Virus record (IMG/VR): IMGVR_UViG_3300043220_000070
Location: 11,577-75,576 of that record
Source: a virus
Lineage: Duplodnaviria; Caudoviricetes
Reading direction: 5' to 3' (one strand)
Length of the DNA stretch: 64,000 nt
Part shown: in pieces, positions 1 to 64,000 of the stretch
Numbering within the stretch: position 1 is the first letter of the stretch
Layout: each line of letters begins with the position of its first letter
The notes under the pieces: model-generated
Told to the model about the DNA's origin: nothing
Seen by the model: only the letters and a program-made list of their open reading frames with translations
Databases searched by the model: none
Program-made: the position numbers and the translations under genes

Positions 1-30
1 CAGCCCCCTACCCAAATCAGGAGGTGCAAC

Positions 31-210
31 ATGAAGACATTTCGAGTCGTGACCACAGAGACCCTGGAGACCGTCTACCTCGTGGAGGCGGCAAACGAAG
101 ACGAGGCCGGCGAGATGGCCCTTGCGGGCGACGGTGAGGTACTCTATACTGACACCTCGAACCTGGAAATATCCGAGGTTACAGAAGTACCCGAAGAGGA
201 GGGCGATTGA
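31..210 (+). CDS. Small acidic hypothetical protein (59 aa, below ORF-track cutoff)
   Basis: Manually translated MKTFRVVTTETLETVYLVEA...; strong SD (AGGAGGTG) upstream. Confidence 0.7.
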   Translation: MKTFRVVTTETLETVYLVEAANEDEAGEMALAGDGEVLYTDTSNLEISEVTEVPEEEGD

Positions 211-377
211 GCCCCATAGCCTACGCCCTCTACACCTACCTCCGGCGCCGGGCAGACGGTGACAATATCGTGATGGAGGAGTTGACGCGCGTACTGCGGG
301 CGAGTAAGACCACCATCAGAGCGGCGTTTGAAGAGCTGAGCCAAGAAGGACTCCTATCCTATTCCCAGGAGGCGTAA
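207..377 (+). CDS. Small winged-HTH-like protein (56 aa)
   Basis: TTG start overlapping previous stop; MSPIAYALYTYLRRRADGDNIVMEELTRVLRASKTTIRAAFEELSQEGLL fits a wHTH pattern. Confidence 0.6.
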   Translation: MSPIAYALYTYLRRRADGDNIVMEELTRVLRASKTTIRAAFEELSQEGLLSYSQEA

Positions 378-378
378 C

Positions 379-525
379 ATGAGTAGAAACGACCTACACG
401 CACGGCAACGCCGCTTCCTAGCCAACCTAGTGGCCCTACTCGTCGTCGGTACGGTGTTGGTGGCGGTCTACGGAGTCATCATCCTCGCCTTCTTCGGCGT
501 GGACGTGTTGGGTTATGGGCATTAG
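379..525 (+). CDS. Small membrane protein (48 aa)
   Basis: SD GGAGG; long hydrophobic stretch LANLVALLVVGTVLVAVYGVIILAFFGV. Confidence 0.6.
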   Translation: MSRNDLHARQRRFLANLVALLVVGTVLVAVYGVIILAFFGVDVLGYGH

Positions 526-527
526 CC

Positions 528-2057
528 TTGAGTTCTGGGCGGATACCTACCCGCCATGTCAGACGGGCCGCAACATCTGGGACTGGCTTCTCTCGGTGGC
601 ATCATGGGGGCCTAAGCATGATGCCATCTGCCGGGCATGGTGGAAGAGGCACGTTGGTGGGCCGTAACACCATCGTCATGACCAACACCTGGGCTCAGTT
701 CGCCGGCCCCAATGTCTTCCAGGCAAGGGAGGTACTGAGCTACCAGCAACACGGGTACAAGTACACGCAGGCGCACCGCCGCGGCGGGTGGGATGGCACT
801 GTATACTTGATGCGGGCCAAGGGCCGTTTCGCCGCCGGGCTGGTGCCGTGGCTCGTAGACCGACTGGCGAGGGAGGGTATCAGGGTGGAGGTGGACGACC
901 AGAGACCGGAGCCCCTACCCCAGGACACTCACCTTGCCAAACTTCGTAGTACCACGGACTTCAGGATTCACCAACGTAATGCGATTGAGCAGGCACTAGA
1001 CCAGGAACGGGGAGTTGTACACCACCCAACAGCGGCCGGCAAAACGGAAATAATGATTGCCCTCACGGAGTGTATTGGCCGGCCGGCACTGGTGCTGGTG
1101 CACCGCAAGGACTTGATGTACCAGGCGGCAGAGCGTTTCATGAAGACGCTCGGCTGCGGTAAGGAGACCGTTGGAATCGTCGGTGACGGGCTGTGGGAGC
1201 CCCGGGTCATTACCATAGCCACCTTCCAAACGCTGTACATGCGCCTCAAGGAGGGGGTGACGGACGTACAGAACTGGCTACAGAAGGAGATAGGACAGGT
1301 GCACGTAGATGAGTGTCACCACCTACCTGCTAGGAGCTACGAGAAGGTGATGGCCCAGCTCTGGTCGGCACGTTGGCGCTACGGCTATTCAGCGACCCCC
1401 TACAAGGAGGCCGACCCTGAGACACAGTTCAAGGTGATGGCCTGGCTTGGGCCAACGGTGCACCAGGTGGGGGCCGAGGAGCTAGCGGAGCGGGGCCACC
1501 TGGTGCCGGCGGATGTCTTCATGATTCGCCTGAAGCCCTCCCCCGTTACCTACAAGGACTGGCCAATGGCGGTACAGGGCGGCATCGTGGATAACTACGC
1601 GCGCAACGACATGATAGTGCGACTGGCCCGGGAGTTGCCCAAGCCCGTCGTCATCCTCGTGGAGCGCCTGGCACACGGGGAGTACCTGGCCCGGGAGCTC
1701 GGCACTCAGTTCGTAGCGGGGAACGCCAGCACCAGCACACGCCAGACAGCATGGTCAGCGCTACGTCAAGGGGTACTTCAGGTTCTCGTGGCCTCAAGGA
1801 TTGCTGACGAAGGCTTGGATATACCCCAGATTCGTTCGCTCATACTGGCGGGGGGAGGGAAGGCACCACATCTCACGGTTCAACGTATCGGGCGTGGGAT
1901 GAGGGTCGCCGGCGGGAAGGAAAGAATTTTTTGCTTCGATTTCCTCGACCGGGGGAAGTGGTTGGGAGCCCACGCCAAGCGCCGGCTCCAAACGTATAAC
2001 GAACAGCCGGCCTACACTGTGGCTGAAGTAGACATTGAGGAGGTACTAGGGACATGA
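528..2057 (+). CDS. Superfamily 2 (UvsW-like) DNA helicase; true start probably ~653
   Basis: Motifs HPTAAGKT, HVDECHH, YSATP, QRIGRGMR. Confidence 0.9.
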   Translation: MSSGRIPTRHVRRAATSGTGFSRWHHGGLSMMPSAGHGGRGTLVGRNTIVMTNTWAQFAGPNVFQAREVLSYQQHGYKYTQAHRRGGWDGTVYLMRAKGRFAAGLVPWLVDRLAREGIRVEVDDQRPEPLPQDTHLAKLRSTTDFRIHQRNAIEQALDQERGVVHHPTAAGKTEIMIALTECIGRPALVLVHRKDLMYQAAERFMKTLGCGKETVGIVGDGLWEPRVITIATFQTLYMRLKEGVTDVQNWLQKEIGQVHVDECHHLPARSYEKVMAQLWSARWRYGYSATPYKEADPETQFKVMAWLGPTVHQVGAEELAERGHLVPADVFMIRLKPSPVTYKDWPMAVQGGIVDNYARNDMIVRLARELPKPVVILVERLAHGEYLARELGTQFVAGNASTSTRQTAWSALRQGVLQVLVASRIADEGLDIPQIRSLILAGGGKAPHLTVQRIGRGMRVAGGKERIFCFDFLDRGKWLGAHAKRRLQTYNEQPAYTVAEVDIEEVLGT

Positions 2058-2209
2058 CCCCACCGAAAGAGAACCCAGGACTGCAACTGTACCCAGTTTG
2101 TGACTTCTGTCCCCGGGTGGCGCCAGTGTTCAGGCTCAAGCCACGCAGGGGTTACACGGAGCTGTTCCTCTGCCTGTCCTGCATCAAAGAGCTGGACAAT
2201 GCCTGGTAG
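2054..2209 (+). CDS. Small CxxC...CxxC zinc-binding protein (51 aa)
   Basis: Manual translation MTPPKENPGLQLYPVCDFCPRV...FLCLSCIKELDNAW; ATGA overlap with helicase stop. Confidence 0.6.
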   Translation: MTPPKENPGLQLYPVCDFCPRVAPVFRLKPRRGYTELFLCLSCIKELDNAW

Positions 2210-2525
2210 ACTGAGTGAGCTCGAGCGTCGAAGAAGCCAAGGAGTGGCGGTCGTGCACTACACGGACGGGGACTATAGATGCAAATGGTTTACCCCTACC
2301 TACTTCACCGACAACGAGGACGAGTGGTGGGAGGTGGACGCTGAGCGGGTGAAGCGGGAGTACGTTCCCACCTTTAACTACGACCTTGGACGAATGCGGG
2401 AGGAGCCGGGCGAGCCGCAGCACCTTCTCTACGAGGTCTATTGGAACAGCGAGCTGGTGTGGGAGCTGTTCCTTGCGAGCTATGACCCAGTTGCGCTACC
2501 ATCAGAGGAGGAGGTGCAGCAATGA
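2199..2525 (+). CDS. Hypothetical protein
   Basis: Track ORF 2100..2525; start reassigned to ATG 2199 overlapping the upstream gene. Confidence 0.6.
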   Translation: MPGRLSELERRRSQGVAVVHYTDGDYRCKWFTPTYFTDNEDEWWEVDAERVKREYVPTFNYDLGRMREEPGEPQHLLYEVYWNSELVWELFLASYDPVALPSEEEVQQ

Positions 2526-2830
2526 CCGCACGAACCGAAAAAATACTTGAGTTACAACGAGACCTAGACATTCTCCGGGAGAAATACGACACTCTATGCA
2601 CCCAGAGCGGGACAATGGCAGGCGAGGTACGGAGCCTTAGCGCTTCGCTGGGCACGCAGATAGAGCAGAACGTGGCGCTGCTGGCGGCCCTGCAAAGGGC
2701 CTTTCCCATCCTTGTCGGTCTATGTAACAGGGCGGGCTTAGACCCTGACTTGTTGGGCTACACAAGTGACGGTTGGGCAGCAAAAGAGGCAGTTCGCGCC
2801 GTCATCGCCGGCCGGGAGGCGCAGCAATGA
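2522..2830 (+). CDS. Coiled-coil hypothetical protein
   Basis: SD GGAGGTG, ATGA overlap, heptad-like N-terminus. Confidence 0.7.
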   Translation: MTARTEKILELQRDLDILREKYDTLCTQSGTMAGEVRSLSASLGTQIEQNVALLAALQRAFPILVGLCNRAGLDPDLLGYTSDGWAAKEAVRAVIAGREAQQ

Positions 2831-3108
2831 AGTCAAGGCGTATTGAGACGGTAACGCAGCGTCTAACGCTGGAGATAGGGTTCGCCGGGGAGCTCGGAGC
2901 GGCCGGACTCACCGAGGCCATCATTGAGGCGCTCGAGAAGGGTGGCGTCCTCGAAGAGGCGGGCATCATCTACATCCGGGCTGAAGCTCCCGGTGAGAGG
3001 CTGATGGCCATCGACCTCTGGGCGCCGGAGCCCGAAGCACCGCCGGCTGAGCCGCCAATGACCCCCGAGGCTGTCGAGGACGACCCGCCACCAGAGCCAA
3101 ACGTATGA
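2827..3108 (+). CDS. Hypothetical protein with Pro/Glu-rich tail
   Basis: SD plus ATGA overlap at 2827. Confidence 0.65.
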   Translation: MKSRRIETVTQRLTLEIGFAGELGAAGLTEAIIEALEKGGVLEEAGIIYIRAEAPGERLMAIDLWAPEPEAPPAEPPMTPEAVEDDPPPEPNV

Positions 3109-3114
3109 AACCTA

Positions 3115-3349
3115 GTGTGACCCACAAAACGTGTAGTCAGGCACAAGGGGTTGTGGGTTACAATGGGTTGTGCCTCACAACCGTTTTTGTACCTGAGGAG
3201 GTGGCGAAAATGTGTTGTGGGTCACAACCCGTTGTGAGGCACCTTTCATTAGCAGTGTAAGTAAGGAGAAGGAATGGGTACAGCAATACAAAGGCTAAAC
3301 CCTAGGTGGGTCACAACCCTTTTGCCCCTAAACCCTAGGTGAGCCACAA
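3115..3349. repeat. Cluster of TTGTG-N3-CACAA palindromes (operator/iteron-like) plus TAAACCCTAGGTG direct repeat
   Basis: Perfect copies at 3168-3180 and 3215-3227; imperfect copies at 3115, 3134, 3151, 3232, 3304, 3337; only sizeable intergenic region of the + arm. Confidence 0.8.
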
Positions 3350-3537
3350 TGGATTACCCCATCCGTCGCACACCACCACCCAGAAGGGAGAAACGACTAG
3401 TATACAAGCCGGGGCAGACGGTAGGGCTCTGTAACATCTGCCGTATCTACCGCGTTTTTGAATTCACACCCGCCCTGACGTGCAGGTGCACCACCTGTGG
3501 GTGGGAGATAAGCCTAGAGGAGGTACAAGGTGCTTGA
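3349..3537 (+). CDS. Small zinc-ribbon protein
   Basis: CNIC...CTTC. Confidence 0.6.
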   Translation: MDYPIRRTPPPRREKRLVYKPGQTVGLCNICRIYRVFEFTPALTCRCTTCGWEISLEEVQGA

Positions 3538-3643
3538 AGAAGAAATCTACCACATCATCAATTACTTTCCCCATTGGGTCTGGGCTTGGGTGTTGCTCAC
3601 TGCACTAGCAGCTAGCGCAGTCAAGAAGTAGAGGAGGTGCACA

Positions 3644-3856
3644 ATGACCGAGCTAAGAAGTCACCCTGACAACGTGAAGGTCGGACAGGTATGGCAGGAC
3701 AACGACCCAAGAATGTGGGAAAGGAAGCTACGTGTGGTGGGGGTAGGGTTTGGCTTTGTCTTCATGGAGGACTCAGGGGGGAAGAAGAGGCGCTACCTGC
3801 TCCGGCGAATGCGTGACAACAGCCGGGGCTTTCGCCTGGTAGAGGAGGTATCATGA
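3644..3856 (+). CDS. Small SH3-like beta protein
   Basis: SD; VKVGQVWQD...LRVVGV pattern. Confidence 0.6.
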   Translation: MTELRSHPDNVKVGQVWQDNDPRMWERKLRVVGVGFGFVFMEDSGGKKRRYLLRRMRDNSRGFRLVEEVS

Positions 3857-4173
3857 CGAACGCAATAGACGAGGCGAAGCGGCTGCTGGCGGCGGCAGAG
3901 CAAAAGGGGGGCTGCACGGGCTTCAAAGCCGGACGCGATTATTGCCCCGGATGTTCCGCTGATGCCGCACTAAGTCTGATTATGGAGCGGGGCAAGGAGT
4001 TCCTGCGCGTCCTCATAATCACGGCGGAGGCGCTGAGGGAGGATGGTCACGACTCACAGAAGTACATGTGCCTGGTAGGGAGAACAGTGCCACTTGAGAA
4101 GGCTAGTTGCTCAGGTTGCACGGCCCTCGCCGAGTTTGAGAAGCTGTTTCCGAAGGAGGTACAAGATGACTAA
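3853..4173 (+). CDS. Hypothetical Cys-containing protein
   Basis: SD, ATGA overlap, CxxC pairs. Confidence 0.65.
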   Translation: MTNAIDEAKRLLAAAEQKGGCTGFKAGRDYCPGCSADAALSLIMERGKEFLRVLIITAEALREDGHDSQKYMCLVGRTVPLEKASCSGCTALAEFEKLFPKEVQDD

Positions 4174-4438
4174 GCCCGTATGTATAGTTGAATGTGTGGT
4201 AGGCGACCATTGTGCACTGTCCCTTCACCTGGATGAGGCGGATGGCTGGGTGTACTTCTCCATCTTCATTGGGGCGTTCTACGCCGGCCAGTCCTCCCTC
4301 ATGAGCCGGTGGGTAGAGAGATTCAAGATGGTCTTCACCATACTGGTAGGCAGGGAGTATCAGTTCGAGGATATTATCCTCGACCGTGAGGCGGTGAAGA
4401 AGGTGACGGACTTCCTCCTCCTAGTGGAGGACGACTGA
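4166..4438 (+). CDS. Hypothetical protein
   Basis: SD GGAGGT before ATG 4166 within track ORF 4094..4438. Confidence 0.65.
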   Translation: MTKPVCIVECVVGDHCALSLHLDEADGWVYFSIFIGAFYAGQSSLMSRWVERFKMVFTILVGREYQFEDIILDREAVKKVTDFLLLVEDD

Positions 4439-4439
4439 G

Positions 4440-4655
4440 ATGAAGTCTGTGTTCCTCGTAACCCACAGTGACTACGATGAGTACAGCATCGAGGGGATTT
4501 TCGAGTCGGAGGCTGACGCAAAGGCTGCGCTTCAATTCCGGGGTTTCCGCATCTACAAGACGGGCAGGGCAAGGGGACTCTGGTCGAAGCGCGGGTGGTG
4601 GTATCCCTTAAAGATTGAGGAATATCCCATCGGCTGGCGGGGGGAGGACGACTGA
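4440..4655 (+). CDS. Hypothetical protein flanked by 19-bp direct repeats
   Basis: Track ORF; flanked by GGAGGACGACTGAGATGAA at 4426-4444 and 4643-4661. Confidence 0.7.
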   Translation: MKSVFLVTHSDYDEYSIEGIFESEADAKAALQFRGFRIYKTGRARGLWSKRGWWYPLKIEEYPIGWRGEDD

Positions 4656-4656
4656 G

Positions 4657-4944
4657 ATGAATGTCACCTGCCCCCAGTTTCGTTCCACCTCCTCAGGCGC
4701 CGACATTCAACCAAAAACCGACGACCTGTGTGGGACATGTGCCTTCGCCCGGGGAGACCACGAAGAGGAGGTGGGAGAGCCCCGCGGCGCCAACTGTGAG
4801 GTGGTGGCGGATGTCCTCCTGAAGTGCGGACATCACTACTGTTGGCTCTGTTACGAACGGGGACGGGACGAGTGCAACCACCTCGTCAAGGTGAGGAGGC
4901 GTAGCGGGACTCGGTTGGTCTGGGAGAAAGCGGAGGCTCCATGA
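4657..4944 (+). CDS. Cys/His-rich hypothetical protein
   Basis: ATG 4657 after SD; CGTC, CGHHYCWLC. Confidence 0.6.
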   Translation: MNVTCPQFRSTSSGADIQPKTDDLCGTCAFARGDHEEEVGEPRGANCEVVADVLLKCGHHYCWLCYERGRDECNHLVKVRRRSGTRLVWEKAEAP

Positions 4945-5061
4945 GCCCCCTCTGCTTCCTGGTGTGGGCGTGGGTTGACTTTAACCTGGTGCTGGGCCTC
5001 CACCTCAACTCGCTGGCCCGAGAACTGCTGGAGTGGCCACTCTATTTCCAAGGAGGTGCTG

Positions 5062-5562
5062 ATGGAGACAACATGGAGATACTGCCCCGATGGGCACAAG
5101 CACCAAACACAACCTCAGTTCCTCCCGTGCTGTCCGAAAGCCCACCCTCCCGGTTCTAAGGAAAGAAGCAGGCGCCGTCCGCCGGCGCATCCACGCTTAC
5201 GGGCGAAGGCAAGGAGCTTCATCCAACTGCGGGACAGGGGTCTGTGTAGGTACTGTGGCCAGCATGGTCAGGAAGTTGACCATGTGGTGCCGAGGTGTAA
5301 TGGTGGGGGGGATTATGCGTTTGATAACTTGGTATGGAGCTGCAAGAGGTGCAACGGTATCAAGGGTAGGGAGGCCGGCTTCACCCTCAAGAAGGAGCGG
5401 CTCTACTGGCACGGCCGCCTTGTAGCTCCCGGCCACCTCTTCGGCCCGGAGTTGCTGGCGAAAATAGAAGCTCAACGTTTGGAGCGCCAGGTTGCGGCCG
5501 GCCTCACGGGCGTGGTAGAATATAAGCAGAAGCAAGAACAGAATTCAGGAGGTGCATCATGA
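5062..5562 (+). CDS. HNH endonuclease
   Basis: RDRGLCRYCG...VDHVVPR...DNLVWSCKRCNGIKG; SD before ATG 5062. Confidence 0.85.
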   Translation: METTWRYCPDGHKHQTQPQFLPCCPKAHPPGSKERSRRRPPAHPRLRAKARSFIQLRDRGLCRYCGQHGQEVDHVVPRCNGGGDYAFDNLVWSCKRCNGIKGREAGFTLKKERLYWHGRLVAPGHLFGPELLAKIEAQRLERQVAAGLTGVVEYKQKQEQNSGGAS

Positions 5563-6023
5563 GTAACCCTATTAGTAGGTTCTTCAAGTCAAGGGAGGCG
5601 GTACATGTCCGGGAGGCGATACGGACACATGGCATCTTCGTTATCGAACCCACCACTTGCTGTGCTGAGTGTGGTGGGTACTTCCGAACGGAGAAGATGA
5701 AGACCATCGTCCGGGGCGAGACCGTCCTGAAACAGGACAGGGGCGTGGGTCTTCCCCACTTCGAGTCGGTCTCCTACTGCCAGGGCTGCAAGCCTCTGGC
5801 GACCATCATCTTCGTCCTGCGAGACACCCAGGGTGAGGTGCTGGACAGGCGGTTCTTCACGGCGGACAATGGCTGGTTCCAGGACGTGGATGAGAGAACG
5901 GGTGAAGACCGGTACGTCGTCTCGCTGGATGAGTACAACCACACATTCTGCGGAGAGTGCGGCGAGCTCATCGAGGAGACGGAGTGCCAGGACTGCCGCA
6001 AGCCTAAGAAGGCTGAGAAGTAG
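5559..6023 (+). CDS. Multi-CxxC zinc-binding protein
   Basis: Four CxxC pairs; SD and ATGA overlap. Confidence 0.7.
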   Translation: MSNPISRFFKSREAVHVREAIRTHGIFVIEPTTCCAECGGYFRTEKMKTIVRGETVLKQDRGVGLPHFESVSYCQGCKPLATIIFVLRDTQGEVLDRRFFTADNGWFQDVDERTGEDRYVVSLDEYNHTFCGECGELIEETECQDCRKPKKAEK

Positions 6024-6026
6024 CTT

Positions 6027-6377
6027 TTGAAGACCTTGACAATTTCGGACAGCGGCCACCGCTATCTCCTACTCGTAAGGGAGGACACCGACCTGCCTTC
6101 TCTGCCGGAGAAGGAGGAGCCTCCCCACATGCGGTTCATGGGTTGGTGGAGGGGGCAGTGCGAGCGGATGGGCATCCCCTACGTCTTCCGTGTGGCGGAG
6201 CCTCAGGGCGTCCGTATCATCCAGTCGCTGCTGAAGAAGCATACACTCGAGGAGCTCCAGGAACTGGCCCTTCACTTCCTTCTTGACCACGGCGACCGGC
6301 TCCGGGAAGATGCACGGCATTTTTCGATTTTCGCCAGCATGGTACCCACCATGCAACAGGAGTTGAAAAGAGAGTAA
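6027..6377 (+). CDS. Hypothetical protein
   Basis: Track ORF in the operon, TTG start. Confidence 0.6.
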   Translation: MKTLTISDSGHRYLLLVREDTDLPSLPEKEEPPHMRFMGWWRGQCERMGIPYVFRVAEPQGVRIIQSLLKKHTLEELQELALHFLLDHGDRLREDARHFSIFASMVPTMQQELKRE

Positions 6378-6380
6378 GCT

Positions 6381-6845
6381 ATGCCCTCGGGAGTGTACCA
6401 ACGCCCCTCCTGGTTCGAGCGCTTCTGGAAGTGGGTATCTGTTCCCTCGGATGCTACAAGGTGTTGGTTGTGGAAGGGTGCCCTCCATCACGGGTACGGG
6501 TACCTGCGTATTGACGGTCGTGAGTGGGAAAGCCATCGAGTCTCTTATTTATTGCACTATGGAGACCTGCCCCCACAACTAGACCACCTTTGTCGGGTGC
6601 GCCATTGTGCTAACCCCTACCACTTGGAATCGGTCACGGCTAAGGAGAATATACTACGTGGCGAGTCTCCCTCGGCGCGGAATGCCCGGAAGACCCACTG
6701 CCCCAAAAGGCACCCCTACAATGAGGAGAACACCTACCTCTGTTTGAGAAGACGAAACAACCATCCGAATAAATGGAGTCGGGAGTGTCGTATATGTGCA
6801 CGAGAGCGTCAACTAAAGTATGCGGAAAGGAGAAAGGTGGCGTGA
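6381..6845 (+). CDS. HNH homing endonuclease (HNH_3-like) with C-terminal zinc ribbon
   Basis: CWLWKG...GYG...HRVSY...LDHLCRVRHCANPYHLE..T..EN; KTHCPKRH...CRIC. Confidence 0.9.
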   Translation: MPSGVYQRPSWFERFWKWVSVPSDATRCWLWKGALHHGYGYLRIDGREWESHRVSYLLHYGDLPPQLDHLCRVRHCANPYHLESVTAKENILRGESPSARNARKTHCPKRHPYNEENTYLCLRRRNNHPNKWSRECRICARERQLKYAERRKVA

Positions 6846-7075
6846 ATAGTTTTTTGAAGAGGTTGTTCCGAAGAACCTGTCGTTCACATGACATGGAGCC
6901 GGTCATCTTTCCCCCTCCTAAGTTCGAGTGTCTTTATGACGGCTACCTTTGGGGGGCAACGATTATGGTGTGTAGGCACTGTTGGCAAGTGGAAGTCAGG
7001 GAACAGCGGGTAGATACGGCGGAGGAAAAGGTCTACGTGCGCCAGACTGTATTGAACAGGGGGAGGGCACAATAA
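6842..7075 (+). CDS. Hypothetical protein
   Basis: GTG overlapping HNH stop, within track ORF 6773..7075. Confidence 0.5.
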   Translation: MNSFLKRLFRRTCRSHDMEPVIFPPPKFECLYDGYLWGATIMVCRHCWQVEVREQRVDTAEEKVYVRQTVLNRGRAQ

Positions 7076-8370
7076 CCGGCTTATTCTGGGCCATGTCCCT
7101 AGTGCTGTCCGACCCCACCTTCCTGGAGAAGTGGAGGCACGCGCTCGTCCCTGAGTCGCTCCCCAAAGGGCCAACACGGTTCCTTCTGGCGTCCGCTCTC
7201 GAGCACTGGGATGCCCACCACCAGCTCATGGACTGGGCGGCCTACCTCTACTGGGTAGATAGTGCCATTGAAGATGAAGATTTGCATAAGGACTACCGGC
7301 AAATCTTCCTTGACATCCAGTCCGCCTATCCCATCACCGCCTCCAGCCACCCTACTGCATGGGAGGCGGCAGAGGAATGGCTCCAGAGCTACCATGTGGG
7401 GATGGCACTCGACCGTGCCCGAGCCGCTCTTGTCGCCGGCGACCGGGGTGGCGCCTTTTCTGAGCTCTTAGGACTACGGGAGGTGACTGGTGAAGAAAGA
7501 GAAGACCCTATTGAACTGGTACCTAGTGATGCCCTCGGGGACATTATTCGCTCTCGGCGCTCTACCAACTGGAGAGACGCCCCAATTCCACTGGGTATCG
7601 ACCTCATGGACGAAGCGCTGGAGGGGGGAGTACAGCGAGGTGACCTAGCCATCATCGCTGGCCCTACCAACCTAGGTAAGTCGATGTTCCTATGCTATCT
7701 GGCAGCGTCGGCGTACAAAGCAAACCGGCGTGTCCTCTACCTCACATATGAGCTCAGCCGCCTCCATATTGGGGAGCGTATCTTGATGGCACTCTTCGAG
7801 AAGCCGAAGCAAGACCTCAACCCCGACACGGTAGCGGACGAATTGATAGCCCGGAGGGAACGGTGGGGAGTGACTGACCGCGGGAGTGTGGTGATTGAGG
7901 ATGGGCTGCGTACAGTCACCGACCTGCGGCACCGGTTGGAGGAGGACGATGTTGACCTCGTGCTACTGGACAGTGCGGACGACATTTCCCCCCGACAGAA
8001 CTACCCCAATTTGTATCTGTCGCAAGGCGAGGTGTACTCGGACATTTTGCTGGACATTTGCCACGGCATGAACCTCCCAGTTTGGACTTCGGTTCAGTTA
8101 AACCGCGAATCGGTAGAGCGCGCCCGTGTCAACCTCCGTCACATCGGAGACAGCTTCAAGAAGGTGCAGAGGTCGACGTTGTGTGTAGCCGTCTCCCAAT
8201 CCCGGGAGGAGGAGGATTATTACCTAGCCCCACTCGTCAAACTCTCCGTGCTGAAGGACAGCCAGCACGGGGCGAAGGGAAAATGGTGGAGGTACACCAC
8301 TGCATTTGGACGGGGGGCCAAGGGTTGGCCTGGGTTCAGCCACTTCCCGGAAAGGGGCTCGCTGGAATGA
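7072..8370 (+). CDS. dnaB: Replicative DnaB-like (SF4) helicase; start ATA 7072 or ATG 7093
   Basis: Walker A IAGPTNLGKS, Walker B LVLLDSAD, WTSVQLNR motif. Confidence 0.9.
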   Translation: MTGLFWAMSLVLSDPTFLEKWRHALVPESLPKGPTRFLLASALEHWDAHHQLMDWAAYLYWVDSAIEDEDLHKDYRQIFLDIQSAYPITASSHPTAWEAAEEWLQSYHVGMALDRARAALVAGDRGGAFSELLGLREVTGEEREDPIELVPSDALGDIIRSRRSTNWRDAPIPLGIDLMDEALEGGVQRGDLAIIAGPTNLGKSMFLCYLAASAYKANRRVLYLTYELSRLHIGERILMALFEKPKQDLNPDTVADELIARRERWGVTDRGSVVIEDGLRTVTDLRHRLEEDDVDLVLLDSADDISPRQNYPNLYLSQGEVYSDILLDICHGMNLPVWTSVQLNRESVERARVNLRHIGDSFKKVQRSTLCVAVSQSREEEDYYLAPLVKLSVLKDSQHGAKGKWWRYTTAFGRGAKGWPGFSHFPERGSLE

Positions 8371-8516
8371 ATGCTAAAGAGACCCACCTCCTGGCCACTG
8401 GTTCTGGCTACTACTGGCTCAAGACGGTATGCGGAACAGTAATCAGCCGGCGGGAGTACCACGAATCGCTCGGCTCTAAGTACATCTGTTCCGCTTGTCT
8501 CCCCAGAGAGAGGTGA
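8367..8516 (+). CDS. Small zinc-finger-like protein (49 aa)
   Basis: MNAKETH...TVCG...ICSAC; ATGA overlap. Confidence 0.55.
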   Translation: MNAKETHLLATGSGYYWLKTVCGTVISRREYHESLGSKYICSACLPRER

Positions 8517-8522
8517 CCTTGA

Positions 8523-8657
8523 GTGACCGAAGAAGATGAACACGCCTTCTGTGAGCAGTGTGGGGACTGCATCGTCTGCGAGCCCGACCACTACTGCGAC
8601 GTTTGCAAGGGGTGCAGGTGGGCCTGCGGTGGCTGTGAAGAGGAGCAAGAGGGATGA
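8523..8657 (+). CDS. Cys-rich miniprotein (44 aa, 9 Cys)
   Basis: Manual translation MTEEDEHAFCEQCGDCIVCEPDHYCDVCKGCRWACGGCEEEQEG; SD GAGGTG; stop overlaps next ATG. Confidence 0.65.
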   Translation: MTEEDEHAFCEQCGDCIVCEPDHYCDVCKGCRWACGGCEEEQEG

Positions 8658-9025
8658 CTGGAACCACACCCAACCATAAGATTCCGTTCTGGTTGGAGTA
8701 CCCCCTCAATTTCCCCGGGCGCGTCACCGATGAGATACGCGTCCTCTGGGTATCCACTGTTCCCCTACTCGCAGACGTGTGGGGTGTCTCTAAAGCCGAG
8801 GCTCGGCGCCGTCTTCAACAGCAGCAGGTGCGGGAATGCGGGCTGTCTGGCCCCCCCGTCCAGCCGGGGGAGGTAATGGTGCAGCTCGGTTGTGCTTGGG
8901 TGATGCCCCACGGCAACAGCTTTCATACCATTGTATTCGTGGACATCCCAAGACCCTGGCACCGGCGCCTCACCGACTGGCTCCTAAGCCGGTGGGAGCA
9001 TTCCCCCTGGAGGAGGTACAGATGA
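8654..9025 (+). CDS. Hypothetical protein
   Basis: Track ORF with coupled start and stop. Confidence 0.6.
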   Translation: MTGTTPNHKIPFWLEYPLNFPGRVTDEIRVLWVSTVPLLADVWGVSKAEARRRLQQQQVRECGLSGPPVQPGEVMVQLGCAWVMPHGNSFHTIVFVDIPRPWHRRLTDWLLSRWEHSPWRRYR

Positions 9026-9975
9026 ACGTCCAAGCACTCATCAGCACAATAGAGAACGCCGGCTTCACGGTCGACCTGGTGGAGGGAGGCACGGAGTTGG
9101 TGATGGCCTGCCCCCTCTGCTTTTCGGAGGTGCGCAAACTCTACATCTCCACTGACCACGGGGCCTTCATCTGCTTCGTCTGCAACGAGCGGGGCTCTCT
9201 CCGGCGTCTCCTCATCAGCGTATGCGAGCTGAGCTTCAACGACGCCGCCGTGCTGGAGCGCTCCATCCTCGGGGGGAAGAAGCGAGCCGCCATCACCGTC
9301 CCCCGGCCGGCGCCGCCATCTACTGTGGAGCTACCTTCTGGCTTCCAATACGACCCCGGGAATGGTTTGGCCGCGGTCTACCTAGCATCTCGTGGACTAC
9401 TCCCAGCGTGGGTGAACGCTTTGGATATTGGCTACTGCCTCGTGGGGAGATATGCCTGCCGTGTCATCGTCCCCGTCTATACCCAGGGCGCCCTGCGCAC
9501 CTTTGTGGCCCGAACCTGGCGCCCGGAAGAGAAGAAGAAAGTATTGATGCCTGAGGGCAGCCAGGCCAGCCGCGCTCTATTCGGGTACGACGGACTCCTC
9601 ACCGACCGAGCCTACTGGAAGAACCTCATTTTGGTCGAGGGTATCTTCGATGCCCTCCGCATGTGGGAGTACGGCTACCGCGAGACGCTAGCCACCTTAG
9701 GCGCCCACACTACGGAGCTCCAAAGAAGCCTGGTGAAACACTTGAAGCCTGAGCGCGTTATAATCTTGATGGACGCGGACGACGCCGGCCGGGAGGCTGC
9801 TATCAAGGAGGCCCGGGAGTTCGTCTACGACATGCTCCCGGTCTCAATTGCTCAGCTCCCTGAGTGTACTGACCCGGCATCAGCATCACCCGCGGACATC
9901 CGACGGGCGCTTGACACAGCAAAGCCCGTTACGTTAGACTACGGAATCGAGAGTCAGAAGGAGATGCATCAATGA
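9022..9975 (+). CDS. dnaG: DnaG-type primase (Zn finger + TOPRIM)
   Basis: CPLC...CFVC; ILVEGIFDA; LMDADDAGREA; SD AGGAGG before ATG 9022. Confidence 0.9.
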   Translation: MNVQALISTIENAGFTVDLVEGGTELVMACPLCFSEVRKLYISTDHGAFICFVCNERGSLRRLLISVCELSFNDAAVLERSILGGKKRAAITVPRPAPPSTVELPSGFQYDPGNGLAAVYLASRGLLPAWVNALDIGYCLVGRYACRVIVPVYTQGALRTFVARTWRPEEKKKVLMPEGSQASRALFGYDGLLTDRAYWKNLILVEGIFDALRMWEYGYRETLATLGAHTTELQRSLVKHLKPERVIILMDADDAGREAAIKEAREFVYDMLPVSIAQLPECTDPASASPADIRRALDTAKPVTLDYGIESQKEMHQ

Positions 9976-10241
9976 CTACAATAACCGAGGCAGAGCAGTT
10001 CGCGCAGATGCTCCGCTCCCACGGAGCGCCGGAGGAGGTAGATTTCCTCCACCTTGGCCTTTATATCACAGCGTCGGAGCGGAAGATTACTCTTAGAGAG
10101 GCGGCCGAGGCTCGCTCAGCGGTAATAGTAGCCCTTAAAAACCTCGACTTGGGCTACGACGCTGGTGAGAGGGTGGGTGACTGGAAAGATATAGCAACAG
10201 AGGAGGTGCAACACAATGGTAAAACCCAAGAACGACCTTAG
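9972..10241 (+). CDS. Hypothetical protein
   Basis: Track ORF, ATGA overlap. Confidence 0.6.
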   Translation: MTTITEAEQFAQMLRSHGAPEEVDFLHLGLYITASERKITLREAAEARSAVIVALKNLDLGYDAGERVGDWKDIATEEVQHNGKTQERP

Positions 10242-11178
10242 TGGGTGGGCATCGGACATCGACACAGAGGCGACCCGTGCCCTCATCTCGGAGCTCCAGA
10301 CCTCTGGGATGCCCTGGGATAAGCTGGACTCCGACCCAAAGAAGTACGTCACGAACTACCGACGTATCTGTCCGAAGCGTCCCGAGTGGCCGAACCCCTA
10401 CCAAATCGTGCCTGTGCACTACCTAGGGCCGAACAACCGAATGGTGGTCTGCCCGAAGGAGGCAGGTATGGGGGAGTGCCCCGTCTGCCAACTGCGCTGG
10501 CAGCTCCAGGAAGGTGGAGACGAGCAGGGAGCCCGGAAACTCCGAGCCTCGATACGCACGTTCCTGAACGTCGTGCGTATTGACCAGGATGGGAACCTGG
10601 CGGAGGAGGGGGTCTTCCTTATGGGCCTCAACCAGCTCCAGTTCCTTGGCAAGCGCGACACCGCTTATGACCCAGATGAGGAGTCGGAGCTTCCTTTGTT
10701 CTACTTCTTCGAGAAGTACGGCGACCTGTCCCATGTCGAGACGGGTCGTGACCTGCTTATCAAGGCGAAGCAGGACAAGCAGGGTGAGTACGACGTGCTC
10801 GCCATGAAGTTCTCAGTGGCCGACCCCAGTCCCTTCCCCGGCACAGGCGAGCTTTTAGAGGAGGGGCTTACCGACCTGCCAACGGTAGCGGCCGTCGTCG
10901 AGCCAAGTGAGATGATTGGCATCCTTGAGGGCCGGGCTACTGGCGCCATGATGCTGCCCGCCGCCACACCAGGGGCCTCGGCCCAGATTGCAGCTCCGGC
11001 CGCGACTAAGAGCCGGTTCGGTGGCGCAGAGGAGGAGGGAGAGGAGGCAACACCCGAGGAGGAGACTGCCGAGGAGCCGGAAGAGACGCCGGAAAACCCT
11101 AGGGCATCCAAGGCTCCTCCGAAGACCGACCCTAAGGAGGCGCTCGAGAGGCTACGGGCGACTCAAGGGAAGAAGTAG
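10216..11178 (+). CDS. Single-stranded DNA-binding protein (gp32-like)
   Basis: VHY...VVCP...ECPVC Zn site, RTFLNVV strand, acidic C-terminal tail, position next to recombinase. Confidence 0.75.
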   Translation: MVKPKNDLSGWASDIDTEATRALISELQTSGMPWDKLDSDPKKYVTNYRRICPKRPEWPNPYQIVPVHYLGPNNRMVVCPKEAGMGECPVCQLRWQLQEGGDEQGARKLRASIRTFLNVVRIDQDGNLAEEGVFLMGLNQLQFLGKRDTAYDPDEESELPLFYFFEKYGDLSHVETGRDLLIKAKQDKQGEYDVLAMKFSVADPSPFPGTGELLEEGLTDLPTVAAVVEPSEMIGILEGRATGAMMLPAATPGASAQIAAPAATKSRFGGAEEEGEEATPEEETAEEPEETPENPRASKAPPKTDPKEALERLRATQGKK

Positions 11179-11184
11179 TTAGGG

Positions 11185-12219
11185 ATGGCTGACCCCCAGG
11201 CTGTCATCAAGCGCCTCCAAGAGGGAGATTCCGAGCTGACCGTACAGGTGGGGCGGGAGGGGGCCATCATCGCTGAGCCCACGGGCTATGTCTCCACCCG
11301 CTGTCCCACACTAGACTACCTTATCGGTCGGCCCGGTATCCCCCTGGGGGGTATCACCGTCCTAGTTGGGGCTTACGGTGCCGGCAAGAGTACCATCTGC
11401 CTCAACATCCTAGCGGAGTGCCAGGCACAAGGCGGTCAGGCAGTGGTGTTCGACACTGAAGGTAGGCTCAACTTTGACCGCGCACAGAAGCTGGGTATCG
11501 ACCTCGACACCCTCATCGTCGCTCAGCCCGATACCCTAGAGGAGATGTTTACAGGGGTAAAGGAGCTCATCGGTGCCGCGCGGGAGGTGCTGGAAGAGGA
11601 TGACCACATCGTCATCGTCGTCGATGGTGTCGCGGGCGCCCCGCTGGAGAAGGAGGCCAAGGGTGAGAACCTGTCATTGGGCGCCCAATCACTCCTTATA
11701 AGGCGAGAGCTTCGAGTCCTGACCAACCTAGTGAACCGGCAGCGCATCGGGCTGGTCATCACCACCCAGCCCCGGCAGAAAATCAGCCTTGGAAAATGGG
11801 GCAAGCCAGAAGACCATTGGTTGGGGAGAGACCCTCTGGGCCACGCCGCTATGACGGTCATCAAGTTGGACGTACAGAAGAAGTTCGGCGAAGACCTCAA
11901 TAGCCCTATTGGGCACGTCATCATGGCGACGCTGGTGGACACCCGCATTGCCGGCTGCACCACCCCGGGCTGTAAGGACTGCCGCCGCAAGGACTTCCGC
12001 CGCACCTTCGACTTCTACGATGCCACCGGCCCCGACTTCTTCAGCTCAGCACTTGAAGTGCTCATGGAGAAGAAGGTGGTTAGTTATAGTGGTGGTTGGT
12101 ACCGGTTTGGGGAAGGGAAGCCATTCCGACGCGATGCAGTAGAGGAGAAGCTGACCGAGGAGCCGGCGATGTTAGACGCACTCCGGGAAACCCTACAAGG
12201 AGGACACCATGGTAGCTGA
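11185..12219 (+). CDS. recA: RecA/UvsX-like recombinase
   Basis: STRCPTLDYLIG..GIPLGGIT, GAYGAGKST, DTEG, IVVDGVA, TQPR, GGWY. Confidence 0.85.
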   Translation: MADPQAVIKRLQEGDSELTVQVGREGAIIAEPTGYVSTRCPTLDYLIGRPGIPLGGITVLVGAYGAGKSTICLNILAECQAQGGQAVVFDTEGRLNFDRAQKLGIDLDTLIVAQPDTLEEMFTGVKELIGAAREVLEEDDHIVIVVDGVAGAPLEKEAKGENLSLGAQSLLIRRELRVLTNLVNRQRIGLVITTQPRQKISLGKWGKPEDHWLGRDPLGHAAMTVIKLDVQKKFGEDLNSPIGHVIMATLVDTRIAGCTTPGCKDCRRKDFRRTFDFYDATGPDFFSSALEVLMEKKVVSYSGGWYRFGEGKPFRRDAVEEKLTEEPAMLDALRETLQGGHHGS

Positions 12220-12439
12220 TACGACAATGGTAGTCCGGGGCTGTGCATTCTGTGACGGTACCCTACCAACTATCCGGCTCAGCACGACCCAGTTGGGAGG
12301 GGATAATGTGCGCATGTGTATTTGCCGGGCCTGTATCCTCGTGGCCCTGAAGGAAATTGAAAACCCCAGCGAGTACCCAGCCGTCATAGAAGCCCGTGAT
12401 TGCGACTTGAGTGTGATTAGCCAGGGGCAGGATTCGTGA
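12209..12439 (+). CDS. Small zinc-binding protein (ClpX-ZBD-like)
   Basis: CAFC...ICRAC. Confidence 0.55.
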   Translation: MVADTTMVVRGCAFCDGTLPTIRLSTTQLGGDNVRMCICRACILVALKEIENPSEYPAVIEARDCDLSVISQGQDS

Positions 12440-12681
12440 CCGGCCAAACACCTAGCTGTCAGTTCTTCCCCTCCTCCTCCTCGAGCTGCCTTCGCCGGCC
12501 GACGGTGTTCCTTCATAGCCTGGAGCGTGGCCTTTTGTGGCTATGCGTGGGCGTGCACCTGCGAGAGCAGGACGAGCGTGACGGGCAGATGCGCGAGGCT
12601 GAGATGGAGGTAATTCTCCAAGAGAAGATGCAGGAGTGGGCGCTCGAGTCTGCTCTTATAGCGTTCGGGTTACGACCATGA
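12436..12681 (+). CDS. Hypothetical protein
   Basis: Track ORF with coupled overlaps. Confidence 0.55.
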   Translation: MTGQTPSCQFFPSSSSSCLRRPTVFLHSLERGLLWLCVGVHLREQDERDGQMREAEMEVILQEKMQEWALESALIAFGLRP

Positions 12682-13661
12682 CCCAGACCTACTCACCAAT
12701 CACAAGCGTCAGGATTAAGAATTTCCAATCGTTGGAAGACTCTACTCTCTACCTCGGGCAACTGTCCGTTCTAGTCGGCCCCGGAGACGCAGGTAAGAGC
12801 GCTGTCCTCCGTGCCCTGCGCGCGGCCTTCCTCAACGACGCTTCCGATGACGACATCCGCCATGGGGCTAAGAAGATGGAGGTAGCACTCACCTTTGAAG
12901 ATGGGGTGGTCATTGAATGGTGGAAGCAGAAGGGACAGGGTGGGTGTTACCGGATGACGGACAGCGCCCCTGAGCGAGAGTTCACCAAGACGGGAGGCGC
13001 CGTACCAGATGAGGTCGCTGAGTACCTAGGTATCGGGCGCATTGAGGTGGACGCTACTACCGAGCTCACCCCTCAGCTCAGCGACCAGCACGACGTGCCG
13101 TTTATCCTCTGGGAGACGGGGAGTAAGCGTGCCCGCATACTTGGGAAGGCAACTCGTTTGGACATGGTGGTGTCGGCCCAGATGTTGTGCAAGAAGGAGC
13201 TAGACCAGACGAGGCGGGGGGCGGAGGAAGCCACTACTGCCCTCGCTGATGTTGAGGTGCGCCTCGAGGAGCTACCGGATTACCGGGCCATTGAGGGCGA
13301 GCTGGACGAGGCGGAGGCCAATCTTAAGACCATTGGCGACAACATCCTTCTAGCGGGCCGGGCTCGGGAGTTGGCTGACCAAATTGCGGAGGTGAACTCC
13401 CGAGCCACGGCCATAGACGTGCCGTCCCTGCTCAAACGGGTGGAGGTATCGTCCGACGCACTGGAGGTAGCGGCGCGTGGGCACTTCCTGGCCCAGCGCA
13501 TCCCCGAGGTTACGAGCCTAGTAGCCAACCTAGGCAAGCGCCACGCCGACCACCAGGAGGCCCTAGCGAGCTTCCAAACCCAGCTCACTGTAGTCTGCGA
13601 GGAGGCAGGGGTTTGTGAAACCTGTGGTGGGTTGCTTAGTCATAAGGAGTGTGGAGGATGA
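12678..13661 (+). CDS. sbcC: SbcC/Rad50-like ATPase, N-terminal half (Walker A, coiled coil, zinc hook)
   Basis: VRIKNFQS, VGPGDAGKSAVLRAL, Q-loop LSDQHD, ends CETCGG. Confidence 0.85.
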   Translation: MTQTYSPITSVRIKNFQSLEDSTLYLGQLSVLVGPGDAGKSAVLRALRAAFLNDASDDDIRHGAKKMEVALTFEDGVVIEWWKQKGQGGCYRMTDSAPEREFTKTGGAVPDEVAEYLGIGRIEVDATTELTPQLSDQHDVPFILWETGSKRARILGKATRLDMVVSAQMLCKKELDQTRRGAEEATTALADVEVRLEELPDYRAIEGELDEAEANLKTIGDNILLAGRARELADQIAEVNSRATAIDVPSLLKRVEVSSDALEVAARGHFLAQRIPEVTSLVANLGKRHADHQEALASFQTQLTVVCEEAGVCETCGGLLSHKECGG

Positions 13662-13816
13662 AAGTTTATATGCCGCACCACTGGTGGAGGTATACCCGAG
13701 AGCATACCAGCTACGGGTTCTCCCTCCACTTCCATTGCTTTGGGTTCTCGTTCGTGTTGGACTGGGGCAGACACACGGGTATGCTGGGCGTCTATGTTGA
13801 TTGGGGGCAGTCGTGA
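13658..13816 (+). CDS. Small aromatic-rich protein (52 aa)
   Basis: Manual translation MKVYMPHHWWRYTREHTSYGFSLHFHCFGFSFVLDWGRHTGMLGVYVDWGQS; SD GGAGG. Confidence 0.45.
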   Translation: MKVYMPHHWWRYTREHTSYGFSLHFHCFGFSFVLDWGRHTGMLGVYVDWGQS

Positions 13817-14325
13817 GGGCAGTAGCCGTGGGCGCCCAAAGAGCAGTTGCAGTTCCAACACAAAATGCGGATGCCCGGAGGGAACCCGGCCTTCCTCAAT
13901 TGGTAGTACAGCCCGCTCCCTCCCCGCCGCTCAGGGCTTCCTATCTTATCAGGGCGGCCGTTGATATGGTCGACCGTAAGAAATTCTGTACGCTGCTCCC
14001 CACAGCAGGTGCAGCTATGGCCATAAGCATCCAAGATTTCATTTTTCAACCGCCGATACGAGGTGCGCCCGCTGGGGCGCTGTCTCGCAATACAAGAAGG
14101 ACAGGTTACGGTGGTAGCGTTCTCGGGCAGAGGGTTCGCGCAAGAAATACACCGTCCTTCTTGTTTGTACCTTGCAACCCGCTTTCGGTGACGGGCCTTG
14201 AGTTTCTCGGCGCAGACACTGCACCACTTCCTCTCGGGAAGACAAGGGCGGCAGCCACAGTTACCACACAGCCCTTTATTCAACCAGCGCCGACGGAGTT
14301 CTTTTCGGTATTGCGGTGTACGCAT
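13792..14325 (-). CDS. HNH endonuclease, antisense to the early operon
   Basis: CTCCGEQRTEFLTVDHING...RILCWNCNCSLG; N-terminal CxxC repeats; leaderless start at 14325. Confidence 0.85.
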   Translation of the reverse strand: MRTPQYRKELRRRWLNKGLCGNCGCRPCLPERKWCSVCAEKLKARHRKRVARYKQEGRCISCANPLPENATTVTCPSCIARQRPSGRTSYRRLKNEILDAYGHSCTCCGEQRTEFLTVDHINGRPDKIGSPERRGGSGLYYQLRKAGFPPGIRILCWNCNCSLGAHGYCPHDCPQST

Positions 14326-14361
14326 ACTTGTAGTATAATGGACTGGGGCTACTAATGTCAA
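14311..14361. promoter_or_regulatory. Interlocked divergent sigma70-type promoters
   Basis: + strand TTGCGG(14311)-N17-TATAAT(14334); - strand TTGACA(14361-14356)-N18-TATACT(14337-14332). Confidence 0.7.
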
Positions 14362-15338
14362 GCAAAATCCTCATCTTCGGAGACCTACATCTAGCTGACC
14401 GTCCGCCGGGGGGGCGGGTAGATGACTACGCAACCACCGTGCTGGGCAAGCTACAGGAAATTGGTAGCCTCTGCGAACGCGAAGGAGCCGGACTCGCACT
14501 CTCCCTCGGGGACTGGTTTCACATCAAGCAACCTAACCGGGTGTCTCACCACTTGGTGCGAAAAACCATTGAGGTCTGTCAAGCCTTCCCTTGTGAAATC
14601 TGGGGGGTTTACGGTAACCACGACATTTCTCCTGATGGCACCTTCGACCGCCAGCCCTTAGGGGTGCTCCAGGAGGCGGGGGCTGTACAAGTACCCCGGG
14701 AAGCCGTTTTATTTGCTGAGTTCTGGCTCGTCCCTCGTCCTTACAATGCCTCGGCCGAGGGCGTACACGATGGGCAGACCGACCCCTCATACTACTCTCT
14801 GGCCGACGAGGAACGAGAGCTCATCGCCAAGAACCCAGCGCCGGTCATCGGCCTGGCCCACGGCTCCATCGTAGGCCCCGGTGACAGCCGGCCGTACCCC
14901 TGGGTCAACGTCGACCAGATACCGGGACTCGAGGATTACGACCTGTTTATCTCTGGCCATCTGCACGAGTGCCTTGGAGTGGTGCAGGTGGGGAAGACCA
15001 TCTTCGCCAACCCCGGGTCTATAGGTCGGACGCGGCGGGACATCGCCTCCTACGCCCGCACGGTGGAGGTGTTGGTGGTCAGCATTGACGAGAAGGGGTT
15101 GACGGTGGAGGAGGTGCCACTGCCGGGTGTGGCGCCGGCACTCGAGGTGTTTGGGAAGCGGGAGGCGGAGGATGCTCCCGACCTACCGGCGGACGAAATC
15201 ACTCAATTCGTTGACGTGCTGGGTGAGGGCTTGCGTGCAGACGAACTTTCGGTGCCCGAGCTGCTGGCGGAGCTCGGAGACATCGAGCCTGAAGTGAAGG
15301 CTGAGGTGGAACGTTTACTAGAGGAGGTATCAACATGA
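14355..15338 (+). CDS. sbcD: SbcD/Mre11-like metallophosphoesterase nuclease
   Basis: GDLHL, LGDWFH, GNHD, AHG, SGHLH, NPGS. Confidence 0.9.
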   Translation: MSSKILIFGDLHLADRPPGGRVDDYATTVLGKLQEIGSLCEREGAGLALSLGDWFHIKQPNRVSHHLVRKTIEVCQAFPCEIWGVYGNHDISPDGTFDRQPLGVLQEAGAVQVPREAVLFAEFWLVPRPYNASAEGVHDGQTDPSYYSLADEERELIAKNPAPVIGLAHGSIVGPGDSRPYPWVNVDQIPGLEDYDLFISGHLHECLGVVQVGKTIFANPGSIGRTRRDIASYARTVEVLVVSIDEKGLTVEEVPLPGVAPALEVFGKREAEDAPDLPADEITQFVDVLGEGLRADELSVPELLAELGDIEPEVKAEVERLLEEVST

Positions 15339-15562
15339 GAATCTACTTAGGCCCAGGAACTTATGACCCGCCCGCCCTTGAGGTGGTACCTTACAAGGAA
15401 CTCCCGGGAACATGTCCGACTTGTGGTAATGAAGGTACCCCCGCTCGTAACGGTCACGCTTACAAGGCGGGGAGAGACTTTGGAGACTGGGTTCGTTCCT
15501 ACATTACGGGGCGCTTTGCCGACGGCTTACGGGACGAGTTAAACGACCCACGAGGGGAGTAA
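15335..15562 (+). CDS. Hypothetical protein (CxxC)
   Basis: Track ORF, SD, ATGA overlap. Confidence 0.55.
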   Translation: MRIYLGPGTYDPPALEVVPYKELPGTCPTCGNEGTPARNGHAYKAGRDFGDWVRSYITGRFADGLRDELNDPRGE

Positions 15563-15565
15563 GTC

Positions 15566-15748
15566 ATGAATATACTATGTCGACTACTTGGCCATGTACC
15601 CTCACTTGATTTGCTCGTGGAGCACCGGGGGGAACCACTCCCGATACGGGTGGGCCAACCCTGTCGTCGATGTCTCACCCTTTTTGAGAGTCTAGTCTAT
15701 GCCGGAAACGGGGTTGCCGGCCTCATACCAAAGAAGGAAGCATCATGA
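15566..15748 (+). CDS. Hypothetical protein
   Basis: MNILCRLLGH...CRRC. Confidence 0.55.
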   Translation: MNILCRLLGHVPSLDLLVEHRGEPLPIRVGQPCRRCLTLFESLVYAGNGVAGLIPKKEAS

Positions 15749-15999
15749 CCGTCACACCCACCATCGAACAGTTGCGGAAAGACATAGAGTCCGCGCGTAC
15801 TGACCTCACTCGCCTTGAAGGTCAGCAGGAGAGTGCCCAAGAGGAGCTCGTTAAGTTAGAGGAGGAGGCGCAGAACCTGGGCATCGACCCGGCGCACCTC
15901 ACTAGTGAGGCCGTCCGCATCATGGATGACGTGGCGGAAGCACTGGTCGGTATTCGGGAGGAGATGCAGGTGTTGGTGAAGGAGACAGAGCATGAGTGA
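15745..15999 (+). CDS. Coiled-coil protein, possible third SbcC segment
   Basis: All-heptad acidic sequence close upstream of the SbcC C-half. Confidence 0.6.
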   Translation: MTVTPTIEQLRKDIESARTDLTRLEGQQESAQEELVKLEEEAQNLGIDPAHLTSEAVRIMDDVAEALVGIREEMQVLVKETEHE

Positions 16000-16189
16000 C
16001 ATGCACCCCCTACTTCTTATGCAGCGCTTTGAAGACTGGGCACTAGACAAGGTAGGGGGTAAGCGAGGTGCCTTGATTTTCGCTATTGGATTCTTTCCGA
16101 TAGTCTTGGTGAGCTTACTTACCTGCCTCATCCCAAGCTACGTAGTGTTAATCCGAGAGGAAGGGCGTAAAAGGAGGAGGCATGGATGA
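15992..16189 (+). CDS. Small membrane protein
   Basis: Hydrophobic ALIFAIGFFPIVLVSLLTCLIPSYVVLI. Confidence 0.55.
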   Translation: MSDMHPLLLMQRFEDWALDKVGGKRGALIFAIGFFPIVLVSLLTCLIPSYVVLIREEGRKRRRHG

Positions 16190-16829
16190 ACTAACCCAGC
16201 TCCGGTCTGACCTGAGCCGCGTCCGCCAACGGTGCAGCGAATGGCGGGGACAGGCAACGATGCTGGAGGCCCAGCAGCAGACCCATGAGGTACAGAGGAA
16301 GGAGCTACTGACCCGGTTCGACGTGCTGGAGAAGGCCCAGAGGGTGCTTCAATTGTTAGAGGATACATGGCGCGGCCGCTACGAACAGGCATTGGCAGCT
16401 CTGGGTAGCCAGGGTCTGAGTGCTGTGTTCGACAAGAAGATGGAGGTCATCTTGGAATCGACTATCAAGAGAGGCGCCGCCAGCATGGACATCGCCCTAA
16501 TCACTGATGGTCTACGAACCCGAATCAAGGGTGCAAAGGGCGGTTCGGTAGCCCAGGTGCTGGCAGTGCTGCTACGGCTGCTGTTGGCGCTCTCCGGCCG
16601 GCCAGCGATGCGTCCGTTGCTGACCTTAGATGAGCCTTTTTCGATGGTGAGTGCAGAGTACCGCCCGGCTTTGTGTGCTATGTTGCAGGAGACCACCCGG
16701 CGCCTCAACTTCCAAATGTTATTTACCGCGCATGAGGGGGAACTCCTGGACGCCGCGGATGTGGCGTACATGGTGCACCCAGGCGGGCGGGTGGAACAAC
16801 TCAAGAGTTCAAGGGAAGACAGAGCATGA
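16182..16829 (+). CDS. sbcC: SbcC/Rad50-like ATPase, C-terminal half (signature, Walker B, H-loop)
   Basis: Coiled coil then GAKGGSVAQ (degenerate signature), LLTLDEPF, FTAHE. Confidence 0.85.
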   Translation: MDELTQLRSDLSRVRQRCSEWRGQATMLEAQQQTHEVQRKELLTRFDVLEKAQRVLQLLEDTWRGRYEQALAALGSQGLSAVFDKKMEVILESTIKRGAASMDIALITDGLRTRIKGAKGGSVAQVLAVLLRLLLALSGRPAMRPLLTLDEPFSMVSAEYRPALCAMLQETTRRLNFQMLFTAHEGELLDAADVAYMVHPGGRVEQLKSSREDRA

Positions 16830-17146
16830 GTAAACGCAGCACAGTCGCCCAGAGCAAAGAGGCCGAGAGGGAGGTGGCGCGCATCCTTGGAGGGCGGCGC
16901 CTTCACGCCGGTGAGTGGCATGGGAAAGGGGACGTTGACGTTCTTGGTGAGTCCTTTGCGGCCCAGGTCAAGCACCGGTCGGGAGTACCTGACTACCTCC
17001 TTGAGGGAATGCGCCAGATTCAAGAAGCCACTGCCGACACGTACCTTACCCCCCTCCTCGTGATTCGCACGAAGCCTGGGCGGGGGCGTGAGGCCCAGAC
17101 GTTTATAGTAATGGAAGCAGAAACCTGGAGGAGAACCCATGTCTAA
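16826..17146 (+). CDS. Hjc-like PD-(D/E)XK Holliday junction resolvase
   Basis: KEAEREVARIL...GDVDV...AQVK. Confidence 0.65.
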   Translation: MSKRSTVAQSKEAEREVARILGGRRLHAGEWHGKGDVDVLGESFAAQVKHRSGVPDYLLEGMRQIQEATADTYLTPLLVIRTKPGRGREAQTFIVMEAETWRRTHV

Positions 17147-17519
17147 CCAAGATACCCTCAACGTGCCATTCTCACCCCATCTAGCCAGTATCAACCCGCT
17201 TCGGGACTATCTACACGAAGCAACCACGAGCGTTATATGGCACTTCCACGCTCTCAAGAACGGGCGTATCATCCTGGTCAATCCACTGAGGAAGACACGC
17301 CTCTGCCAAGAAGAGGGGCGCTGTGTCCTCATTTCAGTCAATGATATGCAGGTGCTGAGGGACTACCACCACCTGGGGTGCTCAGACCCCCAGTGCTGCC
17401 CACGCCAGATTTTTGGAGTGGGTAAAGACGGGGCGACCGATATAGCACCGGGCCTAAGGGGGTTGAACACCCTAGCGGAGGAACATGACCTCGACGTTGC
17501 CCCCGAATCAAAAGTGTAG
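17139..17519 (+). CDS. Hypothetical protein
   Basis: Track ORF, SD GGAGGAG. Confidence 0.6.
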   Translation: MSNQDTLNVPFSPHLASINPLRDYLHEATTSVIWHFHALKNGRIILVNPLRKTRLCQEEGRCVLISVNDMQVLRDYHHLGCSDPQCCPRQIFGVGKDGATDIAPGLRGLNTLAEEHDLDVAPESKV

Positions 17520-20151
17520 CCACTGTCCTGCCTTAGCCAAGACCCGGCGCTGCATTGTGAGTGGCGCCGGTGTCCGGGACGCCACGATAGCGTTCGTTGG
17601 GGAAGGCCCGGGACAGGTTGAGGACGACAAGAACCGGCCGTTTGTGGGTAAGGCGGGGAGGGTGCTGCACGTCATCCAGTGGGCGGCCGGTATCGACCAG
17701 TACAAGGTCTTCCACACTAATGCCACACGCTGCTGGGGCAAGCGGAACCCGAAGCCTGCCGAAGTAGACGCCTGCCACGACTACCTCATTGAGGAACTGC
17801 GGGAGCTCAACCCAACCGTCATTGTGGCGCTGGGAGGCGCCGCCATCCGTTCCCTCTATCGCCCGGGCATCACTGTGGGCTCGGTGATGGGCTTCACCCT
17901 GTACAACGACGAGCTCCCCGGTACCCCCATCATCCCAACCTATCATCCCTCCTACATCATGCGCGGCCACTGGAATGAGGTAGCGTTGGTCATCTCCCAC
18001 TTCCGCAAGGCAAAGCGCATCGCTGAGGCGGGGGGTATTGAGGAGAAGCTGGGCTCCTACGTGGGCGTCACCACCCTGGAAGACCTACGGGCGCTTCGGG
18101 ACTATCTGCTCGGGCCGGACGTGGAGAGCATCGCCATCGACACGGAGACTACGGGTCTTTCCTGGATGGATTCAGAGCTCCTCTGCATCAGCTTCTCTGG
18201 TGAGGTGGGTACGGGCTTCAGCGTCCCCATCCTCCACCGCGGTGAGCGTACTGTCATGAAGGAGAAGGGGCGGGGTAAGAACCGCAAGGAAGTAGAGGAG
18301 ACGGAGTGGTGCCCCGTCCCCTACTGGCCGGACGATGAGTTTGAAGAGGTCTACACTATTCTCGGTGAAATCCTCAGTTCCGATAAGCCTAAGGCGGGTC
18401 AGAACATCGGGTTCGACCTACGGATGCTGGAGCGCTCGCCCTATGAGGCAGCGGTGACGGCCCGGACTGCTCTAGGGTTCCAAGTAAACAACGTGAGGCA
18501 CGACACCCGGCTGCTCTCCTCTCTCCTATCGGAGGTGAGCCCCGCCAACCTCACGGCCCTTACTGCCTACTGGACAGATATTCCATATTATGAGGCTGAG
18601 GTGGCCGGCATGAAGTCCCGGATGTGGGAGGTTGAAGATAAAACTCTATGGGAATACGGAGGAGCCGATGTCGATGTGGTGCAGACCCTCGTGCCCCTGC
18701 TCCACCCCAAAGTGCAGGACGAGGGCACCGACTGGGTGTATGAAAACATCTCAATCCCACTAATTCGCTGCGCTACGAAACTAGAGGAGCGGGGTGTCTA
18801 CATCGACCAAGAAGCCTTCGACAAGCTCTGTCGGTATTACAAGGCGCACCTGAAGGAGAAGAAGGAGGAGCTGAACGAGACGGTGGGTCGGGTGGTGGAG
18901 CACCCAACGCACTACCAGCACGTCCAGAAGCTCGTCTTTGAAGACCTGGGGCTCCCCTTAACTAATGAAGCAACCGATGGGGCCGCCAATGAATGCGATA
19001 AGTGCCGGAAGCTAAGTAGCCCCTGCTCATCGGCCCACGCTAAGACCTCAGCCGATTCCTTGAAGGAGCTGAATGAACGGTCTCCTCACCCCGTCCTACC
19101 CCTACTCATTGACATCCGCACTGATGAGAAGCTCTACAGCACCTACCTTGAGGGGGGTGGGGGTGGTGGGTTCCGCCCCCACATCCGCGCCGATGGTCGC
19201 ATCCACGCCCGCTGGAATGCGGCCCGTGCCGCTACCGGCCGCTTCGCCTGTGAAGAGCCCAACCTTATGAACCTACCCAAGGGGGTGGAGATTCAATCCG
19301 ACGAGTACGACATCCACTCCAAGGATGCCCTACGCGCTATGCTTGGTGCACCCCCCGGCTACGGGCTACTCAACGCCGACTGGAGTCAGGCGGAGGTCTG
19401 GGTCATGGCCTATGAGACCAAGGATGAGACGCTACTCCGGCTGCTGATGGAGGGAAAGGACATCCATGCCTACGTCGCCCGGGAGCTCTGCAAGCTGGGA
19501 GTCTCCAGCAAGTTCCCCAAGGGGAGCGTGGATGAGCCCCTCTCACTAGAGGAGTGGAGGGACAAGTACAAGGACATCCGCGACCGCGGAAAGACTTTCG
19601 TTTTTGGCATGAACTACGGTCTGACGGCCGAAGGAGCAGCGCAACGCCTAGGATGCTCCAAGGAGGAGGTATCCCCCCTCCTAGCGTACTACGTCCAGCA
19701 CATCTTCCCCGGAATGGGGCCGTACTTCATCTGCATTCGTGAAGAAATGTTCCGAGACGGGTCAGTTAGTGACCGCTTTGAGCGCCGGCGCCACTTCGCT
19801 GAGGTGCCCCTCCTGGCGGCGCTACGCTACCGCGGAGACCTGGAGGGAGCGGTGCGCCAGGGGTACAACATGCCTATCCAGGGTGGGGCGCACGACCTGC
19901 ACTCTCTAGCGCACATCGCCACCGAGCGGGAGCTCTCGCCGTTCATTGAGCCTGTACTCGAAATGCATGACAGCCTTATGTCCTACCCCCCTCTCGACCG
20001 CCTTGAAGAGGCGGCGGCCGCCATCAAGGAACTGTGGGAGGACGTGGCGCGCAATACCATCCTACCGTCCGGCGAGCGGCTTGCGTGGGAGATTCCCGTG
20101 GAGGTACAATGGGGGAGGAGCTTCGGAGATTTGGAGGTGCGCCTTGAGTGA
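17485..20151 (+). CDS. polA: Family A DNA polymerase with N-terminal family-4 uracil-DNA glycosylase domain
   Basis: UDG: CSHC, GEGPG, RPFVGKAG, NATRC, YHPSY; Exo: IDTETTG, NIGFD, YGGAD; Pol motifs A DWSQAE, B KTFVFGMNYG, C MHDS. Confidence 0.95.
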   Translation: MTSTLPPNQKCSHCPALAKTRRCIVSGAGVRDATIAFVGEGPGQVEDDKNRPFVGKAGRVLHVIQWAAGIDQYKVFHTNATRCWGKRNPKPAEVDACHDYLIEELRELNPTVIVALGGAAIRSLYRPGITVGSVMGFTLYNDELPGTPIIPTYHPSYIMRGHWNEVALVISHFRKAKRIAEAGGIEEKLGSYVGVTTLEDLRALRDYLLGPDVESIAIDTETTGLSWMDSELLCISFSGEVGTGFSVPILHRGERTVMKEKGRGKNRKEVEETEWCPVPYWPDDEFEEVYTILGEILSSDKPKAGQNIGFDLRMLERSPYEAAVTARTALGFQVNNVRHDTRLLSSLLSEVSPANLTALTAYWTDIPYYEAEVAGMKSRMWEVEDKTLWEYGGADVDVVQTLVPLLHPKVQDEGTDWVYENISIPLIRCATKLEERGVYIDQEAFDKLCRYYKAHLKEKKEELNETVGRVVEHPTHYQHVQKLVFEDLGLPLTNEATDGAANECDKCRKLSSPCSSAHAKTSADSLKELNERSPHPVLPLLIDIRTDEKLYSTYLEGGGGGGFRPHIRADGRIHARWNAARAATGRFACEEPNLMNLPKGVEIQSDEYDIHSKDALRAMLGAPPGYGLLNADWSQAEVWVMAYETKDETLLRLLMEGKDIHAYVARELCKLGVSSKFPKGSVDEPLSLEEWRDKYKDIRDRGKTFVFGMNYGLTAEGAAQRLGCSKEEVSPLLAYYVQHIFPGMGPYFICIREEMFRDGSVSDRFERRRHFAEVPLLAALRYRGDLEGAVRQGYNMPIQGGAHDLHSLAHIATERELSPFIEPVLEMHDSLMSYPPLDRLEEAAAAIKELWEDVARNTILPSGERLAWEIPVEVQWGRSFGDLEVRLE

Positions 20152-20299
20152 GCACACACCACCCTTACACATCGTCTGCGGCCGGCGTCACTGGCCCGGG
20201 TCGTGCCCCCAGGAGGATGGGTTGAAGGCTCGGGTGTGGTACAAGCTGTCCGTCCTGGCTGGATGGATTACCCCCTGGAGAAATGGGCACGATGACTAG
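20148..20299 (+). CDS. Small hypothetical protein
   Basis: GTGA overlap with polymerase stop; within track ORF 19946..20299. Confidence 0.45.
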
Positions 20300-20921
20300 G
20301 GGTAAGGAGCCCATTACCCGTGGGCCAGATGGTCTGATGCCGGCACAGCGAGAGTATCTTCAGAAATATGCTGAGACCGGTACTGAGGCTGAGGCGCGTC
20401 AAGCCCTAGGTCTCTCGAATCGGCGTATCGCGCGCTGGCACCGGGAAGAGGAAGCCTTCCGCAAAGCCTACGACGAGACGATTGGCAGCGTCCACGAGGC
20501 TGTTGCCCAACGCCTCAAGGGTGTGGAGGAGGAGCTGCCAGACGCCATCCGCCGGCTGATGCACGGTGTGAAGCCCATCCCAGTCAAGTGCCCCGGCTGC
20601 GGTGAGAAGTTCACGGTGGACGTGGAGAACCAGACTGTCCAGGCGCGCATTGTCGAGATGATGATGAAGGCCCAGGGGCACCTAAAGGACGTACGGCGCC
20701 TCGAGGGTGAGGCGCTTATCACACACTTGACATTGGGACAGCGCATGGCGCTCTCCCTGCACAATTTGGGCAAAGAAATTAGCGCGCAGAGCCGCCGCGA
20801 CCTCATTAATCTAAGGCTCATTGAGGAGGAGGTGCGGCCCCCTGACGACCCCAACGTGGTGGAGGGCGAAGTCCGCGAGGTCGATGCAGAGAAGGAGGAA
20901 AGCGATGACGATTCGCGGTGA
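20283..20921 (+). CDS. HTH protein resembling a terminase small subunit
   Basis: QREYLQKYAETGTEAEARQALGLSNRRIARWHREEEAFRKAYDE; CxxC insert; C-terminal VVEGEVREV. Confidence 0.5.
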   Translation: MGTMTRGKEPITRGPDGLMPAQREYLQKYAETGTEAEARQALGLSNRRIARWHREEEAFRKAYDETIGSVHEAVAQRLKGVEEELPDAIRRLMHGVKPIPVKCPGCGEKFTVDVENQTVQARIVEMMMKAQGHLKDVRRLEGEALITHLTLGQRMALSLHNLGKEISAQSRRDLINLRLIEEEVRPPDDPNVVEGEVREVDAEKEESDDDSR

Positions 20922-21096
20922 GACAAGCGACTTACTCAAAGATGTCTACCTAATCGCTCATGTGCAGGCGATGCTGGATAAGGACGCCCTGAGCTTGGCC
21001 GTCGACTGGGCGAGTCTTCGGGTGCGTGCCGAGGGTGTGCTAATCCGTGAGGGCGTTAGCCTGCCCAAGTTGCCAGACCCACCCAGTGTGGAGTAG
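20905..21096 (+). CDS. Hypothetical protein
   Basis: SD AGGAGG before ATG 20905. Confidence 0.6.
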   Translation: MTIRGETSDLLKDVYLIAHVQAMLDKDALSLAVDWASLRVRAEGVLIREGVSLPKLPDPPSVE

Positions 21097-21116
21097 GGTG
21101 CAACTAGCGAAAACTA

Positions 21117-21129
21117 TTGTGTAACACAA
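21117..21129. promoter_or_regulatory. Isolated perfect TTGTG-N3-CACAA palindrome
   Basis: TTGTGTAACACAA in the intergenic gap before the KTSC gene. Confidence 0.6.
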
Positions 21130-21169
21130 CCAATTTCGTAACGTTGTAGGTAGTGAAAGGAGGTGCCCC

Positions 21170-21406
21170 GTGGCTAAGTTTTTACCGGTAGTCTCACAGG
21201 CACTAGTCTCCGTGAAGTACGAAAGGGAGCAGGCCCGACTGGTCGTCCAATTCGGAGAAGACAGCTTCTACGAGTACGATGGCGTGCCGGGGGACGTGGT
21301 GCTGGACTTCATGTTCGCCGACTCCATCGGCTCCGCCTTCTCCGCTTTGGTGAAGAAGGGCGGCTTCCAGTTCAGGAAGCTACCCGCAGACCAGGCCGGC
21401 ATCTAA
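21170..21406 (+). CDS. KTSC domain protein
   Basis: SQALVSVKYEREQARLVVQF...YEYDGVP...FMFADSIGSAF. Confidence 0.85.
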   Translation: MAKFLPVVSQALVSVKYEREQARLVVQFGEDSFYEYDGVPGDVVLDFMFADSIGSAFSALVKKGGFQFRKLPADQAGI

Positions 21407-21413
21407 GGGAGAA

Positions 21414-21719
21414 GTGATGGCATGGGAAAACGAAAGCGGCGACAACGACCCAAGCAGGTGGCCAACCGCCAGCACCCGGTTGAACTGGGCCAGGAACAAT
21501 TATCTGAAGAGCGAGTACACGATGCAGCAGAAGCTCCAGAAGTTCCTGGTGCAGTTGATGAACCTGATAGCCCTGGCCGACCTAATCGAGGAGGAGGGCG
21601 GGGAGGCGGTAGTGACGCCCAAGCAGAAGAGGGCGTGGGTGGAGCTATACCAGGTGTGGCGCCCTACCAAGCAGGTGGGCCGGCCGAAGAACGGTTCCTC
21701 AACTGGCCCCACCGAGTAG
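21414..21719 (+). CDS. Hypothetical protein
   Basis: SD GGGAG; more protein-like than the overlapping N-terminus of track ORF 21422. Confidence 0.55.
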   Translation: MMAWENESGDNDPSRWPTASTRLNWARNNYLKSEYTMQQKLQKFLVQLMNLIALADLIEEEGGEAVVTPKQKRAWVELYQVWRPTKQVGRPKNGSSTGPTE

Positions 21720-22879
21720 TCCAGACCCCGGAAGACCTGCTGGAATTCGGGGAGTGGCTCCAGGTACTGGGGGGAGAGGTGGACAAGACACCGGTGGGTA
21801 TCGCCGCCTCACGTAACGAGCTGGCGCTAGCGACTAAGGCCCAGGGCTGGCTCCTCATGATGCGCGATTGGCCCCCCCTCACATCCCAACCTATCGTCCA
21901 GAGCGTGCTGGGTAAGGCCCTCACAACCGAGCGGACAGCCCCCGCCCTCGTCACCCGAGACACCGGCCGGCTCATGGTGGCCCTAGACGAATGGCTGGGA
22001 GAGTACGACCGAGACACCCTGCTCCCCAACATCGTACACGACATGGGCGCATTGGAATACGCGACGGGGCGGGCTATCGCTCGAGACCAATCACCTCTCA
22101 AGGACGCACTGGATTGCGCCGTTGTGGGGCCAGGGCTGGCGCTAGAAGCCCCCCGCTTCTACCGGGAGGTGGGAATGCCCCTCGTGCGGCATAACGCCCG
22201 GGGGCTCAATTATGAGTCTCTCGGTACCAATTCTGAGACAAGTCGCTGGACTCTCACCTATGATTGGCTCCTGTTCAAGATGCTGGCCCACTACACCCGT
22301 GACCCTACTCTCATCCGGTGGTTCCAGGAGGGTAGGAGCCCCATGCAGGAGTTCGCCAGCTACCTGGAGCTCGACTCGAAGGAGGCAGTGGCGTTCCTCT
22401 TGTGGATGGTGTGTGGAGAGAGCGGGGAGCTCGTCAGCCGCTACTACCCCGACTGGGCTGCTTGCCTACCGGAGTCCCTCCAGCTCATCAAGGCGTCCCG
22501 GGTGGACAAGAACCTCCCAAACCTCCGCATGGGGCTCATCCGCCTGACCGACCAGTACGCCACAGCCCGCAAGACCACAACGATGTACGGGCGCCGCTCC
22601 CCGTGGGGCCTGCGGCCGGAGGAGCTCCTGCACTTCGTCATCATGGGTTCGGTAAATGATTTACTGGATGTCGTGGTGGCCTCCATTATCGACATGGGAA
22701 GCGAGCAGCATTGGCTCGTCCCCGCGTCCGAGTCCAAATACAGTCACTGGCTCCGAGCTCAGATAGTGGGTTACACTAAGGAAAACTCTATGGAGTGGCA
22801 ACAGAATCTAGAGAAGTTGGGGACGCTTAACAATCCCTTGGGTGTGGTGCCACTCGAGCCCCGGGTGAGTGTTGAATGA
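21656..22879 (+). CDS. Degenerate (predicted inactive) family A polymerase paralogue; track start 21422, probable start GTG 21656
   Basis: Colinear similarity by eye to exo domain and to motif A/B regions of the 17485 polymerase, with catalytic residues lost. Confidence 0.75.
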   Translation: MAPYQAGGPAEERFLNWPHRVVQTPEDLLEFGEWLQVLGGEVDKTPVGIAASRNELALATKAQGWLLMMRDWPPLTSQPIVQSVLGKALTTERTAPALVTRDTGRLMVALDEWLGEYDRDTLLPNIVHDMGALEYATGRAIARDQSPLKDALDCAVVGPGLALEAPRFYREVGMPLVRHNARGLNYESLGTNSETSRWTLTYDWLLFKMLAHYTRDPTLIRWFQEGRSPMQEFASYLELDSKEAVAFLLWMVCGESGELVSRYYPDWAACLPESLQLIKASRVDKNLPNLRMGLIRLTDQYATARKTTTMYGRRSPWGLRPEELLHFVIMGSVNDLLDVVVASIIDMGSEQHWLVPASESKYSHWLRAQIVGYTKENSMEWQQNLEKLGTLNNPLGVVPLEPRVSVE

Positions 22880-23070
22880 TATACATCACGCCTACATATG
22901 ACCCCTACAAGGGCGGGATACAGTGCGCCGCATGGGTCTGGAAACGAGACACGTACCGGTACACGGGGGGAACTCCCAGTGGATTCACAATGCACTACAA
23001 GAAAACCCACTGTAGACGTTCTACCAAGCGAGGATTTACCCTCTGTTGGCAGCACGAGAGGATGAGGTAG
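22876..23070 (+). CDS. Small basic hypothetical protein
   Basis: ATGA overlap. Confidence 0.55.
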   Translation: MIYITPTYDPYKGGIQCAAWVWKRDTYRYTGGTPSGFTMHYKKTHCRRSTKRGFTLCWQHERMR

Positions 23071-23075
23071 AACAT

Positions 23076-23558
23076 ATGAGCTGCCACCCCACCCATTTTG
23101 AGGCACCTCCCCTACCCAACGTTCCCGAAGAGCAGGTAGAGAAGAACTGGGAGGAGTTTCGGAAGGAAGACCGCGTTGACCCGCGGGCTATCCGCCGCCA
23201 GCACCGCTTCAAGCCCGGCCACGAGCCGGATTACCTCGAACCTGAATCAGGTTGGAAGTATGTGCGGTTGGAGCAGGAGTCCGACGCGGAGCCCGACCAA
23301 CTTGACCTCCTCACTGGCGGCCCTGAGAGTGGATTACCTTGCGAGCGATGTGGTACAATGACTGTGGTGGGTGGCGAGACCACCATGTGGGAAATCTACC
23401 AGCAAGAGAACGTGAGCGTAGTCAACATCGACGACATCACCGAGAGCCGACGCCAGGAGCTTCAGGAAACGATAGTCGTCATCCTGGTGTGCCCGGAGTG
23501 CAAGCTGAAGACGCAGTGGCTCGAGGAGTTTCTGCCGCGGAAGTTGGGCCACGACTAG
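23076..23558 (+). CDS. Hypothetical zinc-binding protein
   Basis: CERC...CPEC; SD GAGGT. Confidence 0.65.
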   Translation: MSCHPTHFEAPPLPNVPEEQVEKNWEEFRKEDRVDPRAIRRQHRFKPGHEPDYLEPESGWKYVRLEQESDAEPDQLDLLTGGPESGLPCERCGTMTVVGGETTMWEIYQQENVSVVNIDDITESRRQELQETIVVILVCPECKLKTQWLEEFLPRKLGHD

Positions 23559-23569
23559 GGAGGTGTGAA

Positions 23570-23803
23570 GTGAAAATCAACGTTGAGATTTCCCAGAACC
23601 AATACGTAGGGGAGCATCAGTATGTGCCTGCTCTCATCGGTCTAACCATTGCCAACCCCACAGGTGCTAAAGGCCCCCATGCTTACTTGCGCCCAGAGGT
23701 AGTCACCTTCATTGACCTCACAGCTAAACAGGCCCGCGAGCTGGCCCAGGAGCTTCTTCGTAACGTTGAGAAGGTTGAGAAGGGGGAGGTGCGGGACGGG
23801 TGA
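23570..23803 (+). CDS. Hypothetical protein
   Basis: SD GGAGGTG before GTG 23570. Confidence 0.6.
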   Translation: MKINVEISQNQYVGEHQYVPALIGLTIANPTGAKGPHAYLRPEVVTFIDLTAKQARELAQELLRNVEKVEKGEVRDG

Positions 23804-24087
23804 CTGACGAGCTGAAAAGCCGGTTCCTAGAACTGTACCCCCCACACACCTGCGACCAGTGTGGCCTGGAGCACGTCCGTGTCCCCCACATCCACATAAC
23901 TGCCCATGTGGAGGGTAAGGAGGTGCAGGTGGGTTTCGCTCCCTTCGAGCTGGTGGGAGTCGTCGAGGGCTCGGTGCGACCGGGTAAGGATACGGAATTG
24001 GACACCCCGGCCCATGTCTACGGGCTGTTTTGGGGGCCGCCCGGAGCCCAAGAGCCTGCTTACACGAGCATCCTCTACATGAATTAG
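23800..24087 (+). CDS. Hypothetical protein
   Basis: GTGA overlap; CDQC. Confidence 0.6.
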   Translation: MTDELKSRFLELYPPHTCDQCGLEHVRVPHIHITAHVEGKEVQVGFAPFELVGVVEGSVRPGKDTELDTPAHVYGLFWGPPGAQEPAYTSILYMN

Positions 24088-24088
24088 A

Positions 24089-24274
24089 ATGCTAGCGAAG
24101 GTAAAAGTGCGAGGTTCGCCCTACCGGGCTGTAAAGCCGGGAGCTATTGGGGAGGTAGTGGAGGTGAAATTCCGCGACACCCGTCAGGAGCATTTCAAGG
24201 TGCGCTTCAAGGACGGTTCCCTGTGGTCGTTCTACTTCAATGAACTGGAGATACTCGATGCCTCCCAAGTGTGA
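24089..24274 (+). CDS. Small SH3/KOW-like protein
   Basis: VKPGAIGEVVEV...FKVRFKDG...NELEIL. Confidence 0.6.
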   Translation: MLAKVKVRGSPYRAVKPGAIGEVVEVKFRDTRQEHFKVRFKDGSLWSFYFNELEILDASQV

Positions 24275-24704
24275 ACACAAACAGCCAACATTCCGCGCTA
24301 AGATGCACATCCCCGCCACATCGTGGCACCCACACACAGACCGGACGCTGGAGGTGAAGAAGACCACCGAGTGGGAGGCATGGGCGCACCTGATGCGCGC
24401 CACTCTTACAGCCCTTACGCATGGGAACGGCCGGCTGATGGTGGGCTATTGGGGGGATGCGTTGAACACCCTGCCACCCGAGGTGCGGACGGCGATGGTC
24501 TCCGTTCTCGCCCAGGGCTTGGGTCTGGAGATACGGCCGGCCAAGGACGTTCCCGACACCATCGAAATCACCCTTGTCCCCCGGTACCCACCGTTGGTGG
24601 GGGAGCAGAAAACGGAGTCCGGCCTGGTTCTTCCGAAGGGCGCTGGTGGGAAATCGGAATTGGTTCTTCCTAATGACCCGCGGTTCGGTAAGAAGGAGAA
24701 GTAG
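24258..24704 (+). CDS. Hypothetical protein
   Basis: SD GGAG before ATG 24258. Confidence 0.6.
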   Translation: MPPKCEHKQPTFRAKMHIPATSWHPHTDRTLEVKKTTEWEAWAHLMRATLTALTHGNGRLMVGYWGDALNTLPPEVRTAMVSVLAQGLGLEIRPAKDVPDTIEITLVPRYPPLVGEQKTESGLVLPKGAGGKSELVLPNDPRFGKKEK

Positions 24705-25853
24705 ATGGCTGACAGAATATGTGCTCTCCCCTCGTGTAACGCCCCGGCGCGTGCCCGGTCGAAGTATAGTAGTGACGCGCACCGTAAGGAAGCCGCGCGA
24801 GCTACCTACCGTACTAGGAATAGCGTGCAAGACCATCGGACGGATAAGGTCAACGGGCAGCCCATGAGCCCCGACGAGTTCCGGGAGGTAGCTGACCAGT
24901 ACCTCCACGACCGTATCCCCCTTCCGGCGCCGCCGGACAAGGTGGTGGCAACTGCCATTGAAGACATGGGATTCGATACCCCCCAGCACGCCGTTGCCTG
25001 CTTCTCTGACTACCACTTTGGTGGCAAGGTAGACCCACAGGTGACGGGGGGGATTGGCGGGTACGATGTCGCCACAGCCCGCTACCGGCTCCTCGACTGG
25101 AGGGATGGTGTCCTACGGTTCACCCAGATGATGCAGGCCCTCATGCCCGTCCCTGAGCTCCACATCCTCGCTCTCGGCGACGACATGGAGGGGAACGGCC
25201 ACATGTTCCCGACTCAGGCCCTCCAAATGGAGATTTCGGCCTACTTCCAGTACCTGGGTTTCGTAGAGGACATGACGGAGGTCTTGGTCTCCTTCCTCCA
25301 GAGGTTCGAGAAGGTGCACATTTATAAAGTTTTCGGCAACCACGGGCGCCTGTCCAGCTCAAAAAAGGAGAGCTTTGACCCCGATAACTTCGAGCTGATG
25401 GCCTGGCAGACCATTGCGGCACGAGTAGAGGCCGCGGTGCCGGGGCGCTTCACGTTCGACATTAGTCCTGCGTTCTTCATGCTGGTCGACATCCTGGGGT
25501 GGGAATTCTACCTCCGGCATGGTGATGGAGTGAACCTACGCGCGACCTACACCGGGGCTCTCGACACGAAGTTGGCGACAAACAGCATCGTGGGGAAGGT
25601 CATTCCCTACATGGTGCTGGGCCACCACCACACCGCCACGGAGGATGAGGCGGAAATCGACGGGGACATCATCTCCAATGGTTGCTTCGTCGGGCCTTCT
25701 CTACTGGCACTACGGATGCGCCGGCCGCGGGCTAATCGCCCCAGTCAGGAGGTCTTCTTCATCCACCCCCGTAAGGGCATCACCCACCGCCACCGGGTTC
25801 ATCTCGCCACCCGGGAGGAAGTCCGCCAAATCAACACCATTAAGCGCACCTAG
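24705..25853 (+). CDS. Calcineurin-like metallophosphoesterase with N-terminal degenerate zinc ribbon
   Basis: SDYHFG, LGDDMEG, GNHGR, RHGD, LGHHH. Confidence 0.85.
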   Translation: MADRICALPSCNAPARARSKYSSDAHRKEAARATYRTRNSVQDHRTDKVNGQPMSPDEFREVADQYLHDRIPLPAPPDKVVATAIEDMGFDTPQHAVACFSDYHFGGKVDPQVTGGIGGYDVATARYRLLDWRDGVLRFTQMMQALMPVPELHILALGDDMEGNGHMFPTQALQMEISAYFQYLGFVEDMTEVLVSFLQRFEKVHIYKVFGNHGRLSSSKKESFDPDNFELMAWQTIAARVEAAVPGRFTFDISPAFFMLVDILGWEFYLRHGDGVNLRATYTGALDTKLATNSIVGKVIPYMVLGHHHTATEDEAEIDGDIISNGCFVGPSLLALRMRRPRANRPSQEVFFIHPRKGITHRHRVHLATREEVRQINTIKRT

Positions 25854-25903
25854 AGGTGAAACGTCTGGCGCAAGGATGCGTTGTACTGGGAGAGGAGGTG
25901 CAT

Positions 25904-26293
25904 ATGGAAGGCTTTTTGTATATCGCAGGCCCCTACCGTGGGCCGCGTGGTACCCACGACCACTCTGAATACTTCGCAGTCGACGCCAACATCAACAAAG
26001 CCCGCGAATGGGCAGCGAAGTTTGCCCGTGCGGGTATACCCTTCTTCTGTCCCCATACAAACAGTGCCCATTGCGAGGTCATCACTCCCGATGTGCCCGC
26101 CGACTTCTGGTTGGCGATGGACTTGAACATTCTCGTTTCTGCAAGGGCTCTCTTTCTCATCCCAGATTGGACGCTCAGCGCCGGCGCCTTGGCAGAGCAC
26201 CGGTTTGCGGCTGAGCATCGAATCCCTACCTTCTTTTACGACGGTTTTGATGCCCTCCTACAGTGGTGGAAGGAGGAACCATCCGATGACTGA
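25904..26293 (+). CDS. DUF4406/DUF1937-like protein (nucleoside 2-deoxyribosyltransferase fold)
   Basis: YIAGPY...N...A...FFCPH...WLAMDL...IPDWTLSAGALAE. Confidence 0.75.
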   Translation: MEGFLYIAGPYRGPRGTHDHSEYFAVDANINKAREWAAKFARAGIPFFCPHTNSAHCEVITPDVPADFWLAMDLNILVSARALFLIPDWTLSAGALAEHRFAAEHRIPTFFYDGFDALLQWWKEEPSDD

Positions 26294-26474
26294 TATGTAC
26301 ATTCGTCTCACATACGACGAGTACAAAGCCCTGGAGGAAGCACTGAAGAATTTCGCCGCGCTGGAGAAGACACACACCTCCGGCGACAAAGACGAGATGT
26401 TCTACCACTGTTCCTTCCGCATCCCCCTGGGAAGCCTCACCCTAGAGGTACACGGCCCGCTCGTGAAGCCCTAA
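26286..26474 (+). CDS. Small hypothetical protein
   Basis: SD AGGAGG before ATG 26286. Confidence 0.6.
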   Translation: MTDMYIRLTYDEYKALEEALKNFAALEKTHTSGDKDEMFYHCSFRIPLGSLTLEVHGPLVKP

Positions 26475-26476
26475 CC

Positions 26477-26899
26477 ATGAAGCTCTACTTAATTGGGTCG
26501 TTGAGGAACCCCCAAGTCCCCCTGCTCGGCAAGCGCATCCGAGCCCTAGGCTTCGACGTATTTGATGAGTGGTTCGGAGCTGGGAGGGATGCAGATAAAT
26601 CCTGGCAGGCTTATGAGGAGACTCGTGGGCGACACTATGGAGAGGCACTTTATGGCCGGGCAGCCGTGAACACCTTCCAGTTCGACCTTCGCAACCTAAA
26701 CAACTCCGACCTCGGCGTCTTACTGCTACCTGCTGGGAAATCGGGCCATCTCGAGCTGGGGTACCTCATCGGACAAGGCAAGCCGGGCTTCGTCCTTTTC
26801 CCTGAAGTGCCAGCTCATTGGGACTTGATGTATCAATTCGCTCAGGGGGTGTTCTTCCATCCAGACGCCCTTCTGCACACACTGAAGGAGTTCCTATGA
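26477..26899 (+). CDS. Nucleoside 2-deoxyribosyltransferase/N-glycosidase-fold protein
   Basis: LYLIGS...FDVFDEW...FDLRNLNNSDLGVL...GKSGHLELGYLIGQGKP. Confidence 0.75.
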   Translation: MKLYLIGSLRNPQVPLLGKRIRALGFDVFDEWFGAGRDADKSWQAYEETRGRHYGEALYGRAAVNTFQFDLRNLNNSDLGVLLLPAGKSGHLELGYLIGQGKPGFVLFPEVPAHWDLMYQFAQGVFFHPDALLHTLKEFL

Positions 26900-27228
26900 C
26901 CTACCCCTCACTCAACGCTCTTGCCGCAGAAATACACCAGACTGCCAAGGAGAAAGGCTGGTGGGAGGATGATTCCCGCAGCTTTGGTGTACAACTCGCC
27001 CTAATGCACAGCGAATTGTCTGAAGCGCTGGAGGCTTGGCGGGAACATCACTCTTGGTTCTACCTCCAGGATGGTAAGCCCGAGGGTATTGGAGTCGAGT
27101 TGGTGGACTGCATAATCCGCATTCTAGACACCCTCCAAGCTAATAGCGTAGACATCGACGTGGTTATACGGGCCAAGATGGATTACAATAAGACAAGGCC
27201 CTGGAAGCACGGAGGTAAAAGAGCATGA
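26896..27228 (+). CDS. MazG-like all-alpha NTP pyrophosphohydrolase
   Basis: LALMHSELSEALEA...VELVDCIIRILD...KMDYNKTRPWKHG. Confidence 0.85.
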   Translation: MTYPSLNALAAEIHQTAKEKGWWEDDSRSFGVQLALMHSELSEALEAWREHHSWFYLQDGKPEGIGVELVDCIIRILDTLQANSVDIDVVIRAKMDYNKTRPWKHGGKRA

Positions 27229-28250
27229 GAGCCGTCGACAGCAGTTACGACTTACTCACATGGGCGGAAGCCCGTTGCCTGAAGGAGAACGGGTGGCCCC
27301 TGTTCGTACAGTGTCTCTTGGCACTCCCCCGCACCGGGCCGGAGCAACCTAGGTATCGCATCGCCAGCCTGCGGAACGCTCAGCAGGAGCACCTATCCAT
27401 TGCGGCGTACATCGTCATAGGCTCCACCCTACCCGGGGCTAAGTATGTCGACCTGGCGCGCGCGGGAGTACCCAACGACCTCTGGGATGCTTTGAAGTTC
27501 GTTGCCGTCGACGTAGAGGTACCGGGAATTCAGGCAGAAGAGATTTGGGGGGCTCTTACGCGCCTGCAAGAGCTTGGCAAAGACTGGGCCATTTCTCACG
27601 AGGACGTTTCCGAAGCCGGTATCTACACGAGCTACAACATCTGGTTGAACTACGTCTCTCCGTCCAACCCTATGGGTTTCTCTGGGGCCGGCGTCTGGCT
27701 TTGGAACGGCTATTGGGACGGAGACCCTGATGTGGACTTTGCCTCTCTACCTTTTGGAGGTTGGACATCCGAACAGGTGGCGTTGGAGCAATGGTCGGGG
27801 GGCACCCACATCTGCGGCCAGTTCGTAGACCGCAACACCATCGTACATCCCGAACTCATAGGCTTAGGAGGAGGTGACCACATGCCAACACCGGAATACA
27901 ACGAGTTGAAGCAACGTCTTGACGACCTACTGGCCGGCGGTGCGGCCGCGGCTGCGCAGCTAGACGAGCGTCTCAAGGGGGTGGAGGACGGTACCCTTGA
28001 GGTACCCATCTGGCCGGTGGGGGAGGTAGCCCTTACAGTGGTGAGGCACCGGGGCTACCACTCCCCGAACCAGATAGAGAAGCTCACGGCCGCTGTGGTG
28101 GAGGCCCGGGGCGCTCTGGAGACGCACATCAAGATGCACAACCAGAGTGGTGGGGCGATAGACCGGGACGCCGGCGCGTTCCTGGGGCGGATGGCCGACA
28201 TTCTAGACGAGTTAGAGCAGGAGGTACGGAACCTTGCGAGCACTCAGTAG
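27225..28250 (+). CDS. Endolysin, GH25-like TIM-barrel muramidase with C-terminal helical extension
   Basis: AVDSSY, AVDVE, IYTS, LWNGYW, PFGGW, EQW, VDRN. Confidence 0.7.
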   Translation: MRAVDSSYDLLTWAEARCLKENGWPLFVQCLLALPRTGPEQPRYRIASLRNAQQEHLSIAAYIVIGSTLPGAKYVDLARAGVPNDLWDALKFVAVDVEVPGIQAEEIWGALTRLQELGKDWAISHEDVSEAGIYTSYNIWLNYVSPSNPMGFSGAGVWLWNGYWDGDPDVDFASLPFGGWTSEQVALEQWSGGTHICGQFVDRNTIVHPELIGLGGGDHMPTPEYNELKQRLDDLLAGGAAAAAQLDERLKGVEDGTLEVPIWPVGEVALTVVRHRGYHSPNQIEKLTAAVVEARGALETHIKMHNQSGGAIDRDAGAFLGRMADILDELEQEVRNLASTQ

Positions 28251-28274
28251 CCACATCGACGAGATTGAACGCTA

Positions 28275-28769
28275 ATGCCCGGCCTGTGTCCAGCCAACTG
28301 TGGTAGCACAGGGGGTTGCCCTCGCTGCAACCCCACCCTCAACGTACCGATTGAGCCCGCTCCTTCCGACAAGGCGGGTAACACGGTGCTTTTTACCCAC
28401 TTCGTAGGCGACGACTGCCCCGGGGGTCACACCCCCAAGAGTGAAGGCCACCCAGGAAGTGCCCGCTTCCACGCCATCCTTCGTGAGTTAGGGGAGCTGC
28501 ACGATAAGAAGCAGCAGGACTACGGCACCGCTGCCGACCCGTTCGCTAATGTCCGGGGAAGTAAGGAGTGGGGGATAGAGCCCTGGATTGGAGCTCTCGT
28601 GCGGGCCACGGACAAGCTGAAGCGACTACAGAAGTTCGCCCGAGAAGGCAGGCTGGCTAATGAACCAGTGTTAGACAGCTTTCGGGACATGGCTGTATAC
28701 ACCATCATCGCCCTCGTTCTCTACGAGGAGACACCAAAGGAGGTACCTAATGACTCAGAAACCGAATAG
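28275..28769 (+). CDS. DUF1599/Nmad1-like helical nucleotide-processing domain with Cys-rich N-terminus
   Basis: LHDKKQQDYG...DPFANV...VRATDKLKRL...DSFRDMAVYTIIAL. Confidence 0.7.
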   Translation: MPGLCPANCGSTGGCPRCNPTLNVPIEPAPSDKAGNTVLFTHFVGDDCPGGHTPKSEGHPGSARFHAILRELGELHDKKQQDYGTAADPFANVRGSKEWGIEPWIGALVRATDKLKRLQKFAREGRLANEPVLDSFRDMAVYTIIALVLYEETPKEVPNDSETE

Positions 28770-29109
28770 CGACCAGTCCGGTCGTGCCACACGCCGGCGC
28801 GAAGAGCAGGAAGTGACGAGGGCGCAAAGAACGGTGGCCCGGGCTCAGGCCCAACCACGACCTGTTGAGGGGGGATTGAATATATCCATCGACGACCTGC
28901 TGCGTAAGATTGGTGTCCTGACGGTGGAGCGGGATGCTATGCAACTACAGATAACACAGCAGCAGACACAGATAACCCAGCAGCAGGCACAGATAGAGCG
29001 CCTACTGGCGACTCTTAACCCTCAGGGGGAAGAGGCGGAGGAGGAGACCCAGGAGGAGCCAAAGGAGGAGCTAACGGAAGAGGCGCCGGAGGCCGAGCCT
29101 CTTGACTAG
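28750..29109 (+). CDS. Coiled-coil protein with acidic tail; last + arm gene
   Basis: SD GGAGGT; QITQQQT/A repeats. Confidence 0.65.
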   Translation: MTQKPNSDQSGRATRRREEQEVTRAQRTVARAQAQPRPVEGGLNISIDDLLRKIGVLTVERDAMQLQITQQQTQITQQQAQIERLLATLNPQGEEAEEETQEEPKEELTEEAPEAEPLD

Positions 29110-29345
29110 AGTACGAACTGCCTGATAACTTCTGCAATGGCGGCGAGGACGGCGAGCACGGCTCCAATGCTCACCGTCCTCTTCACTTCCGAGGTGCGCC
29201 CATGATGATTTTTGGTATGGGTCTGGAGATGATTCAGAACGAGCTGAAGCATGTCGGCGTCGTCGCCATGCCGCTCTTCATGCCGCGCGGCCCACGCCCG
29301 TAGCTCCTTCATGTCGTTCTCTAGCCGGGTGAGTTGGTCAGCCAC
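29106..29345 (-). CDS. Holin-like (XhlA-type) protein
   Basis: N-terminal coiled coil plus a single C-terminal TM helix. Confidence 0.5.
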   Translation of the reverse strand: MADQLTRLENDMKELRAWAARHEERHGDDADMLQLVLNHLQTHTKNHHGRTSEVKRTVSIGAVLAVLAAIAEVIRQFVL

Positions 29346-29548
29346 TACACTACTTCCTCTATCAACTTATCGACACGCTTCCAGACTTGAGCGCCCTCGA
29401 ACGTACAGAGAGCGGCGAGGAAGGCCGACGGGAGCAGCTTCCAGTATCGTTTCTGTTCGATACCCCATAGAGCCCATTCCGCTGAGGTTGCGGCGAAGAC
29501 AACGCCGGCTAGGGCGGAGAAGCAGCCTCTGACGATTTGTTCCTTCAT
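29345..29548 (-). CDS. Two-TM holin-like protein
   Basis: Two hydrophobic helices; TATAAT 6 nt before ATG. Confidence 0.5.
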   Translation of the reverse strand: MKEQIVRGCFSALAGVVFAATSAEWALWGIEQKRYWKLLPSAFLAALCTFEGAQVWKRVDKLIEEVV

Positions 29549-29709
29549 GGTCTTATTATACTCTATCCTATGGGAGCCACGACAGCACCAACAACATCAC
29601 CCGACCACCGTCCCGAATCCGCGCGGCACGGCGGCTATGGGAGCCGCAGGAGCGCCGAACAGCAGTCTCGCAAATTCATCGTCGAACAGCAGGAAGGCAC
29701 GTCGCCGCT

Positions 29710-30387
29710 TCATGCGCTGGAGTCCCTTCCGATGGGCTGATACCACGTCCGCGTAGAGCCGTCAATCGTCGCCGACACCTTCGCCACGTAGCCGTCGCCA
29801 GCGACAATCCGCTCAGCACCTGTCGCCTCATCCCACTTGTACAGGCCCAGCGCCCCAATCTGCGCCAGCGTTTCGATGCCGTCCCCACCCTGGTCGAGAA
29901 GGTTACTACCGTCGGATGATTTGTAGACACGAATGGTTGGACTTGTGATTCCCGATACGACGGGCTCCGAGTTCTTATAGAAGACCACAAGGTAGCGGTC
30001 GGTGGTACTGTTCTCGTCATCCAAGAGCCACACCTTAGCCTGATAGCTATCCCCCGGGTCGTCCAGGTCAAAGGCGTGCTGGGCGCTGGCGTTACCGTAG
30101 GTATCAACAAGGGCGGATTGGTCTTCCCAGACCTTCGTGGCCGAGTCGATGATGGTAACGACGATGCGAGCGGCCTGCATCTCGGTTGCGGTGAGCGTTA
30201 TTGAGTAGATGCCGTTGCCTTCGTGGACGAAGGCGTTTGACGTGTTGGCGAAGGAGCCCTCGTCCTTGCTGATTTTGGTGTCACCGCTGGCGTGGCTCGC
30301 ACTACCCTCAAAGTCCACTGCGTCCCGTGTGATGAGCGGAAACAGAATTTTGGTCTCTACTCCATACTTCCTCAACTCAGCCATCAT
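29710..30387 (-). CDS. Putative virion/tail-associated beta-sandwich protein
   Basis: Ser/Thr/Asp-rich beta composition; tail module position. Confidence 0.6.
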   Translation of the reverse strand: MMAELRKYGVETKILFPLITRDAVDFEGSASHASGDTKISKDEGSFANTSNAFVHEGNGIYSITLTATEMQAARIVVTIIDSATKVWEDQSALVDTYGNASAQHAFDLDDPGDSYQAKVWLLDDENSTTDRYLVVFYKNSEPVVSGITSPTIRVYKSSDGSNLLDQGGDGIETLAQIGALGLYKWDEATGAERIVAGDGYVAKVSATIDGSTRTWYQPIGRDSSA

Positions 30388-31034
30388 GTTCCTCCACGCT
30401 CAAAGCCTCTTTGAAACCCCCGCAGGAAGCCGCGTCCTGGATGGCGGTGCAACCCAATCGGGTCGCCGCTGTGGTCGACTACCAGCCGCCATCTACCGCC
30501 CCCCGTCGATTCCTTCGAGTGCCAATTGACGTACTTGGTCGTGCCTGGGTCTTCGTCGTCGGCCCTCATAATCAGCGAGACGAGACCACTGCGCAGGCTG
30601 AGAGCATCCGTCACGAAGCTTCCCATGCCGCTAATCTCATGGCGGCCCGTGCTGCTTGTTTCGGTCAGTGTCTTTGGTGTCGGTGTGGTCTCGTCAAGGT
30701 CTCCTCCCTCGCTCGTCCAGGTGTTGGCGCCGTCGTACTTGTTCCAGGTCACGCCGCCCTCCGTCCAGGTCGAGGGGCGAGTGCAACGGTAGATAGTGGC
30801 CGCCCAGCCCCCTCCTTGGACGGAGAATATGTAGCGCACAAGCTTGGCGCTGTTGATGGTTCGACCGGAGAGGGCGGACACGTCGAAGTTCACGATGGCC
30901 CGAAACAGGAGCGTCTTGATTTCACCAGCATAGAACACGCCCCAGTCGCACGTCCCACCGGCTCCGTAGTTCACGTCGGGGTCTTCCATGTTCATCTCGG
31001 AATCAATCTCAGGCGGTGCGGTGTAGATGGACAT
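30384..31034 (-). CDS. DNRLRE/CBM96-like tail-associated protein
   Basis: NYG...RAIVNFDVSALSGRTINSAKL...WTEGGVTWN. Confidence 0.7.
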   Translation of the reverse strand: MSIYTAPPEIDSEMNMEDPDVNYGAGGTCDWGVFYAGEIKTLLFRAIVNFDVSALSGRTINSAKLVRYIFSVQGGGWAATIYRCTRPSTWTEGGVTWNKYDGANTWTSEGGDLDETTPTPKTLTETSSTGRHEISGMGSFVTDALSLRSGLVSLIMRADDEDPGTTKYVNWHSKESTGGGRWRLVVDHSGDPIGLHRHPGRGFLRGFQRGFERGGT

Positions 31035-31475
31035 CTACGTCACCGCCTTCAACTGGGCCAGGAAGTCCCGCAGGTTGCCCGCATAGCGCCACTGTACGGG
31101 CTTACCCGTTGTCGGGTTCCATCCCGACGGCTCGCCGTCCATACCGAAGGTATCCTTGAAGTGGCGCGTGAGCCGCGCGCTCCTAACCTGGCTCATGCCA
31201 ATCTCAAAGCCGTGCTCGATGGCATACTCGACCGCACTGATGATGAGGCCGTGGAACACGTCCCAGCGGCGGGCATCCTTCAGCAGCACCGGCCCTAGGT
31301 AAGCCTCCTCACCCGCCGTGGGCAAAACGCCCACCGTAACACCAATTATCTCACCACCCTCCTCAGCCACCCGAACGCAGGTGTTGGGTGAGTCTAGACC
31401 CCTAGCGTCGCCCAGCAGCGGGAGCACCTTCGGGAGGTCATCGGGCTGGTAGGGCCGGATTCTTGCGGGACTCAT
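31035..31475 (-). CDS. GNAT-fold acetyltransferase-like protein
   Basis: IRPYQPDDLP...VAEEGGEIIG...YLGPVLL...LIISAVEYAIEHG. Confidence 0.6.
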   Translation of the reverse strand: MSPARIRPYQPDDLPKVLPLLGDARGLDSPNTCVRVAEEGGEIIGVTVGVLPTAGEEAYLGPVLLKDARRWDVFHGLIISAVEYAIEHGFEIGMSQVRSARLTRHFKDTFGMDGEPSGWNPTTGKPVQWRYAGNLRDFLAQLKAVT

Positions 31476-33363
31476 GTCTTGTCTACCTCCAATACAACAA
31501 GGCACCTCTCAATCGCCGTCACGCTGTCTACATTGTAGTAGATGATGTCGCCCTTTGCAAGTGCCGTAGTCCAGCTCGTTAGACTCGTGTCCTCATCCTT
31601 GACGCCGCTGGCGGCAATCTCTGGCTCGTTACCCCCTGTGATAGTGTCGTCGTTCGTGGGTGGGTAGTTTGCGTAGCTGTCTACCCACAGGTCAATCTTG
31701 ATTGCGCCGCTTTGGTCTGCGAGTAAGCGCACGGCTTTGATAGTGCAAGCAAATGGTACTGCCAACCAGCCCGCAGTACCTGTGGATATTGTGCTACCTC
31801 CGCCGTCAATCATGAACTCGATGCCCGCCTCATCATCCTCGAACGCCGGCGCACCCGTAGCACTGGTGCCTTTGTATACCTGGCCGTCCGTACCCACGGC
31901 CGTTTCCTGCTCATCACCTGAGCCGTCGGTGTAGAGTACCTTCCAGTCTGCATGACCAGTGTGGGCGGAGATACCGTGATTAGCTACGTCAATACCGTCC
32001 ACCAAGCCGTCTTTCAGGAGCACGCTGTCGATGGTCACACCCACACCGGCCCCTAATTCGTTGATAACGTTAGTCTGTAGACCTGAGGCCGACAGTTGCA
32101 TTCTGACGCTGCCAACCGAGAACATCATTACATCCGACTCAAGAAGAATGTAGTCGAATCCGTCAAAGGCGATTGTTGGCTTTGACGGGCTTGAAACCCC
32201 CAGCCAGAAGTTGGGGAAGTTATCGAAGTCGGGATATAGTGCGTTGTCTTTATGCAGGATGCCATCTACCGTGACGCCAGCGGCGCCCGTGTACTCGTTG
32301 ATGATATCGACCGTGAGTGTTCCCGACAGTGCGGGCGAACCTGAGTATGAGGGGTCGTTGGCGCCCCCGATGAGGACGGTACCCGCGGCCCCCAGAGCCA
32401 GCCTGGAAGCGACTGGTGTGTTATTCCATACAAGAAGGTCGCCCCGGGTCGTACCGATACCCAGCGCGTGTACGTGGTCACCGCGGGGAACGGTGTCGTC
32501 GCTGCCTGCCGCCTCGGACGCAGCAACATTAGCTAGCTCACCCGTACCTGACCGGCCAATCCACTTCAGCCCGGTCGCTTCGCCGCTGTCGGCGATGAGG
32601 ATGGTGTCGTTAGACCCTACACCAAGCTCCGCCGGCGTTGAGGCACCCGAAGCGCCATAGATGCTTCCCTTGGCCGTCAAGGTGGATTTTAGAGTGTAGA
32701 GGGCGTGGTCATCATCCCCCAGCCCCGCGAGGTTACCGTGGTCGGTAACGCCCTGGGACTCCAGGGTGACCGTCGCTCCAGCATTTGTGCGCACGCTGAG
32801 CTCACCAGTAGCGGTGTCGACGAAGAGCCGCCGTACCCCAACCCCAGGCTCCGTGGGGGGGGGGCAATGTCGTCGATGTCGAGGTAGTACGCACCCAGGT
32901 TTTCATTGGCGCCGGGAAGGACGGCCGCGTTGTGCTGGGCTGCCGCGTGTGCTTCGTTGTGTAGCTCTGAGTCCCTAGCAATGGCCGCAGGGATGTCGGC
33001 ATCCACCAACGCACGGAACGTGGGGGTGGCATCACCCCCCGAGGTAGGGCCGGCGAATACCAGGTTGGAGCTCTGGGAGTCTAGGGTGAGCTGCTGCCCT
33101 GAAATACTAAGGAACAGGTCGACATCTGTGTCGAGGGTGACGGAAACGTGCTGGCTTGAGTCGACCTGTACCCACGAGAGACCAGACCACACCCAGGAGT
33201 CTTCATCCTCATTGAGGGCCATATCCCCCGGCTCAACTTGGTTGGCTTCGATAACGTCGGGGTCAGACCCTATGAAGTTCCAGACGAAGACTGACCGGGC
33301 AATCGTCCAGGGAACCGATTCCTGTGTTTCTCGGGGTCTCTGCTGGCCGAAATGGTGAGGCAC
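31472..33363 (-). CDS. Tail fibre protein split by a frameshift at a C10 tract (32855-32864)
   Basis: ORFs 32689..33363 and 31472..32794 join as ...DIDDIAPP/TEPGVGVRRLFVD... if the tract is C8 or C11. Confidence 0.75.
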
Positions 33364-33668
33364 TACGCCTCCGTATTGCCTGGCGTCTTCTTCCTACGGA
33401 TTTTACGGTTCAAATCCCTCATCCGGCGCCGGCGCTTCTTCGTCGTTTCTGGTTCCTCTTCCTCCGCGGGGAAGACCAGTACCTCTTCAGGCACCACAAA
33501 CCGCCGCGGGAACCCCTCAGGCAGCTTATCGCGTAGTTCCTCCCCCGACTCCATCTCCACATCCCGCCCTACTTGGTCGAGAGACTCCCTAACCTGACGG
33601 GGCATCAGTTTCTTGAGTCGTTTTCGGGCCTCCTGGCCCTCGATGTTGATGATAATGATGTCGCCCAT
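33363..33668 (-). CDS. Charged hypothetical protein with its own promoter
   Basis: TTGCTG(33707-33702)-N18-TAGAAT(33683-33678) and SD upstream. Confidence 0.65.
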   Translation of the reverse strand: MGDIIIINIEGQEARKRLKKLMPRQVRESLDQVGRDVEMESGEELRDKLPEGFPRRFVVPEEVLVFPAEEEEPETTKKRRRRMRDLNRKIRRKKTPGNTEA

Positions 33669-33680
33669 GCTACCTCTATT

Positions 33681-33827
33681 CTACTGTATTAGGGAAGGGT
33701 TCAGCAAGTAAGAAGCTGCCTGTGTCAAGGTACCGGGGTCGTGGTCAACAGCCAACTTTCGGCCAGAGGAACATGTCCGCTGGCAAATGGCGACGGCCAC
33801 GTTGTGGATGTATCTTAGCGCAGCCAT
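33681..33827 (-). pseudogene. Internally deleted endonuclease VII-type homing endonuclease remnant (48 aa)
   Basis: MAALRYIHNVAVAICQRTCSSGRKLAVDHD|PGTLTQAASYLLNP; the usual VRGLLC..CN core is missing. Confidence 0.65.
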
Positions 33828-33831
33828 AGGG

Positions 33832-35304
33832 TTAGAACAGCTCTCCCCAGCTTAGGGCAACAACTGCCTCGTGGTTGCTGCCACTTGTTGCTTCAGCAGT
33901 GATGGTGAAGACATCTCCAGGGTGCAGACGTTCCTTGAGCTCATTGAGGAAAATCAATTCCGAATCGGTCTTGCCCAAAAGAACCGTGAGGATGTCCTCC
34001 CCGCCAGTCAAACCGCTTGCTGCTGTATCAACGGATGCTGTCGAGACGGCTGCATCAAAGGCCGAAAAGGCAGGCGTCCCTGTCAGCGTTGGGTTAAGCC
34101 TAATTCTGATGATGATTGGCTTAGCGCCCTCAGTCGCAACCGACAGATACTCGGGACGTATTTGTACTCGGTTGAGTTTCGACTGATGGATGATGTCGTT
34201 CTTGATGGAGAGAATAGGTAGCTCCGTTGTGCCTACTGCTGTACTCTTGCCACTCGCCGCCCTCTGTAGCGGGTATTCTTCAATTCTGCCCTCGACAAAT
34301 CCGGCCATGGAGGAGGTCTTTACCGTAAGGTTTGAAGTGTTTGAAGTATTCTTTGACATGATGTGTAGAGGTAGCGTAGGGTTCTGCAACGAAGGTACCG
34401 TGTTAGCGTTGGCATAGCGAATCTGGTGGACATCAATGAACCTGCCTGTAGTGGGATTCTCGATGGCGAACGTCAAGAGGCCGAATCCTAGCCACTGGTA
34501 TCGAATCTGATACACGTTTCCCTTTGTCGGGTCAAGGGTAGGAAGTGTACCAGTACCGTCGGCTGGGTCTAGGTTCCACGACGCCTGTGCTATCCATTCG
34601 TTTGAGACGGATGCGCCAGCAAGCGTCTCAGCAAGACTGGCCGCAACTCCAGTCGAGTCAGTATCGGCGAAAGACATGGTTCCTGATTTGTCCCCGTCGC
34701 TCCACGACTTCAGGATGACCGTAGCGTTATTGACGTAGGCTGTCCAACCCAGACCTACGTCTGTCCAGTCGGCATTCGCTATCTTCACGGCCACCTCGCG
34801 CGCTGTATCATCCTCCACCACCGCTACTACTCGTGTTTCACCGTCTAGGGTGATAGTAATGTTCCCACTAGTTACAGTCGCCCCGTTAGTCACGGTGATA
34901 GTCTGGATTTCTGGCCCGCCCAGCCGGCGCCGAAGGATGGAGAATGCGGCACCGTTCAAGCCAAAGAACAGTCCATCGCCTACATCACCAATCCCAGCAA
35001 GTTGAACTGAGTTTGCGGCACCAGCAGTGAAGAGGGCTGTGAAGCGCACGAGGGCGCCTTGGCCTGGTTCATACTTCAGAGGCTCAATGGATAGCATGTG
35101 CGCCGCGGAGTTGGCGATGGCACCGCTCTGGATAACAGCCATACCCTGGGATTCCGTCACCGTGCCTAATGCGTTCTCCCGGCTTTCAACCAGGTCGGCG
35201 TTGATGTTATAGGGAAATTGGAGCTGAATAACGGGGGTTGGCTCGGCTACGAGTAGTTCACCAAACGCGGACTTGTAATCCTCTCGTACTGGTTGATATG
35301 TCAT
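33832..35304 (-). CDS. Virion structural/tail protein
   Basis: 490 aa beta-rich ORF in tail module. Confidence 0.7.
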   Translation of the reverse strand: MTYQPVREDYKSAFGELLVAEPTPVIQLQFPYNINADLVESRENALGTVTESQGMAVIQSGAIANSAAHMLSIEPLKYEPGQGALVRFTALFTAGAANSVQLAGIGDVGDGLFFGLNGAAFSILRRRLGGPEIQTITVTNGATVTSGNITITLDGETRVVAVVEDDTAREVAVKIANADWTDVGLGWTAYVNNATVILKSWSDGDKSGTMSFADTDSTGVAASLAETLAGASVSNEWIAQASWNLDPADGTGTLPTLDPTKGNVYQIRYQWLGFGLLTFAIENPTTGRFIDVHQIRYANANTVPSLQNPTLPLHIMSKNTSNTSNLTVKTSSMAGFVEGRIEEYPLQRAASGKSTAVGTTELPILSIKNDIIHQSKLNRVQIRPEYLSVATEGAKPIIIRIRLNPTLTGTPAFSAFDAAVSTASVDTAASGLTGGEDILTVLLGKTDSELIFLNELKERLHPGDVFTITAEATSGSNHEAVVALSWGELF

Positions 35305-35316
35305 CTAAGCCCCTTT

Positions 35317-37716
35317 CTACACCACCCACCACTCGGTGCCGTCGCTAACCACAGTAATAGCTTCGTATTGGACAAGAAGGGTGGCTGTAGCCCCCCCATC
35401 TATCGTCTCGGCCGCATTTGCATCTATCGTCACTGCATTCGCGGTGGCATCGGTTTTCTTCACTCGATACATCCTACCAGTAATGCCTACCGCTGTGGGG
35501 AGGGTAAGAGTAAATGTCCCTCCCGAGGCGTCTGCGAGGACTAATCCATCTTCTGCCGTTAGTGTATAGGCTCCAGATTTAGCAACGACGAGAAGTCGAA
35601 CATCCGCAGCATCTAGGTAGGCACCGTTCAAGAGGTCGAGTTTGGTTCCGTTGAGGCGCATGTACTCAGTTGAGCCGATGACCCAAGAGTAGTAATTGGA
35701 GCCCCGGTTGTACTCCTGGTAGTCGTTTGTGTCGAACGTCAGGCGAGGTGAGACTGGAGTACCTGTGATATAGATGCTGAGGTCTCGTGAGCCGCCAGAA
35801 CCGCCACTCCAAGGGTCTTCAGGGCCGTTCCAGGTAGTTGGATTAGCGTCGTGGGATGTACCGCTGCCGTCGTAGTACCAGGTGAAGGTAAAGCCCCCAC
35901 CCCCACGGCTCATGACCGCAATCCAGTAGTCTCCTCCGGCGAGGTCGATGTCGGAAATGGCGCCGGCGGCGGCGTTAAAGGCTATATCCCCCGACCACCA
36001 ATCGGGTGAGCCGGAGGCCGAGACTGTGATGTCGGCAGTGTAGGCCACCAAATTCCCTGGGGCGCCGCCGTCGTCGTCGTAGATGACCAGCTTAATCTGA
36101 CGGGTTGAGGTGTTGAGGCTGCCGTAGACGCTGAGGCTAGTGTAGTTCCCACCTACCAACGTTACCTTACGGGCGTCCTGTTGCTGGGCGGAGACATTGA
36201 AGGTACTGCCCCCAATACCCGTGTTTCCATAGTTAGTTGAGGAACCCGGGTTCAAGAATAGATGCAGGGTGGAGTCGATTAGGAGCTGCTTGGCTGTAAT
36301 CGTGAAGGCCCCAACGTCCCAGTTGCCGGTCAGCTCACGAGTACCATCTGCCAGGAGGTACAGGGTATGGTCGTCGTCTCCAAGCCCACCGAGACCACCG
36401 TGGTCACCTCCCGTGCCGGTAGGCCCCACGGTACCTCCCACGTTGGTATCCCAATCGCGGTAGGAGTTGAGGATGAGACAGTCAGTGTTGGCAAGGTCGA
36501 TAGCGACGGCAACGTGCGTGTTGGAGCCCGTAGGCCCCCTGAGCGCGTTGCCCACGATTGAAATGTTCTTAGCAGTACCGCCACCGCCAGTAATTGTGAT
36601 GGCCCGGGTACCGTTGTTGTCCGTGCTACAACGGATATAATTACCATCCACGGTGGCGTCCACCGGGCTCGTTGTACCCGCGGTTCCAATTGAGAGGAAC
36701 GAGGCAGTGCCGCTGTAGTTGAGCACGTCGTTGTTCGAGAAGACGAATGGGTAATTGTGCGTCCTTGTCCATCCGTAGCCCGTGACGGAACGGAAGAGGT
36801 TGTTCTCAATGAGGATGCCATCCCTCCCTAGGTCGACATCGGTGCTGGCATCCCGTTCCTGAATGTTGGTAAGTGCCGCAAAGTCACAGTCTCGGATGGT
36901 GAGCTTACCAACGGTCGCCATATTGGAAGCAACAGCGAATAAGGCTGTAATGGCCTCGCGCGTGTGGACTTTATCTAAAACTAGGTCAGACACATTGGCG
37001 GAACTACCCGTGTCGAGGTCAAAGAGATATGTCCAGTTGTCCCCCTCAAAGGCAACATCGTAGAACTCCATTCTGGGCAGAATGTAGCCCCCGTTTCCCT
37101 GGAAGAAGGGGCCGGCCGAAGCGCCATCACCGGAGCTGCGCGCGAAGGCGACACCTTTGAAAATCAGAGTGCTATTGATGTGGCTATTGGCGCTCTGGTG
37201 GTCAATAAACGGGTTCGTGCTGAGGGTATCGTCGCAGTTGATTACTGGGCGGTTCCTTCCACCGGAGAACACTACAATGCGCTGCTGCTCGGCCAGTTCG
37301 GTGATGTCATGCTTTGCTTCAACCGTCTCACTATGGGAAGTGCAGACCCAGATGGTGCGGTCGCCACCAGTAGCGATGGCGGCCTCGAGTGCCCCGGTGG
37401 TGCCAAACAGCAACAGGTGGGTGCCCATCCCCGTGGAGTCCACCACGTAGTCGACATTGACCCCCTCCCCCAGGGCAATGACCTGTATATCCACCACACC
37501 GGTGTAGACACGCCCACCTACCGTGGCAGACGTGCGCCGAACGCGGGGCCGGAACCAATGAGGCCCCGACAGACCCGTGAACTGGACAACACCCGCCCGT
37601 CCTGTCGTCGCGGTGGCGGAGACGGCCGGCCAGCTATTGAGGGAGATGGCTTCAACCACCACCCCAGATATGGGGCGCTGCTCTTCGTTTACACAAGCGA
37701 CTCGGTAGGCTGCCAA
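35317..37716 (-). CDS. Tail fibre/tailspike with parallel beta-helix region
   Basis: Pectin-lyase-like repeats (IENNLF, FSNNDV, VDGNYI, IVGNAL); HxxLxGLGDDDH motif; C-terminal TLTLP...TIDG...SDGTEW fibre domain. Confidence 0.8.
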   Translation of the reverse strand: MAAYRVACVNEEQRPISGVVVEAISLNSWPAVSATATTGRAGVVQFTGLSGPHWFRPRVRRTSATVGGRVYTGVVDIQVIALGEGVNVDYVVDSTGMGTHLLLFGTTGALEAAIATGGDRTIWVCTSHSETVEAKHDITELAEQQRIVVFSGGRNRPVINCDDTLSTNPFIDHQSANSHINSTLIFKGVAFARSSGDGASAGPFFQGNGGYILPRMEFYDVAFEGDNWTYLFDLDTGSSANVSDLVLDKVHTREAITALFAVASNMATVGKLTIRDCDFAALTNIQERDASTDVDLGRDGILIENNLFRSVTGYGWTRTHNYPFVFSNNDVLNYSGTASFLSIGTAGTTSPVDATVDGNYIRCSTDNNGTRAITITGGGGTAKNISIVGNALRGPTGSNTHVAVAIDLANTDCLILNSYRDWDTNVGGTVGPTGTGGDHGGLGGLGDDDHTLYLLADGTRELTGNWDVGAFTITAKQLLIDSTLHLFLNPGSSTNYGNTGIGGSTFNVSAQQQDARKVTLVGGNYTSLSVYGSLNTSTRQIKLVIYDDDGGAPGNLVAYTADITVSASGSPDWWSGDIAFNAAAGAISDIDLAGGDYWIAVMSRGGGGFTFTWYYDGSGTSHDANPTTWNGPEDPWSGGSGGSRDLSIYITGTPVSPRLTFDTNDYQEYNRGSNYYSWVIGSTEYMRLNGTKLDLLNGAYLDAADVRLLVVAKSGAYTLTAEDGLVLADASGGTFTLTLPTAVGITGRMYRVKKTDATANAVTIDANAAETIDGGATATLLVQYEAITVVSDGTEWWVV

Positions 37717-37777
37717 ACCAGTTCTCCGTACTCTCTATGATACACCGTGCTGCCCCGGAGAGCGTGCTCAGGGAGTT

Positions 37778-38311
37778 TTAAGACGGTGCCCGGGAAATGA
37801 CACCAACCCCCCGCTCCCACGCGAGGTTGAGGATGAAATCCCTTCGCTCCATTATGTCACTTTCCCAGAGGTCAATTATCTTCATGCCCTGGGACGCCAG
37901 TTGCGCCTTCATGATGGCGTCCCGCGCGCGGTCTTCCGGTTGCTCCAGGTGCCAGCGCTCCCCCATCACACGCCAGCCCTCTAGCCGATTGGGAAAGTAG
38001 TAGTCGAGAATGTAACCACCGAAGCGAGTGCGGCCCCCGAAAACGGGGTGTTGGAAATAGAAGTCCACGTTGGGTACCTGCTTCTTCTCTACCACTAGGA
38101 ACTCAAAAACCAAAAATTCGGGTAAGCTACCGTTCCACTGGGCCTTCCATGCCTCGTAGCGGGCCAGCAGCGCCTCCTCCTGCTCGGGGGGGATGGGCAC
38201 TTCGGGCTCGGCAGGTATACGGGGCTCCTCTTCCTCTCCCCCCGGGACTCGGGGCCGGCGAGGGGCCACTAGTTGCGGCCGGACACTTAGCTCACCGGGA
38301 CGGCGTGGCAT
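37778..38311 (-). CDS. DUF559/Vsr-like PD-(D/E)XK nuclease-fold protein
   Basis: SLPE..VFEFL...FYFQHP...YILDYY...GERWH...RDAIMKAQL...IIDLWE. Confidence 0.7.
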   Translation of the reverse strand: MPRRPGELSVRPQLVAPRRPRVPGGEEEEPRIPAEPEVPIPPEQEEALLARYEAWKAQWNGSLPEFLVFEFLVVEKKQVPNVDFYFQHPVFGGRTRFGGYILDYYFPNRLEGWRVMGERWHLEQPEDRARDAIMKAQLASQGMKIIDLWESDIMERRDFILNLAWERGVGVISRAPS

Positions 38312-38313
38312 AG

Positions 38314-40600
38314 CTAATCGGCCGCCGGCTCGATGAGCTGGATTTCTACGAAGCCACGACCCCCCACCGCTTCACGAAATTCTGAAATCGTCGCCGGCAT
38401 GTCGGTGATTCGCACGTTGATACCCCCACTCTCCATCGACGGAATCACCAGGTGGAGGAGCTTGGGCGTGTTCACTAGGGACTTCAGGAACTGCCAGATA
38501 CTCTCTGTCGTCATCGTCTCATCCCCGATAAGCAGTTTTCGCTCTACCGTCCGGCTCACATCAATACGGATTGTCCAGGCGGTGCGAATTCTTGGCTTCT
38601 TATCAAAGAGTAGGATGAGCGCCCGCAGTTCAGGCGTCTCGGGGAGCTCCGTGTAGATACCGTCCCCATTGTCGTGAGTCGCAGCGGTTGTGTTGTTGTA
38701 GCCACGGGTGACGTTGATAACGTCGGGGGTAGCGAATGTGAATCCGGTAATCAGCATCTGCTCGGTGCCCACTCGAATGATGTCCCCCACCATCATCCCC
38801 ATGTCCTCGATGTCGTCATTCGTGTCAATGGCCGTCTCAGAGTCGTCCAAAGCCTCCCCAATGTTGAACCCGGAATCCTCCCAGAGGGTACCGAGTCCAC
38901 GGTTGAGGGTGATGCGGAACTGTACTGACTTAAAGGCGACCCCCAGGTGGTCTGGGTCGAACCAGATTTCCTGCTGGTTCTGAGTGTAGGTACCCAGGTT
39001 TTCGTAGGTCGCCCCCTCGTTGTTGTTGAGACGGTACTCAACCCGCACCGTCTCGGTGGCGCTCAGGTTGTAACCATCGAGGGACATCCGCAACAGCGCG
39101 CCTTCCAACTCGATGAACCCCCCGTCGAACCAGCCTGTCTCAAAGGAGAGAGGGCCGTCCTCAAATACCTGGCGGCCGCCTGAAGCGGGAACATCGCTCG
39201 CCACGGGAAGCTGATAGGTATGGAGTGTGAGGGTCGTACCATTCTGGTCGTTCAGGGCTGCTACGTCGATGAAGCGAGTGACTTCCGTCAGAGAAACGGA
39301 GAGGGGGAAGCGGTCAACTATGGCGCTATAAGGCTGCGAATTCGCCACCTCCGACCCAAGCCAGCTCCACCCAACACCATTGTAGACCAGCAGGCGCCAA
39401 CTCCGCGGCGCTGCCAGGCTACTGGCGATGGCGAAGAGGTCGCTCGTCCCCGGGAGAAAGTGTGTGATGTGGTAGTTGTCTCCACCCACTTGGGCCGACC
39501 CTGCAACATTACCCACCCAACTTGGAGGGGGGCCATCCTTCCCAAAGAGCCCCACCTTCCGCACCGTCTGCGCGTTGCCCGGGTTGTACTCCCACACGTT
39601 GTACCCATCCGAGACAAGGATGGCTCCATTCCAGACAGTCCCCACAGACAGCCAGTTGTCATCGCCAACGTCCTTGATTTCAACGGCGTTGTAGACGTAC
39701 CAGTCGAGTACCCAGAGCCGCCCCCCGCTGAGGAAGTAGACGGCGCTGGCGCCCCAAGGAGCCATCGCTGTGCCAATGAACCCTACCGCAACACCGCCCG
39801 TGCGCCAGTGGGGGTCAAGAGCGTCGGCCGAATCCGTAAGCCAGGCGATACCGTCCGCCGAGCCGATGATTTGGTCTCCTTCAGCGTGGCCTATGACCAA
39901 CCCATCCCAGACAATCATGTCGGAAAACTGCGCTACTCCTGCGGGGGTGGCGGGGAGATTAGCGGCATCTGTCCACGTACCCCCGTCTGGGGAGCGGTAG
40001 TAGGTCGAGCTCGAGCCGAGGGTTGCGTCCGAACCACAAGCCAGGAGGAACCTGGTGCCGTCCGAAGCTCTGCTCTCAACAATACGCCCGAACCTCTGGG
40101 CGCTGAAACCATCGCCCGAAGCATCCTCAATCTCCGCTAGGTTGATACGGTCAACGTCGAAGGTATAGATACTGTCCAGGACACCTAGGTACATCCGGTC
40201 AGCCCCACTGATGTTGGAGAGGAGCATTGCATTGGGGTTGGAGAAGAGGGCCCCCACACTCGGGTTGTTGTCGGGACTGTGCGTCGTCCGCTGAGGTGGC
40301 AGCGTGACGTGCCGCGGGCGCCGGAGGTCAACGCCATCTTGGTTGTCCCAGTGCGTTCCGCCTGCCTCCCGCACCTCAGACCGGCGGAAGGAGAATCCGC
40401 CACTAAAAAGTCGTCAAAAACCATCCAGAAAGCGTGTTCACGGGTCACCGCTCGTCGTAAGTGGCCTTTCCAATCTTCAAACCAGTGGCGAATTCAGATA
40501 CCATTCCACCCCTAATCGGCCCATTAACGACGAGCTGCACACCATTTAACGTGACGCTGTTGTCCTGGTATTCCCCAGAATCAACTACTGCACTAGGCAT
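38314..40600 (-). CDS. Large tail protein (tubular B/nozzle-like); main ORF 38314..40374, N-terminus from ATG 40600 broken by two frameshifts
   Basis: Beta-propeller-like repeats; SD AGGAGGTG before 40600; three frames join to ...KATYDE-REHAFWMVFDDF-SGGFSFRR... Confidence 0.7.
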
Positions 40601-41181
40601 GACGACTTCTCACCTCCTTCGAGAGACAACATTGTCCAGATAGGACGGTCTCCCTTCTTCCGGTTGCAACTCCAGCAGCAGGGAGCCAAGTTCTCAAAGA
40701 GTGTCTCCCCTCCTTTTGCTACTGGAGTCAGGTGGTCAAAGCCGGAAGCGTCACCACCGCAATAAACACACGCGGGGCCGTAGTATTCAACAACCTCCGC
40801 AGTTACCTGTTTGGGAATATGACTTGCCCGCAAGCGGCCTTGCTCCCTCAAGGCGTCTCGGTGACTATTTCGGTAGCGAGCACTCGCCTCCCGATGTACT
40901 TCCCGCCCTCGCGGGGTTTGAAGGTACGCCTTCGCACGAGCAAGCCAGCGGTTCCGGTGCCTTATGTACGACGTACGAGTATATGCCTGAATACGCCCAG
41001 GGTTTGCTTTTTCCCACACCCGTTTCGTCTCTTTCTCCCTCTCCGAACGGGGGGGCCTGCTATTGAGTACCCTCCGTTTCTGGGTACTCTCGATGGCACA
41101 CCTCCGACAGGAATTGTTGGCGTAAACCCCTGTCACAAGAACGTCATGATTCCGGCGGCAGTACCTATCTAGTTTCCTCAT
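40585..41181 (-). CDS. HNH endonuclease
   Basis: CVYCG...FDHLTPVAKGG...NLAPCCWSCNRKKG; TGG-TATACT 6 nt before ATG. Confidence 0.9.
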   Translation of the reverse strand: MRKLDRYCRRNHDVLVTGVYANNSCRRCAIESTQKRRVLNSRPPRSEREKETKRVWEKANPGRIQAYTRTSYIRHRNRWLARAKAYLQTPRGREVHREASARYRNSHRDALREQGRLRASHIPKQVTAEVVEYYGPACVYCGGDASGFDHLTPVAKGGETLFENLAPCCWSCNRKKGDRPIWTMLSLEGGEKSSCLVQ

Positions 41182-41197
41182 AATCCCAGTATACCAC

Positions 41198-41350
41198 CTA
41201 CCGTCCCGGTCTAAAGACGAGGGGTAGCTTCTTCTCTTCTTTCGTGAGGAAGGGCGGTCGGGCTAAATTCCGCTCTATCCATAATAATGGGCGGCAGGAC
41301 TGTAGCCGAACAAGTCGGTTTCTTGTCACTAGGTCAATACGGATATACAT
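41198..41350 (-). CDS. Small basic hypothetical protein (50 aa)
   Basis: SD AGGAGG; extended -10 TGTGGTACAAT upstream; manual translation MYIRIDLVTRNRLVRL... Confidence 0.5.
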   Translation of the reverse strand: MYIRIDLVTRNRLVRLQSCRPLLWIERNLARPPFLTKEEKKLPLVFRPGR

Positions 41351-41404
41351 GTTACACCTCCTGAACTCGGCTCGTGACTCTAGTAGTCCTATTGTACCAC
41401 ATTT

Positions 41405-42289
41405 CTATCTCCCCGGGACTCGTGTCGAATTGGGGCGGACGCGAAACTCCGCGGGGTGCAGAGACAGGAAGTGCGAACTGACCGCCCAGGACTGCCGGTA
41501 TACGGTGTCCAAGTGTGGGTGGTCGCCCTGCGCGAAGAGGAAGCGCGCGGCGTATGCCGTGGCGCGCTCGACTACGAAGGATTCCATCTGCGCGTCAAGC
41601 GTGTCGGTGCCGGCGCTGTAGGTGCTAGGTCGTTTCTGTCCAACAATCTGAAGGGGCGTGCCGGCCGTGTAGCTGAAGAGGGCGGCGTTGAAGATGATTT
41701 GTGGCCGCGACCCTAGAGCGGCTGTGGTGGTGTTGGCCCCACCCGTCTGGAGCTTCAGGTGCCAGTAAGCCCGGGGGACAATGGTGTCGAATATGGTGTT
41801 AGCGTTAGGGCGGTCTACGTCCGTGCTGTTGTCGTGCGTAGCTGCTGTCGTGCTGAAGTACCCTCGCGTCACCGTGAGGGTGGTGCTGGAGGGGACGGCC
41901 GTCACCAACATGATTTCGTCGTCCACCTGGATGAGGTCGTTGACGGTGAAGATGCTGCTGTCACCTACTGTGATGGTGGTGGCGGTAGTGTCGGCGATGG
42001 CGGCGCCCAGGTCGGTACCAGAGTCTAGCGTGTCCGCGTTCCCTGCCGTCAGGTCACCCACACGAATTTCCTTGATGTAGGCAAACCGGGCTGGTACGTC
42101 GTACTCGTACTCGGTGGTGAACAACTCGATATTCTCAGCGTGCTCCTGAGGTAGCAGCCAGCCGGAGTTGATAAGGTCGCGCGCGGCCCTGTTGATAAAG
42201 GTCAGCAGCACCGGCTCAGTGACCCGAACCATAAAAGGGTCACCGACATTCAGCGCGATTTCTTCTCGATGGGTGTTTACGCTACCCAC
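41405..42289 (-). CDS. Head-tail adaptor/tail tubular A-like protein with inserted beta module
   Basis: Paralogue of 42292..42912 (YEYDVPA..AYI.EI) with ~80 aa insert. Confidence 0.65.
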   Translation of the reverse strand: MGSVNTHREEIALNVGDPFMVRVTEPVLLTFINRAARDLINSGWLLPQEHAENIELFTTEYEYDVPARFAYIKEIRVGDLTAGNADTLDSGTDLGAAIADTTATTITVGDSSIFTVNDLIQVDDEIMLVTAVPSSTTLTVTRGYFSTTAATHDNSTDVDRPNANTIFDTIVPRAYWHLKLQTGGANTTTAALGSRPQIIFNAALFSYTAGTPLQIVGQKRPSTYSAGTDTLDAQMESFVVERATAYAARFLFAQGDHPHLDTVYRQSWAVSSHFLSLHPAEFRVRPNSTRVPGR

Positions 42290-42291
42290 AA

Positions 42292-42912
42292 CTACCTCCC
42301 AGGCACAGCGCGCGCGTATCGCTTCGGCCTGAAAAACTCGGCCTGCTGTTGGAGCAGGGACTCACTGGCCGCCATCGCTATCTGTTCCATCTGGGCGTAC
42401 TGTTGCGCGTGGGCGCCGCCATGACTCGACAGGTTGCGCGCGGCGTAGGTAATGGCACGCTCGCGGATGAAGCTCTCCATCCCCGGGTCGATTTCGTCAC
42501 TGCCCTCACTGTACTCTGAGGTGGGCCGCGTCTGTCCCTTGAGCCTTAGGTCAATACTCACCACGGGGGTGTAGGACTCTCGGCTGAAGTGGATAGCCGG
42601 CGTGCCACTGGCGTCCACGACTATCTCCCACTGGTACCAGGGGATGAAGGTGGGGTAGGTACCCGCGGCCGCCACAGACTCCGCCCAGATTTCGTGGATG
42701 TACGCTAGGCCCGCCGGCACATCGTACTCGTAGTCGTTGCTCGCAAGGGTGAGGCTCTCGTCCTGAGTCTCGAGTACCCAGCCCTCAGCGGCCGCGTCCC
42801 ATGCGGCCGAATTTATCATCTCTAGCAGTTGCTGTCTGTTGAGTAGCTGACTGGCGGGGTCTTGGATGTGATGGGCAATTTCATCGCGGAGCTCGTCAAC
42901 TGTTAGGGCCAT
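42292..42912 (-). CDS. Head-tail adaptor/tail tubular A-like protein
   Basis: LTVDELRDEI...LLEMINSA...TLASNDYEYDVP. Confidence 0.65.
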   Translation of the reverse strand: MALTVDELRDEIAHHIQDPASQLLNRQQLLEMINSAAWDAAAEGWVLETQDESLTLASNDYEYDVPAGLAYIHEIWAESVAAAGTYPTFIPWYQWEIVVDASGTPAIHFSRESYTPVVSIDLRLKGQTRPTSEYSEGSDEIDPGMESFIRERAITYAARNLSSHGGAHAQQYAQMEQIAMAASESLLQQQAEFFRPKRYARAVPGR

Positions 42913-42921
42913 GACGACCTC

Positions 42922-43308
42922 CTAATATAGAATGACGAGCCAAACATCAACCGCGAAGGTCTTGGTAGCGTCGGTACCTGTAGCGGTCACGAGGACGCGG
43001 ATGTAGTCCAACACGTCCTCGGGCGACAGCGACACCACATCATCCTCCGTGGCGGTGTACGTCACGCTAGCGGCCGGGGCGTCAGTTCCGGCGTCCGTTA
43101 GGAGCTTGTCATAGCTAATGAGCGTCTGCCCGTCGTCGGGGGAGAACTCCACCGAGAGCACCACATTAGTGGGGGTGCTGGACTTTACGATTTGGACGTA
43201 AAGGCTGACACGCCGAGGCGTGACGCCCTGGAAGTCGAAGACTCCAGCCAGACTAGTCGGGCTATCGTCCAGCGTGACATTTATGAGGTGCTCTGTCCGA
43301 ATCGGCAT
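42922..43308 (-). CDS. Small beta-sandwich virion protein
   Basis: Alternating beta-strand pattern ending DYIRVLVT. Confidence 0.6.
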   Translation of the reverse strand: MPIRTEHLINVTLDDSPTSLAGVFDFQGVTPRRVSLYVQIVKSSTPTNVVLSVEFSPDDGQTLISYDKLLTDAGTDAPAASVTYTATEDDVVSLSPEDVLDYIRVLVTATGTDATKTFAVDVWLVILY

Positions 43309-43318
43309 AAAGCCCTCC

Positions 43319-43912
43319 CTACGTCACGCTAGGACTAGCGGCAGCTCGCTCCTGCTCGGCCCGCTCCACAAGCTGGTCGCCCGAGGAACCGGGCTTGGCA
43401 GCCTGCTCACGCAGGTTGTTCACCAGGTTAGGAGGGAATGCTTCGTCAGCATCCATCTCACTAGTGTCGAGGAGCTGTTCCCGGTTGGACTTACGCGCCT
43501 GAAGCTCCTTGAGAGTCGCCCAGCTCTTGGTCGTGGGGTCGTCTGACCGCCGGCAAATCGTCGGGTGCTCGTCGCACCACTTAATGACCTTAGGGTCGTC
43601 CGTCGTCAGAACACCGGACGTGAACTTGGCCCACACGTCGCCATCCCTCTTCACGATAGGAATCATTCCAGGCGTGGTGCCGGCGGTAAAGGGCGCCTTG
43701 ACCAGCTTACCCGCTTCCACGAGGTAGTCGCTGTTGGCGTGCTCCGCCGCGGCGACGAATGCCACCATACCCTCGGGGGCCTCCACCGCCACTTCCGTAG
43801 TCTTGAGCTGCTCCGCAGCCTCCTGGCGACCAGGAAGACCCGGCGCTGCTTCGTTTCGCTCCGCAGGTGTTACAACACCCTCTGCCGGAGCACCGCTGTT
43901 ACCGTATCCCAT
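43319..43912 (-). CDS. Hypothetical protein (head module)
   Basis: Track ORF with SD. Confidence 0.6.
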   Translation of the reverse strand: MGYGNSGAPAEGVVTPAERNEAAPGLPGRQEAAEQLKTTEVAVEAPEGMVAFVAAAEHANSDYLVEAGKLVKAPFTAGTTPGMIPIVKRDGDVWAKFTSGVLTTDDPKVIKWCDEHPTICRRSDDPTTKSWATLKELQARKSNREQLLDTSEMDADEAFPPNLVNNLREQAAKPGSSGDQLVERAEQERAAASPSVT

Positions 43913-44008
43913 TGTCCTTCTCCTCCTCTGAATTCACTCACAAGCGGCTGGCCGGCGGAGGTGCAGTCGAGGAGGTGACCAGCCAACCGCTTGATGAGCG
44001 CACCTTGA

Positions 44009-44806
44009 TTATGAGTGCTGTAGCACTCTGTACTCCGTGATGAACGTGTACCCTTCACCAACAGTCGTAACGGTGTCGAGGGTAAGTTCAGCGTTCAAAC
44101 TGTCGCCACTCTCAAGGATTTGGCTCCCAACGAACAGGGAGTTGTAGTCCTGGATGGAGGCGTTCTCCAAGTTCGAGGTTGTGGAGTCCAGCGTCAAGTC
44201 ACTACGCGGGCGCAAGTCCGTAATGAGCGTGGCCAGAATGTCCGCAAGCACCTGGTCACTCGGTGGGCCGCTCATGTCAGCATCGCGGTCGGTCGTGATG
44301 TTGGTCAGGTTGTAGTACGGAAGCGAGCCGGTAAAAAGGTCGTTGATAAACGTCCCTAGAATATCGGCAATTACCGCATCCGCCGGCGGGCCGCTAATAT
44401 CGGCATCACGGTCGGTCGTGAGACTGGTGATGGTGTAGGCCGGGATGCTTAGGCCGTAGGTCTCCAAGTCTGACACGAGCGTGCCGAGAACGTTTGCCAG
44501 CTCCTGGTTGGCTGCTGTATCGGCGTCGAATACGCGGTCTTCCGAAGCGTTCGTCAGTGAGAACGCCTGGACTGCTGTGGTCAGAGCCGTTCCCGTCAGC
44601 AGCGAGTCTAGGAACTCAATGTCAACAGTAGCGGTGGTGCCAGCTACGGCTACTTCAGCCATGTAGCCAATTCGCAGCACCTCGATGCGGAAGTTTGCTC
44701 CCCGAGGGACGGCCAGAAGGCCGACATTGGGGGGACGCTCGCTGGCGTCTATGTCGCCAAGAGCGGCAACTGCCAGATGTACCGCACTCTGTGGTTCAAA
44801 AGCCAT
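44009..44806 (-). CDS. Capsid decoration/fibre-like protein with three internal ~40-aa repeats
   Basis: Repeats of T-(T/S)-DR-x-DAD...LA(D/N)(I/V)L(G/A)T(L/F). Confidence 0.65.
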   Translation of the reverse strand: MAFEPQSAVHLAVAALGDIDASERPPNVGLLAVPRGANFRIEVLRIGYMAEVAVAGTTATVDIEFLDSLLTGTALTTAVQAFSLTNASEDRVFDADTAANQELANVLGTLVSDLETYGLSIPAYTITSLTTDRDADISGPPADAVIADILGTFINDLFTGSLPYYNLTNITTDRDADMSGPPSDQVLADILATLITDLRPRSDLTLDSTTSNLENASIQDYNSLFVGSQILESGDSLNAELTLDTVTTVGEGYTFITEYRVLQHS

Positions 44807-44885
44807 TTTCTCTTCTCCCTGTTCTTAGCGGTTCTACCCTTTAGGGGGGCTACTCTGCGCCGCTCCCCGGGGGCGCACTAGACAC

Positions 44886-45167
44886 TTACGGTTGTAGCGC
44901 GACCTTGATAGTGGGCCGAAGATAAATTGGGCTGGGGCCGGGTGGAGGGTCGCCACTGTGTGGTTCCTGCTCCTCCTGTAGTACAAGGGTGACATCGCCG
45001 ACCCTATAGGTCACTTCCTCACCAGCGAGGTTCCTATACGTGACGTACATACCCTCAAAAGGTAGCACGTCAATACTGGATACACTCAGTACTAATTCCT
45101 CACCCAGCCAGAACTCGGCGTGGCTTCTACGCCAACCCGGGTCATTAGGCCCTTCAAACCAAAGCAC
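44886..45167 (-). CDS. Hypothetical protein
   Basis: Track ORF between structural genes. Confidence 0.5.
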   Translation of the reverse strand: MLWFEGPNDPGWRRSHAEFWLGEELVLSVSSIDVLPFEGMYVTYRNLAGEEVTYRVGDVTLVLQEEQEPHSGDPPPGPSPIYLRPTIKVALQP

Positions 45168-45190
45168 TGTCCTTCCTCCAACTCGCCGGG

Positions 45191-46117
45191 TTACGGCTCG
45201 ATGTAGTGATTTCCGGCCAACGTCCAGGTCGCCGTTATCATGGCGGCGTGGTCGATGTCAAAGGCGCTGTCGTCATTCACCTCAAAGTAATTGTCCGTGA
45301 TGAAGCCGTTACCTGCACCGCCAAGGGTGTGGATTGGCGTCGTCACGTCCTGGAACCGGTTCGAGTGGAGGAAGTTGTCCTGGGGCGTTCCAGAACGTGT
45401 TGCAATCCCGATAGCACAGTTCGAGAACAAGCAATCCTCGACGACGTTCCGCACAGGGTTGTTCGTGCCCGAGCCACGGAACGAGACCCCTGCACCACTG
45501 TTGGCGAGAGCATCGAACGTGCAACGCCTCACAGCACATAGGCTCGCGCCTCTCATCTCGAACCCGTCATAACCGGTGCCCCACCCATGAAAGAGGCACT
45601 CGAATAGCTCGGTGTAGAAGGCGTTCACTCCTGTTCCACCATCGCTCGTCGCCCGCACAGAGGGGCCTGTGGCGAAACGCGAAGCGAATGTGAAGCCAAT
45701 CCACTTACATCCTGCCGTGATTTCCACGACTGGGCCAGTCGTGTAACCTGAAGCGGCGATAATCCAGTGCTCATCAGTGTTCTGACGATTCACGCCGTAC
45801 GTGTCGGCCATGAGGGTAATGCCACGCTTGTCACAGGTGATGGCGGACGTAACGGTATGCCCCCCGCGACTAACGATGATTACGTCGCCACGCTGGGATA
45901 CGCACAAGTCAATCGCAGCCTGGATAGTCGCCAGAGGTTGTCTGGGGTCAATCCCATTATCCCCATCGTTCCCATTTGTAGGGTCAACGAAGAAGATGTG
46001 AGGTCGGTTAACCCCCTGCCCGTGAGGGCCACCACGCTCAACTGGCGACTGGGGGCCAATCAATTCTCCAGTCCGCAGATAGCGGTCAATCAGATTGGAG
46101 CTAAGGTTTGGTTCCAT
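45191..46117 (-). CDS. Beta-helix (pectin-lyase-like) head/tail fibre protein
   Basis: FVDPTNGNDGDNG...PLATIQAAID; repeated CxF turns. Confidence 0.75.
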   Translation of the reverse strand: MEPNLSSNLIDRYLRTGELIGPQSPVERGGPHGQGVNRPHIFFVDPTNGNDGDNGIDPRQPLATIQAAIDLCVSQRGDVIIVSRGGHTVTSAITCDKRGITLMADTYGVNRQNTDEHWIIAASGYTTGPVVEITAGCKWIGFTFASRFATGPSVRATSDGGTGVNAFYTELFECLFHGWGTGYDGFEMRGASLCAVRRCTFDALANSGAGVSFRGSGTNNPVRNVVEDCLFSNCAIGIATRSGTPQDNFLHSNRFQDVTTPIHTLGGAGNGFITDNYFEVNDDSAFDIDHAAMITATWTLAGNHYIEP

Positions 46118-46129
46118 GTTTCTACTCTC

Positions 46130-46396
46130 CTAGATGCTCGTCCACGTGTCGTTCCGCTTCTGCCACAGAGTTCCTGCACCATCTACGGCACTAATGTAGA
46201 GCGAGCCGTCTGCGTATTTGGCATCAGCCCCCACCTCGGTTACGATGTCGGCATTTGACGTAGCTACCCCTATGAAGAGGACTACGGGCTCGCCGGCGTC
46301 GTTCGCACCAATTACAACCCCCCCTATGGCCCCTACACCCGTAGGTGTGAGGCCGGGGAGGTTGGCCAGTGCGCGTCCAACTGAGGTCTGACTCAC
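46130..46396 (-). CDS. Small capsid-associated (cement-like) protein
   Basis: Directly after MCP; GSLYI...LWQK pattern. Confidence 0.55.
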   Translation of the reverse strand: MSQTSVGRALANLPGLTPTGVGAIGGVVIGANDAGEPVVLFIGVATSNADIVTEVGADAKYADGSLYISAVDGAGTLWQKRNDTWTSI

Positions 46397-46425
46397 AACT
46401 CTAATCCCTCTTCCAGCCCCTCAAC

Positions 46426-47628
46426 TTACGTCGTCAGGCTGAAGTTGTGAATCCGGGCCTCTGCACGCGGGCCGCTGTGAATAGCGGACACGTCCGCGTA
46501 GAAGGCCTGCTGGATTCGCGGGCCAGTCGAGCTGGGCGGAAGCTGCCGGAGCTGAGGCCGGCCAAGCGTCCCGTGGTGACCCATCCGGTGGTTCTCCCGC
46601 CGAATGAGAATCATCTCGTCCTGCGCCACCGCGGTGTGCAGAAGGATGTCCACAACACCGAAGTCGGTGTTGAGGCGGTCGACCGTGATACCAGCCGTCT
46701 GGCCAGTGCCCGGGCCGAGTCGCTCGGCACCGCTGAAGAACGAGCTGACCTTCCTCTTCGCCCAGGCGGAGCACACAAAGGTCTTCGCCATCTTGTCGCC
46801 GCCAACTTCGTAGAAGAGGTCTTCCAGCTCATCGTCGATGTCACTACGGGCAAGAGCGGCGCCGCTCAGGTCGGTCACCTGTGCGCCGTTGGCTGCCGTC
46901 ACGAAGTCCTTGATACCACCCAGAAGGGAGGGAACCGAGGACGAGCCGGCAAACCGGTCACCGTGCACGAACTCCGCCTCCATGAGGACGAACTGCTCGG
47001 CTACCGTATCGGCAGCCTGCTTGTCCAGGTCGTTCCCCTGAAGGCCATACTGCTGTGTCTCGACCATGCGGAACGTCGCCTGGACGCCCACGCTGTGCAC
47101 CTGGCTGTAGTTGAACGGCATGGTGGTCAGACTAGTGGGTCGGAAGACCCAGTTATCGTTCTCATGCATCGCAAAACCGGCCACAAACACCTCATCGGTC
47201 GAGGCCCAGGCGCCTTCTGTCACGCGACTGGTGATGTCGCGCTGAATGGTGAGGGCGTTGACACTTGCGTGCCCCGTCACCCGCACGAACTCATTATCGT
47301 TGCGGTTGTACAGAATCGTACCCACCGGGAAGCGGTGAGCCGCGCCTGTAACGGTCAGGGAGGTGGTGGTACCAGCCGCAAGGCCGCTATGCGACAGGCG
47401 GCGGTTCCACGGGTCGTCTTCCACCCACTCAATTCGAGTGTGGGTGTACTGGAACTGCTCTACGCCACCGGTGTACTTGAGCAGGTCGGTCGAGCGCTCG
47501 CTCATGTTCACCAGAAGCGGCGCCACCCAGCGGACTCGCAGCGACGTGGTACCGTCGAGCAAGAACTCCGCAGGATAGCCACTGTCGGGCATACCGGCAA
47601 AGCGCATTGTTTCTAATGTTCCGGCCAT
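46426..47628 (-). CDS. Major capsid protein (HK97 fold, SU10/DUF5309-like)
   Basis: 400 aa after scaffold; EWVED, NYSQV, LGGIKDF, TDFGVVDI. Confidence 0.85.
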   Translation of the reverse strand: MAGTLETMRFAGMPDSGYPAEFLLDGTTSLRVRWVAPLLVNMSERSTDLLKYTGGVEQFQYTHTRIEWVEDDPWNRRLSHSGLAAGTTTSLTVTGAAHRFPVGTILYNRNDNEFVRVTGHASVNALTIQRDITSRVTEGAWASTDEVFVAGFAMHENDNWVFRPTSLTTMPFNYSQVHSVGVQATFRMVETQQYGLQGNDLDKQAADTVAEQFVLMEAEFVHGDRFAGSSSVPSLLGGIKDFVTAANGAQVTDLSGAALARSDIDDELEDLFYEVGGDKMAKTFVCSAWAKRKVSSFFSGAERLGPGTGQTAGITVDRLNTDFGVVDILLHTAVAQDEMILIRRENHRMGHHGTLGRPQLRQLPPSSTGPRIQQAFYADVSAIHSGPRAEARIHNFSLTT

Positions 47629-47650
47629 TTCACTTTGCTCCTAAGCTGCT

Positions 47651-48718
47651 TTACGCTTGTCGAACACGGACTGAATTCCAGTCCATGTCCCTTAAATTCT
47701 GCTTCATGGCGTCAGCACTCTGTTCCTCAGAGAACTTCTTGCCTTCTTCAACAGTACCACCTGAACCTATGTCGCTCTGGGCGGTGGCCCCCGCCGGAAC
47801 TCCGGCGTTTGGCTGCGGCTGCGGCTCTGGAGCCGCGGTCGCCGCCGGCTGAGCGGCTGGTTCGGCCGGTACTGCTGGGGCGGGCGCCGGCTCTACCGGG
47901 GCCGTACCCTCAGCCAGCTTCTTCTCCAAGAAGGCTGACTTCTGCTGCTCGCAATAGAGCTCCATTTCCTCTGGACTCCCAATTGCCTCGATAGCATCGC
48001 GTGCTACACCGAACTGCGTGTATTCCAGGACTAGGCTGTCAATCATTAAGGCCTTCTGGATTCCAATCAACTCGGTGCGGTCGGCGTCGAGCTTAACCCA
48101 CTCGTCATCCTGCGCGAATTTGGCACGTGCCGTCTCTTGTTCCGCAGGTGTCAGTTCACGGGTCTGGAGTTCACGAATCTGATTCGTAAGCTCCTGAGAG
48201 CGCGTGCTCGATTCCTGCAACTGGCGGTCGACCTGCGCAGAACGTTTGTCGCTCTGGCTCTGCGCAGCCCTTTGCGCCTCTTGCACGATTTCCGTGCGTT
48301 GCTCCTCAAGGAAGGTGCCTAACCTTCCAAGAGCAGCCGCCTCCTCTGGCGTAGCCTCCGGTGTGGCTGCGGCTGGCGCGGTCTTCGCAACAACCGGGGC
48401 TGCCGGCTGTTGGGCCGTCGGTGGGACGACCTCTACAACGGGCGGTGGCGTCGGCTCAACTACCTGCTGAGCCGGAGCCTGGGGCTCTCCTGCCGGGGCT
48501 GCTGGAGTCTGAGCTGTCGATGGAGACTGCGGCTCTGGCTGCGAACCCGCCGGCTCCGCTGCGGCTCCAGCTTGTGAAGCCTGTGGCGAAGGGTCGGCCT
48601 GATTCTGCGAACTCAAAGGACGCGCTTCTCCAGTCTCTAGGTTCAACTCTACGGTGTCTTGCCCACCTAGCTTTTCCACCATCTCAGGGGATGCCTGTGC
48701 AGGGTTGTTACCCGTCAT
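47651..48718 (-). CDS. Scaffolding protein
   Basis: Pro/Ala/Gln-rich ends, central coiled coil, directly upstream of MCP. Confidence 0.75.
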   Translation of the reverse strand: MTGNNPAQASPEMVEKLGGQDTVELNLETGEARPLSSQNQADPSPQASQAGAAAEPAGSQPEPQSPSTAQTPAAPAGEPQAPAQQVVEPTPPPVVEVVPPTAQQPAAPVVAKTAPAAATPEATPEEAAALGRLGTFLEEQRTEIVQEAQRAAQSQSDKRSAQVDRQLQESSTRSQELTNQIRELQTRELTPAEQETARAKFAQDDEWVKLDADRTELIGIQKALMIDSLVLEYTQFGVARDAIEAIGSPEEMELYCEQQKSAFLEKKLAEGTAPVEPAPAPAVPAEPAAQPAATAAPEPQPQPNAGVPAGATAQSDIGSGGTVEEGKKFSEEQSADAMKQNLRDMDWNSVRVRQA

Positions 48719-48747
48719 AAGATATAGTCCTCCTCTCACCTATGTTC

Positions 48748-48805
48748 ATTATAGGGGGTTCAGGGGCTTAATGTCAAGTGAGGGACAACGGGTTGTGGGT
48801 TACAG
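48748..48805 (-). promoter_or_regulatory. Consensus promoter for scaffold/capsid operon with tandem palindrome variants
   Basis: TTGACA(48777-48772)-N18-TATAAT(48753-48748); AAGTGAGGGACAA at 48776 and TTGTGGGTTACAG at 48793. Confidence 0.85.
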
Positions 48806-48810
48806 GGGGT

Positions 48811-51800
48811 TTAGCGCCGCTCTCGCTTCAGACGCTCGGCAATATCACCAGAAAGGGGAGCCTCAAAGTAACCCATGTCGGGCCATTTTTGCTGGGAGCG
48901 CCTGAGGTACTCTTGGGCCGCCTCAGAACGAACGGTCGTTGTGAATCCCTGACGGAAGAGTTCAGCGTCCATAACGGGGTTTATCTCCCGTAGGGTCTGC
49001 CGCAGCTCGGAAATACTGGGTGCACCATCCCCATAGGCCGATTCGAGCATCATGTTCAGATACTTGTCGGTGAGCCGCGCTACATCCCCGGGAGAGGCTC
49101 GGCGGTCTTTCCCCCGGAAATCCTTGACTATTTGGGCCTCCAAATCATCTAGGGAGATGCCAAGAGCTACCGAGACTTCCTCACGCATTCGGAGGTACCC
49201 TGTAGGTTCAACGACCTCCTCAAAGCGTCCTCGCATGTGGCGCCGCACCTCAGTCTCCCGCCGGCGGAGCCACGTCTCCACTAGTGGTAGGAACTCCTCA
49301 GGCACCTGGGCCAGGGCCGCATCCCTATCGGCAAAGAACGCCTCCCAGTCAGGCACGAGGGTGTCCTTATCCCGGTAGTCGTCGAGGTCGACAGCGTAAT
49401 AGGCATCTAGGGCGGAGTTCACCGTGCCGGTGGGGGCCACTCCCTGGTCGGTGAAGTCGACACCCAGGCCCTCGCGGAAGCCCCGAAGCTCGAAGTACTC
49501 CGCCGCCTGAGCCTCCCCGTACTGCTCCCGGTAGTCAGAACCGTTCATGCGGCCGGCGGTGTAGGAGTCCTCAACTCTCTGCCGCGTCTCAACATGAGTC
49601 TCAGCGATGGTCTCGCGCCCCTCACGGTACCGCCTCCAGAAGCGCTCCTGTGGGCGGTCGCGGATGGGGCGAACACGACCTTCAGTAACCGCCACCACGT
49701 CAGGATTGTTCCGAACGAGGTCTTGGGCCGGGGTGTTGTTCTCCAAGTCGCTCCAAGGCACCCCGAAGGCGTACTGAGAGACGCGGTTCAGAACGGGTTC
49801 CAGCGCCTCCCACGCCGTCTCGGGGGACGTGCGGAGGCCAAAGAACTCGGCAATGAACCGCGGCGTGCCGCGCTGGATGCTCCCCCCTTGGAGGAGAGCG
49901 TCGAGTGTAATGGGGGCAAAATTGTCGAGAGCGTAGTCCCCGAGCACCCGGGGGTCATCCACCATCTCAGAGATGTTGACCGAGTAACCAAGGAAGTCAG
50001 ACCCTTCAATTTCCGTATTCCCCGTTAGGAGCCCCGCAAGACTCGGGCCGAAGTTCATCATCTGACCGGTAAAGGGGGCGGCACGGCTCCTCCAGCCCCG
50101 AACGATGGGGTTCTGGACAAGTGCCTCTTCCCAGTTCTCGAACTCCCAGTTGTCCTTATTGGCCAACCCACCTGCAAGGGCGAAACCCGCGCGGTAGGTA
50201 CCCCCCAGCCCGTACCAGTCCTTGCCAATCTTCATTGACATGAACTTCTTACCGCCGGCCGGGTTGAGCGCCTCCTTGATTTCATCAAAGATTTCGTCTT
50301 GGCTCTTACCAGTCGACACACCCCGGGCGGCGATGAGGCCTGACACAATGGATGCCCCACCAACCAACATCTTCGCTATGATGGCCCGAGCCTGGGCTGG
50401 AGTATAACCACGCCCCAATGCGTAGGACAGCGTACCGAGGAACGACCGCGTGTAGCGAGTGGCGAACCAGACGAAGGCGGATTCTGCTTGGTGCTGACTG
50501 GCCGAGATGACCCCGCCTAGCTTCGGCTGTCCAATGAGCGTATCGGTAAAGCGCGCCAGGCGGAACAGCTCTTCATGGAGGGCCGCTCCCTCCAAGGGCC
50601 GGGCTCCCAGGCGGGCGCCCATTGCCTCTACCAACAGACCGGGTTTGGTCGCCACTTCTGCCATCGTATCGAAGGCCAACACCCGGCCGTAGGATAGCGA
50701 GGCGTCGAAGCCCACCGTCATCCGATTGATGAAAGAGCGCATAGGAAAGGTGGCTACATCGAGAACAGGGGAGACGACCGGAGCACGCGGGAGCCCTAAA
50801 CCCCCCATACGGGCCGCCTCCATGAGCTCCGAAGTGAACCCCATGTCCCCGCCGTACATAGCGTAACGCTGAGCCGCGGGGCTGCCGGCCATCCAGCGGT
50901 AGAACTGCTTTGGCTCTATCAGAGCGTTGTAGAACCCCCGGGCCATCGCCTCTCCCCATGCCGTGGGGTTGAGCGCCGCAAGTGTGACGAGCTGAATGGC
51001 ACCCCATCCCGTATCCAACGTACCTGTCAGCATCAGACGGGCGACGGCATTCACCTTCTGGGGCAGGACAATCACGGGGTTTTTCGTACCCTGGCCAACG
51101 ACCGTCATAATTTCTCGGGCGTGCGCCTTGCTCACGATACCCCGAATGGTCGTACCAAGCTCGGTGGCGTAGGTCTCAGTTATACGTGGCCCCTTACCAA
51201 AGCGCAGTATGCCCTCTTCCTTCATGTAGCGCCCCATGAGAGAATCCCTCGTGAGCTTCTGCATTCCCTCAATAGCACCCTCCATCTGGTTTAAGAGACC
51301 TGGGCGGTACTTAATGCCGTACTCGGCAATAGCCTCCTGCTGTACCTCGAACTGGCGCTGGAAGAGAGCTGGTGGCTTCCCGCGGCGGGCGCCGGCAGTG
51401 ACACTCCAAAGTTTACTCTCTGGGTCAACTGCGAAGCGGGGCCACCACACATCCCGCTTCTTAATGGTCATCCCCGTCGCCTGCTCCGCGAAGCTAATGT
51501 GGGGCTCCATTGCGGCCCGTGCTTGTGAGATGAAGCCAAGCTGCTCTTCGGTTAGCCGACCCAGGTAGGTCTTCTCACCACGCATGACGCTCTCAAACAC
51601 ATCACCGCCGGCAACCCACTCACCTTCACCGCGGCGGAAGAGGTTCCCCGCCTTAGAAGCCTCAAAACGGGTCAGCGCGCGCGCCGGTAGCCCCGTCGAA
51701 ACGGGAGCCTTTGTTGGTACCCAGATTTGACCGGCTGCATTCTCAATGAAAGGTACCCTTGAGCCTCGGAACGGCGCCATCGTCATCCAGCGGGCCGCGT

Positions 51801-53529
51801 TGTCCTCTGCGAGCTGGAACTGCCAACCGAAGGCCGCCTTGAGTGCGGGCTCGTCCGCCACAGCCAACCGGTTAATAATCTCCTGGAGGCGCTTCCCACC
51901 TCCCATCGGAACCCAGTTGGCTACCTTCCCCGCCATGAGGCGTAAGAAGTCCCGGGCCTCAGGGCGCTCAATGTGGGCACGAATCTTTAAGCGGAACCCT
52001 TCAATACTGGGGCCAGTGGCACCACCCGCCATAGGGGGGAAGGGGAGCTCCCCAGGCTGTAGCGCGCGCACCCCCTCTGGGTTTGCCACCCGAACGCCTC
52101 CCCGAGCGCCGGCGAGACTTTCCTCGGCCGACATGGAGATGACGGCGCCCTCATCCACCACGACCGTCTGGACAACTGGTTTCCCGCCATGTGCGCGGAC
52201 ATTGACCCCCGCGTAGACTTCAGCGTCCTTGGCCGAAGCTGTTAGGAAGGCCCCCTCTCCCAGGGCCGCCTCTTGGTTTGTGGATGTACCACGGAAATAG
52301 ACCCGGCGCTCACCCGCCATTGCCCCGAGTTCCCCCAGGTCAGCCGGGAGCTTGCCTTCCGCAATAAGCATCTCTGTTGCGGGCTCGCCCCGCACCGGGC
52401 GCCAGGCAGACCGCGCCGACCGGTCACGGAGGGCCGCCCGAGTGAACCCTCTGGCGACGCCGAGACCGCCGGCGGCTAGCAAGCCCCCCGGCAAAGCGCC
52501 AACGATGCCCGGCAGACCGACTTCCTCAGCCGCCTCCTCTCCTACCGCCATCCCCCCTACCAGTGCCGTACCAAGCGCCGCCTTAGCAGCAAGGCCGGCC
52601 GGTGGGAAAATCGTCATAGCCAGGATGAACATGGGGTCGGACGCTATCTCGATAGCATTAATGAGGCTCCCTTTGACGATAGGAATGTCCGGCATATTTG
52701 CGTCAATAGAGTCCGCTAGGTTTCCCCCAGCTACGGACAGGGGAAATCCCTCAGCACCAGGCAAGGCCGACCACTCGGCCTTCGCCGGGGACATCATCCG
52801 GGTCAAAGCGTTTCCCCATAACTCAACTAGGCCCGCATCACTGGCGACGAACTGGGTGTAGTTGTCGGGGTACTCCTTAGAGATGTCGTCAAGCGCCGCG
52901 AACATGGCCTGAAGGGGGTCAACAGTCGCTGAATTGACCGTTGCCCCCAGTTTTGTTCCTTCAAGGTCTCTCATCGATTCCGGGTCGAAGTCCCTAGCCT
53001 GACGAACGTACTCCACCAGGTTCTTGTACACCCGGAAGCGGTTTAGAGAGGCGTCGAGAACGTCCTCCTGCCGCCCACTCAGCGGCATGAGGCTACTTAC
53101 CGACAGGAGCGTCAGAGGGTTGTCCTCCCCAAAGGCGGGGGGTAGACCTGAAAGGTCATCGTACATCGCGTCTAACCCCTCAGTAAACAAGGCAAACTCC
53201 CGCCTTGCCACCTCCGCAGGGTCGAACTCCGGCGGTGGCGGAACCTCTACCGGCTCTCGGCCGGGAAGAGTGCGCACCATACCCCGCCCCAGTCCCGTAG
53301 GGGTAGACGGTTTAGGCTCCCAGAATTCAAAAACAAATGGAGCCGTGGGGGTAGTAGTCGGGACTGGAGGCGGCTCAGCAGCGGCACGGGCCGGTGCAGG
53401 CCCGGGCACCGGTGCTGTTGGAGTCGGGACTGGCTGGGGCGCGGCTGGAGACGGCTGGCGCAGGCGCGCACGCTCCTGGGCACGACGCTCCTGCTCCTCG
53501 CGTCGGGACTCGCCACTGACGACTGGCAT
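48811..53529 (-). CDS. Large internal virion/ejection protein (1572 aa), polyvalent-like
   Basis: Size, helical composition and position between portal and scaffold. Confidence 0.75.
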   Translation of the reverse strand: MPVVSGESRREEQERRAQERARLRQPSPAAPQPVPTPTAPVPGPAPARAAAEPPPVPTTTPTAPFVFEFWEPKPSTPTGLGRGMVRTLPGREPVEVPPPPEFDPAEVARREFALFTEGLDAMYDDLSGLPPAFGEDNPLTLLSVSSLMPLSGRQEDVLDASLNRFRVYKNLVEYVRQARDFDPESMRDLEGTKLGATVNSATVDPLQAMFAALDDISKEYPDNYTQFVASDAGLVELWGNALTRMMSPAKAEWSALPGAEGFPLSVAGGNLADSIDANMPDIPIVKGSLINAIEIASDPMFILAMTIFPPAGLAAKAALGTALVGGMAVGEEAAEEVGLPGIVGALPGGLLAAGGLGVARGFTRAALRDRSARSAWRPVRGEPATEMLIAEGKLPADLGELGAMAGERRVYFRGTSTNQEAALGEGAFLTASAKDAEVYAGVNVRAHGGKPVVQTVVVDEGAVISMSAEESLAGARGGVRVANPEGVRALQPGELPFPPMAGGATGPSIEGFRLKIRAHIERPEARDFLRLMAGKVANWVPMGGGKRLQEIINRLAVADEPALKAAFGWQFQLAEDNAARWMTMAPFRGSRVPFIENAAGQIWVPTKAPVSTGLPARALTRFEASKAGNLFRRGEGEWVAGGDVFESVMRGEKTYLGRLTEEQLGFISQARAAMEPHISFAEQATGMTIKKRDVWWPRFAVDPESKLWSVTAGARRGKPPALFQRQFEVQQEAIAEYGIKYRPGLLNQMEGAIEGMQKLTRDSLMGRYMKEEGILRFGKGPRITETYATELGTTIRGIVSKAHAREIMTVVGQGTKNPVIVLPQKVNAVARLMLTGTLDTGWGAIQLVTLAALNPTAWGEAMARGFYNALIEPKQFYRWMAGSPAAQRYAMYGGDMGFTSELMEAARMGGLGLPRAPVVSPVLDVATFPMRSFINRMTVGFDASLSYGRVLAFDTMAEVATKPGLLVEAMGARLGARPLEGAALHEELFRLARFTDTLIGQPKLGGVISASQHQAESAFVWFATRYTRSFLGTLSYALGRGYTPAQARAIIAKMLVGGASIVSGLIAARGVSTGKSQDEIFDEIKEALNPAGGKKFMSMKIGKDWYGLGGTYRAGFALAGGLANKDNWEFENWEEALVQNPIVRGWRSRAAPFTGQMMNFGPSLAGLLTGNTEIEGSDFLGYSVNISEMVDDPRVLGDYALDNFAPITLDALLQGGSIQRGTPRFIAEFFGLRTSPETAWEALEPVLNRVSQYAFGVPWSDLENNTPAQDLVRNNPDVVAVTEGRVRPIRDRPQERFWRRYREGRETIAETHVETRQRVEDSYTAGRMNGSDYREQYGEAQAAEYFELRGFREGLGVDFTDQGVAPTGTVNSALDAYYAVDLDDYRDKDTLVPDWEAFFADRDAALAQVPEEFLPLVETWLRRRETEVRRHMRGRFEEVVEPTGYLRMREEVSVALGISLDDLEAQIVKDFRGKDRRASPGDVARLTDKYLNMMLESAYGDGAPSISELRQTLREINPVMDAELFRQGFTTTVRSEAAQEYLRRSQQKWPDMGYFEAPLSGDIAERLKRERR

Positions 53530-53532
53530 GGG

Positions 53533-53919
53533 CTAAACGCCCCCTCCAAAGAATTTACGCGAACGACCCAATGTTCGGTGCATCTTCGCGCGCTTCTCCT
53601 TCCTCACCTGCTCAATGAAAGGAGTAATCTGAGCCATCAGCTCCTGGCGCGTCTCATCATCCAGACCTAAGGCATTTGCCTGACCCACCACTGGTGGAGT
53701 AGGAGCCTCCGGGCGTCCACCGGGCGTTGGGGCCTCTCTGGTCTGCGCAACGGCCCGCTCCTGGGGACTTGTGCGGTTCTGGGCCGGCGCTGTGGGTGGC
53801 GGAGGGCCACCCGTCCGGGCAATACCCGGGCGGTCAAGCAGGGACTCACGCACCTTGGCCAAACCACGCTTACGGTTAGCTGCATTCGCCAGGAAGCTGG
53901 GACTACCTTGAGTAGGCAT
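53533..53919 (-). CDS. Small internal virion-type protein
   Basis: Track ORF, Pro/Arg-rich. Confidence 0.55.
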   Translation of the reverse strand: MPTQGSPSFLANAANRKRGLAKVRESLLDRPGIARTGGPPPPTAPAQNRTSPQERAVAQTREAPTPGGRPEAPTPPVVGQANALGLDDETRQELMAQITPFIEQVRKEKRAKMHRTLGRSRKFFGGGV

Positions 53920-53920
53920 T

Positions 53921-54874
53921 CTACGTTCTCCTCGCGCTCACCACAGGGCCGCCGGCGGCCGTCTGCCGGATGCGAGCGGCTTCACCCTTACGGCCTCTGA
54001 TTTGAACAGACAACTGGCCAAGGTCGTCACCAAACCGCTCCTGGAGGAATTCGCCTGGAGAGAACTTGAAGATGGGAGTGACACGTGGGCGCTGGAATAT
54101 CTCCTCCGTCTCCTCAAACCGGCGTTCCCCCGTCTCCGTCAAGGTCTCCTCCGTTGTTGTAACAACCGTCTCCTCCATCCGGGCAGTCATTGCGCTTTGG
54201 CGCTGCTGGAAGTCATCGTCGATGACGCTCTGGACGCTTTCGTTGGTGACCTCCTCGCCACGCTCCTTCAACACCTGTTCCGCCTGGGTACGGGTCATCC
54301 GTGTGATTTCCTGCTCGGTAACGGCCCCTGGGCGTGTACCAACAAGCTCGGGCGCCCCCTCCAAGCCCGCGATGTCAAAGAGGTCTTCACCTCGAGCGGC
54401 CCGCTGCGCCAGGTTCCCCATGTATTCATTCAGCATTGTCTGCATGAAGCCAGTACCGGGGTCGAGCATGAGGTTAATATCCCCCTGGCTCATCCCAGCC
54501 TCCACCATGTCCTGCGCGTAGCCAACAAAAGCGTTTGAAAAGTCGTCAAGGAACTCCTCAGGCGTGGGTACGTCCACATAGACTCGAGAAACCTGCTTGA
54601 TAAGCTCATCAAACTGCGCGGTCGTTGTACTAACGATGTCTCGTTCGGTCTCACCCCGAGTGACGCGCTCACCGGTTTCCGAGACGAACTCAGCCCGGCC
54701 TCCCTCCTCTTGTTGCTGGCGGCGCCACGCTTCAAGAAGGGCTTCAATATCAGTCCCCTCCTCTGGGTTGCCAGGACTACCGGGAGTAGCCTCTGGCCCG
54801 TGGTTACCAAAAGAGTCGACGCCAAGGGACGCCTGCTGAGCGGGAGAAAAAGGGCCTAGTCCATAATGAGGCAT
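53921..54874 (-). CDS. Putative internal virion/ejection protein
   Basis: Acidic helical 317 aa upstream of the large ejection gene. Confidence 0.6.
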   Translation of the reverse strand: MPHYGLGPFSPAQQASLGVDSFGNHGPEATPGSPGNPEEGTDIEALLEAWRRQQQEEGGRAEFVSETGERVTRGETERDIVSTTTAQFDELIKQVSRVYVDVPTPEEFLDDFSNAFVGYAQDMVEAGMSQGDINLMLDPGTGFMQTMLNEYMGNLAQRAARGEDLFDIAGLEGAPELVGTRPGAVTEQEITRMTRTQAEQVLKERGEEVTNESVQSVIDDDFQQRQSAMTARMEETVVTTTEETLTETGERRFEETEEIFQRPRVTPIFKFSPGEFLQERFGDDLGQLSVQIRGRKGEAARIRQTAAGGPVVSARRT

Positions 54875-55053
54875 TACAATAATCTCCTTACGTGGCGCAT
54901 TCGTTTCCGTCCTGCCTTCCGCTGGTCTGCGAGCTGCGCACGGACGGAACGGGGCGGGGGCGCCTCGGTGGTTCCCTCCGGCTCCTGCTTCGTGAGTCTC
55001 TGCGAAAGCAACTGCTCAACCAGGCGGTCTGCTCTCTCGCTGGGTGTGGCCAC
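54874..55053 (-). CDS. Small hypothetical protein (59 aa)
   Basis: Manual translation MATPSERADRLVEQLL...; stop overlaps next ATG. Confidence 0.55.
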   Translation of the reverse strand: MATPSERADRLVEQLLSQRLTKQEPEGTTEAPPPRSVRAQLADQRKAGRKRMRHVRRLL

Positions 55054-55055
55054 GG

Positions 55056-57044
55056 CTATACTCCCGTCCGCTCGCCCATAACCCCTAGGCCCTGGGCGCC
55101 TTCGGGTTGCGGGCGCTCCGTACCAGTGCGAGCCGTACTCAGTGAGAGTGGGCCTTGCTCCGGGCCAGGGACTTTGAAGCCTTCCTGCCCCGGGACGCTT
55201 CCCGTCATCTGCCGAATCCTCGCCTCTTCCACGAACTTCGCGGCGAACTCCTGCTGTCTGATGCGGGCCGCCATCTCCATCTCCCCATGCCGCTCCAGGG
55301 CCTGGGCCATCTGCTCCAGGATGATTACCGGGTCTTGCTCCGCCAGGTCAGCCCAAATGCGGTCGGTCTCCGCCATCGGGTCGTCCACCATGAGGATGTC
55401 CTCGAGGACGGTCATCAGCGACAGCATCGGCCGCCGTGGGTCGAGCGCCATGCGCGCGGCCGTCATGCGGACAGTCAAGTCGTCCGGCAACGCCGGCTTC
55501 ATCATGGGCATCGGCCGGTAGTGCCGCCCCGCATCCAGCTCCCTAAGCGGGTCGAACTCGATAGTGAACCAGGTCTTCTTAGGCGTCGCCGCCTGGAGCT
55601 CGAAAGAACCAATGATGGGGGCCGCCTTCTGCATCTGCGCCAGGATGCACGTACCCATGCGCACGCCAAATTGCTGAACACCATGCAGGTAGGGATATAT
55701 GGAACCCAAGGCCGCATTTGAAATCTGCTGAAGCAGGACGCCGCTCGCCAGGTTGGGCGTCACTGCTTGGAGGATGTTGGAGAGGATACCCTTCTGCCGC
55801 TCCGAATCCAAGAGCTCTATCAAGCGGTAGGCTTCTGGGGTAAGGGCCTGAGGACGCAGGGTATCGACAGATTCCTGCGGGGTCAGCGCAATGTGCGCCC
55901 CGATGCCCCGCTCAAACTCCGGTAGCTCACCGGTAGGCGTCTTGAACACCAAGGTGTCGTAAGTATTGAGAGTGAGGAACTGGAAGACAGTAGCGACAAG
56001 CTCGTTGTACTGCGGCACCTGCTCCTCAACAGCGCTCAGGATACCACGCCCAAGCTCCGCCACCTGAGTGGCCGGGCCGTGCCAGTTCAGCGCCTGCATC
56101 GACAAGGGGTCGGCCCTCTCCGTGAGGCGCGTTTCCAGGGCGGAGGAAAGCGTGGGCTTATGCTGCGCGTGCACCCCATTCACCGGCACACCCACCACAG
56201 GGAGCTCGTCGTAGGTGTAACCGTGATAGAACGGCGGGACGAGCCAGCGGGCATCCTTCCCCATCGTGTCGGCAATCGCCATACCGGTGAAGCCACCGGT
56301 CGAGACGGGGGAACCCACCATACCCAGCACCGCAGTAATCCCCTTCCTTGCCCCACGGTCGTTACTCCAGAACTCCAGCTTCATGGCGGGGGTATTCGGG
56401 TTGAAGTCCCCTCGGTCAACAAAGTCCTGATAGACCCCGGGGTAGCTCGCCACTAGGTCGCCCATAGTTGTGGGCTTCTCGATAACTACGTGGTTCAACC
56501 CCCACTGGTCGGTGTGGGGATAGACCAGGCGGGAGTCGTAGACTTCGGCAACGAGGGGCGAGCGGCGGTACTGGAGCGCCTCGGTTGTGACGTGAAACTT
56601 ACCCCAAATCATGCCGCGGAGTAGTGCCTGGTCGACAACCTGTGTCCATAGGGGCATCTGGTTGCGCATCCCGAAGAGCTCGTCCAGGTCGTAGACCAGC
56701 CCGTCCAAAGTGCGCTCGATGCGCCCTATGCTGCGGCGCGCCTCCTGGTTCTCATCCTCAGCACCCCGGAGGGGGATGCGCCAGACGACCGGATTACGGG
56801 TGAGGATGGACTTTGCCGCGTCGAAGCCAGTACGGGGCTCGTTCGAGATGAAGCGACGCGCCACCCCCAGCGGCTTCGACTGCTGAAGCACGTCCTGGAG
56901 GAGGTACATTTGATACCAGTAATCCTGCCTCAAGGAAAGCGGGCGCCAATATTGCTTGAGGTCACGCTGCCTTGTCAGCAGAGCGTTCTTCAGGTCGTCA
57001 AGCTGATTTGCTCCTCGAATTATTGCCGTCTGCGGAGGGGGCAT
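55056..57044 (-). CDS. Portal protein
   Basis: 662 aa after terminase; ISNEPRTGFD, helical C-terminus. Confidence 0.8.
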   Translation of the reverse strand: MPPPQTAIIRGANQLDDLKNALLTRQRDLKQYWRPLSLRQDYWYQMYLLQDVLQQSKPLGVARRFISNEPRTGFDAAKSILTRNPVVWRIPLRGAEDENQEARRSIGRIERTLDGLVYDLDELFGMRNQMPLWTQVVDQALLRGMIWGKFHVTTEALQYRRSPLVAEVYDSRLVYPHTDQWGLNHVVIEKPTTMGDLVASYPGVYQDFVDRGDFNPNTPAMKLEFWSNDRGARKGITAVLGMVGSPVSTGGFTGMAIADTMGKDARWLVPPFYHGYTYDELPVVGVPVNGVHAQHKPTLSSALETRLTERADPLSMQALNWHGPATQVAELGRGILSAVEEQVPQYNELVATVFQFLTLNTYDTLVFKTPTGELPEFERGIGAHIALTPQESVDTLRPQALTPEAYRLIELLDSERQKGILSNILQAVTPNLASGVLLQQISNAALGSIYPYLHGVQQFGVRMGTCILAQMQKAAPIIGSFELQAATPKKTWFTIEFDPLRELDAGRHYRPMPMMKPALPDDLTVRMTAARMALDPRRPMLSLMTVLEDILMVDDPMAETDRIWADLAEQDPVIILEQMAQALERHGEMEMAARIRQQEFAAKFVEEARIRQMTGSVPGQEGFKVPGPEQGPLSLSTARTGTERPQPEGAQGLGVMGERTGV

Positions 57045-57433
57045 TATGCGACCCTCCCTAACATTACCCAGATGGGACGGGCGGCCTTCTTCAAATTACA
57101 CTCCTTACAGCAGGGGGCAAGATTGTAGAAGTCATTAGTCCCACCCCGAGCTACGGGCTGAAGATGGTCAACACCCGTTGCCAGGGCGCCGCAGTAAATG
57201 CAATCCTGCCCGTAGTAGGCATACACAGCAGCCAACTCCTCCTGAGTGAGGAGTGGAGCGTTCCGCTGCCGCGCAAGTTGCCTCTGTGTTACGACTGAAC
57301 GGTTCCGCTCGCGCCATGCCTGAGCCCGAGCCTTATCCCGTTCTCGGTTCCTTGCGTACCAGCGCCTATCAGCGGCCCGCATCTTCTCCGGGTTCCGCCG
57401 GTTCCATCGCTGCTGAGGAGTTAGTTCGTTCAT
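57044..57433 (-). CDS. HNH endonuclease between terminase and portal
   Basis: CIYCG...VDHLQPVARGG...NLAPCCKECNLKK. Confidence 0.9.
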   Translation of the reverse strand: MNELTPQQRWNRRNPEKMRAADRRWYARNRERDKARAQAWRERNRSVVTQRQLARQRNAPLLTQEELAAVYAYYGQDCIYCGALATGVDHLQPVARGGTNDFYNLAPCCKECNLKKAARPIWVMLGRVA

Positions 57434-59217
57434 TACCTTAACCAAGGGCGTGGGGTGTTCCCGGCCATTCTACGGTCTTGCACAATACCATGAGGCCCAA
57501 CCATGATTATCTCATTCTCCTTAATAGGCCCTATAGAGCGTCCCTGCTTTGCAGTGTACCGCGCTGCCGCCTGGGGCGCAATATAGCATAGCCCCGCGTA
57601 GCACAGCACGATGTCGTCCTTCTGGCCCTTACCCGCCTCCTTGAGCCCGTGGCGTTTCTGCGCTACCTTCTGCCACGTAAAGGCACCCATCTGCTGCACC
57701 CCCCAAGCATCCGAAGTGTGGAAGAGGCCGGCAAACACCTTCTCACGGAGCGCGTTCAGGATGTGCTGGCGAATTTGGTTAGGGTGGCCCCACGGGTCTT
57801 GGATGGGCTTCTTGATGCTCATCGACTGACCAGGCTCAATAAAGAACCACAGATTCCTGTAGCCAGTATCCTGAACCTTAGCCACGCAGACTGAGCCGTA
57901 GGCATCGCGCTCTCCCCCCAGAAGGGCGTTGTTGTAATACTTGGCGATGGCCACAGCCATCGGTGCCGCTTCCTGGGGCGCCACCTTAACAGCCAGCCGT
58001 GCCGCGATGAACATATCGGCGCAATCCATCACGACAATAGCAGTGTAGTCAGCTCCTTCATCAAGGCCACCCCCCGCACAGTCCACCCACACAGCATAGG
58101 GCCGCCCGAGCTGGGGGCGCTGCCAGATGTGAAGTCCGGCCCCCATGAAGCCCACCGAGCTCCCCGGCACGCTCTCCACGATTTCCTTGGGAGGCTTGAC
58201 CGTCTGCCGGTACTGCTCCAGGTGGTTGATGCCCTCCTGGGTGGCAAAGTAGCTCCCGCCGGCCGTCAGGAAGCAACCCTCCAGTGTCTCCACGTACTCC
58301 TGGAGGAAGGGGGCGGAGGTCTTATCCTGTTCCGACTTCCGCACGCGGCGCCAGATGACCTGACCCACATCCAGGTCGTACTCATCCATGAGCTTCTCCT
58401 CCTCCCTAGTCGGGTGGAAGTTCTGGAGGAGGCCCTCCCACTCCTGCTCGGTGTAGGGCACGTCGCACCCGGGCGTGGTGCCCGCGCGGTAGCGCGGTTC
58501 CAACCACCAGGGGTAGAAGTGCGTTGACCACCGGGACTGCGGGTTGAAGGTCTTGGAGTCCGACACCATATCATAGAACTGACCCTCGGCCCCGTTGGGA
58601 GTCGACTCAATATCCATCCACCCAGCAGGCGGCCCGGGTACGGAGGGCGTGATGCCTCCGATGAGGATTTTGGCCTGGTCTCCCGGCCACTGGGCAAACT
58701 CACTCAAATGAGCTATGTGCGCGCTGTAGGCCCTACCAGTTCCCGACTTTTCCTCCCCCGAACCAAAGATGTAGCGGCAGCCTGTATCGGTGAGTTCCAA
58801 CTCATCGTCGTTATCGAGACCAATAGCGAACGGGAAGCCGTGCTGCTCCAAGTCCTTTAGGTGATGCTTGATACGGGTACGAAATGTTCCCGTAGTCTGG
58901 TCTTTCTGAGTCATCACCAAGCACTTCAGGCCCGAGTGGGTCACCATCCGCCGCAGATTCCTAGCCAGGATGTAGGACGACGCACGGGTCTGGCGCCCCT
59001 TGACCGTTATGTCGCGCCCTGTCTTATTGTGCGCCATTTGAATCTGCTGAGGATAGAGGTTGAACGGTACAACCTTGCCCTGCTCCGAGTCAATACTGAG
59101 CAAAGCTTCTATCCAATCTATCTCATCCTGGGGCGTTTCGCCAAAGAATAGACGTTGGATGTTGGGGTCGTCGAAGAGGTTCTCTTCTAGTCTCCGAACA
59201 GTGGAAGGTTCGGTCAT
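57433..59217 (-). CDS. terL: Terminase large subunit
   Basis: VPFNLYPQQ, KGRQ, HLSEFAQW, IESTPNG, FLQEY, nuclease VDCAGG...DY and KDDIV. Confidence 0.92.
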   Translation of the reverse strand: MTEPSTVRRLEENLFDDPNIQRLFFGETPQDEIDWIEALLSIDSEQGKVVPFNLYPQQIQMAHNKTGRDITVKGRQTRASSYILARNLRRMVTHSGLKCLVMTQKDQTTGTFRTRIKHHLKDLEQHGFPFAIGLDNDDELELTDTGCRYIFGSGEEKSGTGRAYSAHIAHLSEFAQWPGDQAKILIGGITPSVPGPPAGWMDIESTPNGAEGQFYDMVSDSKTFNPQSRWSTHFYPWWLEPRYRAGTTPGCDVPYTEQEWEGLLQNFHPTREEEKLMDEYDLDVGQVIWRRVRKSEQDKTSAPFLQEYVETLEGCFLTAGGSYFATQEGINHLEQYRQTVKPPKEIVESVPGSSVGFMGAGLHIWQRPQLGRPYAVWVDCAGGGLDEGADYTAIVVMDCADMFIAARLAVKVAPQEAAPMAVAIAKYYNNALLGGERDAYGSVCVAKVQDTGYRNLWFFIEPGQSMSIKKPIQDPWGHPNQIRQHILNALREKVFAGLFHTSDAWGVQQMGAFTWQKVAQKRHGLKEAGKGQKDDIVLCYAGLCYIAPQAAARYTAKQGRSIGPIKENEIIMVGPHGIVQDRRMAGNTPRPWLR

Positions 59218-59362
59218 TAAGGCCTCCCGTTACGCCTTCGCCAGCCGAGCCACCAGACAAGAAGGAAGAGCCCCCAGGCCGTATCGAATACATTGACGAC
59301 AATCAGAAGGGTCAGCCAATCCACCAGGGTCGCCCTCCTCTACATTATGCACGGCCCACCTC

Positions 59363-59875
59363 CTAGAAGAAGCTCATACGCTCTTGGGCACGGGCCTGAG
59401 CCCTAGTCATCCCCCGCAGGGTATCCCGCTGCCCCACCCTACGCTGAGCCTCGGCACCGGCCCGGGTCATACCAGGCTGCCCTCTTAGTTCCTGCTGTTG
59501 CTCCAACCTACTCGTCGCCTCAAAGCGACCCCTTGTCGTACCCCGCGGGAGAAACTGTTCGCGCCACTCTCGCTGTCGCGCCCGAATACGCTCCCTACCA
59601 GTCATCAAGGCTGCCTGCTGAAACTGCTGTGGGCGACGCTGGAACGCGGCCTGGAAGGGGCTACCAGCACCTTGAGTAGCCGCGGCGCGAGGCGGGGCGG
59701 CCATAGCCTTCTGGAACCCGGGCTCCGTAATCATCCCCGCTCCCAGTTGGAGGTTCAGCAGGGCCTGGACTTCCGGGCTCCGCTTAGACCTGGGCGTGGT
59801 GGGGCCGGGCATCAACCCAGCGCCCTGGCGGAGTAGGCGCTCTGCACGGATTTTGGGGCCAAAGCCATGCGGCAT
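59363..59875 (-). CDS. Arg/Gln-rich basic protein
   Basis: Track ORF, highly basic. Confidence 0.55.
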   Translation of the reverse strand: MPHGFGPKIRAERLLRQGAGLMPGPTTPRSKRSPEVQALLNLQLGAGMITEPGFQKAMAAPPRAAATQGAGSPFQAAFQRRPQQFQQAALMTGRERIRARQREWREQFLPRGTTRGRFEATSRLEQQQELRGQPGMTRAGAEAQRRVGQRDTLRGMTRAQARAQERMSFF

Positions 59876-59876
59876 G

Positions 59877-60107
59877 TTACTTCTCCTTTGCCTTACCCAG
59901 CTTCATCCCCCGCGCTCCCGCAGCGAATTGAACCTGCTTCATTAGAGTCTTATCCCCAGTCCTTCCAGCCCGTGCCCAGAGGGTGCGTAGGTCAGCATCG
60001 CTGAGCCCCTTACTCCCGGGGGTAGGGTCTTTTTTCCCTAGCGCGCCGGTCGTACCACGCCGCTCCATGCTGCGCCGAGCCTTCGCCATCCACTTCTTTG
60101 CAGCCAT
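59877..60107 (-). CDS. Small basic protein
   Basis: MAAKKWMAKARR...GALGK. Confidence 0.65.
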   Translation of the reverse strand: MAAKKWMAKARRSMERRGTTGALGKKDPTPGSKGLSDADLRTLWARAGRTGDKTLMKQVQFAAGARGMKLGKAKEK

Positions 60108-60108
60108 G

Positions 60109-60297
60109 CTATTTCCTCAACTTGCCTCGCCGCCGCATTTCAAGAGCGATTGCAACAGCTTGGTCTTGCGGTCGGCCTTCTCTGCGCAACTTCCGAATCT
60201 TCGCACTTACTGTCATCTTCGGGTTGAGTACGGCCCGCTTCTTCCGGTTATCAGGCACGCTCGTGCTTGTCTTTAAGGTGTCGGTCGTCCCGGCCAT
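60109..60297 (-). CDS. Small basic protein
   Basis: KIRKLRREGRPQDQAVAIAL. Confidence 0.65.
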   Translation of the reverse strand: MAGTTDTLKTSTSVPDNRKKRAVLNPKMTVSAKIRKLRREGRPQDQAVAIALEMRRRGKLRK

Positions 60298-60427
60298 TGC
60301 TCGTACTCAACCCCAGCTCCCCGTGGCTCTTTCGGAACTCTCGTAGGGCCTCTTCTTCCGCATAGGTTGGGTAGAGCCGCGGCTGTTCCCGAAACCTAAG
60401 AACCTTGACCTTCTTCTTACCAGCCAA

Positions 60428-60847
60428 CTACGCGCCTCTCGGAGCCTCCGCCGGCTCAGGGGACGGCGGCTGCGTGGGGCCGGGCATCTTCCCGAGTTCC
60501 GGCTCCGGCTGCACCGTCCGGGCCAGCAGCGTCCGCAGTTCCTGAATTTGGCCCTTGAGAGCCGAAATCTTCTTATCGAACTCCATGTCCTGCCGCCGGT
60601 ACTCCTCCTGTACCTCGTAGGGAGGCTTGTAGGACTTCTTCGGCCGGCCGCCTAGAGGTGAGGGCGCCGGGTACATCTTGGCGTAGAGCTCAGCCTGTTG
60701 GTTCCGCAGGTCGTTCAGCTCCCTAATGAGCTTCTGGAGAAACTCTGGCGTCTGCTGTGCGTGGTCGGCCGGGATGGGCGGGTTCGCCGTCCCCGTCGCC
60801 TGAGCAGCGGGAGTTTGAATGTTCTGGTCTTGGGCGGGGGTGCTCAC
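60428..60847 (-). CDS. Coiled-coil hypothetical protein
   Basis: Within track ORF 60428..60880; probable GTG start 60847. Confidence 0.6.
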   Translation of the reverse strand: MSTPAQDQNIQTPAAQATGTANPPIPADHAQQTPEFLQKLIRELNDLRNQQAELYAKMYPAPSPLGGRPKKSYKPPYEVQEEYRRQDMEFDKKISALKGQIQELRTLLARTVQPEPELGKMPGPTQPPSPEPAEAPRGA

Positions 60848-60891
60848 TTGTGCCCCCTGATGACCGTATTCGCATGGCATGGTTAGACTCC

Positions 60892-61263
60892 TTAGCTCGG
60901 GAGCTTCTTCAATAGAACGAGGAATGTACGGTTAGCCGCCTCTCCCGCAGAGAGGGACAATCGCAGTCGAGCGCCAACGATGGGTGAGATGCTCTGGGGC
61001 ACCTGGAGCCACTCATCGACAGCGACATTCTCCCACCAGGTAATTGCAGCGCCGGCATTAGTCAGCGGTGTATAGAACGTACCCGACCCCGGGTCAATCT
61101 CAGGAGTGATGTCATTCGTAGAGTCATCGAGCGCAGCCGGCGTGATGAGTCCTATGACCTCATATCCAGTGATGCCTATCACCTCGGAGAGGTCGTCGTC
61201 CTCCGAAATATCAACAAGAGCCGGGCTCCAGATGTACTGGTCAAGATAGGGGGGCATAAGCAT
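60892..61263 (-). CDS. Small beta-sandwich virion-type protein
   Basis: SD GGAGG; promoter upstream; beta pattern ending RLRLSL. Confidence 0.6.
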   Translation of the reverse strand: MLMPPYLDQYIWSPALVDISEDDDLSEVIGITGYEVIGLITPAALDDSTNDITPEIDPGSGTFYTPLTNAGAAITWWENVAVDEWLQVPQSISPIVGARLRLSLSAGEAANRTFLVLLKKLPS

Positions 61264-61277
61264 CTTCCTCCTTCTGT

Positions 61278-61318
61278 AGTATAGGGGGTGTCGGGATGTA
61301 ATGTCAAGTGAGGGACAA
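61278..61318 (-). promoter_or_regulatory. Consensus promoter sharing 19 bp with the capsid promoter
   Basis: TTGACA(61307-61302)-N18-TATACT(61283-61278); AATGTCAAGTGAGGGACAA identical to 48770-48788. Confidence 0.85.
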
Positions 61319-61327
61319 TGGTTTTTG

Positions 61328-61355
61328 TGGCCCCTCAGGGAGGACTCGAACCCGA
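61328..61355 (-). other. tRNA-like 3' end (T-loop to CCA), not a complete tRNA
   Basis: GGGTTCGAGT-CCTCC-CTGAGGG-G-CCA at canonical spacing; no complementary 5' acceptor strand found. Confidence 0.4.
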
Positions 61356-61357
61356 CG

Positions 61358-61747
61358 TTAGGCTGCTACAGCAGACCCGTTCCGCGCGCCCCCATGTACT
61401 TTCACGGAATTTCTCAAGTGCTCATCGTGGGCTCGCAGACATTCTTGTGCGTGGCCTCGCTTTACTATCATATGAGACTCTAGCCTGCGTACTACCCGAG
61501 CAGCGTTCTTGCCTTGGTAGGAAAGCCTCCAGCACCTCTTCCTTGCACTAGGCCGGTCGTAAAAGAATAATGTTCCCTTACACTCCAGAGTTTCCTGAAT
61601 AGCAGCAAGTACTTCTCGGTCTGTGTTGATAAACTGAATCTGAAGCCTGTAGTAGGTCTTACAATTGTACGCTTTGTAGGCGTAGTAGCCCACCGTCCCA
61701 TCGGCATCAAAGAACCCCGCAATATACTCAGGACTGAGACTGCGCAT
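61358..61747 (-). CDS. Single-motif LAGLIDADG homing endonuclease
   Basis: YIAGFFDADG...RLQIQFINTDREVL..IQ..L..G. Confidence 0.9.
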   Translation of the reverse strand: MRSLSPEYIAGFFDADGTVGYYAYKAYNCKTYYRLQIQFINTDREVLAAIQETLECKGTLFFYDRPSARKRCWRLSYQGKNAARVVRRLESHMIVKRGHAQECLRAHDEHLRNSVKVHGGARNGSAVAA

Positions 61748-62024
61748 GTCGCCTCCCTCTCGTCCCCCCCGCGTTTAACACCTGTTCAATACGGCCGGCG
61801 ATACTCAGGATTTTCGTGGCGACCCAGGCGTCCGAGACACCAAGAAAAGACGCCACGTAGTGTATGGCATTCTCCACAGGAGCCCCCACTTCAACTGGAA
61901 CCTTCTCCTTCACCTTTTCCGGCACCTTCTCCGGTACGGGCTCCGGCATAGGAAGGGTCTTGGGCAGAACTCTGGGCTTGGCCACAATCTCCGTCAAAGG
62001 GGCTCCAATTCTCCTACTCATCAT
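61728..62024 (-). CDS. Protein with N-terminal Pro/Glu/Val-rich peptide segment
   Basis: MMSRRIGAPLTEIVAKPRVLP...PEPVPEKVPEKVKEKVPV. Confidence 0.55.
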   Translation of the reverse strand: MMSRRIGAPLTEIVAKPRVLPKTLPMPEPVPEKVPEKVKEKVPVEVGAPVENAIHYVASFLGVSDAWVATKILSIAGRIEQVLNAGGTRGRRHAQSQS

Positions 62025-62754
62025 CCACCTCCCCCGGGAACTGCCGCCCTGGTTCGAGCTGGTGGTGCTTGTACCCCTCCCCAAACCAGTCGCGATTCAT
62101 GTGGTAGGTGATTTCCCTCTCTTCCCGCCAGTCATTCGTAACGAGACATATGGGACAACCGCTAAGGTCGTCTTTCTCCAAGATGGGGACTCCCAGACTG
62201 AGAGCAATCTCCTCCAGTACTTCGCGCTGGTCGCGTTCCACCATCATCCCCATACCAAGAGCGTAAGACCCGTAAGGCCCCCAGGAGGGGATGGGGGAAA
62301 CCGGGTGGCCCTGTGCCTGGTCAATGTCGGAAATTGGGACGTACACCTTCCAATTCGGTTGTGAGGGAGTCAGCAAATAGTCAACAGTGTACTGCGTTGT
62401 ACGGCCCCCACTCATGTGCAGCATGGTGCGCTCCAGGCAGGTGACGTGCGCATAGGCATTGGCGTCACTCACCCAGGCATCCTGGTAGGTACGGAAGAAA
62501 TACGAACCGCAAGTGCAATCCCAATCCGGTGCCGGGCCTTCATGAGGAACCTTTGGCCCGCCTTCGCCGCGCTTCGCTAGGAGCTCCCGGGCCGTCTCCG
62601 TCATCCACATCGCCCCCGAGATACCGTCGCACTCCGCCGCCTTCTGGGTACGGTTGTGTAGGTGCTGGCCCGCCTGCCCACGGAGAGTAGGCCGGCCGGT
62701 CTTGAGACAGCCAGCATAAGAGAACACGCGGAAACCGTGGATGAAAGCCGACAT
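62014..62754 (-). CDS. Cys/His-motif hypothetical protein
   Basis: AEC...HEGPAPDWDCTCGSY; TGG-TATAAT 8 nt before ATG. Confidence 0.7.
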   Translation of the reverse strand: MSAFIHGFRVFSYAGCLKTGRPTLRGQAGQHLHNRTQKAAECDGISGAMWMTETARELLAKRGEGGPKVPHEGPAPDWDCTCGSYFFRTYQDAWVSDANAYAHVTCLERTMLHMSGGRTTQYTVDYLLTPSQPNWKVYVPISDIDQAQGHPVSPIPSWGPYGSYALGMGMMVERDQREVLEEIALSLGVPILEKDDLSGCPICLVTNDWREEREITYHMNRDWFGEGYKHHQLEPGRQFPGEVDDE

Positions 62755-62763
62755 GGTACTTTA

Positions 62764-63159
62764 TTATACCACCTTTAGGCGGCCTCCTGCATTGCGGTAT
62801 GTCGCCAGAACGGTTTTTCGGTGATGCTCCGCCTCACTTTCCAGCGCAGCCCGCATCGGGACACGGTAGCGCCGAAAGAGGCACCAGAGGAAAGCGTAGA
62901 ACGGTGCAGAGTGCTCCCCCCGGTACCATGACTTTGTACGGAGTAGGATTTGGTGGGCCATCTCATGGACAAGCGTAATCCGGCTGTCCATCTTGTCCGT
63001 GCCTGCCGTCACCGTTACAATCTCCCCGTCTAAGGTACAAGTTCCCCCGGAGGAGTAGCGTGGGCGCCGGCAGTTGCGCCAATGCAGAACAGGAGGGAGG
63101 ACACCGTAATCCCCCGACATCATCTCCACTAAGTTTCGAGCCCAACGCGGGGCGTCCAT
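62764..63159 (-). CDS. SprT-like zinc metallopeptidase
   Basis: TLVHEMAHQ...EHSAPF. Confidence 0.75.
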   Translation of the reverse strand: MDAPRWARNLVEMMSGDYGVLPPVLHWRNCRRPRYSSGGTCTLDGEIVTVTAGTDKMDSRITLVHEMAHQILLRTKSWYRGEHSAPFYAFLWCLFRRYRVPMRAALESEAEHHRKTVLATYRNAGGRLKVV

Positions 63160-63170
63160 AGAGTGAGCTC

Positions 63171-63362
63171 CTAGTCCACTACAGCCGGCTCCGGCACGCC
63201 CACCTTGGCGCAGTGAGGGCACTTGGCCTCCACCACGTCCAGCTCCCGGGCGAACTGGGTATGTATCAACCCGCGGCCGCACTCACAGGAGACTGGAGGA
63301 ACCAGGCACGCCGGGCAATCTCGGTTGTCCCGTTCGTGAAACTCCCAAAACCCGGGTTTCAT
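63171..63362 (-). CDS. Small zinc-binding protein
   Basis: CPAC, CECG, CPHC. Confidence 0.55.
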   Translation of the reverse strand: MKPGFWEFHERDNRDCPACLVPPVSCECGRGLIHTQFARELDVVEAKCPHCAKVGVPEPAVVD

Positions 63363-63363
63363 C

Positions 63364-63513
63364 TTAGCTCTCCAGTGCTTTTTCCAGTTCTTTCAACCCC
63401 GCCTTTAACAAAGCGGTGCTTCCCGTCGGGCTAGATTGCATCTTCAACCAGGATGGCAAGAGCAGCGCGGCCAGCATTTTCCGAGAAGGGCTCTGGGCAG
63501 GGCGGATTGGCAC
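63364..63513 (-). CDS. Small hypothetical protein (49 aa)
   Basis: Manual translation MPIRPAQSPSRKMLAALLLPSWLK...; fills the gap between neighbours. Confidence 0.45.
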   Translation of the reverse strand: MPIRPAQSPSRKMLAALLLPSWLKMQSSPTGSTALLKAGLKELEKALES

Positions 63514-63514
63514 C

Positions 63515-63841
63515 TTAGTCACCACTCCAGAGTATACCACGCACGCGCGGAGTCTGGCCGGCCGTCACGTTGATGAATGAGATGTTGGTACCGATTTCTA
63601 GGTCACGCTCATCGTAGGCGTCGCCCTCCTCCAACAGCAGGTCAGAGGCTATAGCGGTGGCGTCAAAAGCGAGGGCCACAGACCCCGGCCCCTCGTTTAT
63701 CAGGGACAAGGTACGACCCTTCTTGTTCACCGGAACCGCCACCAGGTCTTCGGCCGTCGCCGCTACAGCCAACGTAACATCAAAGGGCGTAGAGGTGTCG
63801 GCGAACGGGTATGTGAACTTGGGCTTTGGTCTAATGGGCAT
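63515..63841 (-). CDS. Small jelly-roll-like virion-type protein
   Basis: SD AGGAGG; RTLSLINEGPGSVALAF beta pattern. Confidence 0.65.
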   Translation of the reverse strand: MPIRPKPKFTYPFADTSTPFDVTLAVAATAEDLVAVPVNKKGRTLSLINEGPGSVALAFDATAIASDLLLEEGDAYDERDLEIGTNISFINVTAGQTPRVRGILWSGD

Positions 63842-63861
63842 GGTTCAATCCTCCTACCTAT

Positions 63862-63891
63862 ACTATAGCGGGCGGGGGCGGTGGGGCGCAA
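63862..63891 (-). promoter_or_regulatory. Promoter at the start of the - arm
   Basis: TTGCGC(63891-63886)-N18-TATAGT(63867-63862). Confidence 0.65.
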
Positions 63892-64000
63892 GGGTTGGGG
63901 GTAAAAGAACAACGTGGGAGCAGGGGCGGTTAATCCCCGACGTTCCCACGTCGTTAGCCTGGGGTTGCCCATCGACCAGACAGACCACTCCCAGGGGGGC

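Follow-up and report, generated by a model that had tools for sequence, protein, structure and literature searches.

Why would a phage that already encodes an active family A DNA polymerase (PolA) carry a second PolA-like gene, and is that second gene an enzyme, a relic or something else? The question is raised by an open reading frame (ORF) downstream of an active UDG-PolA in the genome of an uncultured virus. An initial annotation of this DNA, made by eye, described the product as a second, catalytically degenerate PolA paralogue. Below we call it the pseudo-polymerase.

Genome setting and the resident polymerase

The source record is a 75,576 bp virus with direct terminal repeats, rated complete by CheckV. 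We analyzed bases 11577-75576 of it, a stretch of 64,000 nucleotides that we call the window and in which all coordinates are given. The only sequencing run that contained this stretch was a marine sediment metagenome, its probable source, and no RNA run was listed.

The plus-strand half of the window is a replication and recombination block. It contains genes for an SF2 helicase, a DnaB-like helicase, a primase, an SSB, a RecA/UvsX-like protein, SbcC-like and Mre11-like proteins and an exonuclease. Structural genes occupy the minus strand. The landmarks used below are:

6982-8370: DnaB-like helicase
8836-9975: primase
17485-20151, plus strand: resident active UDG-exo-PolA, 888 aa (Pfam UDG, DNA_pol_A_exo1 and DNA_pol_A; alignment to Taq)
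57433-59217: large terminase, about 35 kb away from the pseudo-polymerase cassette

In its UDG-exo-PolA fusion the resident polymerase matches the type described for N4-like and other phage UDG-PolAs (NAR 2023, PMC10201439). Its motifs A, B and C are intact in the alignment to Taq. The ExoI-III residues and the residues of motifs A, B and C were invariant across 10 relatives. Unlike the phage UDG-PolAs of that study, the pseudo-polymerase has no UDG domain.

Extent of the pseudo-polymerase gene

The maximal ORF runs from 21422 to 22879 on the plus strand and is intact over 485 codons. Its first ∼71 codons probably lie outside the pseudo-polymerase proper. Translation of 10 loci in all frames revealed a conserved +1-frame gene, ORF X, which has a good ribosome-binding site and shares DNA with the beginning of the long ORF, an overlap that the initial annotation does not mention. 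The features of this region are:

21417-21719, plus strand, +1 frame: ORF X, 100 aa, a three-helix protein with a conserved G-R-P-K tail (frame translations, identity, dN/dS, model)
21635-22879, plus strand: pseudo-polymerase in its likeliest translated form, 415 codons from GTG 21635, or 408 codons from GTG 21656
21686-22093, plus strand: exonuclease-like (3′-5′, RNase H-like) domain, inactive, residues 89-224 (structural alignment from residue 93; hydrophobic ExoI positions)
22094-22876, plus strand: palm and fingers with the thumb missing, residues 225-485 (AF2 model, VIA-align, hhalign, Taq profile alignment)
22244-22342, plus strand: motif A relic, residues 275-307 (hhalign, Taq alignment, columns over 40 and 61 sequences)
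22385-22423, plus strand: O-helix/motif B relic, residues 322-334 (hhalign, column counts)
22577-22672, plus strand: T-x-Y-G-R turn and helix Q, with Arg391 (Pol I Arg841), Gly409 and Asp413
22703-22777, plus strand: motif C relic, a beta hairpin with His430-Trp431-Leu432 and a lengthened loop (strand order and Taq alignment; the residue-level assignment is inferred)

Identities of the ORF X product range from 89 to 39% across the clade and drop to 27% in the contig L008; ORF X is a separate gene call in L001 and L008. Over the shared DNA its dN/dS was 0.25-0.44, compared with 0.53-1.07 for frame 0, in six of eight pairs. Within the long ORF, dS was 0.076 over codons 1-88 and 0.44-0.54 downstream. 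ORF X was modeled as three helices (mean pLDDT 79), whereas the frame-0 product of the same DNA was disordered. We considered whether residues 1-88 form a conserved basic N-terminal tail and ruled this out. The conservation tracks the +1-frame gene, and the frame-0 tail is interrupted by a stop in L001 and by insertion of an HNH gene in L013 and is missing in distant members.

Since the conservation of codons 1-88 belongs to ORF X, the pseudo-polymerase probably starts at GTG 21635 or GTG 21656. The former encodes Val72 and lines up with the ATG starts of several homologues; the latter, the start given in the initial annotation, is the in-frame Val79, a plausible initiation codon. A long form from ATG 21422 may also be made. 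Scans for sigma-70 promoters and terminators between 20100 and 23600 gave no excess over shuffled sequence. The tail of ORF X is AT-hook-like.

Similarity to family A polymerases

Judged from profiles and a predicted structure, the ORF ending at 22879 encodes a PolA-fold protein. An AF2 model built with 40 homologues had 345 residues with pLDDT of at least 90, and pLDDT exceeded 90 over most of residues 89-485. Residues 1-87 were disordered, and the folded part begins at residue 89 (nucleotide 21686). When the model was searched against the PDB with Foldseek, the best 50 matches listed were all PolA, with E values of about 1e-10. Structural alignment with VIA-align gave Z 22.9 for M. smegmatis Pol1 (6vdd; rmsd 4.8 Å, 349 residues aligned), Z 21.6 for Bst (3hpo; rmsd 4.0 Å, 339 residues) and Z of about 20 for Taq (rmsd 4.3 Å, 324 residues). 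The best alignments ranged over Z 21-23 and 324-352 residues and spanned both the exo-like and pol domains. Residues 93-485 of the model align with Bst 297-869, the vestigial exo domain included.

Sequence profiles pointed the same way. We used a close-subfamily profile (A1) and a broad family profile (A2). Against PDB sequences A2 matched Taq Pol I from motif A to the C-terminus with E 1.1e-12 and 50.7 bits; A1 found no PolA in the same search, so that the broader profile was required. An hhalign comparison with a Klenow-headed PolA alignment gave 95.5% probability and E 1.4e-8, with residues 280-434 corresponding to Pol I 706-875. A2 also weakly matched the true PolA genes in distant UDG-PolA loci (E 2e-5 to 9e-4), a further sign that the pseudo-polymerase and PolA are homologous. 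The fold proposed by eye is thus borne out, and all six of the segment pairs that had been matched by eye to the active polymerase fell at homologous positions of the PolA fold in the hhalign and Taq alignments. They comprise the beginning of the exo domain, the HD(M/T) strand-helix, the opening helix of the pol domain, motif A, the turn T-x-(Y/F)-G-R-R and helix Q.

Several searches returned nothing significant. The single pseudo-polymerase sequence had no match in Pfam, where PF00476 was not reached, or in PHROGs. The best BLASTP hit to the resident polymerase was a 19-residue motif A stretch with E 0.07, and hhalign of the exo-like domain alone gave E 0.07 and 0.8% probability. The A2 search found no longer, fused or full-length relatives, which is weak evidence. 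BFVD returned full-size PolAs and no thumbless counterpart.

The retained structural core consists of the motif A helix, the T-x-Y-G-R turn, helix Q (Gly409, Asp413) and the C-terminal strand, and the turn together with helix Q is the best-kept PolA signature. The closest sequence and structure matches are bacterial Pol I large fragments (E 1e-12, Z 20-23, 15-20% identity). Pol I of the Taq/Bst type (KlenTaq 3po4, Bst 3hpo, 6vdd) and the pseudo-polymerase have the same domain order, a vestigial exo domain followed by palm and fingers. They also share the motif A helix, a T-x-(F/Y)-G-R-R turn, helix Q and the C-terminal strand. However, the pseudo-polymerase has only ∼400 residues compared with ∼540-580 in these large fragments.

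Loss of catalytic residues and of the thumb

The residue register was taken from hhalign, in which Tyr280 equals Pol I Tyr706, and the columns were read from 40 members of the close subfamily and 61 of the broad family. The Pol I residues and their counterparts are:

Asp705 (motif A): Thr279; T, S, V, A or K, with Glu in 3, among 61 representatives; Asp is not among the eight commonest residues
Glu710: Leu284; L, W or F among 61 representatives
Arg754 (O-helix): Lys320; variable or hydrophobic family-wide
Lys758 (motif B): Val323; variable family-wide
Phe762 (O-helix): Leu327; variable or hydrophobic family-wide
Tyr766 (motif B): Cys331; C, L or T family-wide, with the adjoining Gly332 kept
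Gln849: hydrophobic here and family-wide
His-Asp-Glu with Asp882 (motif C): His430-Trp431-Leu432; the Asp position is I, P, V or W family-wide (mapped by strand order and Taq alignment)

The carboxylates ExoI, ExoII and ExoIII of the exonuclease appear to be lost as well. The ExoI positions, assigned by strand order in the model, are hydrophobic. In the exo-like domain the only acidic position conserved in at least 80% of members is Asp207, a non-catalytic position; Asp228 and Asp231 are 67-72% acidic. The thumb and adjoining palm, ∼155 residues in Pol I (∼545-698), are reduced to 14 residues (260-273). These 14 residues are all that separates the first pol-domain helix (245-259) from the motif A strand (274-281).

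The initial annotation had listed the ExoI residues, the motif B Lys and Tyr and the motif C His-Asp as absent and the thumb as deleted. The alignment columns and the model agree on each point, and the motif A Asp can be added to the losses. Because the carboxylates, the O-helix ligands and the thumb are gone, polymerization and proofreading by the pseudo-polymerase are very unlikely, and the protein would be expected to be inactive in vitro.

Selection and distribution

Compared with its closest relative (L009), the pseudo-polymerase had a dN/dS of 0.10 in the exo-like domain and 0.18 in the pol domain. The corresponding values were 0.105 for the active PolA and 0.094 for KTSC. In more distant pairs dN/dS of the whole gene was 0.15-0.31. 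Clustering of the family gives 45 groups at 90% identity and, at 50%, 74 representatives. The reading frame, reported as intact in the window, is kept in all relatives down to about 22% identity, and neutral decay was not seen. On this substitution pattern the gene is kept by purifying selection and is not a decaying pseudogene.

We then turned to 78 viral loci with relatives of the UDG-PolA, which were searched with the profiles. The pseudo-polymerase was present in 15 of 15 contigs that carry a resident-like polymerase (at least 36% identity) and enough flank, and in all 15 the UDG-PolA lies upstream of it. In ∼65 loci whose UDG-PolA is at most 28% identical to the resident one, it was absent within the fetched flanks. 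A tblastn search of 50,697 cultured-phage records found no homologue. The pseudo-polymerase is restricted to one lineage of UDG-PolA phages of roughly 50-75 kb.

Origin of the pseudo-polymerase

In the wide sense of a shared PolA fold, the term paralogue used in the initial annotation holds. As a copy of the neighboring UDG-PolA it does not: against the 50.7 bits for Taq Pol I, the A2 profile gave 22.5 bits for E. coli Pol I and only 8.3 bits for the resident UDG-PolA. The co-resident polymerases of other family members scored 3-13 bits. In a search of 5.8 billion proteins, the sole matches outside the family were Thermus Pol I (E 1e-6 and 1e-5), a result that is biased by the word seeding of the search.

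Recent duplication of the neighboring UDG-PolA is not supported by these comparisons. Because the profile favors Taq and E. coli Pol I and only Thermus Pol I was found outside the family, the pseudo-polymerase looks like a captured large fragment of a cellular-type Pol I whose exonuclease had already been lost.

A conserved four-gene cassette

The pseudo-polymerase gene stands at the end of a compact cassette, in which the genes are spaced by 0-10 nt or overlap. The two genes that precede ORF X are:

20283-20921, plus strand: 212-aa protein with a terminase-small-subunit-like (TerS-like) N-terminal HTH and a partial Cys ribbon (PHROG 4044, E 2.1e-5)
21170-21406, plus strand: KTSC-domain protein, 78 aa, immediately upstream of ORF X and the pseudo-polymerase (PF13619, E 4.8e-12; position conserved)

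The KTSC and HTH-type neighbors noted earlier, and the active UDG-PolA ∼1.5 kb upstream, were confirmed. The order is conserved across relatives: a TerS-like HTH protein of ∼200 aa, KTSC, one or two small ORFs and then the pseudo-polymerase. The HTH protein was found as first gene in every related locus, and its homologue in L019 has a faint Sf6_terminase match. KTSC is missing from the cassette position in one contig (L008). The TerS-like neighbor might indicate packaging instead of replication.

We predicted the complex of the pseudo-polymerase with KTSC. Its median score was 0.36, compared with 0.01 for the best control; of 80 solved complexes 58 attained that mark, as did 2 of 110 mismatched pairs, and scores of 0.60 or lower came from only 7 of the 80 solved complexes and from both passing mismatches. 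The runs agreed in at least 92% of contacts, and pLDDT of the partner was at least 83. The prediction hints that the pseudo-polymerase may bind KTSC.

Proposed role and alternatives

As possible roles the initial annotation had named a replisome scaffold, a DNA-junction sensor, a decoy for polymerase-sensing defense systems and a regulator. We propose, with a probability of roughly 60%, that the pseudo-polymerase is a non-catalytic, PolA-derived structural or binding subunit in phage DNA replication or replication-coupled processing. A binding or scaffolding subunit is suggested because catalysis is unlikely, yet the gene is fixed in its lineage and packed into a cassette of the replication block. 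Such a subunit would hold DNA, partner proteins or both. By analogy with the inactivated B-family polymerases of other viruses, it would probably act with its cassette partners.

A more specific form of this proposal is that the four gene products of the cassette build a site-specific DNA complex. In it the pseudo-polymerase, derived from a captured cellular Pol I, would dock or position the active UDG-PolA or the helicase-primase. Such a complex might sit at an origin or at the terminal-repeat junction. We regard this detailed version as conceivable and rather doubtful.

The cassette might instead serve packaging, end-processing or morphogenesis. It would then recognize a concatemer junction or a terminal repeat, and the pseudo-polymerase would be an adaptor there and not at the fork. 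The direct terminal repeats of the genome fit this idea, as does the resemblance of the first cassette gene to a small terminase subunit, and poxvirus F12, a dead polymerase that serves morphogenesis, sets a precedent (PMC4304020). However, the TerS-like match is weak and limited to the HTH, and the cassette belongs to the early/middle plus-strand replication block, far from the large terminase. We consider a packaging role unlikely.

Another reading is that the protein mimics host Pol I and competes with, titrates or shields the partners or sensors of the host enzyme, such as nick or flap sites, Pol I-dependent processes or defense sensors. The profile scores closer to Taq and E. coli Pol I than to the phage polymerase, the Thermus matches and an exo domain that is already vestigial, as in Taq, would all agree with a mimic. 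Mimicry at DNA would be weakened, however, by the loss of the thumb and of most known DNA-contact residues. In addition, the gene stays tied to phage-specific cassette partners within the replication module. A decoy of a polymerase sensor would also be expected to trigger the sensor, not to block it. Host mimicry seems unlikely.

The protein could still be an enzyme, a polymerase, nucleotidyl transferase or nuclease with a relocated or non-canonical active site. Within the close subfamily, 39 of 40 sequences have Asp and one has Glu at Asp281, two residues past the motif A Asp that was lost, and Asp413 and Arg391 are near-invariant. But the Asp281 position is D, P, E or S in the wider family, and Asp413 and Arg391 are conserved in true PolAs too, as structural or DNA-contact residues. 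No second conserved carboxylate was found near motif C, the Lys, Arg and Tyr of the O-helix are lost, and there is no thumb. Such activity would be highly improbable.

A decaying pseudogene or gene-calling artefact, which the missing Pfam and PHROG matches and the apparently off-frame 5′ part of the long ORF might suggest, is ruled out by the low dN/dS of the folded domains, the intact frame in every relative and the confident AF2 model.

Comparison with known polymerases and significance

Among phages, a close parallel to the pseudo-polymerase is offered by divPolA1 and divPolA2, the additional divergent PolAs described from 155-190-kb Flavobacterium phages and barbaviruses (Virol J 2024, PMC11348598). 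There, too, an extra diverged PolA-fold gene occurs beside a regular DNA polymerase, the thumb is truncated or absent and the exonuclease is inactive or missing. However, the palm catalytic residues lost in the pseudo-polymerase are reported as conserved in divPolA1 and divPolA2, and activity is predicted for both (PMC11348598). An hhalign comparison of our family profile with the divPolA1 protein (MW353176 gene 1) gave a probability of 0.08%, and the profile had no match in the whole MW353176 and MG592441, the divPolA1/divPolA2 genomes.

The 2023 reclassification of PolAs defined 19 clusters; the part of it covered here mentions exo or UDG domains that are inactive, broken thumbs and exo/pol genes that are split, and no PolA with a dead polymerase site (PMC10201439). 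In the portion of the literature covered, which includes this reclassification and the 2024 phage PolA survey, there was no earlier report of an inactivated family A polymerase kept as a non-catalytic protein.

The putative functional analogues are found only in family B: herpesvirus UL8, the C-terminal half of Pol epsilon and poxvirus F12 (PMC8187027, PMC2669801, PMC4304020). In the helicase-primase UL8 forms the third subunit, and the Pol epsilon half has been called an inactivated polymerase-exonuclease module. F12 illustrates that a dead polymerase can be reused for a role unrelated to DNA synthesis (PMC4304020). Like the pseudo-polymerase, these proteins conserve a polymerase fold, have lost the catalytic residues and are kept under selection. 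The likeness is one of analogy and not of homology, since they belong to family B and are unrelated in sequence to the family A pseudo-polymerase. In addition, they serve as non-catalytic subunits, whereas the role proposed here is putative. If the cassette does form a site-specific complex, it would be the family A counterpart of UL8 or of the non-catalytic half of Pol epsilon.

The pseudo-polymerase is a compact, thumbless and, by its residues, catalytically empty PolA scaffold that is fixed throughout one lineage of phages, where three small, functionally uncharacterized partner genes go with it. A cellular-type Pol I origin, if true, would mean that a phage captured the gene and that catalysis was lost afterwards. 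The partners of the pseudo-polymerase would reveal how a clamp-less phage replisome is organized around UDG-PolA, and their identification could give the uncharacterized KTSC domain its first functional context.

The terminase-small-subunit-like gene and its downstream gap

Two features belong to the upstream part of the conserved cassette that ends in the degenerate, thumbless PolA-fold protein (the pseudo-polymerase):

20283-20921 (+): HTH protein resembling a terminase small subunit, with a partial Cys ribbon
21117-21129: palindrome TTGTG-N3-CACAA, within the 248 nt that separate the HTH gene from KTSC

The HTH gene is the first gene of the cassette in all relatives. It belongs to the replication block; the large terminase gene is about 35 kb away. 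The palindrome lies directly 5′ of the KTSC ribosome-binding site and may be an operator of the cassette.

ORF X

21417-21719 (+): ORF X, a conserved three-helix protein of 100 aa

ORF X lies within the 5′ portion of the long pseudo-polymerase ORF and is read in the +1 frame. A single ribosome-binding site precedes the ATGs of both ORFs, which are 5 nt apart. The C-terminal tail of ORF X, G-R-P-K, is conserved and AT-hook-like.

The active UDG-PolA and its relatives

18994-19038: Cys-rich insertion in the active UDG-PolA (residues 504-518), at the tip of the thumb
L001, ~6321-7087: intein-sized insertion in the active UDG-PolA
L003, ~6170-6918: intein-sized insertion in the active UDG-PolA

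Because Cys504, Cys507 and His518 are invariant in 10 relatives, the thumb-tip insertion is a possible zinc knuckle. Its position corresponds to that of the thioredoxin-binding loop in T7 polymerase. The insertions in the related viral loci L001 and L003 occupy two different sites, one in the thumb region and one in the ExoII region. A weak Hint match was obtained for the L003 product only; none was recorded for the UDG-PolA product of L001.

SbcC/Mre11-like genes

12636-13661: SbcC-like N-terminal half
14355-15338: Mre11-like phosphoesterase
16182-16829: separate ATPase gene (PHROG 15167)

The phosphoesterase gene is flanked by the other two.

Insertions in or next to the pseudo-polymerase genes of relatives

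L013, ~8210-8740: insertion of an HNH endonuclease ORF that separates ORF X from the pseudo-polymerase

In the source's gene call for the related locus L013, this HNH ORF is joined in frame to the pseudo-polymerase as the protein P0012. Another family member, P0098 (about 25% identity), carries an insertion that resembles an intein: about 260 residues long, it begins with Cys, ends in His-Asn and is followed by Thr. A LAGLIDADG match within it was sub-threshold. The insertion point is immediately C-terminal of the conserved motif-A Tyr. Judged from this position in the sequence, the relic of the dead active site would hold an intein.
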